IMG/VR virus record: IMGVR_UViG_3300049792_000058
Span: 1-40,547 of that record
DNA from: a virus
Lineage: Duplodnaviria > Caudoviricetes
Direction: 5' to 3' (one strand)
DNA length: 40,547 bases
Positions 1 through 40,547 of this stretch are shown here, piece after piece. The notes below the pieces were generated by a model, which saw only the letters and a program-made list of their open reading frames with translations, ran no database searches and was not told the DNA's origin. A program made the position numbers and the translations under genes. The stretch's first letter is position 1. Each line of letters begins with the position of its first letter.

Positions 1-127
1 ATGAGGAACGCCGCGGGCAACCCGCCGTTGTCCCCAGCGCGAAAGTCCCGGCGCTCCGCCAGGCTCATCGTGTCGAGCGGGTACCAGACGGAGCCGTTGT
101 TGACGTCGACCCCGTGGATCTCGGTGG
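1..127. repeat. 127-bp terminal direct repeat, copy 1 (circular assembly overlap)
   Basis: Bases 1-127 are identical to 40421-40547, and an ORF reads in frame across the junction. 127 is a common assembler k-mer length. Confidence 0.95.
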
Positions 128-374
128 CCGCCGTCGGCCAGGCCACCTCGAGGAACGCTTCGCCTACGGCGGCGGGCGCCGTGGGTAGGGCCGTGGGGGT
201 GCTCCAGTCGAGCAGCCCGGAGAAGCCTCCGGCGGTGAGCTCATTGCGCACCGCCCGTAACGACTGGGTGAGGTACCGCATGAGCTGCGCGTCCGTGTGC
301 CGGACGGTCATGTCCCCGAGATCCGCTAGGTCCCGGAGGTCCCCAAGGAGCTCGCTCACCAGGCGGGTGGTCAC
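1..374 (-). CDS. Head-tail adaptor-like protein, 5' part (about 246 aa in total, spans the origin)
   Basis: GTG at 374 overlaps the upstream TGA (GTGA). It reads MTTRLVSELLGDLRDLADLGDMTVRHTDAQLMRYL... and is in frame with the 40054-40488 ORF. It lies between head genes and the fibre. Confidence 0.65.
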   Translation of the reverse strand, partial: MTTRLVSELLGDLRDLADLGDMTVRHTDAQLMRYLTQSLRAVRNELTAGGFSGLLDWSTPTALPTAPAAVGEAFLEVAWPTAATEIHGVDVNNGSVWYPLDTMSLAERRDFRAGDNGGLPAAFL

Positions 375-616
375 CCCGGGCCCCGGCCGCTCTCCTCGAT
401 CATCGTCATGATGGCCTGGCGCAGCGCATCCGCCCGTTCGGCGGGGTCCGCGTTCTCATCAAACACGGTTTTCGCGTAGCTATCGAAGGGCCCGGCGGCG
501 AGCGGTTCGGACTCGTCTGGTTCCTCGATGTCATCGAGGTCCCCGGCGTACTCCTCCGGATCATCCTCCTCATCGGCAGGAGCCGGTGCCGCAAACAGTC
601 CGCCGGGCTTGCCCAT
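371..616 (-). CDS. Small acidic hypothetical protein (81 aa) in the head cluster
   Basis: Start and stop overlap both neighbours; D/E-rich. Confidence 0.7.
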   Translation of the reverse strand: MGKPGGLFAAPAPADEEDDPEEYAGDLDDIEEPDESEPLAAGPFDSYAKTVFDENADPAERADALRQAIMTMIEESGRGPG

Positions 617-1125
617 TAGCTACCTGCCACGACCCCGATCGGGTCCTCGATGTTGATGTCCATCACCCAGTTCATGGCCGTGGCCGAACCGGTGAAGTTC
701 ACGATGACATCGTTGCCCGATAGGCCCAGCAGAATGGTGGCCGCCGTGCCGCCGCCCTGGTTGATGACGTTGACTGGGGTCGCGTTCGTGACCACCGGGG
801 TCGCCACGTTCATCATCACCGCCGCCACCAGCTCACACGACTGGAAGACGGTGGCCGCCGCGCCGCGCCCGAAGGCTCGGATACGGACGATGCTGATGGT
901 GCCCGCCGGAAACAGCGCGAGCCCCGCCGCTACTTGGGTAGCGAACAGGGTCGTGAGGTTTCCGACGGAGCCGCTGGTGACGGCGTCCGTGCTGAACAGG
1001 ATGCGCGCGTCACCCAGGTTGAACAGCTTCGGCTGACGGAGCGGCACGGCCGCGAAAAAATCATTGAAGCGCTTGCGGGTATCGCCCGCGGGCACCTGGC
1101 TCGATACGACTAGGGGAACGGCCAT
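616..1125 (-). CDS. Putative virion structural protein (169 aa)
   Basis: Coupled ORF downstream of the capsid gene; β-rich, A/T/V/G composition. Confidence 0.65.
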   Translation of the reverse strand: MAVPLVVSSQVPAGDTRKRFNDFFAAVPLRQPKLFNLGDARILFSTDAVTSGSVGNLTTLFATQVAAGLALFPAGTISIVRIRAFGRGAAATVFQSCELVAAVMMNVATPVVTNATPVNVINQGGGTAATILLGLSGNDVIVNFTGSATAMNWVMDINIEDPIGVVAGS

Positions 1126-1532
1126 TAGGAGACTCCGGTTTCCACGGACAACGTGAACTCGATGATGGCGCCGTCGGCGGGAGCGGCTTCGGCTCCCGTG
1201 TCACTGCGGCGCGTTTTGAGCGTGAGCGTGCCGGCGCTTGCCGACTCGCTCGCCGCCAGGATGTTGGCGATGCACACCAGCTGGGTCCCCGTCGGGGGGA
1301 GTATCTCACACCCCACCACGTGGTAGTCCTTGCCGGTGGGGAGCCCCGCTACGGCGTAGCTCCCGGTGGCCCCGGTGATGGTGGCCTGATGGCTCTGGCG
1401 CCGCGTGCTCGATACCGTGCACGTGGCGCCCGAAGCGCTGAAGGTCCCGCGGACCTTTACCGTGATGGGCCGGATGAAAAGGTCACCCGGCTTCTCAAAG
1501 TAATAGTCCTTGGTTGCGGTAGGCTCTGCCAT
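1125..1532 (-). CDS. Putative capsid decoration or structural protein (135 aa)
   Basis: Directly after the major capsid gene; T/A/G/S-rich β-type sequence. Confidence 0.6.
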   Translation of the reverse strand: MAEPTATKDYYFEKPGDLFIRPITVKVRGTFSASGATCTVSSTRRQSHQATITGATGSYAVAGLPTGKDYHVVGCEILPPTGTQLVCIANILAASESASAGTLTLKTRRSDTGAEAAPADGAIIEFTLSVETGVS

Positions 1533-1539
1533 GCGCGGC

Positions 1540-2895
1540 TCAGTTCAGCGGGCAACGCGCGAGCGATGCGGGGTTTTCCGTGCGCAGTGAGCCGTACCCC
1601 GTGTACTGGAGCGCGTAGGTGTCGGTGTAGGGGTCGCGCACCCACTTGAGCCCATCGTCGTCCATCACGGACGGGATGCCGGCTGCGGAGTGGAGGGTCC
1701 AGTCCGCCGGATCGGTCATCCAGCACACGTCCGGATCGAACATCGGGCCCTCTTCCAGGCGGATGTCGGCGCCGACGCAAGTGAGCTCGATGTACTTGTA
1801 GCCGTACTTTGTCTTGCCCTGGTCCTTGACCGAGTAGCCCGCTTCGCGCACGTCGGTGCGCTGGAGCAGCTGGCTCGCTTCGTTGAAGCGGGTCGTGTGC
1901 ACGTACGCGCATTTCGTCGCGTCGGTCCAGCCGTAGCGGGAGACCGCCACGACCGCCAGCTTCTCGATGCGCTGGAGGATATTGAGCCCCGCCACTTCAG
2001 CCGCGAGCAGGCGGATGCCGGCCAGGACCTCGTCAGTCGTGCGATCCATGTTCTTGAACAGGGTCGCGCCCGGAGCCGTTGCCGGGCACCAGGAGGCGAG
2101 CGTATCGAGCACGAACCCGCTCGTGTCGCCGTCGACCCCGTTGTCGTTGCCGGCGCCCAGGTTGGCCGGCGCGTACATGCCGAGCATGAACAGGAACATG
2201 GTCCCGGTCCAGCCCGTGGGGGTGCCGATGGTGCCGCCGCTGGTGGTGGTCACGCTGAAGGTCGGCGCGCTACCCGAGCGGCCTACCTTGCTCACGAAGC
2301 CCTGGGAGGCGCCGCCGAGTAACGAGCCGCTGGTGCCGTCGGTCGCGCTCGCCACCAGGATCTGGTCGGGGCGGATGCGGTTGATGTGCTCGGGGTTGCT
2401 GGTGATGGTGCATACGCCCGCCGCGATGGTGGCCGTGCACACGGAGAGCCCAGCGCTCCCACACGTGATCATCCACTCCAGCATCTGGCCGCTCTGCTTG
2501 AGATGGCCGTCCACGTGGGCGCCCATGGCCCGGAGCGCTGCAGCGTCGCCGCTGTTGCCCCGCTTGACCTCGCGCTCGGTGACGACCACCTCACCCTTGA
2601 GGCAGCCCTGGCTGTTGCGGATTTGCTGGAAGCTACCGTTGCCGCGGCGGCCGCCCTGGTTGGCGATGCTGCGCGCGCCGGAGCGCGTGCCGGACCAGCC
2701 GACGCCGCCCGAGATTTGGACGAAGCTGTTGAAGCTCTCGCCGTCGGGGTTGATGGTGCGTTTGACCGCGCTGAGGAAGCGGGTCGGCATCAGCGCGAGG
2801 TTCGTGACCTTCTCGCTGGTGCTGTATTTGCGCTTGAGAAGCTGCTCTGTGTAGGTATTGCCCACGGGGTGGAACTCCAGAAAAGTGAGGTTCAC
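1540..2895 (-). CDS. Major capsid protein (about 450 aa)
   Basis: Size, first gene behind a consensus-like promoter, and a C-terminus (DGLKWVRDPYTDTYALQYTGYGSLRTENPA) resembling HK97-fold capsids of podo-like phages. The start could be the downstream GTG (VGNTY). Confidence 0.75.
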   Translation of the reverse strand: MNLTFLEFHPVGNTYTEQLLKRKYSTSEKVTNLALMPTRFLSAVKRTINPDGESFNSFVQISGGVGWSGTRSGARSIANQGGRRGNGSFQQIRNSQGCLKGEVVVTEREVKRGNSGDAAALRAMGAHVDGHLKQSGQMLEWMITCGSAGLSVCTATIAAGVCTITSNPEHINRIRPDQILVASATDGTSGSLLGGASQGFVSKVGRSGSAPTFSVTTTSGGTIGTPTGWTGTMFLFMLGMYAPANLGAGNDNGVDGDTSGFVLDTLASWCPATAPGATLFKNMDRTTDEVLAGIRLLAAEVAGLNILQRIEKLAVVAVSRYGWTDATKCAYVHTTRFNEASQLLQRTDVREAGYSVKDQGKTKYGYKYIELTCVGADIRLEEGPMFDPDVCWMTDPADWTLHSAAGIPSVMDDDGLKWVRDPYTDTYALQYTGYGSLRTENPASLARCPLN

Positions 2896-2931
2896 GAGCC
2901 GTTAAAGCTGCTCGCTCCGCTTCTCTGGATT

Positions 2932-3070
2932 CAGGCCCCAGGGGCACCTCTAGGAGATTACCGAGCGCTAGGCGCTCCTCCCGTTTACCGTCTACGGGTT
3001 AGACGCTCCGGGGTGGCAGTCCCGGGCCTGGTGAGGGGAACTCGATAGCTGGGGACGGTTACATCCCCAG
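2932..3070 (-). other. Hairpin-rich 5' leader of the capsid operon (candidate structured RNA)
   Basis: CAGGCCC(2932-2938)/GGGCCTG(3024-3030) encloses GAGCGC-TAG-GCGCTC(2963-2977) and CGTCTA-N5-TAGACG(2989-3005). A further stem is CTGGGGA-N8-TCCCCAG(3049-3070). Confidence 0.5.
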
Positions 3071-3071
3071 A

Positions 3072-3100
3072 ATCGTGTCAGCCGCCTGGACGGATGTCAA
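3072..3100 (-). promoter_or_regulatory. Sigma70-type promoter for the capsid/late operon
   Basis: Minus strand TTGACA (3100-3095), 17-bp spacer, CACGAT (3077-3072), in an intergenic gap upstream of the capsid gene. Confidence 0.6.
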
Positions 3101-3156
3101 GCGCCCGTCGCCAGCGCCACCCACGCCGCCGCTTGCCTCCGGTTCGTGCTCGGCGC

Positions 3157-3552
3157 TCACGTCCCACGCTCCTCAAACAGCTGGACCAGGCCCTCGCGGA
3201 GCGCGTCCCGCTCGAGGGTGACCATCTTGAGCTCGGCCCGGACCCGCGCCAGGTCCTTGCCCATCGCCATCCAATTGCGCTGAGGCGCCTCCGCATCGCC
3301 GCCGACAATCGGCGCGTGCCCGTTGGTGGGCGCTGGGGTCGGCTTGATGTCGTGGTCGATCGGTATCGGCCGCCCATCGATGAGCGAGCCGTCTCGGTAT
3401 TGCTGGACCCACTTGCCAAGCAGCTGCTTGTTCACCCCCGCCGCCTCGGCTATCGCGGTGGCGGTGCCCTGCTTGCTGAGGACCTTGTCCACCAGCTCCA
3501 TCTTGAACGCGTTGCTATGCATGCGCTTGGTAGCGCTCTTCTTGCTTGCCAT
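3157..3552 (-). CDS. HTH plus zipper protein resembling IS3-family OrfA, stand-alone
   Basis: RMHSNAFKMELV..IAEAAGVNKQLLGKWVQQY HTH and LARVRAELKMVTLERDALRE zipper. GGAGGG RBS before ATG 3552. No DDE OrfB follows. Confidence 0.7.
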   Translation of the reverse strand: MASKKSATKRMHSNAFKMELVDKVLSKQGTATAIAEAAGVNKQLLGKWVQQYRDGSLIDGRPIPIDHDIKPTPAPTNGHAPIVGGDAEAPQRNWMAMGKDLARVRAELKMVTLERDALREGLVQLFEERGT

Positions 3553-3606
3553 TGCTTCCCTCCGTTGTGGGCCCACCCCTGGGCCCGGTTGCTTATTCGG
3601 TAGCCT

Positions 3607-4059
3607 CTAGACGCTCGGCTTGTCCGCCGCAAGCACGGCGTCATCGATGATGACCATGCCGTCATCGTGGACCGTCACGGTGAGCGGATGCGCCGAGCGG
3701 TTGAGTATCTTGAGATCCGCCGCCAGCTCGCGATTGCGCTGCTCCAGCTCATCGGTGCGGACGCGCGCCACCGTGTCCGCCGTCTTGATGTAGTCCTCCA
3801 GGTCGGTGATGCGGGCCTGCGCCAGCTGCAGCGCCCGGCCGGCATCGTACGCTTTCGCCGCAAAGGACGCATTGTCACGCTCCGCCGCTACCAGCTTGTC
3901 GAACCATCGTTTGTCGACCCGCACGAAGTCCTCGCGCTCGCGCTGGGTCTCCAGCTCCTTGATGCGCTCGACCAGCGGAGCCACGTCGTCATAGTCGACC
4001 ATGGTGCCGTCGGGCGCCTCTTCGAAGTCGGATCCAGCCAAGGGCGCCCAGCGCTTCAT
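3607..4059 (-). CDS. Hypothetical coiled-coil protein (150 aa)
   Basis: ATG 4059 overlaps the upstream TGA; heptad-like charged sequence. Confidence 0.7.
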   Translation of the reverse strand: MKRWAPLAGSDFEEAPDGTMVDYDDVAPLVERIKELETQREREDFVRVDKRWFDKLVAAERDNASFAAKAYDAGRALQLAQARITDLEDYIKTADTVARVRTDELEQRNRELAADLKILNRSAHPLTVTVHDDGMVIIDDAVLAADKPSV

Positions 4060-4202
4060 CGAAAACCCCGCGGGTCGACGACTTCCAGCCGACGACCGAC
4101 TTTGATGCCGAGCCAGCCGCCGGTAATGGCCGAGCAAAACATCCACATCACGATGTCAGCCCACCCGAAGATGCCGGTCGCCTCCAGCTCGCACAGGCTC
4201 AT
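4056..4202 (-). CDS. Small putative membrane protein (48 aa)
   Basis: Hand-translated MSLCELEATGIFGWADIVMWMFCSAITGGWLGIKVGRR...; start/stop overlaps at both ends. Confidence 0.6.
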   Translation of the reverse strand: MSLCELEATGIFGWADIVMWMFCSAITGGWLGIKVGRRLEVVDPRGFR

Positions 4203-4468
4203 CAGCAGTCCTTCGGCTTGGCTGCCCAGAGCGCTTGCGCCAGACGCCAGCTCTCGGTGAGGGCCCCACTCTCGTTCATCGAGAAACGGCTCGGCTCGGC
4301 CAGCAGCCGCTCCGCGATGTGTAGCGCCGCCTGGCGGATGAACTCGATGCGCTCGGTGTCCACGGTCGCGTCCTGAGGGAGCCGGTGCTGCGCCTCCAGG
4401 TGCCCGTACATTTTGCAGAGGTCACACCAAGGGGCCTCCATCACGCGCGCGTTCTCGTCGGTGATCAC
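4202..4468 (-). CDS. Hypothetical protein (88 aa) with CxxC..H..H motif
   Basis: Coupled ORF with GAGG RBS; WCDLCKMYGHLEAQH. Confidence 0.65.
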   Translation of the reverse strand: MITDENARVMEAPWCDLCKMYGHLEAQHRLPQDATVDTERIEFIRQAALHIAERLLAEPSRFSMNESGALTESWRLAQALWAAKPKDC

Positions 4469-4602
4469 TCCGCCCCTCCTCTGAACAGGAACACGTGGGC
4501 CAGTTCCCCCACCAGCTGAGGACTCAAGCGGTCCAGATGCCAGAGCGCCACTGCGGCGGGCAGGAACATGTGGAACGCGTAAATCAGTTTAGCTTTGAGC
4601 AT
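4465..4602 (-). CDS. Small hydrophobic hypothetical protein (45 aa)
   Basis: Hand-translated MLKAKLIYAFHMFLPAAVALWHL...; TGA overlaps the next GTG. Confidence 0.5.
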   Translation of the reverse strand: MLKAKLIYAFHMFLPAAVALWHLDRLSPQLVGELAHVFLFRGGAE

Positions 4603-4915
4603 TGATGCACCGGGGGTGAGGGTTGCGGATGAAGGGACGGCTCCGATCGGCGGAGGTAGTCCTTGTGGAAGAAATACCCCAGTAACCAGGCCGGGTCATT
4701 GGCGGCGAACCGTGCCGTGGCGTATTGCCTCGCTAGGTCATCCCCCCTGAGCGCCAGATTGTCCTCCGCCCCCAGGCCGCCGAGGCCCGCTTTATCCAGC
4801 TCGGCCAGCACCTGCCCCATGCGTCGGCTCGCCACGACAGGCCGAGGCACTTCCGCATGTGCTCCCGGAGCCCATCGCGCGCGTCATCCAGCTCTGCTTT
4901 CCCTACCTGATTCAT
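4584..4915 (-). pseudogene. Hypothetical gene apparently split by a frameshift (ORFs 4733-4915 and 4584-4850)
   Basis: The coupled start at 4915 looks coding for about 25 codons; after that the -1 frame has the better GC3 pattern by eye. Confidence 0.3.
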
Positions 4916-5511
4916 AATAAAAACCCTTCCCTTCTCGCTGCTTGCTTCGCCTCCGCGGGGAGCTGGCTCAGGATCGCCCTGGCCTTCTCCGCGCGCCCTA
5001 CTTCAATCGTCTCGAGGTGACGCTCCACCGCCTCCGCTACCGAGAGCCCGCCCTGGCGCCCTTCCTTGTCGATGGCCCAGAGGAAGCGGAAGCGCGTCAT
5101 CAGCATCCACTTCGCTAGCTCCGCGTTCGGTGGCCGCTCGCCTCGCTCGGTCGGCACGCCGTTGCCCTCCATCTCATCCCAGATGATCTTCATCAGCCGG
5201 CCCGATATCTTCGCCTCCTCCAGGATGAACGCATCGGCGAAGCGCTTGTAGGGCTCGACCGCGTACGGGCCGCTCCCTTCGTGCAACCAGCGAAGCATCG
5301 AACGCGGCGCCACGTTCGCCCGGATGGCGGCCATCTGCGGCCAGTCCCCCACGCGGAGCTCGACCAGCATTCGCTCGTGGAGCTCGGGGCTGAGCGCCGT
5401 CGGGTAGCCGTTGCCGTCCATGATGCTGCTGCCCACCGCGTGCCGGTGCGGCTGCTTCGGCTTCGGCTTCGGTGGAGGCGGAGGCGGAGGCGGTGCCTTC
5501 TTGCGCGGCAT
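4912..5511 (-). CDS. Terminase small subunit-like protein (199 aa)
   Basis: TerS-like layout: HTH (LSPELHERML..AAIRANVAPRSMLRWL), then YKRFADAF helix, then AKWML motif. Confidence 0.6.
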   Translation of the reverse strand: MPRKKAPPPPPPPPKPKPKQPHRHAVGSSIMDGNGYPTALSPELHERMLVELRVGDWPQMAAIRANVAPRSMLRWLHEGSGPYAVEPYKRFADAFILEEAKISGRLMKIIWDEMEGNGVPTERGERPPNAELAKWMLMTRFRFLWAIDKEGRQGGLSVAEAVERHLETIEVGRAEKARAILSQLPAEAKQAARREGFLL

Positions 5512-5787
5512 TCAGCCGGGCTCCCTCCGTGACGCGCAGCGCGCGCGCATCTCGGCGTGGAATGCTTCCAGCTCCGCTACCAGACCGTCCAGGACCGCAT
5601 CGTCCGCCTCCTGGTCCCGCTCTTCCCCGGTGACGCGCCTGAGGATGATGGAGAATACGCTCCGCGCTCCGGCGTAAAAGGCGTTCCGTGTTTCGCTGAC
5701 CTGCACGGCGCTAGCGTTCTGCGGAAGAATGGCCCGGTAGGTTCCCCAGGCCTCCGCCAGGGTCTTGAACTCGTGCTGCTTCGGCAT
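5512..5787 (-). CDS. Hypothetical phage protein (91 aa)
   Basis: ATG 5787 coupled by TGATG; ETRNAFYAGA motif familiar from phage hypotheticals. Confidence 0.7.
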   Translation of the reverse strand: MPKQHEFKTLAEAWGTYRAILPQNASAVQVSETRNAFYAGARSVFSIILRRVTGEERDQEADDAVLDGLVAELEAFHAEMRARCASRREPG

Positions 5788-5867
5788 CAGTTCCGTCCCT
5801 TGCCGCACTTGCACCCGTTGTGGGTGGGCTTGCCGCACGCCGCGCAGTAGATGGTCCAGGCCGCCAT
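5787..5867 (-). CDS. 26-aa Cys-rich microprotein (CxxC..CxC)
   Basis: MAAWTIYCAACGKPTHNGCKCGKGRN fills the gap exactly, with TGATG coupling at both ends. Confidence 0.55.
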   Translation of the reverse strand: MAAWTIYCAACGKPTHNGCKCGKGRN

Positions 5868-6205
5868 CAGTTCTGCCTCCCGGACGGTACCGCCACCCCT
5901 GGCACGCCGCTTGCCTTCTTGCCTTCGCGCGCGTCCGCCTTCGCGCGCAGTTCCCGGGACATCTCCTCCAGCGCTTCCGCCATCGCCCGCATCGCATCCG
6001 GCGGGCCATTGCAGCGCGTGGCGCAATCGACGGTGACGATCGCGCCGTGCGGATGACTCGGGTCCTGACACGCCTTCGCTTCCACGGTGAGCACCACCGC
6101 CGCCTCGAATTCGAACACGTCGATCGCGGCGTCCAGGATGGCCTGGGTCTTGTCCTTCTGGGTGTCGAGCGCCCGCTCCCCGCCCTCTACGGGGCCCCCG
6201 TTCAC
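5867..6205 (-). CDS. Hypothetical protein (112 aa)
   Basis: Coupled ORF in the leftward operon. Confidence 0.65.
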   Translation of the reverse strand: MNGGPVEGGERALDTQKDKTQAILDAAIDVFEFEAAVVLTVEAKACQDPSHPHGAIVTVDCATRCNGPPDAMRAMAEALEEMSRELRAKADAREGKKASGVPGVAVPSGRQN

Positions 6206-6330
6206 TTGCCACCCCTGGGCGCCGAGCGGGCCTCAGCGGCGAGATACGGGGCTATGTCGAGCAGCGCGACGCGCAGCCAGCGGAGCAGCAATTCATCATC
6301 GGAGATCTGTCGCCCTACCTGTTTCATCAT
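6202..6330 (-). CDS. Small hypothetical protein (42 aa)
   Basis: Hand-translated MMKQVGRQISDDELLLRWLRVALLDIAPYLAAE...; overlaps at both ends. Confidence 0.55.
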   Translation of the reverse strand: MMKQVGRQISDDELLLRWLRVALLDIAPYLAAEARSAPRGGK

Positions 6331-6737
6331 GTCTCTGGTTCCCTCTTCGGTGGTGGCTTCGGTTGCGGGATGGGGTACTTGACCGTCGGTCGGTCGTGCA
6401 CGCTCACGCTGGTGAGGTCGAGGTCATCGCTCCAGCTCGCGCCGCCCATGGTGGTCGTGGGCAAGGGCGGGGGCTCGGCGTGCGTGCCGCGCGGTATCTG
6501 GAGCGACTGGACGCGGGCCGCGGCGCGGTCCTTGTGGAGGTTGTCCACGATCAAAGTGAGGCGCTCCAGCCAGACGTCGTGGTTGGAAAAGCGGCGGCGC
6601 GAGAGCAGCCAGAGCGAGAGCTCGAGCAGCAGCAGGAAAAGCATAATCGTCGCGATGACCACCCACGGATCGCGCACCAGAGCATCGATGTGTTCCACCT
6701 TGGGTGTGTACCATATCGGGCGTTCCACGAACCTCAC
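6327..6737 (-). CDS. Hypothetical single-pass membrane protein (136 aa)
   Basis: Hydrophobic stretch WVVIATIMLFLLLLELSLWLL. Confidence 0.65.
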   Translation of the reverse strand: MRFVERPIWYTPKVEHIDALVRDPWVVIATIMLFLLLLELSLWLLSRRRFSNHDVWLERLTLIVDNLHKDRAAARVQSLQIPRGTHAEPPPLPTTTMGGASWSDDLDLTSVSVHDRPTVKYPIPQPKPPPKREPET

Positions 6738-6752
6738 CCCGGCGCGCGCGGC

Positions 6753-7136
6753 TCATGGCTCCACGTACTCGCTTTCCGGGGTCCCGTCGGGTCGACGGCG
6801 CGCGGTTGGGTTGTGCCGATACCAGCCTTCCGGATCGCCGTGGCCATTCCAGCCGAGCACGGCGCGCCAGGCCGCGTCGCTGTCGTGGTAACACCAGATG
6901 CCGTCGAAACACTGCGTCTCGGCGTCTTGGCTCAGCCCGAGTTGCAGGTTGCCGAATAACATCGGGGTCAGGTGCAACACGCGTCCGTCGGGCAACACGC
7001 GGCGGTGGAGCCACCATTGGCGCCTGTCGTTGTCGTCCACATCCGGCGCTAGCCCCTGGTAAAACGCGATGCCGCGGGCCAGCTGGCGGAGGACTTCCTC
7101 CGCGCTCACCTCTACGGTCTCACTCTCCTCGCTCAT
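6753..7136 (-). CDS. Phage hypothetical protein (127 aa)
   Basis: ATG 7136 overlaps the upstream TGA; WCY..WNGHGDPEGWYRH..RRRPDG motif. Confidence 0.7.
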   Translation of the reverse strand: MSEESETVEVSAEEVLRQLARGIAFYQGLAPDVDDNDRRQWWLHRRVLPDGRVLHLTPMLFGNLQLGLSQDAETQCFDGIWCYHDSDAAWRAVLGWNGHGDPEGWYRHNPTARRRPDGTPESEYVEP

Positions 7137-7333
7137 AGCCAGCGCCTGCCCTTCGGTGTGACGCTCATGCCGTCCAGGAGGCCCTTGTCCCGGAGCCGTT
7201 GGATGGTGTCGTAGCGCCCGGGCCCGACCTCCCGCACGCTCGGCTCTCGCCCTAGTTCCTTCGTCAATCGCATAATCTCCTCGAGCACTTCGATCTGGGT
7301 GCTGCTCGGGTTGTCGTTCGGCTTGTTCGGCAA
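7133..7333 (-). CDS. LexA N-terminal-like winged-HTH regulator without peptidase domain (about 66 aa)
   Basis: STQIEVLEEI..LGREPSVREV..IQRLRDKGLL matches the LexA DNA-binding pattern. TTG start after an AAGGAAGG RBS. First gene of the leftward operon. Confidence 0.6.
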   Translation of the reverse strand: MPNKPNDNPSSTQIEVLEEIMRLTKELGREPSVREVGPGRYDTIQRLRDKGLLDGMSVTPKGRRWL

Positions 7334-7638
7334 AGCATCCCTTCCTTGCCCCGCGCGTGAGCGGGGGAGCATGGTATATACCCCACACCATGTATCCCGG
7401 TCAAAGCGCTCCCTCTTGCCAGCCCTGTTCCCCGACGCGTCACTACCCCGGGCACCGTCTACCGCGGTGGCCCACACCGTTGCAGTATGCCTCACCAAAA
7501 TGTCTCGATGAGGCGCATCACTCTGGCACATGTAGATGCGTGGGTCTACACGTAGAGCCACGTGGCGGCGGGACGCTCGTGGGTGATGAAACAGTCGGCG
7601 GGGGGTGGGCTCGTCCCACGTACTCCAGACGGGGATTC
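7334..7638. promoter_or_regulatory. Divergent control region with palindromic operator-like sites
   Basis: Gap between divergent operons. ACATGTAGA(7528-7536)/TCTACACGT(7545-7553) imperfect inverted repeat and GCCACGTGGC palindrome (7557-7566). Confidence 0.5.
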
Positions 7639-7986
7639 ATGGACGAATTTCTAGACGTGTTTGCGCGGAAGGTGGCCGCGATCGTGCTCTCCGAGATGCG
7701 GGGAGGTGACCTGGGGATGATTGACCAGCACGGAAGCCTGCTCGGCTCCCGCCGCCATTGTGCCGCGGTGCGCCGCCGCATCAAGCGCGGCACGGGCGGG
7801 GCGGCCATCGTCGGCCGTCGCTTCCTGCTCAGCCGGGAAGCGCTCCGGGAGGAGCTGGATGACCTCGATGCTCCGGAGCCTGAGCCCACGGGGGGTAAGC
7901 CACGACCCGGCAAGGGCGGAGATGACGCGGCTGACATCGATGAGGACGCGCTCTACCGTGAGACCCTGGCGGAGCTCGGTCACTGA
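7639..7986 (+). CDS. Excisionase-like DNA-binding protein (115 aa)
   Basis: Coupled to the integrase by TGATG. IDQHGSLLGSRRHCAAVRRR..GAAIVGRRFLLSREAL resembles integrase-adjacent proteins I recall from Polyangiaceae (recollection, not searched). Confidence 0.6.
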   Translation: MDEFLDVFARKVAAIVLSEMRGGDLGMIDQHGSLLGSRRHCAAVRRRIKRGTGGAAIVGRRFLLSREALREELDDLDAPEPEPTGGKPRPGKGGDDAADIDEDALYRETLAELGH

Positions 7987-9677
7987 TGCCGAAGAGCGTG
8001 AGCCCCCACACCGTGCGGGTCCGTGTAGGTGACGGTAAGGCCACGGGCCAGCGCGGCATGATGCGGCTGCCCGCGTCGCTCAGCGCAGAGGTGGCGGCCT
8101 CCCGCAAGCTGCGCCTGGAAGCGATGGCGGCGACGCTCCGCCCGCTCGGTCTCCCGGGGGACTCCCTGGCCTGGCTTCGGAAAGCGTGCCGCCAGGAGAG
8201 CGCCGCGGCCTTCACCGTGATGGAGAAGCTGGTAGCGCGCTTCGTGCGCGAGCAGAGCCAGAAGCAAACGAAGGCGGTAGGGCTCCACGATAAAACCTTT
8301 CGCGAGCTCGCCGACGACTGGACCAGTGGGCGGCTCGCCAAGAAGCACCCGGACTACATCGGGCTCAAGGCCTCGAGCGCGGACGATGCCCAGCGGCTCG
8401 GGGTCATTTGTAACACCATCGGGCACATCGCCATCCGTAAGCTCACCATCGAGGACATCGAGCGGGCCTGCCTGCCCTCTAACCTCCCGAAGGCGGTCAA
8501 GAGCGGCAACACCCGGCGCCAATACAAGCAGGCCATCAAGACGCTCATCGGGTATGCGGTCGCGCCCGTCGGGCTCATCACGGAGAAGGACAACCCCATC
8601 CCGCGTAAAAACTTTCTGCCCAAAAAGCAGAAGGCGCCGATCTACACCTTCCTGTTTCCGACGGAGGACCTGCAGCTCATGCGGTGCGCGACCGTGCCGA
8701 TCATGATGCGTCTCCTTTATGGCTTTCTGGTCCGCGAAGGCCAGCGCGTGGACCACGTGCTCCGGATGACCTGGCGCGACGTCGACGCCGTGAACAACAT
8801 CATGGTGACGGGCCGCACGAAAACCGATCCGGGCCACGACTGGATCGCCGACCCGGGCACCATCCGCGCCTTCGTGCTCATGCGTGGCGACGCGGGCGAT
8901 GATGACCTCATCTTCCCCGGCATCAGCGCCAGCGACCAGATTGAGCTGGCCACTACGTTCCGGGCCCACCTCTGGGAGGCGGGTTGCCGGCGGGACGCCA
9001 TCCACCACGCCAAGGAGGGACACGGGATGCTCCGCCTCCACGACCTGCGTGCTTCCCACGTGACCATCGCGCTCGCGCTCGGCCGGAGCAACCACGACGT
9101 GAAGGCGCGCACCGGGCACAAGAGCGACCAGACCCTGGCGCTCTACTCCCGCAAGGTGAGCATCGCCAGGAAGCTGGCGCTCACCGACTGGACCCCGCTC
9201 GATGAGGCGCTCGGCCTGAGCCGGCCCGCGGTTAAAATAGCTGACGAAAGTTCGCCCGCGGACGTGTCGGCCGAGCTTCCAGATCGGGGGGGGGTGGGCA
9301 GCAGGGTGGGCAGCGTTTCAGTGCTCGTTCCGAATTCCTTAATCATTACGGGTGGGTCGAGCGGGATTCGAACCCACGACCAGCGGATTAAAAGTCCAGT
9401 TAGAGGCAAAAGCGGCAAACATGAGACCACAAAAACACCGGTAAAAGCCGCAAGTAGCTACCCTGAAACACCTAGCTGCCCACCCTCTGATGGGGGGGTG
9501 GGCAGCGCCGTTGATGCCGAAGCGGTCCTCCTTCGCTCGATGGACCAGGCGGCGAAGGACGGCCGCTATGACTTCGCCGCGGAGTGTCTCGCCGAGCTCC
9601 GCGAGCGCCGCCGTAAGCGCGATGCGCCGGGCCTATCCAGCCTCGATGAGCAGCGCGCGAAGCGGGGCGGCAAGTGA
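7986..9677 (+). CDS. int: Tyrosine integrase (563 aa) with attP inside its 3' region
   Basis: Catalytic pattern GQR, HDLR (HxxR), TGH, LALY; long C-terminal extension that crosses the tRNA fragment. Confidence 0.92.
   Translation: MPKSVSPHTVRVRVGDGKATGQRGMMRLPASLSAEVAASRKLRLEAMAATLRPLGLPGDSLAWLRKACRQESAAAFTVMEKLVARFVREQSQKQTKAVGLHDKTFRELADDWTSGRLAKKHPDYIGLKASSADDAQRLGVICNTIGHIAIRKLTIEDIERACLPSNLPKAVKSGNTRRQYKQAIKTLIGYAVAPVGLITEKDNPIPRKNFLPKKQKAPIYTFLFPTEDLQLMRCATVPIMMRLLYGFLVREGQRVDHVLRMTWRDVDAVNNIMVTGRTKTDPGHDWIADPGTIRAFVLMRGDAGDDDLIFPGISASDQIELATTFRAHLWEAGCRRDAIHHAKEGHGMLRLHDLRASHVTIALALGRSNHDVKARTGHKSDQTLALYSRKVSIARKLALTDWTPLDEALGLSRPAVKIADESSPADVSAELPDRGGVGSRVGSVSVLVPNSLIITGGSSGIRTHDQRIKSPVRGKSGKHETTKTPVKAASSYPETPSCPPSDGGVGSAVDAEAVLLRSMDQAAKDGRYDFAAECLAELRERRRKRDAPGLSSLDEQRAKRGGK
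9292..9506. repeat. Four GGGTGGGCAGC copies, putative integrase arm-binding sites
   Basis: Direct copies at 9292-9302, 9304-9314 and 9496-9506, inverted copy at 9475-9485; two on each side of the att core. Confidence 0.75.
9351..9397 (-). mobile_element. attP: attP core: 3' half of a tRNA-Lys(UUU)
   Basis: Minus strand GGA-CTTTTAA-TCCGC-TGGTC-GTGGG-TTCGAAT-CCCGC-TCGACCC-ACC gives anticodon loop (UUU), T arm and 3' acceptor strand. No D arm or 5' acceptor strand is present. Confidence 0.88.
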
Positions 9678-10192
9678 ACCTTTACGAGGTCACGTTCAAG
9701 CGGGATGGCTCGGTCCAGAGCGTCACCCTGCTACCCACCGGCCACGCCCCGACCCGCTTCGTGGTTCAGGCGCGGAACGAGGGCGAAGCCAAGCAGGTGG
9801 CCTGGCGCCTTTACTGCTCGGTCAAGAAGGAGAAAGCCAAGGTCCGGTTGGCCGCCGAGGGGCGGTGCAGTTGCGGCCGCAAGCGTGACCGCGTGCTCAA
9901 TGGCAAGCCGCTGAAAACCTGCCTGGTGTGCGCCGAGCGGCGGAAAACCTACCACCGCAACTTCACCGTGCGGGAGCAGAGCGGCACCGTTGGCCAGGGA
10001 ATCGCCGAACGCGACGAGTCGGCTCGACTGGCGGCCAACCACGAGCGCCAGCGTGACCGCCGCGCCGAGCTTCGGCTCGAGGTGCTCTGCGAGGTGCAGC
10101 AGCAGTGGGCCAACGCCCGCAACGTCGGCGTGTTCACGAAGTGGCTGCAGGACCAGATCGCGCTGTGCACTGGCGAGAAGCACGTCGCCTAA
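9674..10192 (+). CDS. Zn-finger-containing hypothetical protein (172 aa)
   Basis: CSCG...CLVC; GTG overlaps the int stop codon. Confidence 0.75.
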   Translation: MNLYEVTFKRDGSVQSVTLLPTGHAPTRFVVQARNEGEAKQVAWRLYCSVKKEKAKVRLAAEGRCSCGRKRDRVLNGKPLKTCLVCAERRKTYHRNFTVREQSGTVGQGIAERDESARLAANHERQRDRRAELRLEVLCEVQQQWANARNVGVFTKWLQDQIALCTGEKHVA

Positions 10193-10244
10193 GACTCACC
10201 CCGGCGCATGAAGTGCCGGGCCAACCCACCACGGACGGTGAACT

Positions 10245-11240
10245 ATGCGAGAGACCTACATCCCCCTTTTCCAGAACATGCTCACGAGCAGCGTCTGGGC
10301 CACCCCAGCGGAGACGCGTTGCGTCTGGCTCGCGCTGATGCTGAGCGCCGATCCGGAGGGCTACGTGTGCGCCTCCGTGCCGGGGCTGGCCGTGGCGGCG
10401 AACATCCCACTCGACAAGACACGCCAGGCCATCGAGCTATTCGAGTCGCCGGACCCCGACTCGCGCAGCGATGCGAACGAGGGGAGGCGCATCGAGCGGG
10501 TCCCCCGGGGCTGGCGCATCATCAACTTCATGGCGGCCGCCGATCGCGCGCGCCACGAAGCGGCGAAGGCACGCAAGCGCCGTTGGATGAACGACCACCG
10601 GCGCAAGGAGCGCGGGCTCGATCTCGACCTGGTTGACGCGGAAGATGACGATTGTGGACGCGATGTGGAGCCTAGTGGCGAAACCGTAGACGCATCCAAA
10701 TCCAAATCCAAATCTATCCCCTCCTCAGAAGGAGGGGATCCCCCTACCCCCATTACGGTGCCACCGGTGGAGGCTCAGGGGACGCCGACGGTCTGGCGCA
10801 CCCTCAAGGGCTGGACGATGTCGGATGCGCTCCGCGCCGAGGCGCTGGCGGCTGGAGTGCACCCGGACGACATCGAGCCCCGGCTCGCCGAGCTCGGCAA
10901 CGGACCCATCGGTGGCACCCGCGGCGTGCTCGACCGGGATGCCTACGTGCGGAGTCAGTTCGGAAAGTGGCGGACGTGGGGAGAGACCGAGCGCGCGAAG
11001 GCCCAGCAGGCGGCCCAGGCGCCACCAGGAGCGCGCTTCAGCGGCGGAGCGGGGGTGCGGTGGGAGCCGAACGGCAAACACAAGCGCTACGCCAAGGAGC
11101 GCGGGCTCGACCTGGCGAAGCACGCCGCCGAGTACATCCGGAGCGGCGAGCCCCAGGAGCGCTCCATCAAGGACGCCGATCGCGCCTTCGGGTTGCGCCT
11201 TCAAGCGGCGTTCGAAGCGAAGGGCGGGCGGGCAGCATGA
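10245..11240 (+). CDS. Phage replication initiator (λ O-like position, N-terminal wHTH)
   Basis: YIPLF..MLTSSVW..VWLALMLSAD..SPDPDSRS..EGRRIERV..GW.IINF is typical of phage replisome organisers; internal repeats. Confidence 0.75.
   Translation: MRETYIPLFQNMLTSSVWATPAETRCVWLALMLSADPEGYVCASVPGLAVAANIPLDKTRQAIELFESPDPDSRSDANEGRRIERVPRGWRIINFMAAADRARHEAAKARKRRWMNDHRRKERGLDLDLVDAEDDDCGRDVEPSGETVDASKSKSKSIPSSEGGDPPTPITVPPVEAQGTPTVWRTLKGWTMSDALRAEALAAGVHPDDIEPRLAELGNGPIGGTRGVLDRDAYVRSQFGKWRTWGETERAKAQQAAQAPPGARFSGGAGVRWEPNGKHKRYAKERGLDLAKHAAEYIRSGEPQERSIKDADRAFGLRLQAAFEAKGGRAA
10632..10714. repeat. Putative replication origin: phased iteron-like octamers plus (TCCAAA)3
   Basis: GTTGACGC 10632, GTGGACGC 10654, GTGGAGCC 10665, GTAGACGC 10686 at roughly 11-bp multiples, then TCCAAA x3 at 10695-10712, all inside the rep gene. 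Confidence 0.5.
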
Positions 11241-11332
11241 ACGAATTCAAGCCGCTGCTCGTGTTCATACTCCTGGTCGTGGTGTTCCTGTTCCTCGGCT
11301 CGCTCGGTCTCATCGATCGGAAGGGCCCATGA
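11237..11332 (+). CDS. 31-aa membrane peptide
   Basis: MNEFKPLLVFILLVVVFLFLGSLGLIDRKGP; ATGA overlaps at both ends. Confidence 0.6.
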   Translation: MNEFKPLLVFILLVVVFLFLGSLGLIDRKGP

Positions 11333-11961
11333 GGACGCTGGTGCTTCTATCGGGCGGGCTCGATTCCGTGGCCGCGCTCATCTGGGCGGAAGAGACCGGC
11401 CACGAGCCACACGCTCTCTTTTTTGACTACGGGCAACCGTCCGCGCAACACGAGATCGAGTCGGCAATTCGGGCCACGCGCGCGCTCGCCGTGAGGTTCC
11501 ACCGGTGCGATCTGCGGAGCGCCTTCGGCGGGCAAGCCACTGGGCTTTTCTTCCCGTCGGCATCGAGCACGGTGAACGGCGTGGACACGGCCTTCGTGCC
11601 GTGCCGCAACGTGGTGCTGCTCACGGTGGCCGCGGCGCGCGCGGCCGTGCTCTGGCCCGGTGAGGACATGGCGCTGGTGGTCGGCTTCAACCAGCCCGAC
11701 ACCCTGGGGTTTCCAGACTGCACGGCGGACTTCATGCTCCAGCTGGAAGCGACCATCAACGTCGGCAACGCGGACAAGCCGCACGTCCGCATCGCGGCGC
11801 CCTGGCGTGGCGACACCAAGCCCGGAGTCGTGGGGTGGGTCAGAAAGCACGCCCCGGCCAGGATGGCGCTGCTCGAGGAGTCCTGGAGCTGTTACCGGGA
11901 GCGCGGCCCGTGCGGCGTTTGCACCGCTTGCGTCACGCGCGCCGGAGCCTTCGCCACATGA
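11329..11961 (+). CDS. queC: 7-cyano-7-deazaguanine synthase QueC-like protein
   Basis: SGGLDS PP-loop, FDYGQ, FVPCRN, GFPDC, and SWSCY...CGVCTAC Zn site. Confidence 0.9.
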   Translation: MRTLVLLSGGLDSVAALIWAEETGHEPHALFFDYGQPSAQHEIESAIRATRALAVRFHRCDLRSAFGGQATGLFFPSASSTVNGVDTAFVPCRNVVLLTVAAARAAVLWPGEDMALVVGFNQPDTLGFPDCTADFMLQLEATINVGNADKPHVRIAAPWRGDTKPGVVGWVRKHAPARMALLEESWSCYRERGPCGVCTACVTRAGAFAT

Positions 11962-12647
11962 TCCGCTTCCTAACTGGCCACACGAACTCCGGCGTGGAGG
12001 CGGTAGCTTTCACCCGTAACATCGGGCTGATGATTCAGCCGGGAAATTCCTATCACCTCCGGGTGGACCGCTTCCCGATGTGGGCCGGCGACAATGGCGC
12101 TTTCACCAAGTCAGCCGGCGGCTTCAGCGCGGAGAAGTTCCGGCGCATGCTCGGCCGCCCGGAACTGCTCGCGGCCCGCTCCACCTGCCTGTTCATCGTG
12201 GCCCCCGACAAGCTCCAGGTCCTGCCGGACGGGACCGTCATCGGGGACGCGGCGGGGACGCTCGAGCAATTCGAGCCGTGGGCAAAGGAGATCCGGGCCG
12301 CCGGCTACCCCGTGGCGCTGGTCGCTCAGAACGGCCTGGAGACGATGCTGGACCGCGTGCCGTGGGATCTGGTGGACGTGCTCTTCATCGGCGGGGACAC
12401 CAATTGGAAGCTATCGGACGCGGCGCGCGTCTGCTTGGCAGAAGCAAAACACAGGGGAAAGGGCACTCACATGGGACGGGTCAATTCACTAACGCGGCTC
12501 AGCAAAGCCGCATCGATGCTGGTCGACACGGCGGATGGGACGTTCCTGATGTTCGCTCCGGTCACTAACCTGCCCCGCCTGTTGCACTGGCTGAGCGTGG
12601 TGAACCGCGGCGTGCAAGCCCTGCTGCCCTGGAGAGCGACGCCATGA
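11958..12647 (+). CDS. TGT/DpdA-like base-exchange transglycosylase (229 aa)
   Basis: DNGAF, APD, VAQNG, FIGG, HMGRVNS and DTADGT parallel TGT-fold motifs (DSGGF, LD, QG, IGG, H.LG, D.FD); coupled to queC. Confidence 0.65.
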   Translation: MIRFLTGHTNSGVEAVAFTRNIGLMIQPGNSYHLRVDRFPMWAGDNGAFTKSAGGFSAEKFRRMLGRPELLAARSTCLFIVAPDKLQVLPDGTVIGDAAGTLEQFEPWAKEIRAAGYPVALVAQNGLETMLDRVPWDLVDVLFIGGDTNWKLSDAARVCLAEAKHRGKGTHMGRVNSLTRLSKAASMLVDTADGTFLMFAPVTNLPRLLHWLSVVNRGVQALLPWRATP

Positions 12648-12826
12648 GCGGTCCCGAGCTCGCCGCGTTCGATCCGCCGAAGGAGTTGGTAGACCACCTC
12701 ATCCGCAAGCACAAGCTCCGGAACGAGTCGGGGATCGTCGTGTGTTGGCAGTGCCGCTACAAGCCAGCGCTCACCCCGAGCCTCTACTGCCAGCACTGCC
12801 TGGACCACCACCGGAGCAAGCGCTGA
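12644..12826 (+). CDS. Small Zn-finger protein (60 aa)
   Basis: CWQC...CQHC; coupled on both sides. Confidence 0.7.
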   Translation: MSGPELAAFDPPKELVDHLIRKHKLRNESGIVVCWQCRYKPALTPSLYCQHCLDHHRSKR

Positions 12827-13413
12827 TGCTGGGCACGGCTCCCAAGAACCACCCTCACCAGTCGGTGAAGCGTGGCGTGGACGACAACGTAGACGACCGA
12901 GAGACGCCGCCCTGCGTGTTCGATCCGCTGCACGCGGAATTCAGTTTCACGCTGGACGTTGCCGCGAGCAAACACAACGCGAAGTGCAAGAGCTTCTGCA
13001 CGCTCGCCGGCACCTTCGCCTGGTCCGACACTAACCCTCACCCGGGTGAGGGGTCATGTTGGGACGTGGAGACTGGCCTCGAGTACCCCTGGGCAGGGGA
13101 GCGGGTCTGGTGCAACCCACCCTTCTCGGGGCTGTTGCCCTGGGTGGAGCGGGCCTGGAGCGAGCCGGCGGAGGTGGTGGTGATGCTCCTGCCGAACAAC
13201 CGCCAGGAGCAGCCGTTCTGGCAAGACTGCGTGGAACCGTACCGGGACCGCCCGGGCTCCATCCTCACCACGCGCTTCATTCGACGGCGCCGCCCGTTCC
13301 TGCACATGGGCCAGGGCATCGGCAACCGCACATCCAAGTCTCCGCCCTTCGGGCTGGTGGCTCTGGTGTGGGATCGACGCTCTCCCATCATCGCTCCGCG
13401 CTCTGCGCGCTGA
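12826..13413 (+). CDS. Phage DNA N6-adenine methyltransferase (Dam-like family)
   Basis: ETP..F..L..EF.FTLDVAA..NAK and VWCNPPFS catalytic motif. Confidence 0.85.
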   Translation: MLGTAPKNHPHQSVKRGVDDNVDDRETPPCVFDPLHAEFSFTLDVAASKHNAKCKSFCTLAGTFAWSDTNPHPGEGSCWDVETGLEYPWAGERVWCNPPFSGLLPWVERAWSEPAEVVVMLLPNNRQEQPFWQDCVEPYRDRPGSILTTRFIRRRRPFLHMGQGIGNRTSKSPPFGLVALVWDRRSPIIAPRSAR

Positions 13414-13500
13414 GCCGTTCCGACACGTAATTCGCACACGCGACCCGCGGCACCATCTTGCCGACTGTCAGGTTTATACAATACTCTAGTGAGGTTCCCC

Positions 13501-13689
13501 ATGTTCCAAATCGAATACATCAGCGCCCGCCGTCTCAAGCAGGAGCGAGCCGAAGATCTCGACTGGTCCCCCATCCCGTCACTCTGCTTCGATGACGAGC
13601 AGGCCGCCCAGGCTGAAGCGGACCTACTCGATGCGGAGACCGATGGTGACTACAAGCATCGGGTCCGGCCGATGGCGGTGGCCGCGTGA
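13501..13689 (+). CDS. Hypothetical protein (62 aa)
   Basis: GAGG RBS before ATG 13501, after an AT-richer gap that may hold a promoter. Confidence 0.65.
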   Translation: MFQIEYISARRLKQERAEDLDWSPIPSLCFDDEQAAQAEADLLDAETDGDYKHRVRPMAVAA

Positions 13690-13931
13690 GCCAGGCCCAG
13701 CGGCGCGAGCGCGCGAGTTGCGAAGCATTCGAGCGCCAGATGTCCCGGCTTCACTTTGAGCTCTCGATGGGCACGGCTCGGCGCCACCTCGATGTGCTCT
13801 TGGAATTCCTGGAGAGCTTGCTCCCCCAGACGGGCGGGAGCCTGCAGACCGAGAGCTACGCCCGCCAGCTGAAGGAGGCGCACCACCGCGTCTCGACCCG
13901 CCACAACCTCCGCCTTTTGAAAGGACGCTAA
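13686..13931 (+). CDS. Hypothetical protein (81 aa)
   Basis: Coupled on both sides. Confidence 0.65.
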   Translation: MSQAQRRERASCEAFERQMSRLHFELSMGTARRHLDVLLEFLESLLPQTGGSLQTESYARQLKEAHHRVSTRHNLRLLKGR

Positions 13932-15526
13932 TGACCCAATATCGAAGCATCGCCCTGGTTGATATCTCCTACCTGTTCAAGCGGAACTACATGGCCGCCG
14001 TCAACGGGAGCAGCCCGGGAGCAGCCGCGCAAAAAACCCTGGATAACCTGGCCAGTATCCGCGAGTCCGCTGATCACGTGGTGGTGTGTTGCGACGCTCC
14101 GCCCTACAAGCGCAAGCTGGTATTCGCTGACTACAAGGCCCTGCGCGAAAAGCCCGAAGAGGCGGAGCTGGCTCAGAAGCGCTGGGTGATGACGCGCCTG
14201 AAGGAGCAGGGCTACCAGATCGCCAAGAGCCCCGGCTACGAAGCGGACGATATCATCGCGACGCTCGCTCGCGTGTACGGCGAGAGCTGCCCGGAGGTGC
14301 GTCTCATCGCGTCCGATAAGGACATCGCCCAGTGTGTGACGGATAACGTGATTCAGCACATCCCCCCGACGGGTGAGCGCAAGTGGGAGCGACGGGACGT
14401 GCTCGGGGTGAAAGCCAAGTTTGGGGTCTACCCCCACGAGATGCCGCTCTGGCAAGCCCTAGCCGGCGATAGCACCGATAACGTCCCCGGGGTGCCCGGC
14501 ATCGGCCAGAAGAAGGCGGCCCAGCTGGTGTGCGAATTCAAGACGCTCGCCGGCATCGCGGAGGCCCTGGCGAGCGGGAGCAAGACGGGCGCGATGTGGA
14601 AGAGCCTGGCCGAGCACTGGGCGGAATTGAAGCTCAGTCTCGATCTGGTGACGCTCGACACCCATGTCCCGCTCGACCACACCGCCCTACTCGGCAAGCT
14701 ACCGGTCAAGCCGATGGCGGTGGACAACATGAACGTGGACTCGATGGGATCGGACTCGATGAGCGCGACCGCTTCGGATAGCATGCCGGGCTTCATGCCG
14801 AACACCACGCCAGAGCCGGAGCCCGTGAAGCCAGAGCCCCCCGTGGCCGTGACCGAAGCGGCGGCGCCGCCCGTCCAGGTGGTGACCGAAGCGGAATTCG
14901 ACCCCATCAGCCCGCCGCCGAACGCGCCGCCTCGAGCGCCCGTGCCGGCGCCGCCGCTCCCGAAGCAGGACACGGGGACCGTGAGCAACGTGACGGCGCT
15001 GGTGCGCGAGCCCACGAACTACGGCCTGGTGACGGATGACCTCCAGCCCTGCGATCTGCGGAGCGCGCAGCTGACGAGCAAGTGGCTTTTCGAAGGCGGG
15101 CTCTACCCCCAGTTTCAAAACCCGTGCGCCGTGTTCAGTGTCATTGCGCGGGGCAAGGAGATGGGGCTCAAGATGACCACCAGCCTGGCGAGCTTTCACG
15201 TGGTGGAGGGTAAGCCCGTGGCGAGCGCGGACCTCATCCGGGCCCTGGCCGAGCGGGACCCGAAGTGTGAGTACTTCCGGAAGATCCATTCCGATCGGGA
15301 GAGCGTCACCTGGGAGACGAAGCACCGGGACCACCCGAGTCCCACCACCTACACCTACACTTGGCAGGATGCGGTGGACGCGGGCCTGAGCAACCGGGAC
15401 ATCTGGAAGAAACGGCGCATCGAGATGCTGAGCAAGACGGCGTCCAGCAAGCTCGCGCGCGAGGTCTACGCCGGCTCCACCCTGGGCCTCTACTGCCCCG
15501 AAGAGATGGAGCAGGAGGCAGCGTGA
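13931..15526 (+). CDS. Fusion of a FEN/PolI-type 5'-3' nuclease and a RecT/Redβ-like annealase (531 aa)
   Basis: N-terminus: LVD, CD, RK..DYK, EADD, SDKD, GDSTDNVPGVPGIG.K.A (H3TH). Pro-rich linker. C-terminus: G.EMGL..SL..FHVVEGKP, A.DAGL..W..ML...A....R....LGLY..EEM. Confidence 0.85.
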   Translation: MTQYRSIALVDISYLFKRNYMAAVNGSSPGAAAQKTLDNLASIRESADHVVVCCDAPPYKRKLVFADYKALREKPEEAELAQKRWVMTRLKEQGYQIAKSPGYEADDIIATLARVYGESCPEVRLIASDKDIAQCVTDNVIQHIPPTGERKWERRDVLGVKAKFGVYPHEMPLWQALAGDSTDNVPGVPGIGQKKAAQLVCEFKTLAGIAEALASGSKTGAMWKSLAEHWAELKLSLDLVTLDTHVPLDHTALLGKLPVKPMAVDNMNVDSMGSDSMSATASDSMPGFMPNTTPEPEPVKPEPPVAVTEAAAPPVQVVTEAEFDPISPPPNAPPRAPVPAPPLPKQDTGTVSNVTALVREPTNYGLVTDDLQPCDLRSAQLTSKWLFEGGLYPQFQNPCAVFSVIARGKEMGLKMTTSLASFHVVEGKPVASADLIRALAERDPKCEYFRKIHSDRESVTWETKHRDHPSPTTYTYTWQDAVDAGLSNRDIWKKRRIEMLSKTASSKLAREVYAGSTLGLYCPEEMEQEAA

Positions 15527-15843
15527 CCCAGCCGGAGCAACTCACGGTGGAGGAGCGGGCGGACATCGTCCAGCTCTGCGCCGACGGCGACATATCGGAG
15601 AGCGAAGAGCACAACATCCGCAAGCTCCTACGCATCCACGACGCACTCATCGTGCGCGCTGCAGAGCTGGAGGACCGGACGTGCACGCCCGCGGAGTGCC
15701 GGGTGCTGAAGGAGATGGAGGCTCTGCACATCGTGCACACCACGTACCCGGATGGCCAGAGCACGACGGAGTGGGATGATGTCTTGCCCGCGATCAGAGC
15801 CGAGTTGGCCCGTCGCGCCGACGCCGAAGAGCGGAAGCTATGA
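15523..15843 (+). CDS. Hypothetical protein (106 aa)
   Basis: GTG 15523 after a GGAGG RBS; coupled on both sides. Confidence 0.65.
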   Translation: MTQPEQLTVEERADIVQLCADGDISESEEHNIRKLLRIHDALIVRAAELEDRTCTPAECRVLKEMEALHIVHTTYPDGQSTTEWDDVLPAIRAELARRADAEERKL

Positions 15844-16202
15844 GATACGCCATCACGCCGTGCCCGAAGCCGCGCCAGACCCGGGCGGACAAGTGGAAGC
15901 AGCGGCCGTGCGTGATGCGCTATCGCGCCTTCAAGGACAAGTGCCGGGCGCTTCGCGTGAAGCTGCCCGGCCCGTGCAAGGTGGTTTTCGAGATTGCGAT
16001 GCCGGCGAGCTGGAGCGAGCGGAAGCGCAACTGGATGCACGGCGCGCCGCACCAGCAGAAGCCGGACCTGGACAACCTGCTCAAAGCGCTGTTGGACGCG
16101 CTCTACGACAATGACGCTTCAGTGGCGAACGTCTGGGCCCTGAAGGTCTGGGCCAAAACCCCAGGTATCCACATCTCCCCGCTCGAGGAGGCTCTCCGCT
16201 AG
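15840..16202 (+). CDS. rusA: RusA-family Holliday junction resolvase
   Basis: PKPR and KPDLDNLLKALLDAL..DNDA..V motifs. Confidence 0.9.
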   Translation: MRYAITPCPKPRQTRADKWKQRPCVMRYRAFKDKCRALRVKLPGPCKVVFEIAMPASWSERKRNWMHGAPHQQKPDLDNLLKALLDALYDNDASVANVWALKVWAKTPGIHISPLEEALR

Positions 16203-16874
16203 GGGGTAGATCTTCGCCAGCTGCCCCGCGGCCACCAGCGTAAAGGCTTGCCCGCGCACGGTGACCGGAAGGGTCGAGTGGCTGGCGTCGTAGAGCACCA
16301 TGTCCCCCGGCACGCACTGCGCCTGGAGCCACTGGCCCTCTTCCCAGCGCCCGGGGCCCACCTCCACCACTTCGCCATACGCGGCTGACAATCCGACATT
16401 GAAGCGGCTCGCTTCGTCATCGGTCTCCATCTCGGTAGTGGGCACCCATATCCTGGAGCCCACGCCGTTGGCGAGCTCGAGCGCGCGCGCTTCGTTCTGC
16501 TTGACCAGGATGTAGTGCTGGGCTGGCTTCACCTTGAAGGTCTCCGGGTCGAGCAGCGCGCAGATCATCGCGTTGCGTATCAGGTAGAGGTTCACGCCGC
16601 GCTCCGTCACGCGGTAGCTGATGCTGTTGTTGTTGCAGATGATCGTGTCACCCGGCTTGCACGCCATCGCGTTACGCTGCCCGTACTGCTCGGGAGCGAC
16701 GCCGGCCTGGGTCACGTCCCCGAAGAAAGCTTTATCCTGGTCCTGCCCGGCGAGCACATCCACCATCACGGGCGCCCAGATGGCGCTCCGCGCGCTGAAG
16801 GGCGCGCTCTTGCTCACGGCGGCCTTCTTGCACTCGATGAGGTCGGAACAGACCTTGCCCAGCGGTTGGCTCAT
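16119..16874 (-). CDS. Co-chaperonin GroES-like protein, probably two tandem domains (251 aa)
   Basis: C-half: KPAQHYILVK..GEVVEVGPG..PGDMVLY. N-half: GDVTQAG..KPGDTII..LYLIRNAMICALL. Coupled to the scaffold gene; its 3' end overlaps rusA. Confidence 0.75.
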   Translation of the reverse strand: MSQPLGKVCSDLIECKKAAVSKSAPFSARSAIWAPVMVDVLAGQDQDKAFFGDVTQAGVAPEQYGQRNAMACKPGDTIICNNNSISYRVTERGVNLYLIRNAMICALLDPETFKVKPAQHYILVKQNEARALELANGVGSRIWVPTTEMETDDEASRFNVGLSAAYGEVVEVGPGRWEEGQWLQAQCVPGDMVLYDASHSTLPVTVRGQAFTLVAAGQLAKIYPLAESLLERGDVDTWGFGPDLQGPDVRH

Positions 16875-18028
16875 ACGGCGGCCCTCTTCTTGTTCTTGAG
16901 AATGTCGTTCACGATGTCGTCCGTGCTTTCCTCATCGCGGTTGGCGGCGCCATTGTTTTGACTGTCGCGGCGGAGGAGCGGGGCGGGCGCGGTGCCCAGC
17001 CTCCGCTTGTTCCGGGCGGCGAGCTTCGCCGCCGCGGCGCTCACCTCCGGCGGCACGCGCTTGCCCTCCTTGGCGAGCAGCGGATGCTTGGCGAGCCGGC
17101 GCCGCTCGGCGGCGAGCACCCGGCGGCCTGCCTCCTCCGGCGTCATCGAGAGGCCCACCGGGGTCTTCGTCTTGATGAGCACCCGGTAGATGCGCTCGGC
17201 GAAGCGGGGGACCTTCGTCACCTCCCCCTTCACCGCGCCGCGGATGTGCTGTAGGTCGTTGGCGTACACCTGCTCGGTCGAGAGCTTCTGTTGCTCCTGG
17301 GCCTTCGTGGCCGTGGCCTCCTCCAGCTTCGCGCGTATCTCGGCGAGCTGCTGGGCCATCAACCGCTCGCCCGGCGTCCGGCGCTGCTTCTGGAGGATGA
17401 CCTTCTGGGCGTCATCGTAGGGGAGCTCGGTGACGCCCTCGATCATCTTGACCAGCATCGAGGGGTCGCCGTCGCGCTTGAACGCGAGCCGGGCCTGCTG
17501 GATCTCTTCGTACGGGCGGAGCTGCTCGATGGTGGAGCTGATCTGGCGCTGGGCCTGGGCGTACCACTGCTCATTGGCGACGGTCTGCTGGGTGACGGCC
17601 TGGCTCTTGCCCTCCATGGCGCGGCGTTGCCGGTCGTTGGCGGCGCGCCATTGTGTCCAGATTTTGGCGTTCGGCTGGACCTGCTCCGGCTTCAGCCCGA
17701 AGGCGAGCTTGAACGCTTTATCCAGGTCGCCTGCTTTGAGCGCGGCGCGGGCGGCCTTGAGCGCGGCGCCGTCGGGCGCGTCCGGCTCGGCCGCATCGTC
17801 ATCGTCATCCGGCTCGGCCGCGTCATCGTCCTCCGGATCTGCTTCCGCGTCCTCATCCGCGGCGGGCTCTGGCGGGTCGTCCCCGGCGGGCGCGTCGCCT
17901 GGCTCTGGCGGGTCCCCGTCGCCTCCCAGCAGGTCGTTGACGATATCATCGGTGCTCTCCCCAGCGGGGGCTCCGGCGGTCTCTGGTGCGCCGGCTGGCG
18001 CTGGCGCTGCTACATCATCCGGTGGCAT
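16871..18028 (-). CDS. Putative capsid scaffolding protein (385 aa)
   Basis: Follows the portal gene; acidic disordered N-terminus, helical core, basic C-terminus. Confidence 0.65.
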   Translation of the reverse strand: MPPDDVAAPAPAGAPETAGAPAGESTDDIVNDLLGGDGDPPEPGDAPAGDDPPEPAADEDAEADPEDDDAAEPDDDDDAAEPDAPDGAALKAARAALKAGDLDKAFKLAFGLKPEQVQPNAKIWTQWRAANDRQRRAMEGKSQAVTQQTVANEQWYAQAQRQISSTIEQLRPYEEIQQARLAFKRDGDPSMLVKMIEGVTELPYDDAQKVILQKQRRTPGERLMAQQLAEIRAKLEEATATKAQEQQKLSTEQVYANDLQHIRGAVKGEVTKVPRFAERIYRVLIKTKTPVGLSMTPEEAGRRVLAAERRRLAKHPLLAKEGKRVPPEVSAAAAKLAARNKRRLGTAPAPLLRRDSQNNGAANRDEESTDDIVNDILKNKKRAAV

Positions 18029-18040
18029 CAGTTCCCTTGG

Positions 18041-20044
18041 TTAGGCCGCCATCGCGGCGGTGGGCAGTGGCGCGGAGCTCGGCGCGGCGGGTGCTCCGGG
18101 CGCCGCCACGGCCTGGGCCGCGGCCGCCATCTTGGCCCGTTCATTCTGGTTGGCCGTGAGCTGGCTCATGTAGGTCTTGAAGAACGCCAGGCGCTGGGCG
18201 GTCTCCTTGTCGTCCCGGTCCTCCACCATGTCCATGCGGGCCTGGAGGTAGGCGGCGCCGACCTTGAGTGTCATCGATAGATCGCGGTCCATCCAAATCT
18301 CGGGCGCGATGGTGCGGGCCTTCGCCTTGTCGATATCGGCAAACAGCCAGTTGTCGATCTGCTTCTCGATGAACTGCTCCTCCACCTGGCTGAGCTCGCT
18401 CCCGGTAGCGCCAAAGGTATTGAAGTCCTGCAGGATGCTGGCGTAGGCCTCACCGGTGATGATGCCCACCTTCATGAGGTCTTCGGCCAGCGCGACCCGA
18501 TCGGCGGGGGTGTTGGCCGTGCCGCTCACGGCCTGAGGCGCGGTGCGATAGATCTGGTTCTCCAGGATGTCGAACACATCCGCGTTGATCTCCTGGAGCC
18601 AGCCGCCCTCCTTGCCGCCCTTCCAGACGGAGGTGAAGCCACCCGCCTTCTGCAGCTCTTGCGCGCACCGCATGATTTGCTTGGCGGTCTCTGGCCCAGA
18701 GCAGCGCGTGAACTCATCCTCGAAGGGCGCGAAGATCTCGTAGACCTCCTCCTTGATGAGCCGGATGGCGACGCCCGATAACCCCTTGCCGAGGTTCATG
18801 GTGGCTTGCGCCTCGTTCATCCCGGTGAGGTCATAGGCCGCGTCCTTGTGGAGCTTCAGTAGCTCGAGCACCATGGGTGCCACGGGGTCGAGCGGCTGAT
18901 ACTTCGGCGCGCTCCCCATCGGTCCCGTGTGCGGGATGGCGATGATGTCCTTCACCGTGGCCATCAGCGCGGGGTCGGTCACGGTCGGGTCATAAAACAC
19001 GACACCCTTGGGGGTGAGGCGCTCGGCCGTGTCCACGCTGTTCAAGATTTCGTTGTAGCGGCGGATCGCATTCACGCTCCGCTCCAGGATTGTGCGGCCC
19101 CACTTGCCTGCCAATTGCGGCATGGGGCAGAAGCGCACACACGGGGGGTAATCGTAGTCGTAGGACTTACGCTCCAGCGTGAGGCCGGGGATGCACGCCA
19201 TCTGGACCCCGGGGTATCCGCCGTTGTCCTCATCGCCGTCGCCCTGCTGCATGCGCCAGGCCTGGATGAGCGGGACCCGGAGCGTGCCCGTGTCGGTCTC
19301 CGCCTGGTCGTTCTCGCTGTAGAGCTCACGCCAGCGCGTGGTCGACTCGCTCGACTGAGCTTGCGCCAGGATGGCCTCCCGGTGCTTGGGAAAGCGCGCC
19401 GCGAGTTTCAGCGGATCCCAGTAGGTAATCCGCCAGATGCTGGAGTATCCGTCATACGGGAGCCCGGTCGTCTCCACGCCTACATTGAGCGTGTCGTCCA
19501 GTTCGGCGACAATCTTCCCCTGGTCGGGGTCACTCCAGAAGAACACCATGCACGCGGTCGTGGCCACGCTGGCGAGCCGCGCACCCTGGCGCCAGAGCTC
19601 CCACATATCCTTGAACATCCCCTGCGGCTCGCTCATCTGCCCCTCGATGAAGCGGCCTGCTTTGATGCCGGCGCTCTTGACCTTCCAGCCCCCTTCGCTC
19701 ATCACGAATTGAGTCTTGGTGCGCTCGAGCGCGAAGATCTTGGCATCGATGGCGTCCATGATGCGGGCGCCAATGTTGTGGGTCTGGCGATACTCCCCGG
19801 TGATGTTGTCGTCCTTGTCCCGGTCCACGAACATCAGGGGCTCGGCGCTATCGTAGCTCTCCGCATCGAAGCTCCCGAGATCGCTGCCCTCGTAGATGCT
19901 GAGCAGCTCACACGCTTTGGCTTTACGCCGGGAGAAGCCATCGCGGCCCTTCATCGCCAGCGCGCAGAGCGCGGCGCCCGCGAGCGCCTCATCCTCGATT
20001 TCGTACCAGAGGTCCAGTTTCGCAGCCATCCCGCTGGCCAGCAT
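18041..20044 (-). CDS. Putative portal protein (about 665 aa)
   Basis: Size, adjacency to TerL and scaffold, and portal-like segments (WGRTILE..IRRYNEI; AYDLTGMNEAQA..GLSGVAIR). The start may be ATG 20029. Confidence 0.75.
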   Translation of the reverse strand: MLASGMAAKLDLWYEIEDEALAGAALCALAMKGRDGFSRRKAKACELLSIYEGSDLGSFDAESYDSAEPLMFVDRDKDDNITGEYRQTHNIGARIMDAIDAKIFALERTKTQFVMSEGGWKVKSAGIKAGRFIEGQMSEPQGMFKDMWELWRQGARLASVATTACMVFFWSDPDQGKIVAELDDTLNVGVETTGLPYDGYSSIWRITYWDPLKLAARFPKHREAILAQAQSSESTTRWRELYSENDQAETDTGTLRVPLIQAWRMQQGDGDEDNGGYPGVQMACIPGLTLERKSYDYDYPPCVRFCPMPQLAGKWGRTILERSVNAIRRYNEILNSVDTAERLTPKGVVFYDPTVTDPALMATVKDIIAIPHTGPMGSAPKYQPLDPVAPMVLELLKLHKDAAYDLTGMNEAQATMNLGKGLSGVAIRLIKEEVYEIFAPFEDEFTRCSGPETAKQIMRCAQELQKAGGFTSVWKGGKEGGWLQEINADVFDILENQIYRTAPQAVSGTANTPADRVALAEDLMKVGIITGEAYASILQDFNTFGATGSELSQVEEQFIEKQIDNWLFADIDKAKARTIAPEIWMDRDLSMTLKVGAAYLQARMDMVEDRDDKETAQRLAFFKTYMSQLTANQNERAKMAAAAQAVAAPGAPAAPSSAPLPTAAMAA

Positions 20045-20085
20045 GCATCACCGGAGGTTATGGTTCAAGGGCCAGCCATAGCCTG

Positions 20086-21693
20086 ATGATATACGAACCG
20101 GACCCGCGCGCCCTCGAGCGAGCGCTAGAGGCTCGGTATGTAGCGGACGATCCGGAGAGCCCCTGGTGGCGCATCCTGGCGGACCTGCATCCGAAGCAGC
20201 GCGCCGTGCTCGAGGACCCGGCTTACGAAAAATGCCTGGAGAAGGGGCGGCGCGCGGGCGGCTCCTGGGTGGTGGCGGCCTGGCTGCTCGAGGAGTGGCA
20301 CCGCTGGCCCGGGCACACGAGCATGTTCGTGGCGCTCACGAAGGAGCACGCCAAGAGCATCCTCTGGCCGACGCTCCTGCAGATGGACGCCAAGTATTCA
20401 CTCGGCATCCACTTCAATGGGCTCGATCTGTCGGCCACCCTCCCCAACGGCTACAAGATCATCCTACGGGCCGCGAAGGACCGGGCCCAGGTGGAGAAGC
20501 TGCGCGGGATAGCGGGCGGTCTCCGGCGCGCGTGCGTGGATGAGGCGGGCAGCTTCGGCCGGCACGACGAGCAATTCCGCTACCTGCTCGAGAGCGTCAT
20601 CAGCCCCCAGTTCATGGACACGGAGCACCTGGGCGGGGGCCAGCTCATCCTGTGCGGGAGCCCCGGCATGGATCCGATGGGCTTCTACTATGAGCGCTGT
20701 AGCGGGCTCAACCACCTGGGCGACCCGGTGCTCAAGTGGAGCACGCACCACTGGACCGCGCTCGATAACCCGCATCTGGACGCCCGGGCGTACCTGCTCC
20801 GGAAGCTGCCCGGGCACATCACGGACGAGACGCCAGCCGCCGAGATGCTGGCCGAGATTGTAGCCCTCCACGAGGTGCCGCTCACCGACGCGCGCTGGGC
20901 CCATACCCTCAGCCGCCTATCGGCCTCCTTCCGCCGCGAGTACCTGGCCGACTGGGTGAAGGACGTCGACGCGCTGGTCTACGTGCCGACGGAGCGGAAT
21001 CTGTTGCCGGTCGGATACACCCTGCCGACGGATCGCGCCTGGCGCATCGTCATCGGGTGTGACGTGGGTTGGGGGGACGGTAACGGCTTCTGCGTGGCGG
21101 CCAAGTGCCTGCAGAGCCGGGACATCATCGTGCTCCGTGCCTACTACCTCCCCGAGATGGACGACTCCCAGATAGCGGACGAACTCAAGCAGCTCCGCAC
21201 CGACTGGCGCGCGAGCGAGATCTATGTCGACTGCGGCGGCGAAGGCGACCGGCTCATCGCCAACCTGGAAAACCACGGGGTATTGGCCCAGGCCGCGGGC
21301 AAGGGGCGGAAGAAACCGCGCATCGAGTACGTCCGGGCGCTGCTCAAGATCGGCGCGCTCAAGCTCCGCCCCGAGCACTGCGCGGCTGTATTGAGCGAGT
21401 GGTCGAGCCTGCCCTGGAGTGAGGACAAGCAGCTCCACCGCGAAGGCTTCGTGGATGACGTGGCGGACGCGCTGCTCATGGCGGTCAACCCGCTCAGCCA
21501 GCGGTTCCTACCCGCCGCGCCCGCCCGCCCGAAGCCGGGAGACCCCGGCTTTGAGCGGCACCAGGAGGAGCTGGAGAAGGCGGCGACGCTCCGGCAAGGG
21601 CGCCGCATCGTGCGGCGCCGTACCCGGTCGCTGGTGTCACTCCCCGTCTGGAGCGATGTCCCGCTCGAGGAGGACCTCCCGCTGGCCGCCTGA
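20086..21693 (+). CDS. terL: Terminase large subunit (535 aa)
   Basis: LHPKQ adenine motif, variant Walker A GRRAGGS, LRG, Walker B ACVDEA, GSP, FRREYLA, nuclease IGCDVG and DDVADAL. Confidence 0.9.
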   Translation: MIYEPDPRALERALEARYVADDPESPWWRILADLHPKQRAVLEDPAYEKCLEKGRRAGGSWVVAAWLLEEWHRWPGHTSMFVALTKEHAKSILWPTLLQMDAKYSLGIHFNGLDLSATLPNGYKIILRAAKDRAQVEKLRGIAGGLRRACVDEAGSFGRHDEQFRYLLESVISPQFMDTEHLGGGQLILCGSPGMDPMGFYYERCSGLNHLGDPVLKWSTHHWTALDNPHLDARAYLLRKLPGHITDETPAAEMLAEIVALHEVPLTDARWAHTLSRLSASFRREYLADWVKDVDALVYVPTERNLLPVGYTLPTDRAWRIVIGCDVGWGDGNGFCVAAKCLQSRDIIVLRAYYLPEMDDSQIADELKQLRTDWRASEIYVDCGGEGDRLIANLENHGVLAQAAGKGRKKPRIEYVRALLKIGALKLRPEHCAAVLSEWSSLPWSEDKQLHREGFVDDVADALLMAVNPLSQRFLPAAPARPKPGDPGFERHQEELEKAATLRQGRRIVRRRTRSLVSLPVWSDVPLEEDLPLAA

Positions 21694-21900
21694 TGGGGCG
21701 GCTTCGGCGGCTTCACTCTCCGCGGCCTTCTCCAGCCCTTCATCGAGCTCCGCCCGGGCCTGGTCCAAGATCGACTGCTCGAGCAGCTGGAGCGCGTCGG
21801 CGTCCCCGATCTCGCGTGCGCGGTCCCGGAGGCGGTAGAGCTCTCCGGTGTCGTGGGTCTTCGCCAGGGCCCTAGCCGATGGTAGGCGCCGGCTGGCCAT
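21637..21900 (-). CDS. Hypothetical protein (87 aa)
   Basis: Coupled by TGATG; last gene of the long minus-strand operon, converging on terL. Confidence 0.55.
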   Translation of the reverse strand: MASRRLPSARALAKTHDTGELYRLRDRAREIGDADALQLLEQSILDQARAELDEGLEKAAESEAAEAAPSGGQREVLLERDIAPDGE

Positions 21901-22004
21901 CAGTAGCCCTTGGCGGCCTTCGGCTTGCCCTTCTTGGCGGGCTCCTTGGTGGCGCCCTTCGTGGTCTTCTTGGTGTCGGTCTTCGGCTTCTGCTTGGTGC
22001 TCAT
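21900..22004 (-). CDS. 34-aa Lys-rich basic peptide
   Basis: MSTKQKPKTDTKKTTKGATKEPAKKGKPKAAKGY; AGGAG upstream; stop overlaps the next ATG. Confidence 0.55.
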   Translation of the reverse strand: MSTKQKPKTDTKKTTKGATKEPAKKGKPKAAKGY

Positions 22005-22011
22005 TGGTTTT

Positions 22012-22620
22012 CTAGGCTCCTGTTTTGCGCCGTTGTCCTGCTTCGGCGTTGAGGTTCTTGACGACCAGATCGATGCCGCGCACCGCGCCCTTCGTCTCTT
22101 CGTAGTCCTCCGCCACCACCTCGAGCTCATCGAGCGAGCGGCGGAGGCCATTGACCTGCTCGAGCATCTGGGCTTGCGAGTCCTGGACCTTGCCGAGCTT
22201 CACGTCCAGCTCACGCACCATGCGGTGGAAGTCCGGTTGCGACGCCTTGAGCTTGTCGAACACGGCCGCGCTCTTTTCCGCGCGCTCCGTGAACCCGACC
22301 GCTTGGCGTAGGGCAATGTTCACCTCTGCCACCCCGTTGCGCATCTGGTGGAGCCCGTCCTCCACGGCGCCGCGGATGGTGGTCACCTCCTGGTGCAGCT
22401 GCCCCCACTTGTCCTCGAGCGCGCCGATCTTGCGGTCCTGCTGGACGATCTGCGCCTGGTGCTCCCGGCGGATCGCGGTGAGCTTCTCCTCGGTCTCGAT
22501 CTGGAAGCGCGCGATGAGCTCCGGCACGGAGACGTCCGGCGCCGGGTCCTGCACCTTGCCCAGGATGGTCGCTGGCGAGATGTCCGCCAGCCTGTTCTTG
22601 GTGCTGCTCGGGGACGCCAT
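22012..22620 (-). CDS. Coiled-coil protein (202 aa)
   Basis: ATG 22620 coupled by TGATG; long heptad pattern. Confidence 0.7.
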   Translation of the reverse strand: MASPSSTKNRLADISPATILGKVQDPAPDVSVPELIARFQIETEEKLTAIRREHQAQIVQQDRKIGALEDKWGQLHQEVTTIRGAVEDGLHQMRNGVAEVNIALRQAVGFTERAEKSAAVFDKLKASQPDFHRMVRELDVKLGKVQDSQAQMLEQVNGLRRSLDELEVVAEDYEETKGAVRGIDLVVKNLNAEAGQRRKTGA

Positions 22621-22958
22621 CAGGGGTTGAGCACCGTGGAGCCGTCCACCCACCACTGGGCAAACACCGCCGTGAGCGTGTCGTCGGTCGCGGCGGCGAT
22701 GCTCTTCCAGGCGCCGGGGATCGTGGTGTAGAGCCCCGTGGCGGAGCCCGGGATGGGGAAGCTGATCGAGTGGCCGCCGTGGTCGACCAGCACCAGGTTC
22801 AAGATGCCCGCCGTCGAATTGTAGGCCATCACGTTCTGAGGCGAACAATTGGGGTAGGTCGACTGCGCCCGAAGATCGATGGCCGCGGTGAAGGTCGAAA
22901 ACTTCGCCGTGAGCGGCGGCTCGTTATAACTCGCTGGGAGGTGCTCGGTGCTGGCCAT
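22620..22958 (-). CDS. Hypothetical, possibly virion, protein (112 aa)
   Basis: Coupled to the largest ejection gene; β-rich. Confidence 0.65.
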   Translation of the reverse strand: MASTEHLPASYNEPPLTAKFSTFTAAIDLRAQSTYPNCSPQNVMAYNSTAGILNLVLVDHGGHSISFPIPGSATGLYTTIPGAWKSIAAATDDTLTAVFAQWWVDGSTVLNP

Positions 22959-25900
22959 TAGGCGTTTGCTCCTGCTTGAAGGGCGGCGAGACGGGTACGG
23001 AAACCACTGGCCACGGTCCCGGACTGTGCACCGGTTCCGACGCTCTGGGAAGCGCTTTGCGCTTTGCTGCTCTGCTGGTCCTGGGCGGCGAGCATCTGTT
23101 GGCCCACTTCCACGCTCGCGCTCGGGTCGAGTTGCCCGTTCATGCCCAGCAAGGAATCGAGCCTCCGGAGCCGCTCACTGTCCATGCCGCGGCCGGCTTC
23201 GTACATCCGTTGCACCTGCCCCAGCATCTCCGCGCGTAGCGGCTCCCAGAGCTCTCCCCAGTTCTGCTGAAACGCCAGCACCTCTTCGGGCGGCGCGTTC
23301 GATCCGGCGATGTCCCGCATCGCTTGCGCCGGCATGGTGGAGCCGACGAAGCGGTAAGCAAAGTCGAGCGAGCGGTCCGCGCTCGGCGGCATGCCCTCCG
23401 GGTCGAGCAGGGTCTTGCCCACCCGCGGCGGGACGTTCTGCTGGAGGTAGCTCACCAGCTGGTTGGCCTTGCCCACGAGGGCCATGTAGACGCTCGGGTG
23501 CGTCTGGCTGAGCGCGCCGGTGGACCCCGCCAGCCGCTCGATGAGCGCCTCCGGATCGCTACCGAGCTCGGCGATGGTGTCGCGCGCCTGGTCGACCGCG
23601 TCGTCCAGCGAGCGCTTGCCCGTGAACAAGGTGAGCGGGTCCTTCGTCTTCGGGGGATTGCGCCGGAGCGCATCACTCGCGCGCTGGCGGACGAGAGCGT
23701 CCCCGCCGGCCGCGATGCCCTTCATGGCCTCGCGGTAGCGCACGTCCGGGCTCTGGCTCTCCGGGGTGGGTCGCTCGGGTGGCGGTGGCTCCGGCGGCAT
23801 ATCGGCTGCGCTGGCCTGGCCTTCGGCGGGGCTTGTCGCCTGCTCCAGATCCAGAACAGGAGTCCCATCTTCCAGCTCACCGCGGCCGAGTATCTTGAAC
23901 CGTTTCTCCGGCGGAATCAGGACTTCCATCTCACCCAAGCCGCCGAAATGGGATACATCGGCGCCCTTGTCGAGCGTGTTTATCCTCAGCATCACCGGCG
24001 AGCCGGCTCGGTACTTGTCGGCAAATGACCTGGCCACGCCGTGGCGATACGACGCGCTCTCAACGCCGCTTGTCGTGTATTCGCCTGCGGCCGCAAGCTT
24101 GTCGATCTCCGCCGGAGACATCCGGAGCCCGCGATAGAGCGGCCCATGAGCAGTGGGGTTGTCGATGGCCAATCGCTCGACTGCCTTGAGCAGATGTGGG
24201 TCGAGCTTCGTCGTGGTGGCGTTTTTTAGCACCCATTTCGAGACGGCATCCGACTCCGCTTCAGGCAGCGCCTTCGCGGCGGTCGTGCCCGCTTTGCGTA
24301 GTGCCTTATACCAAGGAGCCGCGATCGAAGGGTCGGACTGCAAACTCACCTTGCCCATGAGCCCCTTGCCCCCGAGCGCCAGCGCGAGCCCACCCGCGGC
24401 GGCGCCGAGCGCGCCAGCGTTGCCGCCATCATCGCCCTCCCCGTCCGCTTGCGCGGCGCCGGCGGCAAACAGGCCAGCGCCAGCCACCTTGTTGCCGTGG
24501 TCGCTCACGGCTTGCTTGACGGCGCCGCCGAGGCCCCCGCCCGGGCCACGCGGCGCGATGGGCGCGCCCCGCTCCCGGAGCGCGTCCTGAATCCAGTCGG
24601 CATAGTTGGCCGAATACGACGGGTCCCCCCAGGCTTCGTGCCGGGCGAAGCGCTTGTAGGCCTGGTCCCATACGTCCGCGAGCGGCGTGCCCTTTTCGAG
24701 ATGCGTGCTCTCCATCACCTTGCCGAGCGTGCGCACCGCGCCGAAGGCTTGCCCGACCACCGGCGTCCGCTCGGCCAGGTTGGCAATGGCAGATGCCCAT
24801 TGCTTCGGATCGCGCTTCATGGCCGCCACCCGGTTCTTGGCGACCCCGACGGTGGAGGCCAGGTTCCACTCCTCCTTGAAGTTCCGGATATCCTCGAGCA
24901 TCGATTCCAGGCCATCCTTGCCCGTGATGCCGTGCGCCTGGCGCGCCTCGATGAGCCCTTGCATGTTGTCGAGCGCGCCGTCGATATGGGCGCCGAGCTC
25001 GCGCACCATGCGGGGGTCCTCCCCGTAGACGGCCATCAGCCGCTTTGCCGTGCTCTCCTTGGTGATGCGGCCCGCGCTCGCGTCGTCGTATTTGATGTGC
25101 CCGGTCGCTTCCAGGAGCTTGTTCTGAAACGCGCTCCAGTGCTCGAGCAGCCCCGCCCAGGGGCGATTGAGGGACTTCTGTAGGACGGCGTTAGAGCCGA
25201 AGAGCTTCGGATTCTCCAGGCCCTTTCGGATCTCGCCCTCTTTACCGAAGAGCGGGCGGAGGATGGACTTCAGCTCTTCGCGCGTCGTCGCGTCCGTGTT
25301 GAAGCTCGCATCGATCTTCATCATGTTCTTGTCCATCCGCTGCTTGAAGGCGTTCAGCAGGATGTTGCGCTCGCCACCGTCGGGCTCCTTCATGATGCGG
25401 TGGGTGAAGCTCTCGATGTCGGCGGCGGCTTGCTTGCCCAGGTTGCCGAAATCGAGCGCGTCCGGGTTGCCGCGCGTGAACTCCCGAATGCTGGTCGTCA
25501 CCGCCTCCCCCTGGTCGGCGATATCTGTCAGCCACTTGGATTGCGCCTCCAGCACTTTGGGGGTCCAGGCATCGGCGCCGATCTTCATGTCGGCATAGCG
25601 CAAGTTATTGCCGAGACTTTCGCTCAGGCCATTGTTCAGGCGCGTCACGGCGTCGGCCGAGTGCATCGAGATGAGTGGCAGCGTGTCCTCCGCGTCGCGC
25701 GCCAACACGGCCGCGTCCCGCGGGCTCATGGTGCGGATGGCCGCATCGAAGGGCTCGTCCATCTCGGCGGCGCTCGCGGCACCCACGCTCTGGGCGACGC
25801 GGCGCCCGCTGCTCAGGCCGCCCTTATCGAGCTGCCCCTGGGCCTCGGCCACGATGTTGCGCTCGGCCACTCCCGCAGCACCAGCCGCGCCCTTCTCGGG

Positions 25901-26596
25901 GGCATAGCCGAGGAGCGACCCCACGGCGGAGCCGATCCGCCCGGGCGCCGCCTTCGTGACCAGCTTGCCCGCGCCCCGGAACACCACATCCCCGAGCGCA
26001 AACATGCCCGTGAGCGCCGCCACGTTGCTGAGCTCCATCGGGCGCTCTTCCAGCCAGGCATCGTCATACTCCTGGTAGGCGGCGTTCACCCCGGAGTTAG
26101 CCAGGATGCCGCCCACGGTGCCGGTGAGGAGCGCTGGCCCAGCAGGCGCGAGCGCGACCCCGAGCGCCGCGGCGGGTGCAGCAGCCAGGCCCGTGCCGAT
26201 GCCGGCAAGGGTCGGGTGCGCCTCGCGGACCAGGCGCGCGTCCTCCCCATAGGCATGGGGGAAGATGCGGTTATCGCCCGGGGTGACCCCCTCCTCCGTG
26301 TCGGTGAGCCCGGCGGGGGTGGCGCCGAACCCGGTCGCGCTGGTGATGGCGCTCTTCGTCGCCTCGATGGCCGGCGAGAGCACTTGCCCCATCATGCCGA
26401 CGCCGCGCTCGGCGGCTTGCCCGATGGCCTGTAGCCCCGTGCCTTCGCTCGCGCCCGCTACGGCGGCGGCGTGGTCGACGGACTTGTTATGTAGTTCGAT
26501 GTCGGCAGGCGTCGCCGGGATGAGGTTGTCCTTCTCCGCCTGTAGGTCTGAATCGTACTCCCAGAGCTGGCCCTGGTCGTCCTTGTAGAAGCCCAT
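22958..26596 (-). CDS. Large internal virion/ejection protein with an ADP-ribosyltransferase domain (1212 aa)
   Basis: Third of three large Ala/Gly-rich genes after the nozzle; hydrophobic segments; LYRG..SAS..A..F..EMEVLIP..RF.I at about 23860-24150. Confidence 0.75.
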   Translation of the reverse strand: MGFYKDDQGQLWEYDSDLQAEKDNLIPATPADIELHNKSVDHAAAVAGASEGTGLQAIGQAAERGVGMMGQVLSPAIEATKSAITSATGFGATPAGLTDTEEGVTPGDNRIFPHAYGEDARLVREAHPTLAGIGTGLAAAPAAALGVALAPAGPALLTGTVGGILANSGVNAAYQEYDDAWLEERPMELSNVAALTGMFALGDVVFRGAGKLVTKAAPGRIGSAVGSLLGYAPEKGAAGAAGVAERNIVAEAQGQLDKGGLSSGRRVAQSVGAASAAEMDEPFDAAIRTMSPRDAAVLARDAEDTLPLISMHSADAVTRLNNGLSESLGNNLRYADMKIGADAWTPKVLEAQSKWLTDIADQGEAVTTSIREFTRGNPDALDFGNLGKQAAADIESFTHRIMKEPDGGERNILLNAFKQRMDKNMMKIDASFNTDATTREELKSILRPLFGKEGEIRKGLENPKLFGSNAVLQKSLNRPWAGLLEHWSAFQNKLLEATGHIKYDDASAGRITKESTAKRLMAVYGEDPRMVRELGAHIDGALDNMQGLIEARQAHGITGKDGLESMLEDIRNFKEEWNLASTVGVAKNRVAAMKRDPKQWASAIANLAERTPVVGQAFGAVRTLGKVMESTHLEKGTPLADVWDQAYKRFARHEAWGDPSYSANYADWIQDALRERGAPIAPRGPGGGLGGAVKQAVSDHGNKVAGAGLFAAGAAQADGEGDDGGNAGALGAAAGGLALALGGKGLMGKVSLQSDPSIAAPWYKALRKAGTTAAKALPEAESDAVSKWVLKNATTTKLDPHLLKAVERLAIDNPTAHGPLYRGLRMSPAEIDKLAAAGEYTTSGVESASYRHGVARSFADKYRAGSPVMLRINTLDKGADVSHFGGLGEMEVLIPPEKRFKILGRGELEDGTPVLDLEQATSPAEGQASAADMPPEPPPPERPTPESQSPDVRYREAMKGIAAGGDALVRQRASDALRRNPPKTKDPLTLFTGKRSLDDAVDQARDTIAELGSDPEALIERLAGSTGALSQTHPSVYMALVGKANQLVSYLQQNVPPRVGKTLLDPEGMPPSADRSLDFAYRFVGSTMPAQAMRDIAGSNAPPEEVLAFQQNWGELWEPLRAEMLGQVQRMYEAGRGMDSERLRRLDSLLGMNGQLDPSASVEVGQQMLAAQDQQSSKAQSASQSVGTGAQSGTVASGFRTRLAALQAGANA

Positions 26597-28971
26597 TACT
26601 GGTCAATCCTGCCCGTCACCTGGCGCCGAGCGCCCTGCTTGTCCGCCGTGTACGGCGCGTTGTTCTGATACTTCCAGGCGGCTCGCACGGGCGCGTTCGT
26701 GCCGCTCTCGATGGCGAGCTTGCGCTCCTCGATGTGCTCCCGGAGCGCCCGGAGCTTCTCGGCCGCGTCCTGGTCGCGCTTCGGCTGATCGATGCCGGCG
26801 AGCCTCACCTGGTTGGTCTCTCCGTTCGGCTCGGTCTTCCAGCCTTCGCGCGAGCCCACCTCTACCGCGGTCCACGCGTCGGCGAGTTTCCGGTCCCGCT
26901 CATCGCTCGGGGTGAGCTTGTCGACCACGTTCCACCAGGGCCCGGTGGCGGTCGTATCGTAGGGGTCCTTGCCCGGGCCCTTCGGGTTGTCATCGGTCGG
27001 CACCCGGGCGGGGTAGCGGCCGTGCTCATCGGGGCGGACGCCGTACGCGCTCTCGAGCGTGCGGAGGTTTTCCTCCAGCTTGGAAATCTGCCCCATCTCC
27101 TTCGTGAGCGTCGCCATCTGGCCCCGGTCGGCGGTGCTCTTGGGGTCGTATTTCGCGGCGTAATCGCGACGCGCTTCCGGGGAGGCGTCCTCCGCCCCGA
27201 CGGGCGCGAGCGTGTGGTCGAGCGCGCCCGGCGGCACGGGCTTCGGAGCGGCGTACTTGATGTTGAGCCGCTCCTTCTCCTTGTCGGCGATGAGCTGCGC
27301 GTCCTTCTGCCCAGCGTCCAGGATGGCCTGGCTCTTCGCCATCGCCTGAGCCTGGAGGTCGACATTCTCGATCTTCTGGGCTTGGATCTGCAGGAGCCCC
27401 GCCGCGGCCTGGCGCGCTTCCAGACGGGAGGCGGCCTCCCCACTTTCGGCGCTCCCGAGTTTGCGCGTCCAGAAGGCAACCCGGTTGTTGCTCTGGTGCT
27501 CGCCGCGCGTGAGCGCGTCCTTCTGAATGTCCACGTCCCTCGTGATGGCCCGCTCGAGCAGGCTGGTCGGGTCCGTGTGGATGCCCACCGTCTCCTGCAT
27601 GCCCTGGCCAATGGCGTGAATGATGGTCGCGACGAAGCCCATCACGGCGCTCCCGGCGCTCATGTTCTTGACGTAGCGCTTCGGATCGATCTCCTGGATG
27701 GGCCGGTTCACCTCGCGCTCGATGTTGGCGCTCACCTCCGCCTGGATCTTCTCCTGCTTGGCGATCTGGGTGAGCGCGTCCTTCTGGTCCATGAGGTGGT
27801 GTTGCTCGACCACCCCCATCGCCTCCTGGCGCCCGGCGATGCGGGCCGCGGCCGTCTGCTGCTCGATGGCCATCGCCTGGTGCGTGCGGTCCATCACGTC
27901 GCGCTGCTTGGCTTCGATCTCGGAAGCGCTGAGCGGCACCCCTTGGATCTCTGCTACTGAAGGAGCGAGCCCGCCGATCTGGCCGGGGATACCCCCCGGT
28001 AAGCCTCGGGGAGCCGCCCCAGGAGCCGCTGTAGGCGACCCCCCGAGTCGGTTGCCGGGTGCTCCGGTCTGCTGGGCGTACTTGGTGTCGCCGACTTGGC
28101 GCACCTCCCCATTGGTGATTTTCCCATCGTGGTTCAGGTCGAGCCCTTGGTTCTGCTCCCAGACCTTGCCCGATCGGACGTCCCCCTTCATCTCGGTGGA
28201 GTCCTTCTCCCCGAGCACGAAGTCGTCCCCTTCGCCCGCGAACGCCGGCATGAAGGTGCCCTTGTAGTAGTCCCCGGGGCTGCTGTCGGGGGTGAGCCCC
28301 TTGCCCTTGTAGTAGGCGACCACGAACGGGATTTGCTCCTCCGCGCTCAGCTTGTGGACCGCGTCATCCCAGGTCACCTCCGGTTGCCCCGCGGCCTTCG
28401 CCACGGCGGGCCAGCCCGCTTTGCTGAACTGAATCAACCCCCCGTGTTGGCCCGTGTCCTTGTTCACGGCGGAAGGATTCCAGCCGCTCTCATGGCTGAT
28501 GATGGAGCCGAGCGCGTCGGGGTTGAGCCCGGCTTCCGTCGCTTGAGCCCGAAGCGCGTTGGCGACCTGTGGGGTCGCCTGCTGCTCCCAGGCGCTCGAT
28601 GCCTTCGCCGGCGCGGCGGGCGCGTCGGGCTTGGACGGGTCGTTGACGGTCACCGCCGGGCGCTGGAGCTCGGGGCGGGCCACCTCGGAGGGAGCGAGCG
28701 GGCGCGGCGTGACGTCCGGCCGCGGCGCGTTCGCCTCGAGCGCGGGCTTGCCCGGTAGGTCCGTGATGCCGAGCTCGGCGGCGTAATCGCTCGGGCGCGC
28801 CGTCGGATCGTTGACCTGGTCGTTGGCCGCCAGGAGCTCACGCGCCTCCTGGGGGTCTCCTTGCCCATACATCCGCGTGCCGTCCTCATGGGTCCAGTTC
28901 CCGGTCCCAAAATAGTCATCGTTCGGATCGGTGATATCCGGATCGGGCTCGAAAGACTTAAAGCGCGGCAT
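26596..28971 (-). CDS. Ejection protein with a lytic transglycosylase (SLT-like) domain (791 aa)
   Basis: IISHESGWNPSAVN..GGLIQF..EQ..V..Y..NQGLDLNHDGKIT at about 28080-28575. Confidence 0.8.
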   Translation of the reverse strand: MPRFKSFEPDPDITDPNDDYFGTGNWTHEDGTRMYGQGDPQEARELLAANDQVNDPTARPSDYAAELGITDLPGKPALEANAPRPDVTPRPLAPSEVARPELQRPAVTVNDPSKPDAPAAPAKASSAWEQQATPQVANALRAQATEAGLNPDALGSIISHESGWNPSAVNKDTGQHGGLIQFSKAGWPAVAKAAGQPEVTWDDAVHKLSAEEQIPFVVAYYKGKGLTPDSSPGDYYKGTFMPAFAGEGDDFVLGEKDSTEMKGDVRSGKVWEQNQGLDLNHDGKITNGEVRQVGDTKYAQQTGAPGNRLGGSPTAAPGAAPRGLPGGIPGQIGGLAPSVAEIQGVPLSASEIEAKQRDVMDRTHQAMAIEQQTAAARIAGRQEAMGVVEQHHLMDQKDALTQIAKQEKIQAEVSANIEREVNRPIQEIDPKRYVKNMSAGSAVMGFVATIIHAIGQGMQETVGIHTDPTSLLERAITRDVDIQKDALTRGEHQSNNRVAFWTRKLGSAESGEAASRLEARQAAAGLLQIQAQKIENVDLQAQAMAKSQAILDAGQKDAQLIADKEKERLNIKYAAPKPVPPGALDHTLAPVGAEDASPEARRDYAAKYDPKSTADRGQMATLTKEMGQISKLEENLRTLESAYGVRPDEHGRYPARVPTDDNPKGPGKDPYDTTATGPWWNVVDKLTPSDERDRKLADAWTAVEVGSREGWKTEPNGETNQVRLAGIDQPKRDQDAAEKLRALREHIEERKLAIESGTNAPVRAAWKYQNNAPYTADKQGARRQVTGRIDQ

Positions 28972-28979
28972 GCCGGCCC

Positions 28980-30914
28980 TTACTTGGTGAGGTAATCGAA
29001 AGCATACTCGCCGCCCTTTTCCGCCACCTTGCCACCCACGCCCCAGGCCAGCTTCTCCGCCGGGCTCATGGGAGCATTCGTCTTGGTGTTGAAGATGCTC
29101 GCGTTCGGCGCCTGGCGCGCGTTGATGCCGCTCTGCCAGTTGGTGTTGTAGGTGTTGGCCGCGTCCTGCGCCTGGCCCTCCAGGATGACGCCCTGGTTGT
29201 TGGCGCTGTTGGCGTAGTCCAGGCCCTGGCTGGTGGCTTCGTTGGCGAGCTTGCCGTAGCCGAGGCCCGCGTCCAGGCGCATCTGCTGCCCGGCCATCAC
29301 GCGGTCCGCGTTCGATGTCGCCCCGGTGAGGTCCTGGCCGCGCAGCTGCGCGTTGATGCTGTTCAGGTTGGCCTCCTGCTGCAGGCTCTGTCCACGCGCG
29401 CCGAGCTGGGTCGTCTGGTTGCCCTGCAGCAGGCCCGCGTCCTGGTTGCGCATGCTCACCCCCGCGCTCTGGTCGCCCTGTAGGGCGCTCAGGTCCTGGC
29501 CCCGGGTCTGCATCGCGGCTTGCGCCCGGAGCTGCTCGAGCTGCGTCTGGGTGCTCTGGTTGGCCATACTCGCGCTCAGGTCCTGGCCGCGCGCGCCGAG
29601 CTGCGTGCCCTGGTCACCCTGAAGCGCGGAGAGGTCCTGGCCCCGGTAGCTCAGGTCCTGGCCCCGCTGGGCGGTGCTCATCTCGCCGCCGAGCCCGATC
29701 GCCGAGAGCTGCCGATTCTTGAGCATGTCGGCTTCTTGCGCCCGGAGCGTCGCCAGCTGCCCCGCCGTGTCGCTCATCACCGCCGAGCCTTCGCTCATCG
29801 CGCCCCGGAGCGCTTGCGCTTGCGAGCCCGCCCCGCCGCGCCCCGAGCGAGCCGCCCCGATGAGCTGCCCCATGTTGTCGGCCTGGGCCTGCTTCAGCTG
29901 GGCCTCCGCCATGGACGGCCCTTCCGGACCGTCCAGAAAGCCCTCCAGGCGCGAGAGCATGTTGCCCTGGCTCTGGCTGCTCTGCCCCATCGTGCCGAGA
30001 TTGCCCGCCACGTTTCCGGGCGCGGCTCCGTTCTGAATGTCCCCGACCCCACCCACCTGGTAGCCGGCGCCGAGCTGCCCCGCCACCTGCCCCGGGCGCG
30101 CGAGCCCATTGGGGTTGATGTCGGCGGGGTTGGCGAAGCTCTGCCCCGCCACGCGTTGACCGAAGCTGAAGCCCGGCGCAGCCGCGGCGGGAGCGGCCGC
30201 GGGGGCCGCCGCGCCCGTGGGGTTGCGGGTGGTTTTCGCCCCGCCGAGCAGCCCTTCCATCGCATATCCGCTGCCCCCGCCCGGGCCGATGTTGGAGAGG
30301 TTCGGCGCGGGTGGCGCGCCGACCTGCGTCGCGGCGCCGCCCACCTGGGGCACGCCCATCGAGAAGCCCTGCCCGGCGCGGTTGTAGGTGTTGGCCGTGG
30401 CCGTCTGGTTACGGTTCACCTGCTGGCCCGCGGCGCCGAGCGCCTGGCCCTGCTGGCGGGCACGGGCCATCTGCTCGGTGATGCTCTCCTGCAGACTGAA
30501 ATCCTTCACGTTGCCTCCTGCTCCGCCGCTGCTGCTTTGAACTGTGGGGACGGGTTTGACGGCGGGCGCCTTCTGGGCGCCGGACGCGTCCAGGCCATAT
30601 TTCGCCGCCGCGACCCCCATCAACGGGTTACCCGTGGCGGTGAGCGCGATGCCCGCGAGCGTGCCCGCGGCTGCAGGGACCAGGCCCCAGTCGATCCCCG
30701 CGTGATGGGTATCGGCCAGGTTGCTGGTCCGCATCGTGTCGGCGTTGTTCGCTTGCATCGCCTGGTTGGCGGTCGCGCGCATCGTCGCCATCCGGTCGTC
30801 TTGCTTCTGCAAGAGCGCCTGTTGCTGCGCGAGGGTGAGCGGCGCTTGCGCCGGGGCCTTCACCGCGCTGGGGGCAATGTCCTCATCGCCAAAGAAATTG
30901 TTGGTGGATGCCAT
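28980..30914 (-). CDS. Gln/Gly/Ala-rich ejection or pilot-like protein with RGQDL repeats (644 aa)
   Basis: Likely start ATG 30914 just after the nozzle stop; hydrophobic segment near the N-terminus; repeated RGQDL(S/T). Confidence 0.7.
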   Translation of the reverse strand: MASTNNFFGDEDIAPSAVKAPAQAPLTLAQQQALLQKQDDRMATMRATANQAMQANNADTMRTSNLADTHHAGIDWGLVPAAAGTLAGIALTATGNPLMGVAAAKYGLDASGAQKAPAVKPVPTVQSSSGGAGGNVKDFSLQESITEQMARARQQGQALGAAGQQVNRNQTATANTYNRAGQGFSMGVPQVGGAATQVGAPPAPNLSNIGPGGGSGYAMEGLLGGAKTTRNPTGAAAPAAAPAAAAPGFSFGQRVAGQSFANPADINPNGLARPGQVAGQLGAGYQVGGVGDIQNGAAPGNVAGNLGTMGQSSQSQGNMLSRLEGFLDGPEGPSMAEAQLKQAQADNMGQLIGAARSGRGGAGSQAQALRGAMSEGSAVMSDTAGQLATLRAQEADMLKNRQLSAIGLGGEMSTAQRGQDLSYRGQDLSALQGDQGTQLGARGQDLSASMANQSTQTQLEQLRAQAAMQTRGQDLSALQGDQSAGVSMRNQDAGLLQGNQTTQLGARGQSLQQEANLNSINAQLRGQDLTGATSNADRVMAGQQMRLDAGLGYGKLANEATSQGLDYANSANNQGVILEGQAQDAANTYNTNWQSGINARQAPNASIFNTKTNAPMSPAEKLAWGVGGKVAEKGGEYAFDYLTK

Positions 30915-30919
30915 GGCGG

Positions 30920-33898
30920 TTACTGCTGTTTCACGGCGCGCCGCGCCTTCTTGTTCCGGATGACTTCCAACTGAATGTTCGAAAGCGTCTGAGCCTCGCT
31001 CGGCGCGGCCGCGAGCGCGGTCAGCCGAAACCTCAGCGTGACCCCCTGGCCCTTCCTCCGGCGCGGGTACCACGGGAGCGAGACGGTCTCCTCCACCGCG
31101 TAGGCGGTGCTGATGGTGACGGGCGCCGACACGCACGGGATGTAGTTCTTGCCGTCATCGTAGCTCACATCCACCTCCGCCTTGTGGGAGCCGAGCTTGC
31201 GCCCGGTGGTGACGATGCCGCGGAGGCGGAACCAGCCCTCCGTGCCGGACGGCGCGATGCGGCCCGTGATGACCGTGACGGGAATGAAGGCGGTCGCCGG
31301 GTAGGTGGCGTCCTGCCGATAGACCACCCCGCCGATGACGAGATGCAACCGGCCTAGGTGGGCGGTGATGGCGGTGACGACTCCGGAGCCGTCTCCGATT
31401 TCGTCCAGTGTATCGACGTACCAATCACCGCTTCTAGTATCGACAGAAACCAGCCGTCCAAGAGTGCCTGCTGCATTGACGCAGGCCCACGTGACCGTGC
31501 TATCTGCAGAGCAGACGGCTCCTCCCACGATGACTGGAAAAGCCGCGAGAGTGTCTCTAACTGCTTGAGATAACCACTCGGCAGCTCCTCCCCCTCGAGG
31601 CAGAAGGTATAGACGATCTGGAACGGCTTGAAACCAAGTGCCGGAGGCGGCTGATACCACGCTACGGCTATCATTGACCCCCACACCGTCTCCGGGGATG
31701 GCTCGCGGCGCCTCGAATTCGCCCACTCCTGCGTCATCTGGTCCGACTCCACCAATGACGAATACCGCATCCCGGCTCGCTGCACACTCGATGTCATCCT
31801 GGGAGAATACCGCCGTGAGCTTGCCGCCGATAGTCGCGAAGTGCCCGGGGGTGCCGCTCCAATTGATGGGCTCGCCGGGGAAGAAACGCTTGCTCCGCTG
31901 CAGCTCGCTCGGCGCGGGCAGGCCGCCGACGGTGATGCGGTCACGCCCCGCGCAGAGATAGCGCCCGGGGAAGGGCGCCTCATGCTGGAGCGGGCCCGAT
32001 AACGTGCCGCGCTGGCCCTGGGTGTAGATCACTTCCTGGGTCAGGATCTCGTCATCGCTCGCCAGATCCGTGAGCGTGATGGTCTGGGCGAAAGCGCCCG
32101 TGGGGAAGGCAAACACGGTCCGGCGCTTGATGCGGTCGGGCGCGCGCCGCGTGCGGTAGAGGATGATCTTGCTCGCCTGGTCGCCGCCCTGGGCGACGCG
32201 GATGCTCTTCGGGGTAGAGACCACCACCGTGCCCGTGTCGTCACTCGCGCCGGTAATCATCTGGAAGTCATCGCTCACCGGGGAGAGATGGCGGTTGCCC
32301 TGCTTATCGTACCAGTCGAACGCGACCGCGTAGACGTAGGTGGACGCGACGGTCAGCAGCCCCGCTCCGTTCGAAGGCGTCGCGCTCAGGATGATCGGCG
32401 CGTCAAAAAAGCCAGCCTCCACCGTGCGGTTGCCGTCCCACACGGCGACATAGCCCCCCGAGATGTAGAGACACCCGCCGAGCGCGGCCGTGCTCCGGCG
32501 CTCCGGGCTCATGGCACGGAAGCGCACCACGACCGGGAAGTCCGCGCAATTCAGGTCCGTCACGGGGAACACCGCCCAGTGCGACTCGCCATCCGTCGCG
32601 ACGGAGCCGAGCCAGGTGGGTAGCGCATCGAGCGCGTAGCCGCGGTGGTGGGCCGCTTCGTAGCCGCGCCCGAATTCCACATCGAAGATGCCGGTGAAGC
32701 CCGTGAGCCCGCCCTCCCCGTGCGGAGAGATGACGCCGACGAATTGCCCGTCGGGGCTGACGAAGGGCTTCGATTGACTGCTCACCTCCCGGAAGGTGTT
32801 GGCCGTGACGAGCGCGAGCGTGGCTTCCGTCCGGAGGTCCACCTTCAGCTGGCTATCGAGAGTATCGGGGATGCTCGCCGTGACGATGACTTGCGTGCCG
32901 TTCTTGCGCACGATGCCCGGAGGGCGCGTGCCGAGCGAGCCGCCGAAGAGCGCGACGGGAGCGACCGCGCTCGCGAGCGTGGATGTCGTAAAGCTCTGGA
33001 CCGCGTAGGCGCCCGTGGTTTTCACGTAGGCAACGGTGGTCCGCCCACCGCTCACGGAGACCACGCTCGCTAGGCTGACGTTGGTGTCGGTGAGGGTCCC
33101 CGTGGCTGACACTGAAAGAGCGGTCGTGCAACGGCGGATGGTCGCGACGGATGTATCCGACCGGACCACGAGAAGCAGGAACTCCGAAGCTCCAGATACC
33201 GGAGCAAGATCGATTCCGTCGCCGACGGTGCCGGTGTTGTGCAAGACGGTCTCGGCGGATAGGGCGCTGCTGGTGCCCACCGTGAAGGTGGCGGCCCGCA
33301 CGTCATCTGCCGCGTCCTGCCAACAAAAAACGAACACCGAGCCAACGCCGACCACTCGGGGGTGGGTGCGGCTCGCGACGGTAACGCTGAACAGCGGGGA
33401 TCCGGTGGTGACGTCGAATATGTAAACGTAGACATTGCCCTCCGTCGCATGCCCCTCGAAAACGAGCGCGACATGCCCATCGGCATAGGCCACATCGTAG
33501 AGCTGGTCCTCATCCGTTTTGACGAAAGGCGGCCGGAACACCTCCTCCAGCTCCGTGATGGCGCTGAGCGCGCGCGGTCGGCTGCCCGTGTCCTCCCCCA
33601 CCCACTGGGCGCGAGACTCCGAATAGGTGAACACCTTTTCAGGCCCGGCGGCGCTGGCGTTCGTGGTGCCGAGCGCCAGTAACGTGTCGTTGTGGGAGAC
33701 CAGATCGAACGCGCGGAGCGTGCCCCCCGCAAACGCGCTGGCCGTGAGCGCGGTATAGCCGAGCCGCACGCCGAGCTCGCCGGTGCGCCGGAGCCGCCCG
33801 TTGGTGACCGAACGGAACAGCCCCTCCGGAAGGAGCTTATCGTCCAGGTCCTCCCGGTTGCCCGCGTTCACGGGGATTTGAATCAGTTCAACCGGCAC
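30920..33898 (-). CDS. Tail nozzle/stabilisation-like protein (about 992 aa)
   Basis: GTG 33898 after AGGAG. N-terminus (G..D.KLLP.G....NGR....GEL..R.GY) and β-rich body fit podovirus nozzle proteins; precedes the ejection genes. Confidence 0.7.
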   Translation of the reverse strand: MPVELIQIPVNAGNREDLDDKLLPEGLFRSVTNGRLRRTGELGVRLGYTALTASAFAGGTLRAFDLVSHNDTLLALGTTNASAAGPEKVFTYSESRAQWVGEDTGSRPRALSAITELEEVFRPPFVKTDEDQLYDVAYADGHVALVFEGHATEGNVYVYIFDVTTGSPLFSVTVASRTHPRVVGVGSVFVFCWQDAADDVRAATFTVGTSSALSAETVLHNTGTVGDGIDLAPVSGASEFLLLVVRSDTSVATIRRCTTALSVSATGTLTDTNVSLASVVSVSGGRTTVAYVKTTGAYAVQSFTTSTLASAVAPVALFGGSLGTRPPGIVRKNGTQVIVTASIPDTLDSQLKVDLRTEATLALVTANTFREVSSQSKPFVSPDGQFVGVISPHGEGGLTGFTGIFDVEFGRGYEAAHHRGYALDALPTWLGSVATDGESHWAVFPVTDLNCADFPVVVRFRAMSPERRSTAALGGCLYISGGYVAVWDGNRTVEAGFFDAPIILSATPSNGAGLLTVASTYVYAVAFDWYDKQGNRHLSPVSDDFQMITGASDDTGTVVVSTPKSIRVAQGGDQASKIILYRTRRAPDRIKRRTVFAFPTGAFAQTITLTDLASDDEILTQEVIYTQGQRGTLSGPLQHEAPFPGRYLCAGRDRITVGGLPAPSELQRSKRFFPGEPINWSGTPGHFATIGGKLTAVFSQDDIECAASRDAVFVIGGVGPDDAGVGEFEAPRAIPGDGVGVNDSRSVVSAASGTWFQAVPDRLYLLPRGGGAAEWLSQAVRDTLAAFPVIVGGAVCSADSTVTWACVNAAGTLGRLVSVDTRSGDWYVDTLDEIGDGSGVVTAITAHLGRLHLVIGGVVYRQDATYPATAFIPVTVITGRIAPSGTEGWFRLRGIVTTGRKLGSHKAEVDVSYDDGKNYIPCVSAPVTISTAYAVEETVSLPWYPRRRKGQGVTLRFRLTALAAAPSEAQTLSNIQLEVIRNKKARRAVKQQ

Positions 33899-34517
33899 GG
33901 GGCAACGGCTCCTGTTCGAGACGGCGCGCGGCGATCTCGCAATAGCGCTCTTCCATCTCGATGCCGATGGCGTGTCGGCCGAGGTCGCGCGCCGCCTCGA
34001 GGGTGGCGCCGGACCCGGCACATGCGTCAACGATTGACCCGGTGCTCCCACGGAGCAGCGCGATCATCAGCCCCACCGGCTTTTCATGCGGGTGTCGACG
34101 GTCGCGCATCCGCCGGATAGGCGAGATGCTTAGCACGCTGGGGGTGCCGGGGCGGTTCACCCACCGCCCGCGGCAATAGACCATTTCGTGCTGCCAGCGC
34201 CACGGTGAGCCGAGCCCCGGGGAGCGCTTGTCCCATACCAACCGATAATCCCAGATGCCTGGCGGTTCGGATCGCCGAGGGGAACCGAACACCACCGCGG
34301 GGCGGGAGCCCCACGTTTCGAGCACCGCGTCGCGCACGGAGGTGTCTGCGTCATTGGCTATCGTCTGGAGCCCCAGCTGTCGGCGGCCATAGCCGCCGTG
34401 CTCGCCGGTTCCGTACGGGGGATCGAGACAAAGCATGTCAGCGCTGAGCCCCGGCAAAATCTCGCGGCAATCGCCGTGGTAGATGGTGATGCCCGCGTGC
34501 TCGTAATAGGGCTTCAC
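33888..34517 (-). CDS. DNA methyltransferase, N6-adenine/N4-cytosine β-class (209 aa)
   Basis: IYHGDCREIL, DPPY, HPHEKP, DACAGSG.TL, IGIE...YCEIA. Confidence 0.92.
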   Translation of the reverse strand: MKPYYEHAGITIYHGDCREILPGLSADMLCLDPPYGTGEHGGYGRRQLGLQTIANDADTSVRDAVLETWGSRPAVVFGSPRRSEPPGIWDYRLVWDKRSPGLGSPWRWQHEMVYCRGRWVNRPGTPSVLSISPIRRMRDRRHPHEKPVGLMIALLRGSTGSIVDACAGSGATLEAARDLGRHAIGIEMEERYCEIAARRLEQEPLPRAG

Positions 34518-34747
34518 TCGTACCTCGATGAGGGAGGCGGAGGCGGCCGGGCCGCTTTGCGGATTTGGGTCTGCTGTAGCTGCACGTCCCGCCAGGTGAT
34601 GGGCTGCGTGTCCTCCGGGTCGACATCGAGCGGCTTGCGCTTCAGCTTGCCCACCAGGGTTTTCACGGCGCCCGCCAGGCTGGTCGCGCCGTCCACCACG
34701 GTGAGGGCCAGGCTGATGGCGCGCGGGATGAGCGCTACCCAGCTCAC
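34514..34747 (-). CDS. Small membrane-associated protein in the lysis cassette (77 aa)
   Basis: GTG overlaps the endolysin stop; hydrophobic/amphipathic N-terminus. Confidence 0.55.
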   Translation of the reverse strand: MSWVALIPRAISLALTVVDGATSLAGAVKTLVGKLKRKPLDVDPEDTQPITWRDVQLQQTQIRKAARPPPPPSSRYE

Positions 34748-35211
34748 GGGCGCTCTCCCTGGAAGTGCCACGGGTCTACCAGCGGATGCGTCTTGGGGCC
34801 GTGGATGCGCCGGTAGCGCTGGACGTACTGCTCGATTTCATCCTGCAGGTTGTCCGTGTCGAGCTCGGAAAGGTAGCGGTCCCACACCGCCCCGCACACG
34901 AGCGGAGTGGCGAGCGCGACGGATGCCAGCTTCATGGCCGTCGCCACGGCGGGCGCGAGCGGCATCTGCCATTGGAGCCGCCCTCCCACATAGGGGACCA
35001 GATCGACCGCGTCCCCGGTGAGGTGGTAGCTATCGAGCGTGCGGCTGGCCCCGGAGGCCAGGAGCAGCTTCTGGCGCGCGATGGTGCGCACGCCTTCGAA
35101 CGCGCCGAAGTCCTGCGTGGTGGTGGTGATGGCGCGCCGCACGCAGGACACGATGGGCGGGCGGACGCCGACCAGCGCGGTCTCGCTCGAGGCGCCGAGG
35201 CGGAACGTCAT
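34744..35211 (-). CDS. Endolysin, M15-family peptidase (155 aa)
   Basis: EGVRT..RQ..L, S.H..GDAVD and D..HFQ Zn-peptidase motifs. Confidence 0.88.
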   Translation of the reverse strand: MTFRLGASSETALVGVRPPIVSCVRRAITTTTQDFGAFEGVRTIARQKLLLASGASRTLDSYHLTGDAVDLVPYVGGRLQWQMPLAPAVATAMKLASVALATPLVCGAVWDRYLSELDTDNLQDEIEQYVQRYRRIHGPKTHPLVDPWHFQGERP

Positions 35212-35747
35212 TGCCCGATGAGCCCCAGGATGGGATCGATGAACGGCGCGAGGTTCGGGAATTGCTGGGTGAGACCATGTAGCACCAGGACCGCCAGGCC
35301 CGCATACGCGCCGTACTTGGTGCCCTTCAGCAGCCCGCCGCCCACCTTCTGGGCCGTGGTCTTCTCGATGGCCGCGATGCGCGGGGCGTGGTCGTCCTCG
35401 AGCTGGTGCCGGAGCAGCGCCATCTCTTCGTGGATGGCGCTCAGCTTTTCGCGGGTCGCCGTGCCGTGCCCGTCGATCTGTAGTGCCATCTGGCTCTGGC
35501 GCGCCACGACCTGGCTCTGGCTCGCGAGCACCTGTTCGAGCTTGCCCGCCTGGGCCGCGATCTGGGCCGATAGCTGCTCGATGGGAGAGAGCCGCTCGCG
35601 GGTCAGCCCGAAGGGCTCGGCGGGGGGAGAGCCGATTCTGGGGGTACGGAGCGGCCTGAGCTTCTGTAGCCCGCTCACCTCACCCGGGAGGTCCTCCGGA
35701 CCGTCCGCGCCCGGCGGGCGCTTCACCGGGCCGCCGGGGCCGCTCAC
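35208..35747 (-). CDS. Coiled-coil protein with C-terminal membrane segment, possibly holin-like (179 aa)
   Basis: Directly upstream of the endolysin; YGAYAGLAVLVLHGL hydrophobic segment. Confidence 0.55.
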   Translation of the reverse strand: MSGPGGPVKRPPGADGPEDLPGEVSGLQKLRPLRTPRIGSPPAEPFGLTRERLSPIEQLSAQIAAQAGKLEQVLASQSQVVARQSQMALQIDGHGTATREKLSAIHEEMALLRHQLEDDHAPRIAAIEKTTAQKVGGGLLKGTKYGAYAGLAVLVLHGLTQQFPNLAPFIDPILGLIGQ

Positions 35748-36034
35748 GGTGCCCCTCCGTCCCCGACCGCCTGGCGCTCGCACGCGCGCAGCCGCTCGAT
35801 GACGTCGACCGCGTCGTAGACCGTGGCCATCCGCGGGTCGCCGGGCAGGACGCTGAGGCTCGACAACTGGCACCGGATGAGCGCCGGGATCTCCTGGACG
35901 GGAGGCAGCGGGGTGCTCGAGCAGCCGACCGCGAGCGCGCCCACGGCGGCGCCCACGACGAGGCCCAGACCGAGCGCGAGCAGCGAGCGGAAGAGCAGAG
36001 CCGGAACTACAAACGCAGGCTGATGGGTCACCAT
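35744..36034 (-). CDS. Lipoprotein, possibly spanin-like (96 aa)
   Basis: AAGGAGG RBS; signal peptide ending in lipobox-like LAVG-C; Pro and Cys in the mature part. Confidence 0.6.
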   Translation of the reverse strand: MVTHQPAFVVPALLFRSLLALGLGLVVGAAVGALAVGCSSTPLPPVQEIPALIRCQLSSLSVLPGDPRMATVYDAVDVIERLRACERQAVGDGGAP

Positions 36035-36160
36035 GTAGGCGGGACCTCCTTGACTGGACAACGTACTATACGGGTGCTCATGGGTCAATTTGCGCCGGTG
36101 CTCTGGTGTTCAGTCCGCGCTAGTCACCGCCGGCCGATGGGGGGTACTCTGTCGCCCGTT

Positions 36161-36261
36161 GGCTTCGGCGCCGTCGCCTGCTCTCGGGGTAACCCCCTAC
36201 CTGCCCCCCGAGTAGAAACGGACGCGGGCACCCTCCCCGTGTCTTCTGCGGCGCCGAAGCC
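36161..36261 (-). ncRNA. Candidate structured RNA upstream of the lysis cassette
   Basis: Perfect 13-bp inverted repeat GGCTTCGGCGCCG(36161-36173)/CGGCGCCGAAGCC(36249-36261) enclosing two inner stems. Confidence 0.4.
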
Positions 36262-36274
36262 CGCGGTTGCCGCA

Positions 36275-36601
36275 TCAGGCAACGTCAACCGTGCCCGAGC
36301 CCACGCAGATGGGCACGCCGGTCACGCCCGTGGTGCTCAGCTGTAGGATGGTCGTCCCGGTCACGTTCCACCCGGGGTACAGGATGATCTGCTGAGGGCC
36401 AGCGGGCACCGCTTGTTCGAGCGTGCGTGTCGTGGTGCCGTCCGTGCCCATCGATAGGCGCACGTGGGTGGCAAGGGCTCCAGCGGGCGTCGCGATCGTG
36501 AACGACTCCAGGCGCGCGACCGTGTTGACCAGGTTCGTGAACACGGTAGCCGCCGTGGTGCTGGCCGCCGTCGGCCCGAAGAAAGAGATGCGTTTAGCCA
36601 T
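36275..36601 (-). CDS. Small putative virion/tail protein (108 aa)
   Basis: AGGA RBS; Thr/Ala/Gly-rich β-type sequence downstream of the fibre gene. Confidence 0.7.
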   Translation of the reverse strand: MAKRISFFGPTAASTTAATVFTNLVNTVARLESFTIATPAGALATHVRLSMGTDGTTTRTLEQAVPAGPQQIILYPGWNVTGTTILQLSTTGVTGVPICVGSGTVDVA

Positions 36602-36673
36602 TGGGTTGTTCCTATGTGTGCCGTGCCGAAGTGGCACCGTTGCGCGGGGGATTGCGCGCGGTCATGCTGGTGA

Positions 36674-36874
36674 ATGCGTGTTGCACTGGTGGGACTGGTG
36701 ATGGGGCTCGTGGCGTGTGGCGGGGCGGCGGGCTCGCTCGCCGAGCAGGAGACGGGCGACGCCGGGCAAGCGGCGCCGGACGCGGGCGCCGAGCGGCAAT
36801 GCCAGACGCTCATCTACAACCCCCGCACGGGCTACCGTGAAGAGTGGGGCCCGTGTAGTGCGCTCGGGCGTTAA
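36674..36874 (+). CDS. Small lipoprotein on the opposite strand (66 aa)
   Basis: MRVALVGLVMGLVA-C lipobox; two further Cys; fills the gap after the fibre gene. Confidence 0.55.
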   Translation: MRVALVGLVMGLVACGGAAGSLAEQETGDAGQAAPDAGAERQCQTLIYNPRTGYREEWGPCSALGR

Positions 36875-39800
36875 GGTCCGCCATACCGCACGCTCGCGAA
36901 CTTGAAGCCGATGTCGAAGCGGTCGACGTCGAACGCCTTTTCCCCGGCGGCCGCGTTGTGCAGCCAGAATACGGGAGTGACGGCGCCGCTCGTCGCGACT
37001 CCCGTCGTCGTGCCGAGATTGCTACCGTTCAGGATGACGGTCCACGTCCCGCCGCCTTCGTTGATGAGCGAGCAGTCCACCCATTCGCCCGACACGGCCG
37101 TATGTCCCGTGCCGAAGCTCGTCGCGCTGCCGGCGTTGACGTCGCGAATTTGCCATGTGCCCGTCGTGGTTAGCTTGAAGAGCACGAGCCCGGTGTTGCC
37201 GAGCAGAGGGGTGTTGCCCGTCAAGTCCGTATCCACGCAGCTCGCGACCAGCCCGATGCCGTGGCGGACGTTGGTGAGCGTGATGGTGGCCCGCACGATG
37301 AAGTGCAGGTAGGCAACGTCGGCGATGTCGAACGTCGCGGGCGACGCCGACGAGCCCCCCGGCGTGACGCGCGGGATGTTGCCGCTCGTGCTCGTGTCGA
37401 TGCGCACGACACCCGGGTGCGGGGCGGCGCCCTCGCTGATGCCGGAATAAGTGCCGTCGCTGCTGTTGACGAGTTGCCAGAGGTATTTGCCGACGTGGGC
37501 CGACGCCGTGAGAAAGGCCGCGTCTTCGCCGAGAAACTCTTCGCTAAAGAAGTAGTCGAAGCCGACCCACTCGCGCCCGTTGTACGCGAGCACGGCGCCG
37601 CTCTGCCGATCGGTGGGCGTGACGACCGCGAGCGCTTGGGCTGGGGTGAGGTCGGTGGGGTCGCCCGTGCCGGCGCCGTTGGCGCGCCCGCTGATGGTGC
37701 CTTCGGCCATGTTGGCGCGCTTGGCGTTGGTGACGACGTCGTTGTCGATGGTCCAGACCGTGCCGCTCGACGAGACGGTGATGTCGCCCTTGTCTCCGTC
37801 GGTGACGCCCGTGAGACTGGAAGCAATGGTGACATCTGCCTCGTCATCGGTGGAGTCGCCCGCCAGGGTGATGGTGACGCCGGTGCCCTCGATGAGATTG
37901 AGTCGGCCGCGCACCACGTCGGTGCCCGTCGAGTTTTTCCGCACACGGAGCGGGCGACTGATGAGCTGAAAGCGTCCGCCGATATACTGCACGTCGACCG
38001 AGTCGTTGGCGGCCGTCAGCACATAATCTGCGTCGTTCGGCAGCACGAGCTGGTTGGCAGCGACCGAGCCCGTCGCGTGCTTGAGCACGAGCCGCCCCGT
38101 CGCCCCTTGCTTGAAGAGCCGAAAGAACGTGCCCGTGTTGCCCGCGCTGAATGCGAAACCCGTAATGTTGAGGTCGCCCGCGCTCGACACGGCGACCCGC
38201 ACGAGCTTGACGCCGTCGTTGACCGCCTGGTCGTTGATGGTGGCGGGCGCGTTGGTAATCTGTAGGAACGTGTCGTATTTGACGTTGCCCCCGAGCTCGA
38301 CGCCGGTGAGCGCCTTGGGCACGCCCGTGCCGGCGAGCGAGTCGCGCCCAATGGTCGTGCCGGCGGCCAGGTTCGCTTGTTTGGCGAGGGTCACCGCCGC
38401 GTCGACGAGCATGCTGGTCTGAATGGCGTCATCCGCAACGGCGTCGTTCACCCAGATCCATCGGTTCCCGAAATAGACGAAGATTGCCGTCTGCCGGTGC
38501 CCCGAGCCGAGCACGAGCGGGGTACTGTTTTGAGAGAAGTTGGCGAGGCGAAAGCGCTCGGCGGTCGACGCCGCGCTCGACGAGTCCTGCACGAGCGTGG
38601 TCGAGCCCGAGCCGATGTGCTGGATGACGATGAACTGCCCCGACTCGGTCGGCACCGTCATGCCGTGGATGGTGTTGGTGACGCCGTTAAACGTGATGAG
38701 GTTCGTGTTGCTGGCGACGGCATAAGTGGTGACCGTGCCGGTCGTGGTCGTGTCGCCGATCTCGGTGACGAGGCGCAGGATTGAGCCGACTTGCGCGCCG
38801 GTGAGGTCTTGCGGATCGCCCGTGCCGGCGGAGTCGGCTCGGCCCTTGATGCGGCGCGCGACCATGCTCGCGAGGTCGGCGTTCGTGACCACGCCCGGGT
38901 TGATGGTGACGGTGTTGCCTCCCCCCGAGAGGGTGACGTCGCCCTTGTTCCCGTCGGAAAGGCCCCCGCCGCCAGGCATGAAATCGAGGGTGTCGCCATC
39001 GGCGCCCGGTGGCCCTTGCTGGCCAACGGCGGCGACCGTGCTGCTCCCCCCGAGCACCAGGACCATGTCGGCGTCCGGGGCATCGCTCCCGTCGTAGCCC
39101 GGTGGCCCTTGTCCGCCGGGCGGTCCTTGCCCACCCACTGCCCCTGGGAGAGGCATGAAGTCCGGGCTCTCGCCATCGGGTCCGGGCGGCCCTTGCGTGC
39201 CGTTGAGCCCCGGCGTGCCCGGCTGCCCCGGGATGCTCTGGCCATCGGCGCCTGGCTCGCCTTCGAAGCCGGGCGGCCCCTGGCCCCCCGCTGGCCCCTG
39301 GCCGCCCTGCTGCCCCGTTTGCCCCGGCTCACCCGGCTCCCCGGGTTGCCCATCCTGGCCCGGTGGGATGAGCCCGAGGAGCGCATGGAGCGGGATGTCC
39401 TGAGCGTCCGCGGTGACGCCGTCCAGATTGCCCTTGAAGGTGTGCCCAGGCATCTGGGCCAACAACGGGTTGGTGATGCCGTGGGCGGCGATGCGGATAG
39501 CGCCCGCGCCATCGAACTCGATGGGCGCAGTGACCGCGATCTCCTCCACCGCGCCCGTGCCCGGCGTGTCGCGCCCGAGCAGATGGTCGGTGCTGACGCC
39601 GGTGACCACGATGGACGTGTCGGCGGGGGGCTGCTGGTAGTTCGTGTCGGAATCCGGCACGAACTCATAAGCGCCGAGCTGGGTGATGACGTGCGCGTTG
39701 CCCGCGGGGTCGACCACCGTGAGCGGGCTGGCCACATCGGTGACGATGATGGTGATGGGGTCGTTGAGCTCGCCGAGGCCCGGCGGGAGCAAGTTCAGGA

Positions 39801-40050
39801 TCTGACCGTCGGCCACGCCCTGGACGATCTGCCCGGGGCGCAGATCCATGCTCTCCATGAGCGGAGCGCGCGAGCGCGCCGCGCCCTGGCGCATCAGCTC
39901 ATCATAGATGCCCTGGAGCGCGCCCTTGATGACGCGGGCCGCGTCGGGAGGGATACCGGGGATGTACGCCGGCACCTGCCAGGCCAGGCGCGTCGGGGTG
40001 TAGCCCGGGAGGTTGAGCGCTGGGCGCGGGTGGTCGCACTCGATGGCCAC
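36871..40050 (-). CDS. Tail fibre with collagen-like Gly-X-Y segments and repeated shaft modules (1059 aa)
   Basis: Gly-X-Y runs at about 38990-39365; repeats of VT.A..A.M...T..GR....GTG.P..LT and DG.KGD.T.S; β-rich C-terminal domain. Confidence 0.8.
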   Translation of the reverse strand: MAIECDHPRPALNLPGYTPTRLAWQVPAYIPGIPPDAARVIKGALQGIYDELMRQGAARSRAPLMESMDLRPGQIVQGVADGQILNLLPPGLGELNDPITIIVTDVASPLTVVDPAGNAHVITQLGAYEFVPDSDTNYQQPPADTSIVVTGVSTDHLLGRDTPGTGAVEEIAVTAPIEFDGAGAIRIAAHGITNPLLAQMPGHTFKGNLDGVTADAQDIPLHALLGLIPPGQDGQPGEPGEPGQTGQQGGQGPAGGQGPPGFEGEPGADGQSIPGQPGTPGLNGTQGPPGPDGESPDFMPLPGAVGGQGPPGGQGPPGYDGSDAPDADMVLVLGGSSTVAAVGQQGPPGADGDTLDFMPGGGGLSDGNKGDVTLSGGGNTVTINPGVVTNADLASMVARRIKGRADSAGTGDPQDLTGAQVGSILRLVTEIGDTTTTGTVTTYAVASNTNLITFNGVTNTIHGMTVPTESGQFIVIQHIGSGSTTLVQDSSSAASTAERFRLANFSQNSTPLVLGSGHRQTAIFVYFGNRWIWVNDAVADDAIQTSMLVDAAVTLAKQANLAAGTTIGRDSLAGTGVPKALTGVELGGNVKYDTFLQITNAPATINDQAVNDGVKLVRVAVSSAGDLNITGFAFSAGNTGTFFRLFKQGATGRLVLKHATGSVAANQLVLPNDADYVLTAANDSVDVQYIGGRFQLISRPLRVRKNSTGTDVVRGRLNLIEGTGVTITLAGDSTDDEADVTIASSLTGVTDGDKGDITVSSSGTVWTIDNDVVTNAKRANMAEGTISGRANGAGTGDPTDLTPAQALAVVTPTDRQSGAVLAYNGREWVGFDYFFSEEFLGEDAAFLTASAHVGKYLWQLVNSSDGTYSGISEGAAPHPGVVRIDTSTSGNIPRVTPGGSSASPATFDIADVAYLHFIVRATITLTNVRHGIGLVASCVDTDLTGNTPLLGNTGLVLFKLTTTGTWQIRDVNAGSATSFGTGHTAVSGEWVDCSLINEGGGTWTVILNGSNLGTTTGVATSGAVTPVFWLHNAAAGEKAFDVDRFDIGFKFASVRYGGP

Positions 40051-40053
40051 GGG

Positions 40054-40547
40054 TCACCGCCGACGCCGGGACGCGCCCGCGCGCCGGGGCTGGATGGGCC
40101 CCGCGCGGTTGATGCGGGTGATGTTGGTGATGATGCGGAGCTTGCAGGCATCGCGCTCCCGGACCGCTTTCTGGTCCTGTGAGGGGTCCATCTCGTCATC
40201 CTTGAACAGCGCCATGATGGTGGCATTCCAGAGCGCCCACTGGATCCAGTCCCCATCGAAGCCCTGGACGATGTCCGTCCCCGCCAGGAGCTCGGGGTAG
40301 GCCGCCAGGTACTGGATGCGGTAGCTCAGCCCGAGCGTGTTGCAGGGGTAGATCTGAATCTTGCCGCCGGTCGTATCGAGCGCCGAGCTCGATGGCGTGC
40401 TCTCCTTCGGCACGGAGCGGATGAGGAACGCCGCGGGCAACCCGCCGTTGTCCCCAGCGCGAAAGTCCCGGCGCTCCGCCAGGCTCATCGTGTCGAGCGG
40501 GTACCAGACGGAGCCGTTGTTGACGTCGACCCCGTGGATCTCGGTGG
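40054..40547 (-). CDS. Head-tail adaptor-like protein, 3' part (continues from 1-374)
   Basis: In frame with the GTG at 374 across the circular junction; IQIYP..YRIQY motif. Confidence 0.65.
   Translation of the reverse strand, partial: TEIHGVDVNNGSVWYPLDTMSLAERRDFRAGDNGGLPAAFLIRSVPKESTPSSSALDTTGGKIQIYPCNTLGLSYRIQYLAAYPELLAGTDIVQGFDGDWIQWALWNATIMALFKDDEMDPSQDQKAVRERDACKLRIITNITRINRAGPIQPRRAGASRRRR
40421..40547. repeat. 127-bp terminal direct repeat, copy 2
   Basis: Identical to bases 1-127. Confidence 0.95.

Follow-up and report, generated by a model that had tools for sequence, protein, structure and literature searches.

The window, by which we mean the whole 40,547-nt stretch of DNA analysed, is a whole virus record, bounded by direct terminal repeats and put at 100% completeness by CheckV, and represents a 40.5-kb phage whose GC content varies from 64 to 72% along its length. 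Within the early replication/modification block of this phage lies a gene that joins a 5' nuclease to a domain of the RecT/Redβ fold in a single uninterrupted reading frame, as an earlier sequence-only reading had described it. The relevant features, on the + strand where a strand is given, are as follows.

7986-9677: integrase
13931..15526, +: fusion gene, 531 aa (P0001); its ATG start overlaps the stop of an upstream 81-aa ORF (TAATG)
13949..14683, +: Pol I/FEN-type 5' nuclease, residues 7-251 (Pfam; PDB matches to Taq, Pol I, ExoIX and T5)
14699..15013, +: disordered Pro/acidic linker, about residues 257-361 (low pLDDT; alignment)
14716..14731, +: predicted internal translation start, with an SD-like GGCGGTG at 14716-14722, a 6-nt spacer and an ATG at 14729 (Met267)
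15014..15508, +: Redβ/RecT-fold annealing core, about residues 362-526 (Pfam, fold and profile matches)
15523..15843, +: ORF of about 106 aa; its GTG overlaps the stop of the fusion; no Pfam or PHROG match
15840..16202, +: RusA-family Holliday junction resolvase (Pfam E 3.5e-13; PHROG 140 E 2.5e-22)
20086-21693: terminase

The resolvase lies two genes 3' of the fusion, where it had been expected, and is a non-constant neighbour, being absent near 26 fused loci in a scan of ORFs of at least 100 aa within 1.5 kb. No sigma-70 promoter or terminator was found at 13300-16400. The window sequence occurs in a single sequencing run, a soil metagenome from which it probably came, and one Logan contig, itself a contig and not raw reads, is identical to the window over 13000-17000; it probably comes from the source run and is thus non-independent. 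In a search for the host of the window phage, the terminase was unmatched and the integrase gave one weak match.

Two domains and a disordered linker

The N-terminal half of the protein matches both Pfam exonuclease models, 5_3_exonuc_N (PF02739; residues 7-164, E 3e-23, 82.6 bits against a cut-off of 34.3) and 5_3_exonuc/H3TH (PF01367; residues 166-251, E 1.5e-20, 73.9 bits against a cut-off of 40), and combines the PIN-like core and H3TH region that characterise FEN/Pol I 5' nucleases. In a set of 80 intact genes, drawn at less than 70% identity from 151 complete fused loci and with pairwise nuclease-domain identity reaching down to 21%, the acidic residues D11, D55, E104, D106, D107, D129, D131, D180 and D183 are invariant (80/80), as are R61 and the Y68-K69-R72 of the YKxxR gateway; the H3TH glycines are present in the window nuclease and most of its metal-ligand and gateway residues align to Taq. 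We take the acidic residues to make up metal sites I and II. With both models matched and the acidic residues invariant, the proposal of a 5'-3' nuclease with intact acidic motifs and H3TH stands. The best solved relatives are the 5' domains of Taq and M. smegmatis Pol I together with ExoIX, followed by T5 exonuclease (PDB sequence matches: Taq, E 3e-22; Xni, that is ExoIX, E 2e-19), and by sequence the window nuclease is nearer to Pol I 5' domains than to the T5 and T4 enzymes.

For the C-terminal domain, Pfam RecT falls below its 24-bit cut-off when the whole protein is searched (E 8.5e-5, 22.6 bits) and exceeds it with residues 351-531 alone (E 8.3e-6, 25.9 bits); the RecT-like PHROG 4171 is matched at E 3e-5. 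An AlphaFold model of the domain (pLDDT 90.6) retrieved λ Redβ177 (7ujl) as the first Foldseek match (E 5e-6, TM 0.55/0.60) and the sole one under E 0.001, with LiRecT (7ub2) second at E 2.7e-3. Among 48,161 chains searched with VIA, Redβ again came first (Z 8.9, 138 residues aligned, rmsd 3.5), followed by LiRecT (Z 6.5), a dsRBD (6.4) and Rad52 (5.2). The RecT/Redβ assignment made from sequence is thereby upheld; with a TM score of 0.55, and a Z score of 8.9 against 6.4 for the dsRBD, we have moderate confidence in the fold match. Identity between the core and Redβ is only 14-16%. A profile built from 41 cores matched 7ujl alone in the PDB (E 4.6e-7) and places Redβ W143, M150, R161, G168, Y170 and E174 at W492, M499, R510, G519, Y521 and E525, a mapping by spacing from the aligned motif, as the profile alignment spans only Redβ 98-182 and leaves outside it F66, the conserved residue that in Redβ stacks on the incoming strand. 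W143 and R161 touch DNA, on the template strand, in Redβ, which covers four bases per monomer (accessible text of PMC9512822). Their equivalents are kept in 79/80 (W492) and 80/80 (R510) genes, whereas conservation is lower at the basic residues of Redβ motif 6 (K502 in 46/80; at position 503, T in 41 vs R in 34 of 80).

The window protein stops about 5 aa past the core, and a C-terminal domain of the Redβ type is absent. The same holds across the family: among the best 150 of the 8,383 cluster representatives that match the core at E 0.001 or better (50%-identity library), the sequence following the core measures 0-14 aa in 71/71 fused proteins vs 39-477 aa in 56 unfused ones. In λ Redβ this domain binds both Exo and host SSB (available portion of PMC11611040), and Redβ without it anneals in vitro and does not recombine in vivo (available portion of PMC5052646).

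The two domains are joined by a Pro-rich stretch of about 100 aa, which the sequence-only reading had recognised and which is the low-confidence part of the whole-chain AlphaFold model (about residues 261-360; pTM 0.60). Because the model consists of two confident domains and a disordered linker, no fixed packing of the domains is predicted. Across relatives, the linker ranges from 27 to 194 aa, with a partly conserved EAEFDPISxxP motif.

Relatives and genomic context

A search with the C-terminal domain recovered 191 proteins among 894 candidates. Both domains occur in 114 of the 119 relatives listed (115/120 with the query), and the other five begin in linker-like sequence or nuclease remnants. 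The best 150 representatives comprise the 71 fused proteins, the 56 with the core near the N-terminus and a tail, and 23 with neither nuclease match nor tail, most of which look like fragments. Stand-alone short cores (14 matches) were likewise rejected as fragments, as they mostly start in the linker or in nuclease remnants and 13/14 sit on contigs shorter than 7.1 kb. In a core tree without the 23, a quick search with no bootstrap over 87 fused and 79 unfused cores (166 in all), one branch separates fused from unfused (SH-aLRT 97), with one state change vs 55 in shuffles. In a tree of 94 nuclease domains, similarly a quick search with no bootstrap, 40 fused domains form a single clade with two exceptions and what is probably a fragment (support 99), and the remaining phage FENs and the Pol I domains fall outside it. 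Bacterial Pol I 5' domains, 30-43% identical, are the closest nucleases that are not fused (119/120 of the matches listed), the named ones being mostly 'Pol I, partial'. Over the 80 genes, the two domains have diverged together (rho 0.52; 0/499 permutations as high). By these sequence comparisons, the fusion makes up a deep and widespread phage family, probably of single origin. The GC content of fused loci is 54-70%, and the ESM Atlas contains at least seven auto-named viral clusters with the nuclease-annealase architecture; in cultured phages, 0/493 matching INPHARED records cover 80% of the protein, and the closest cultured cores are RecT-like proteins of Gordonia, at 29%.

The same family bears on the reading of the gene as an assembly artefact or a chance read-through of an adjacent gene pair. 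That the only contig spanning the locus comes from the probable source run, and that two relatives (L221 and L178) have frame breaks, could be cited for it; against it are the 114 of 119 listed relatives that are fused, the 80 non-redundant intact genes and their single clade, and we give it next to no credence. The linker has no stop, the Logan contig, non-independent as it is, has no differences there, and the family effectively refutes an artefact.

Two loci show what else may be found behind this nuclease, and they are the two exceptions in the nuclease tree. The nuclease of L171 is 69% identical to that of the RecT-bearing L152 and is fused to an Mgm101 domain instead (Pfam E 5e-29; yeast Mgm101, PDB 9yi6, E 2e-16); the swap is seen in one contig, and one viral scan gave no second Mgm101 fusion. 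In L178, what follows the nuclease, out of frame, is a phrog_10048 protein. This protein was considered as a third annealase family and set aside: profile comparison linked it neither to the RecT core nor to Mgm101, and 11 of its relatives have no nuclease within 3 kb.

The complete window genome has no match to YqaJ, DUF3799 or PDDEXK_1, the three families to which the genome-wide search extended among PD-(D/E)xK exonucleases. The same three are missing from all 59 fusion-bearing virus records, the window among them (completeness reaches 90% or more in 44; in one record the fusion spans the two ends, in another it is cut and in a third frameshifted), and are present in 11 of 26 unfused records (7, 2 and 2, respectively), a difference with a Fisher p of 4e-7 when kinship is ignored; among unfused records at least 90% complete, the figure is 4/9. 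The FEN domain, in turn, is found in 0/26 unfused records. Since the unfused set was drawn from other phage groups, 15/26 of its records likewise have no detectable exonuclease and 17/26 are less than 90% complete, the exclusion is partly a lineage effect; a further 14 metagenome loci fell outside the whole-record search. Closer to the gene, YqaJ or DUF3799 occurs within 1.8 kb in 7/29 unfused loci vs within 1.5 kb in 0/26 fused ones, and in the loci fetched the unfused relatives often adjoin YqaJ, DUF3799, gp157 or SSB genes. The fusion fills the genomic slot of YqaJ/DUF3799. That it stands in place of a separate PD-(D/E)xK exonuclease, as had been supposed from the window alone, is supported by this distribution, by the loss of the tail and by the annealase swap in L171.

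A candidate second start in the linker

Just inside the linker, the predicted start at ATG 14729 would give a product of 265 aa, ending at 15526 and containing the annealase only. Its SD is the second strongest among the 44 in-frame ATG/GTG codons of the window gene, one domain-internal codon scoring higher, and the local mRNA folding is ordinary (42nd percentile). Among the first 25 linker residues of the 80 genes, 3.85% are methionine (77/2,000), compared with 1.38% in the remainder of the linker and 2.25% in the domains, and 55/80 genes have a methionine within this stretch. The best SD-ATG pairing in this early region averages -3.9 kcal/mol vs -2.3 in codon shuffles (0/200 as low), a comparison to be read with the knowledge that the region was selected after the methionine excess had been seen and that the relatives are non-independent; two control regions have no such excess, and the SD cores peak 4-10 nt upstream of the start. 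All these energies were scored against an assumed anti-SD sequence, which may differ from that of the host. An ATG or GTG with an SD of -5 kcal/mol or stronger is found in the linker of 47/80 genes, with predicted products of 211-320 aa. A nested out-of-frame gene is absent from the linker of the window, and the 11 candidates of at least 40 aa among the 80 genes are mostly of low complexity. For genes within genes, a published precedent is reportedly on record.

We lean slightly towards an SD and start in frame within the linker yielding an annealase-only isoform, as judged from these sequence statistics. A competitor, to which we assign somewhat less than an even chance, is that the signal was left over from a former operon of two genes or arises as a by-product of the linker's acidic composition, and that only the full-length chain is made. 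Glu and Asp codons do give GAGG-like runs, the early-linker SDs are weaker than those of the genes' own starts (-4.23 vs -5.83), and 33/80 genes have no linker start at -5 or stronger. Composition would have to account, however, not only for the excess over codon shuffles but also for the outcome of synonymous resampling with the protein fixed, in which 1-2/100 resamples had SDs as low and 0/30 had mRNA folding as weak, the control regions staying within chance; the effect on the SD is small, at -4.67 vs -4.2, and in this respect the by-product explanation gains. Against it, too, the signal is frame-specific (33 genes in frame vs 8 and 0 in the other frames), has its peak of spacing, is lacking in the control regions and persists across linkers that are unalignable, including that of the Mgm101 swap in L171 (-12.2). 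The relic or by-product explanation concerns the isoform alone and is compatible with the main mechanism set out below.

Proposed mechanism and likeness to known systems

From the sequence comparisons and structural models, we consider it likely that the fusion is the whole exonuclease-annealase recombination unit of the phage and replaces the λ Exo and Beta pair. The nuclease would resect phage DNA, linear or nicked, from its 5' ends, and would probably do so distributively, as T7 gp6 does; the annealase core would oligomerise on the exposed 3' strand and anneal it to a complementary strand; the tethered nuclease would then trim 5' flaps displaced at the junction, which RusA could resolve. 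With the tail gone and the nuclease covalently attached, the simplest inference is that the tether replaces the contact with Exo, the linker substituting for the tail-mediated contact of Exo and Beta. The early-linker start may, with odds a little above even, add nuclease-free annealase subunits, leaving fewer nucleases than annealases in each filament. The earlier notion of a one-protein machine for resection or flap-trimming and annealing thus stands insofar as both folds lie in a single chain, and gives way insofar as a probable internal start would make it perhaps not purely one-protein. One difficulty for the mechanism is SSB: no SSB-binding substitute for the tail was identified and an SSB gene had no match in the window genome; our guess is that the acidic linker motif serves to displace SSB without a tail. 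A fuller version, which we hold tentatively, would have one gene make two in-frame products, an internal RBS set the nuclease:annealase ratio of a mixed filament, and the nuclease-linker act as a modular socket for RecT/Redβ, Mgm101/Rad52 and perhaps phrog_10048 domains, the whole resecting ends and trimming flaps and working without the Exo/SSB-binding tail regarded as indispensable to Redβ.

The nuclease could instead serve replication, removing RNA primers and 5' flaps on Okazaki fragments and at recombination-primed forks, with the RecT-fold domain annealing or targeting and host nucleases performing the bulk of resection. Its kinship to the Pol I 5' domains, the location of the gene in the early replication/modification block and the removal of primers by FENs (described in the accessible part of PMC4124056) are all consistent with such a role. 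However, a family A polymerase is present in 0/59 fusion records, and these phages therefore presumably depend on host replication, in which a Pol I 5' nuclease is already available (G085 has one); the fusion, moreover, sits in the slot of YqaJ and DUF3799. We regard a replication role as improbable. More doubtful still is that the C-terminal domain has lost annealing and only assists the nuclease, as an oligomer that binds ssDNA or confers processivity, for example during the breakdown of host DNA. The missing C-terminal domain, the recombination-dead phenotype of tail-less Redβ noted above and the low identity to Redβ would fit this, but the W143 and R161 equivalents are retained, the core is about 35-42% identical to unfused, full-length RecT-type relatives often encoded beside YqaJ, DUF3799, gp157 or SSB genes, another annealase family has taken its place in L171, and the genes bear the sequence signal for a nuclease-free isoform; we therefore think it very unlikely.

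The exonuclease-annealase reading places the fusion closest to λ Red (Exo and Beta) and Rac RecE and RecT, with which it has in common the Redβ-fold core, the 5'-directed nuclease partner and the setting in a temperate-phage early region. In those systems two chains are made, the nuclease is a toroidal PD-(D/E)xK enzyme and the annealase carries an Exo/SSB-binding C-terminal domain, whereas the fusion is one chain with an N-terminal nuclease of the FEN/Pol I fold on a disordered linker, has no such domain and probably has a second in-frame product. By analogy, it would work much as λ Red/RecET does while failing two features that define canonical two-component EATRs, the annealase tail and a separate PD-(D/E)xK exonuclease (three families searched). 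T7 offers another parallel. It encodes its own family A polymerase, unlike the 59 fusion records, and its gp2.5 is an OB-fold SSB and not of the RecT fold. Its gp6 is a FEN that, according to the accessible part of PMC4124056, resects duplex ends distributively, cuts flaps, is required in RecA-independent recombination and responds to stimulation by gp2.5, so that a FEN-type nuclease is again paired with an ssDNA-binding/annealing partner, there as separate proteins and here in a single chain. With bacterial Pol I 5' nucleases and ExoIX (Xni), the nuclease shares the full acidic set and H3TH; that of Pol I is tethered to a polymerase, in contrast to an annealase here, and the fused nucleases form a phage clade of their own. 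Mgm101/Rad52-type annealases have the same superfamily fold (Rad52 at a Z of about 5), the window domain belonging, unlike these, to the Redβ/RecT branch.

The fusion is a variant of the phage exonuclease-annealase recombinase and not a separate kind of system, and we found no description of it in the open-access literature searched. It is unmentioned in the accessible parts of PMC11611040, PMC8093625 (which names YqaJ, DUF3799, DUF1351 and lactamase B2 as RecT neighbours), PMC12054835 and PMC11783212, and RecT is absent from the text and one supplement of PMC5499597. The claim of novelty accordingly survives for characterised examples and fails for database homologues, which are many. In the literature searched, phage exonuclease-annealase recombinases consist of two proteins whose contact is made by the tail of the annealase, and the nucleases of the RecT/Redβ systems reviewed there are of the PD-(D/E)xK type. 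With a covalent version found in nature that has another nuclease fold and lacks the tail, the tail's contributions to exonuclease loading and SSB binding become testable, as does the nuclease:annealase ratio that a filament needs. More speculatively, a 1.6-kb single-gene enzyme that resects, anneals and trims is a candidate recombineering tool for GC-rich hosts, and one for one-enzyme in vitro assembly akin to that with T5 exonuclease.

Some observations touch on hosts. Eight myxobacterial recT operons, four with recE, are described in the accessible part of PMC13454183, whose figure and supplements could hold a fusion member. The core occurs in 3/151 genomes of the family of G085, and a script detected no nuclease domain at either of the two new core loci among them. 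A 138-kb contig carries one distant fused relative, whose genome has 18 MYXO-CTERM matches, one of them on the same contig, which suggests a myxobacterial host for that distant member only and not for the window phage.

Fusion-clade nucleases with other partners

Two loci depart from the pairing otherwise found in the clade of nuclease domains from fused genes. In L171 (3059-4531 of the locus; IMGVR_UViG_3300046740_000286), on one contig, an Mgm101-family annealase is fused behind a nuclease of this clade, and the early linker of that gene holds a strong Shine-Dalgarno-like sequence with a GTG. The 154-aa ORF that follows has an acidic tail ending in Phe as its last residue and, by resemblance only, may be SSB-like. 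In L178 (3971-5561; IMGVR_UViG_3300009177_000051), the nuclease is joined in frame to the opening residues of a phrog_10048 protein, after which the frame is lost, and a weak DUF1351 gene comes next; phrog_10048 possibly represents an annealase family that has no name yet. In provirus G084, the relative L221 (3764-5612) occupies two frames instead of one fusion gene, with the break close to the end of the nuclease domain; its relatives L218 and L220 have the gene intact.

Linker motif, host lead and neighbours

The linker motif VTEAEFDPISxxP (window about 14880-14920) was found again in many relatives: among the 80 non-redundant intact fused genes, its acidic-aromatic part occurs in 21 and ISxxP in 16. 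It is a candidate peptide for groove blocking or partner binding.

The fused relative L015 lies on a 138-kb contig (C272) of a 7.9-Mb genome, G085. The MYXO-CTERM matches in that genome, 18 in all with one on C272, make a myxobacterial host a lead for this member alone. Another contig of G085, C165, carries an additional FEN match, interrupted by two TGA stops. At L053 (11250-12869), a TROVE/Ro60 gene is found immediately downstream of a further fused relative.

Other genes of the window

7986-9677 (+), tyrosine integrase, 563 aa (PHROG 1, E 1.5e-25)
within 11347-13413, QueC (E 4e-35)
11835-12647, phrog_15826 protein, within the same stretch
within 11347-13413, Dam methyltransferase
16119-16874 (-), protein of 251 aa, GroES/Cpn10-like in two stretches
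22958-26596 (-), probable virion protein, 1212 aa

The integrase indicates that the phage is probably temperate. QueC, the phrog_15826 protein and the methyltransferase possibly form a DNA-modification cluster; the phrog_15826 protein has motifs that we take to be reminiscent of a TGT/DpdA-type deazaguanine inserter, for which it is a candidate only. The gene for the GroES/Cpn10-like protein adjoins structural-region genes of 385 and 667 aa, and residues 801-907 of the 1212-aa protein give a below-threshold hint of an ADP-ribosyltransferase (Pfam E 0.064).
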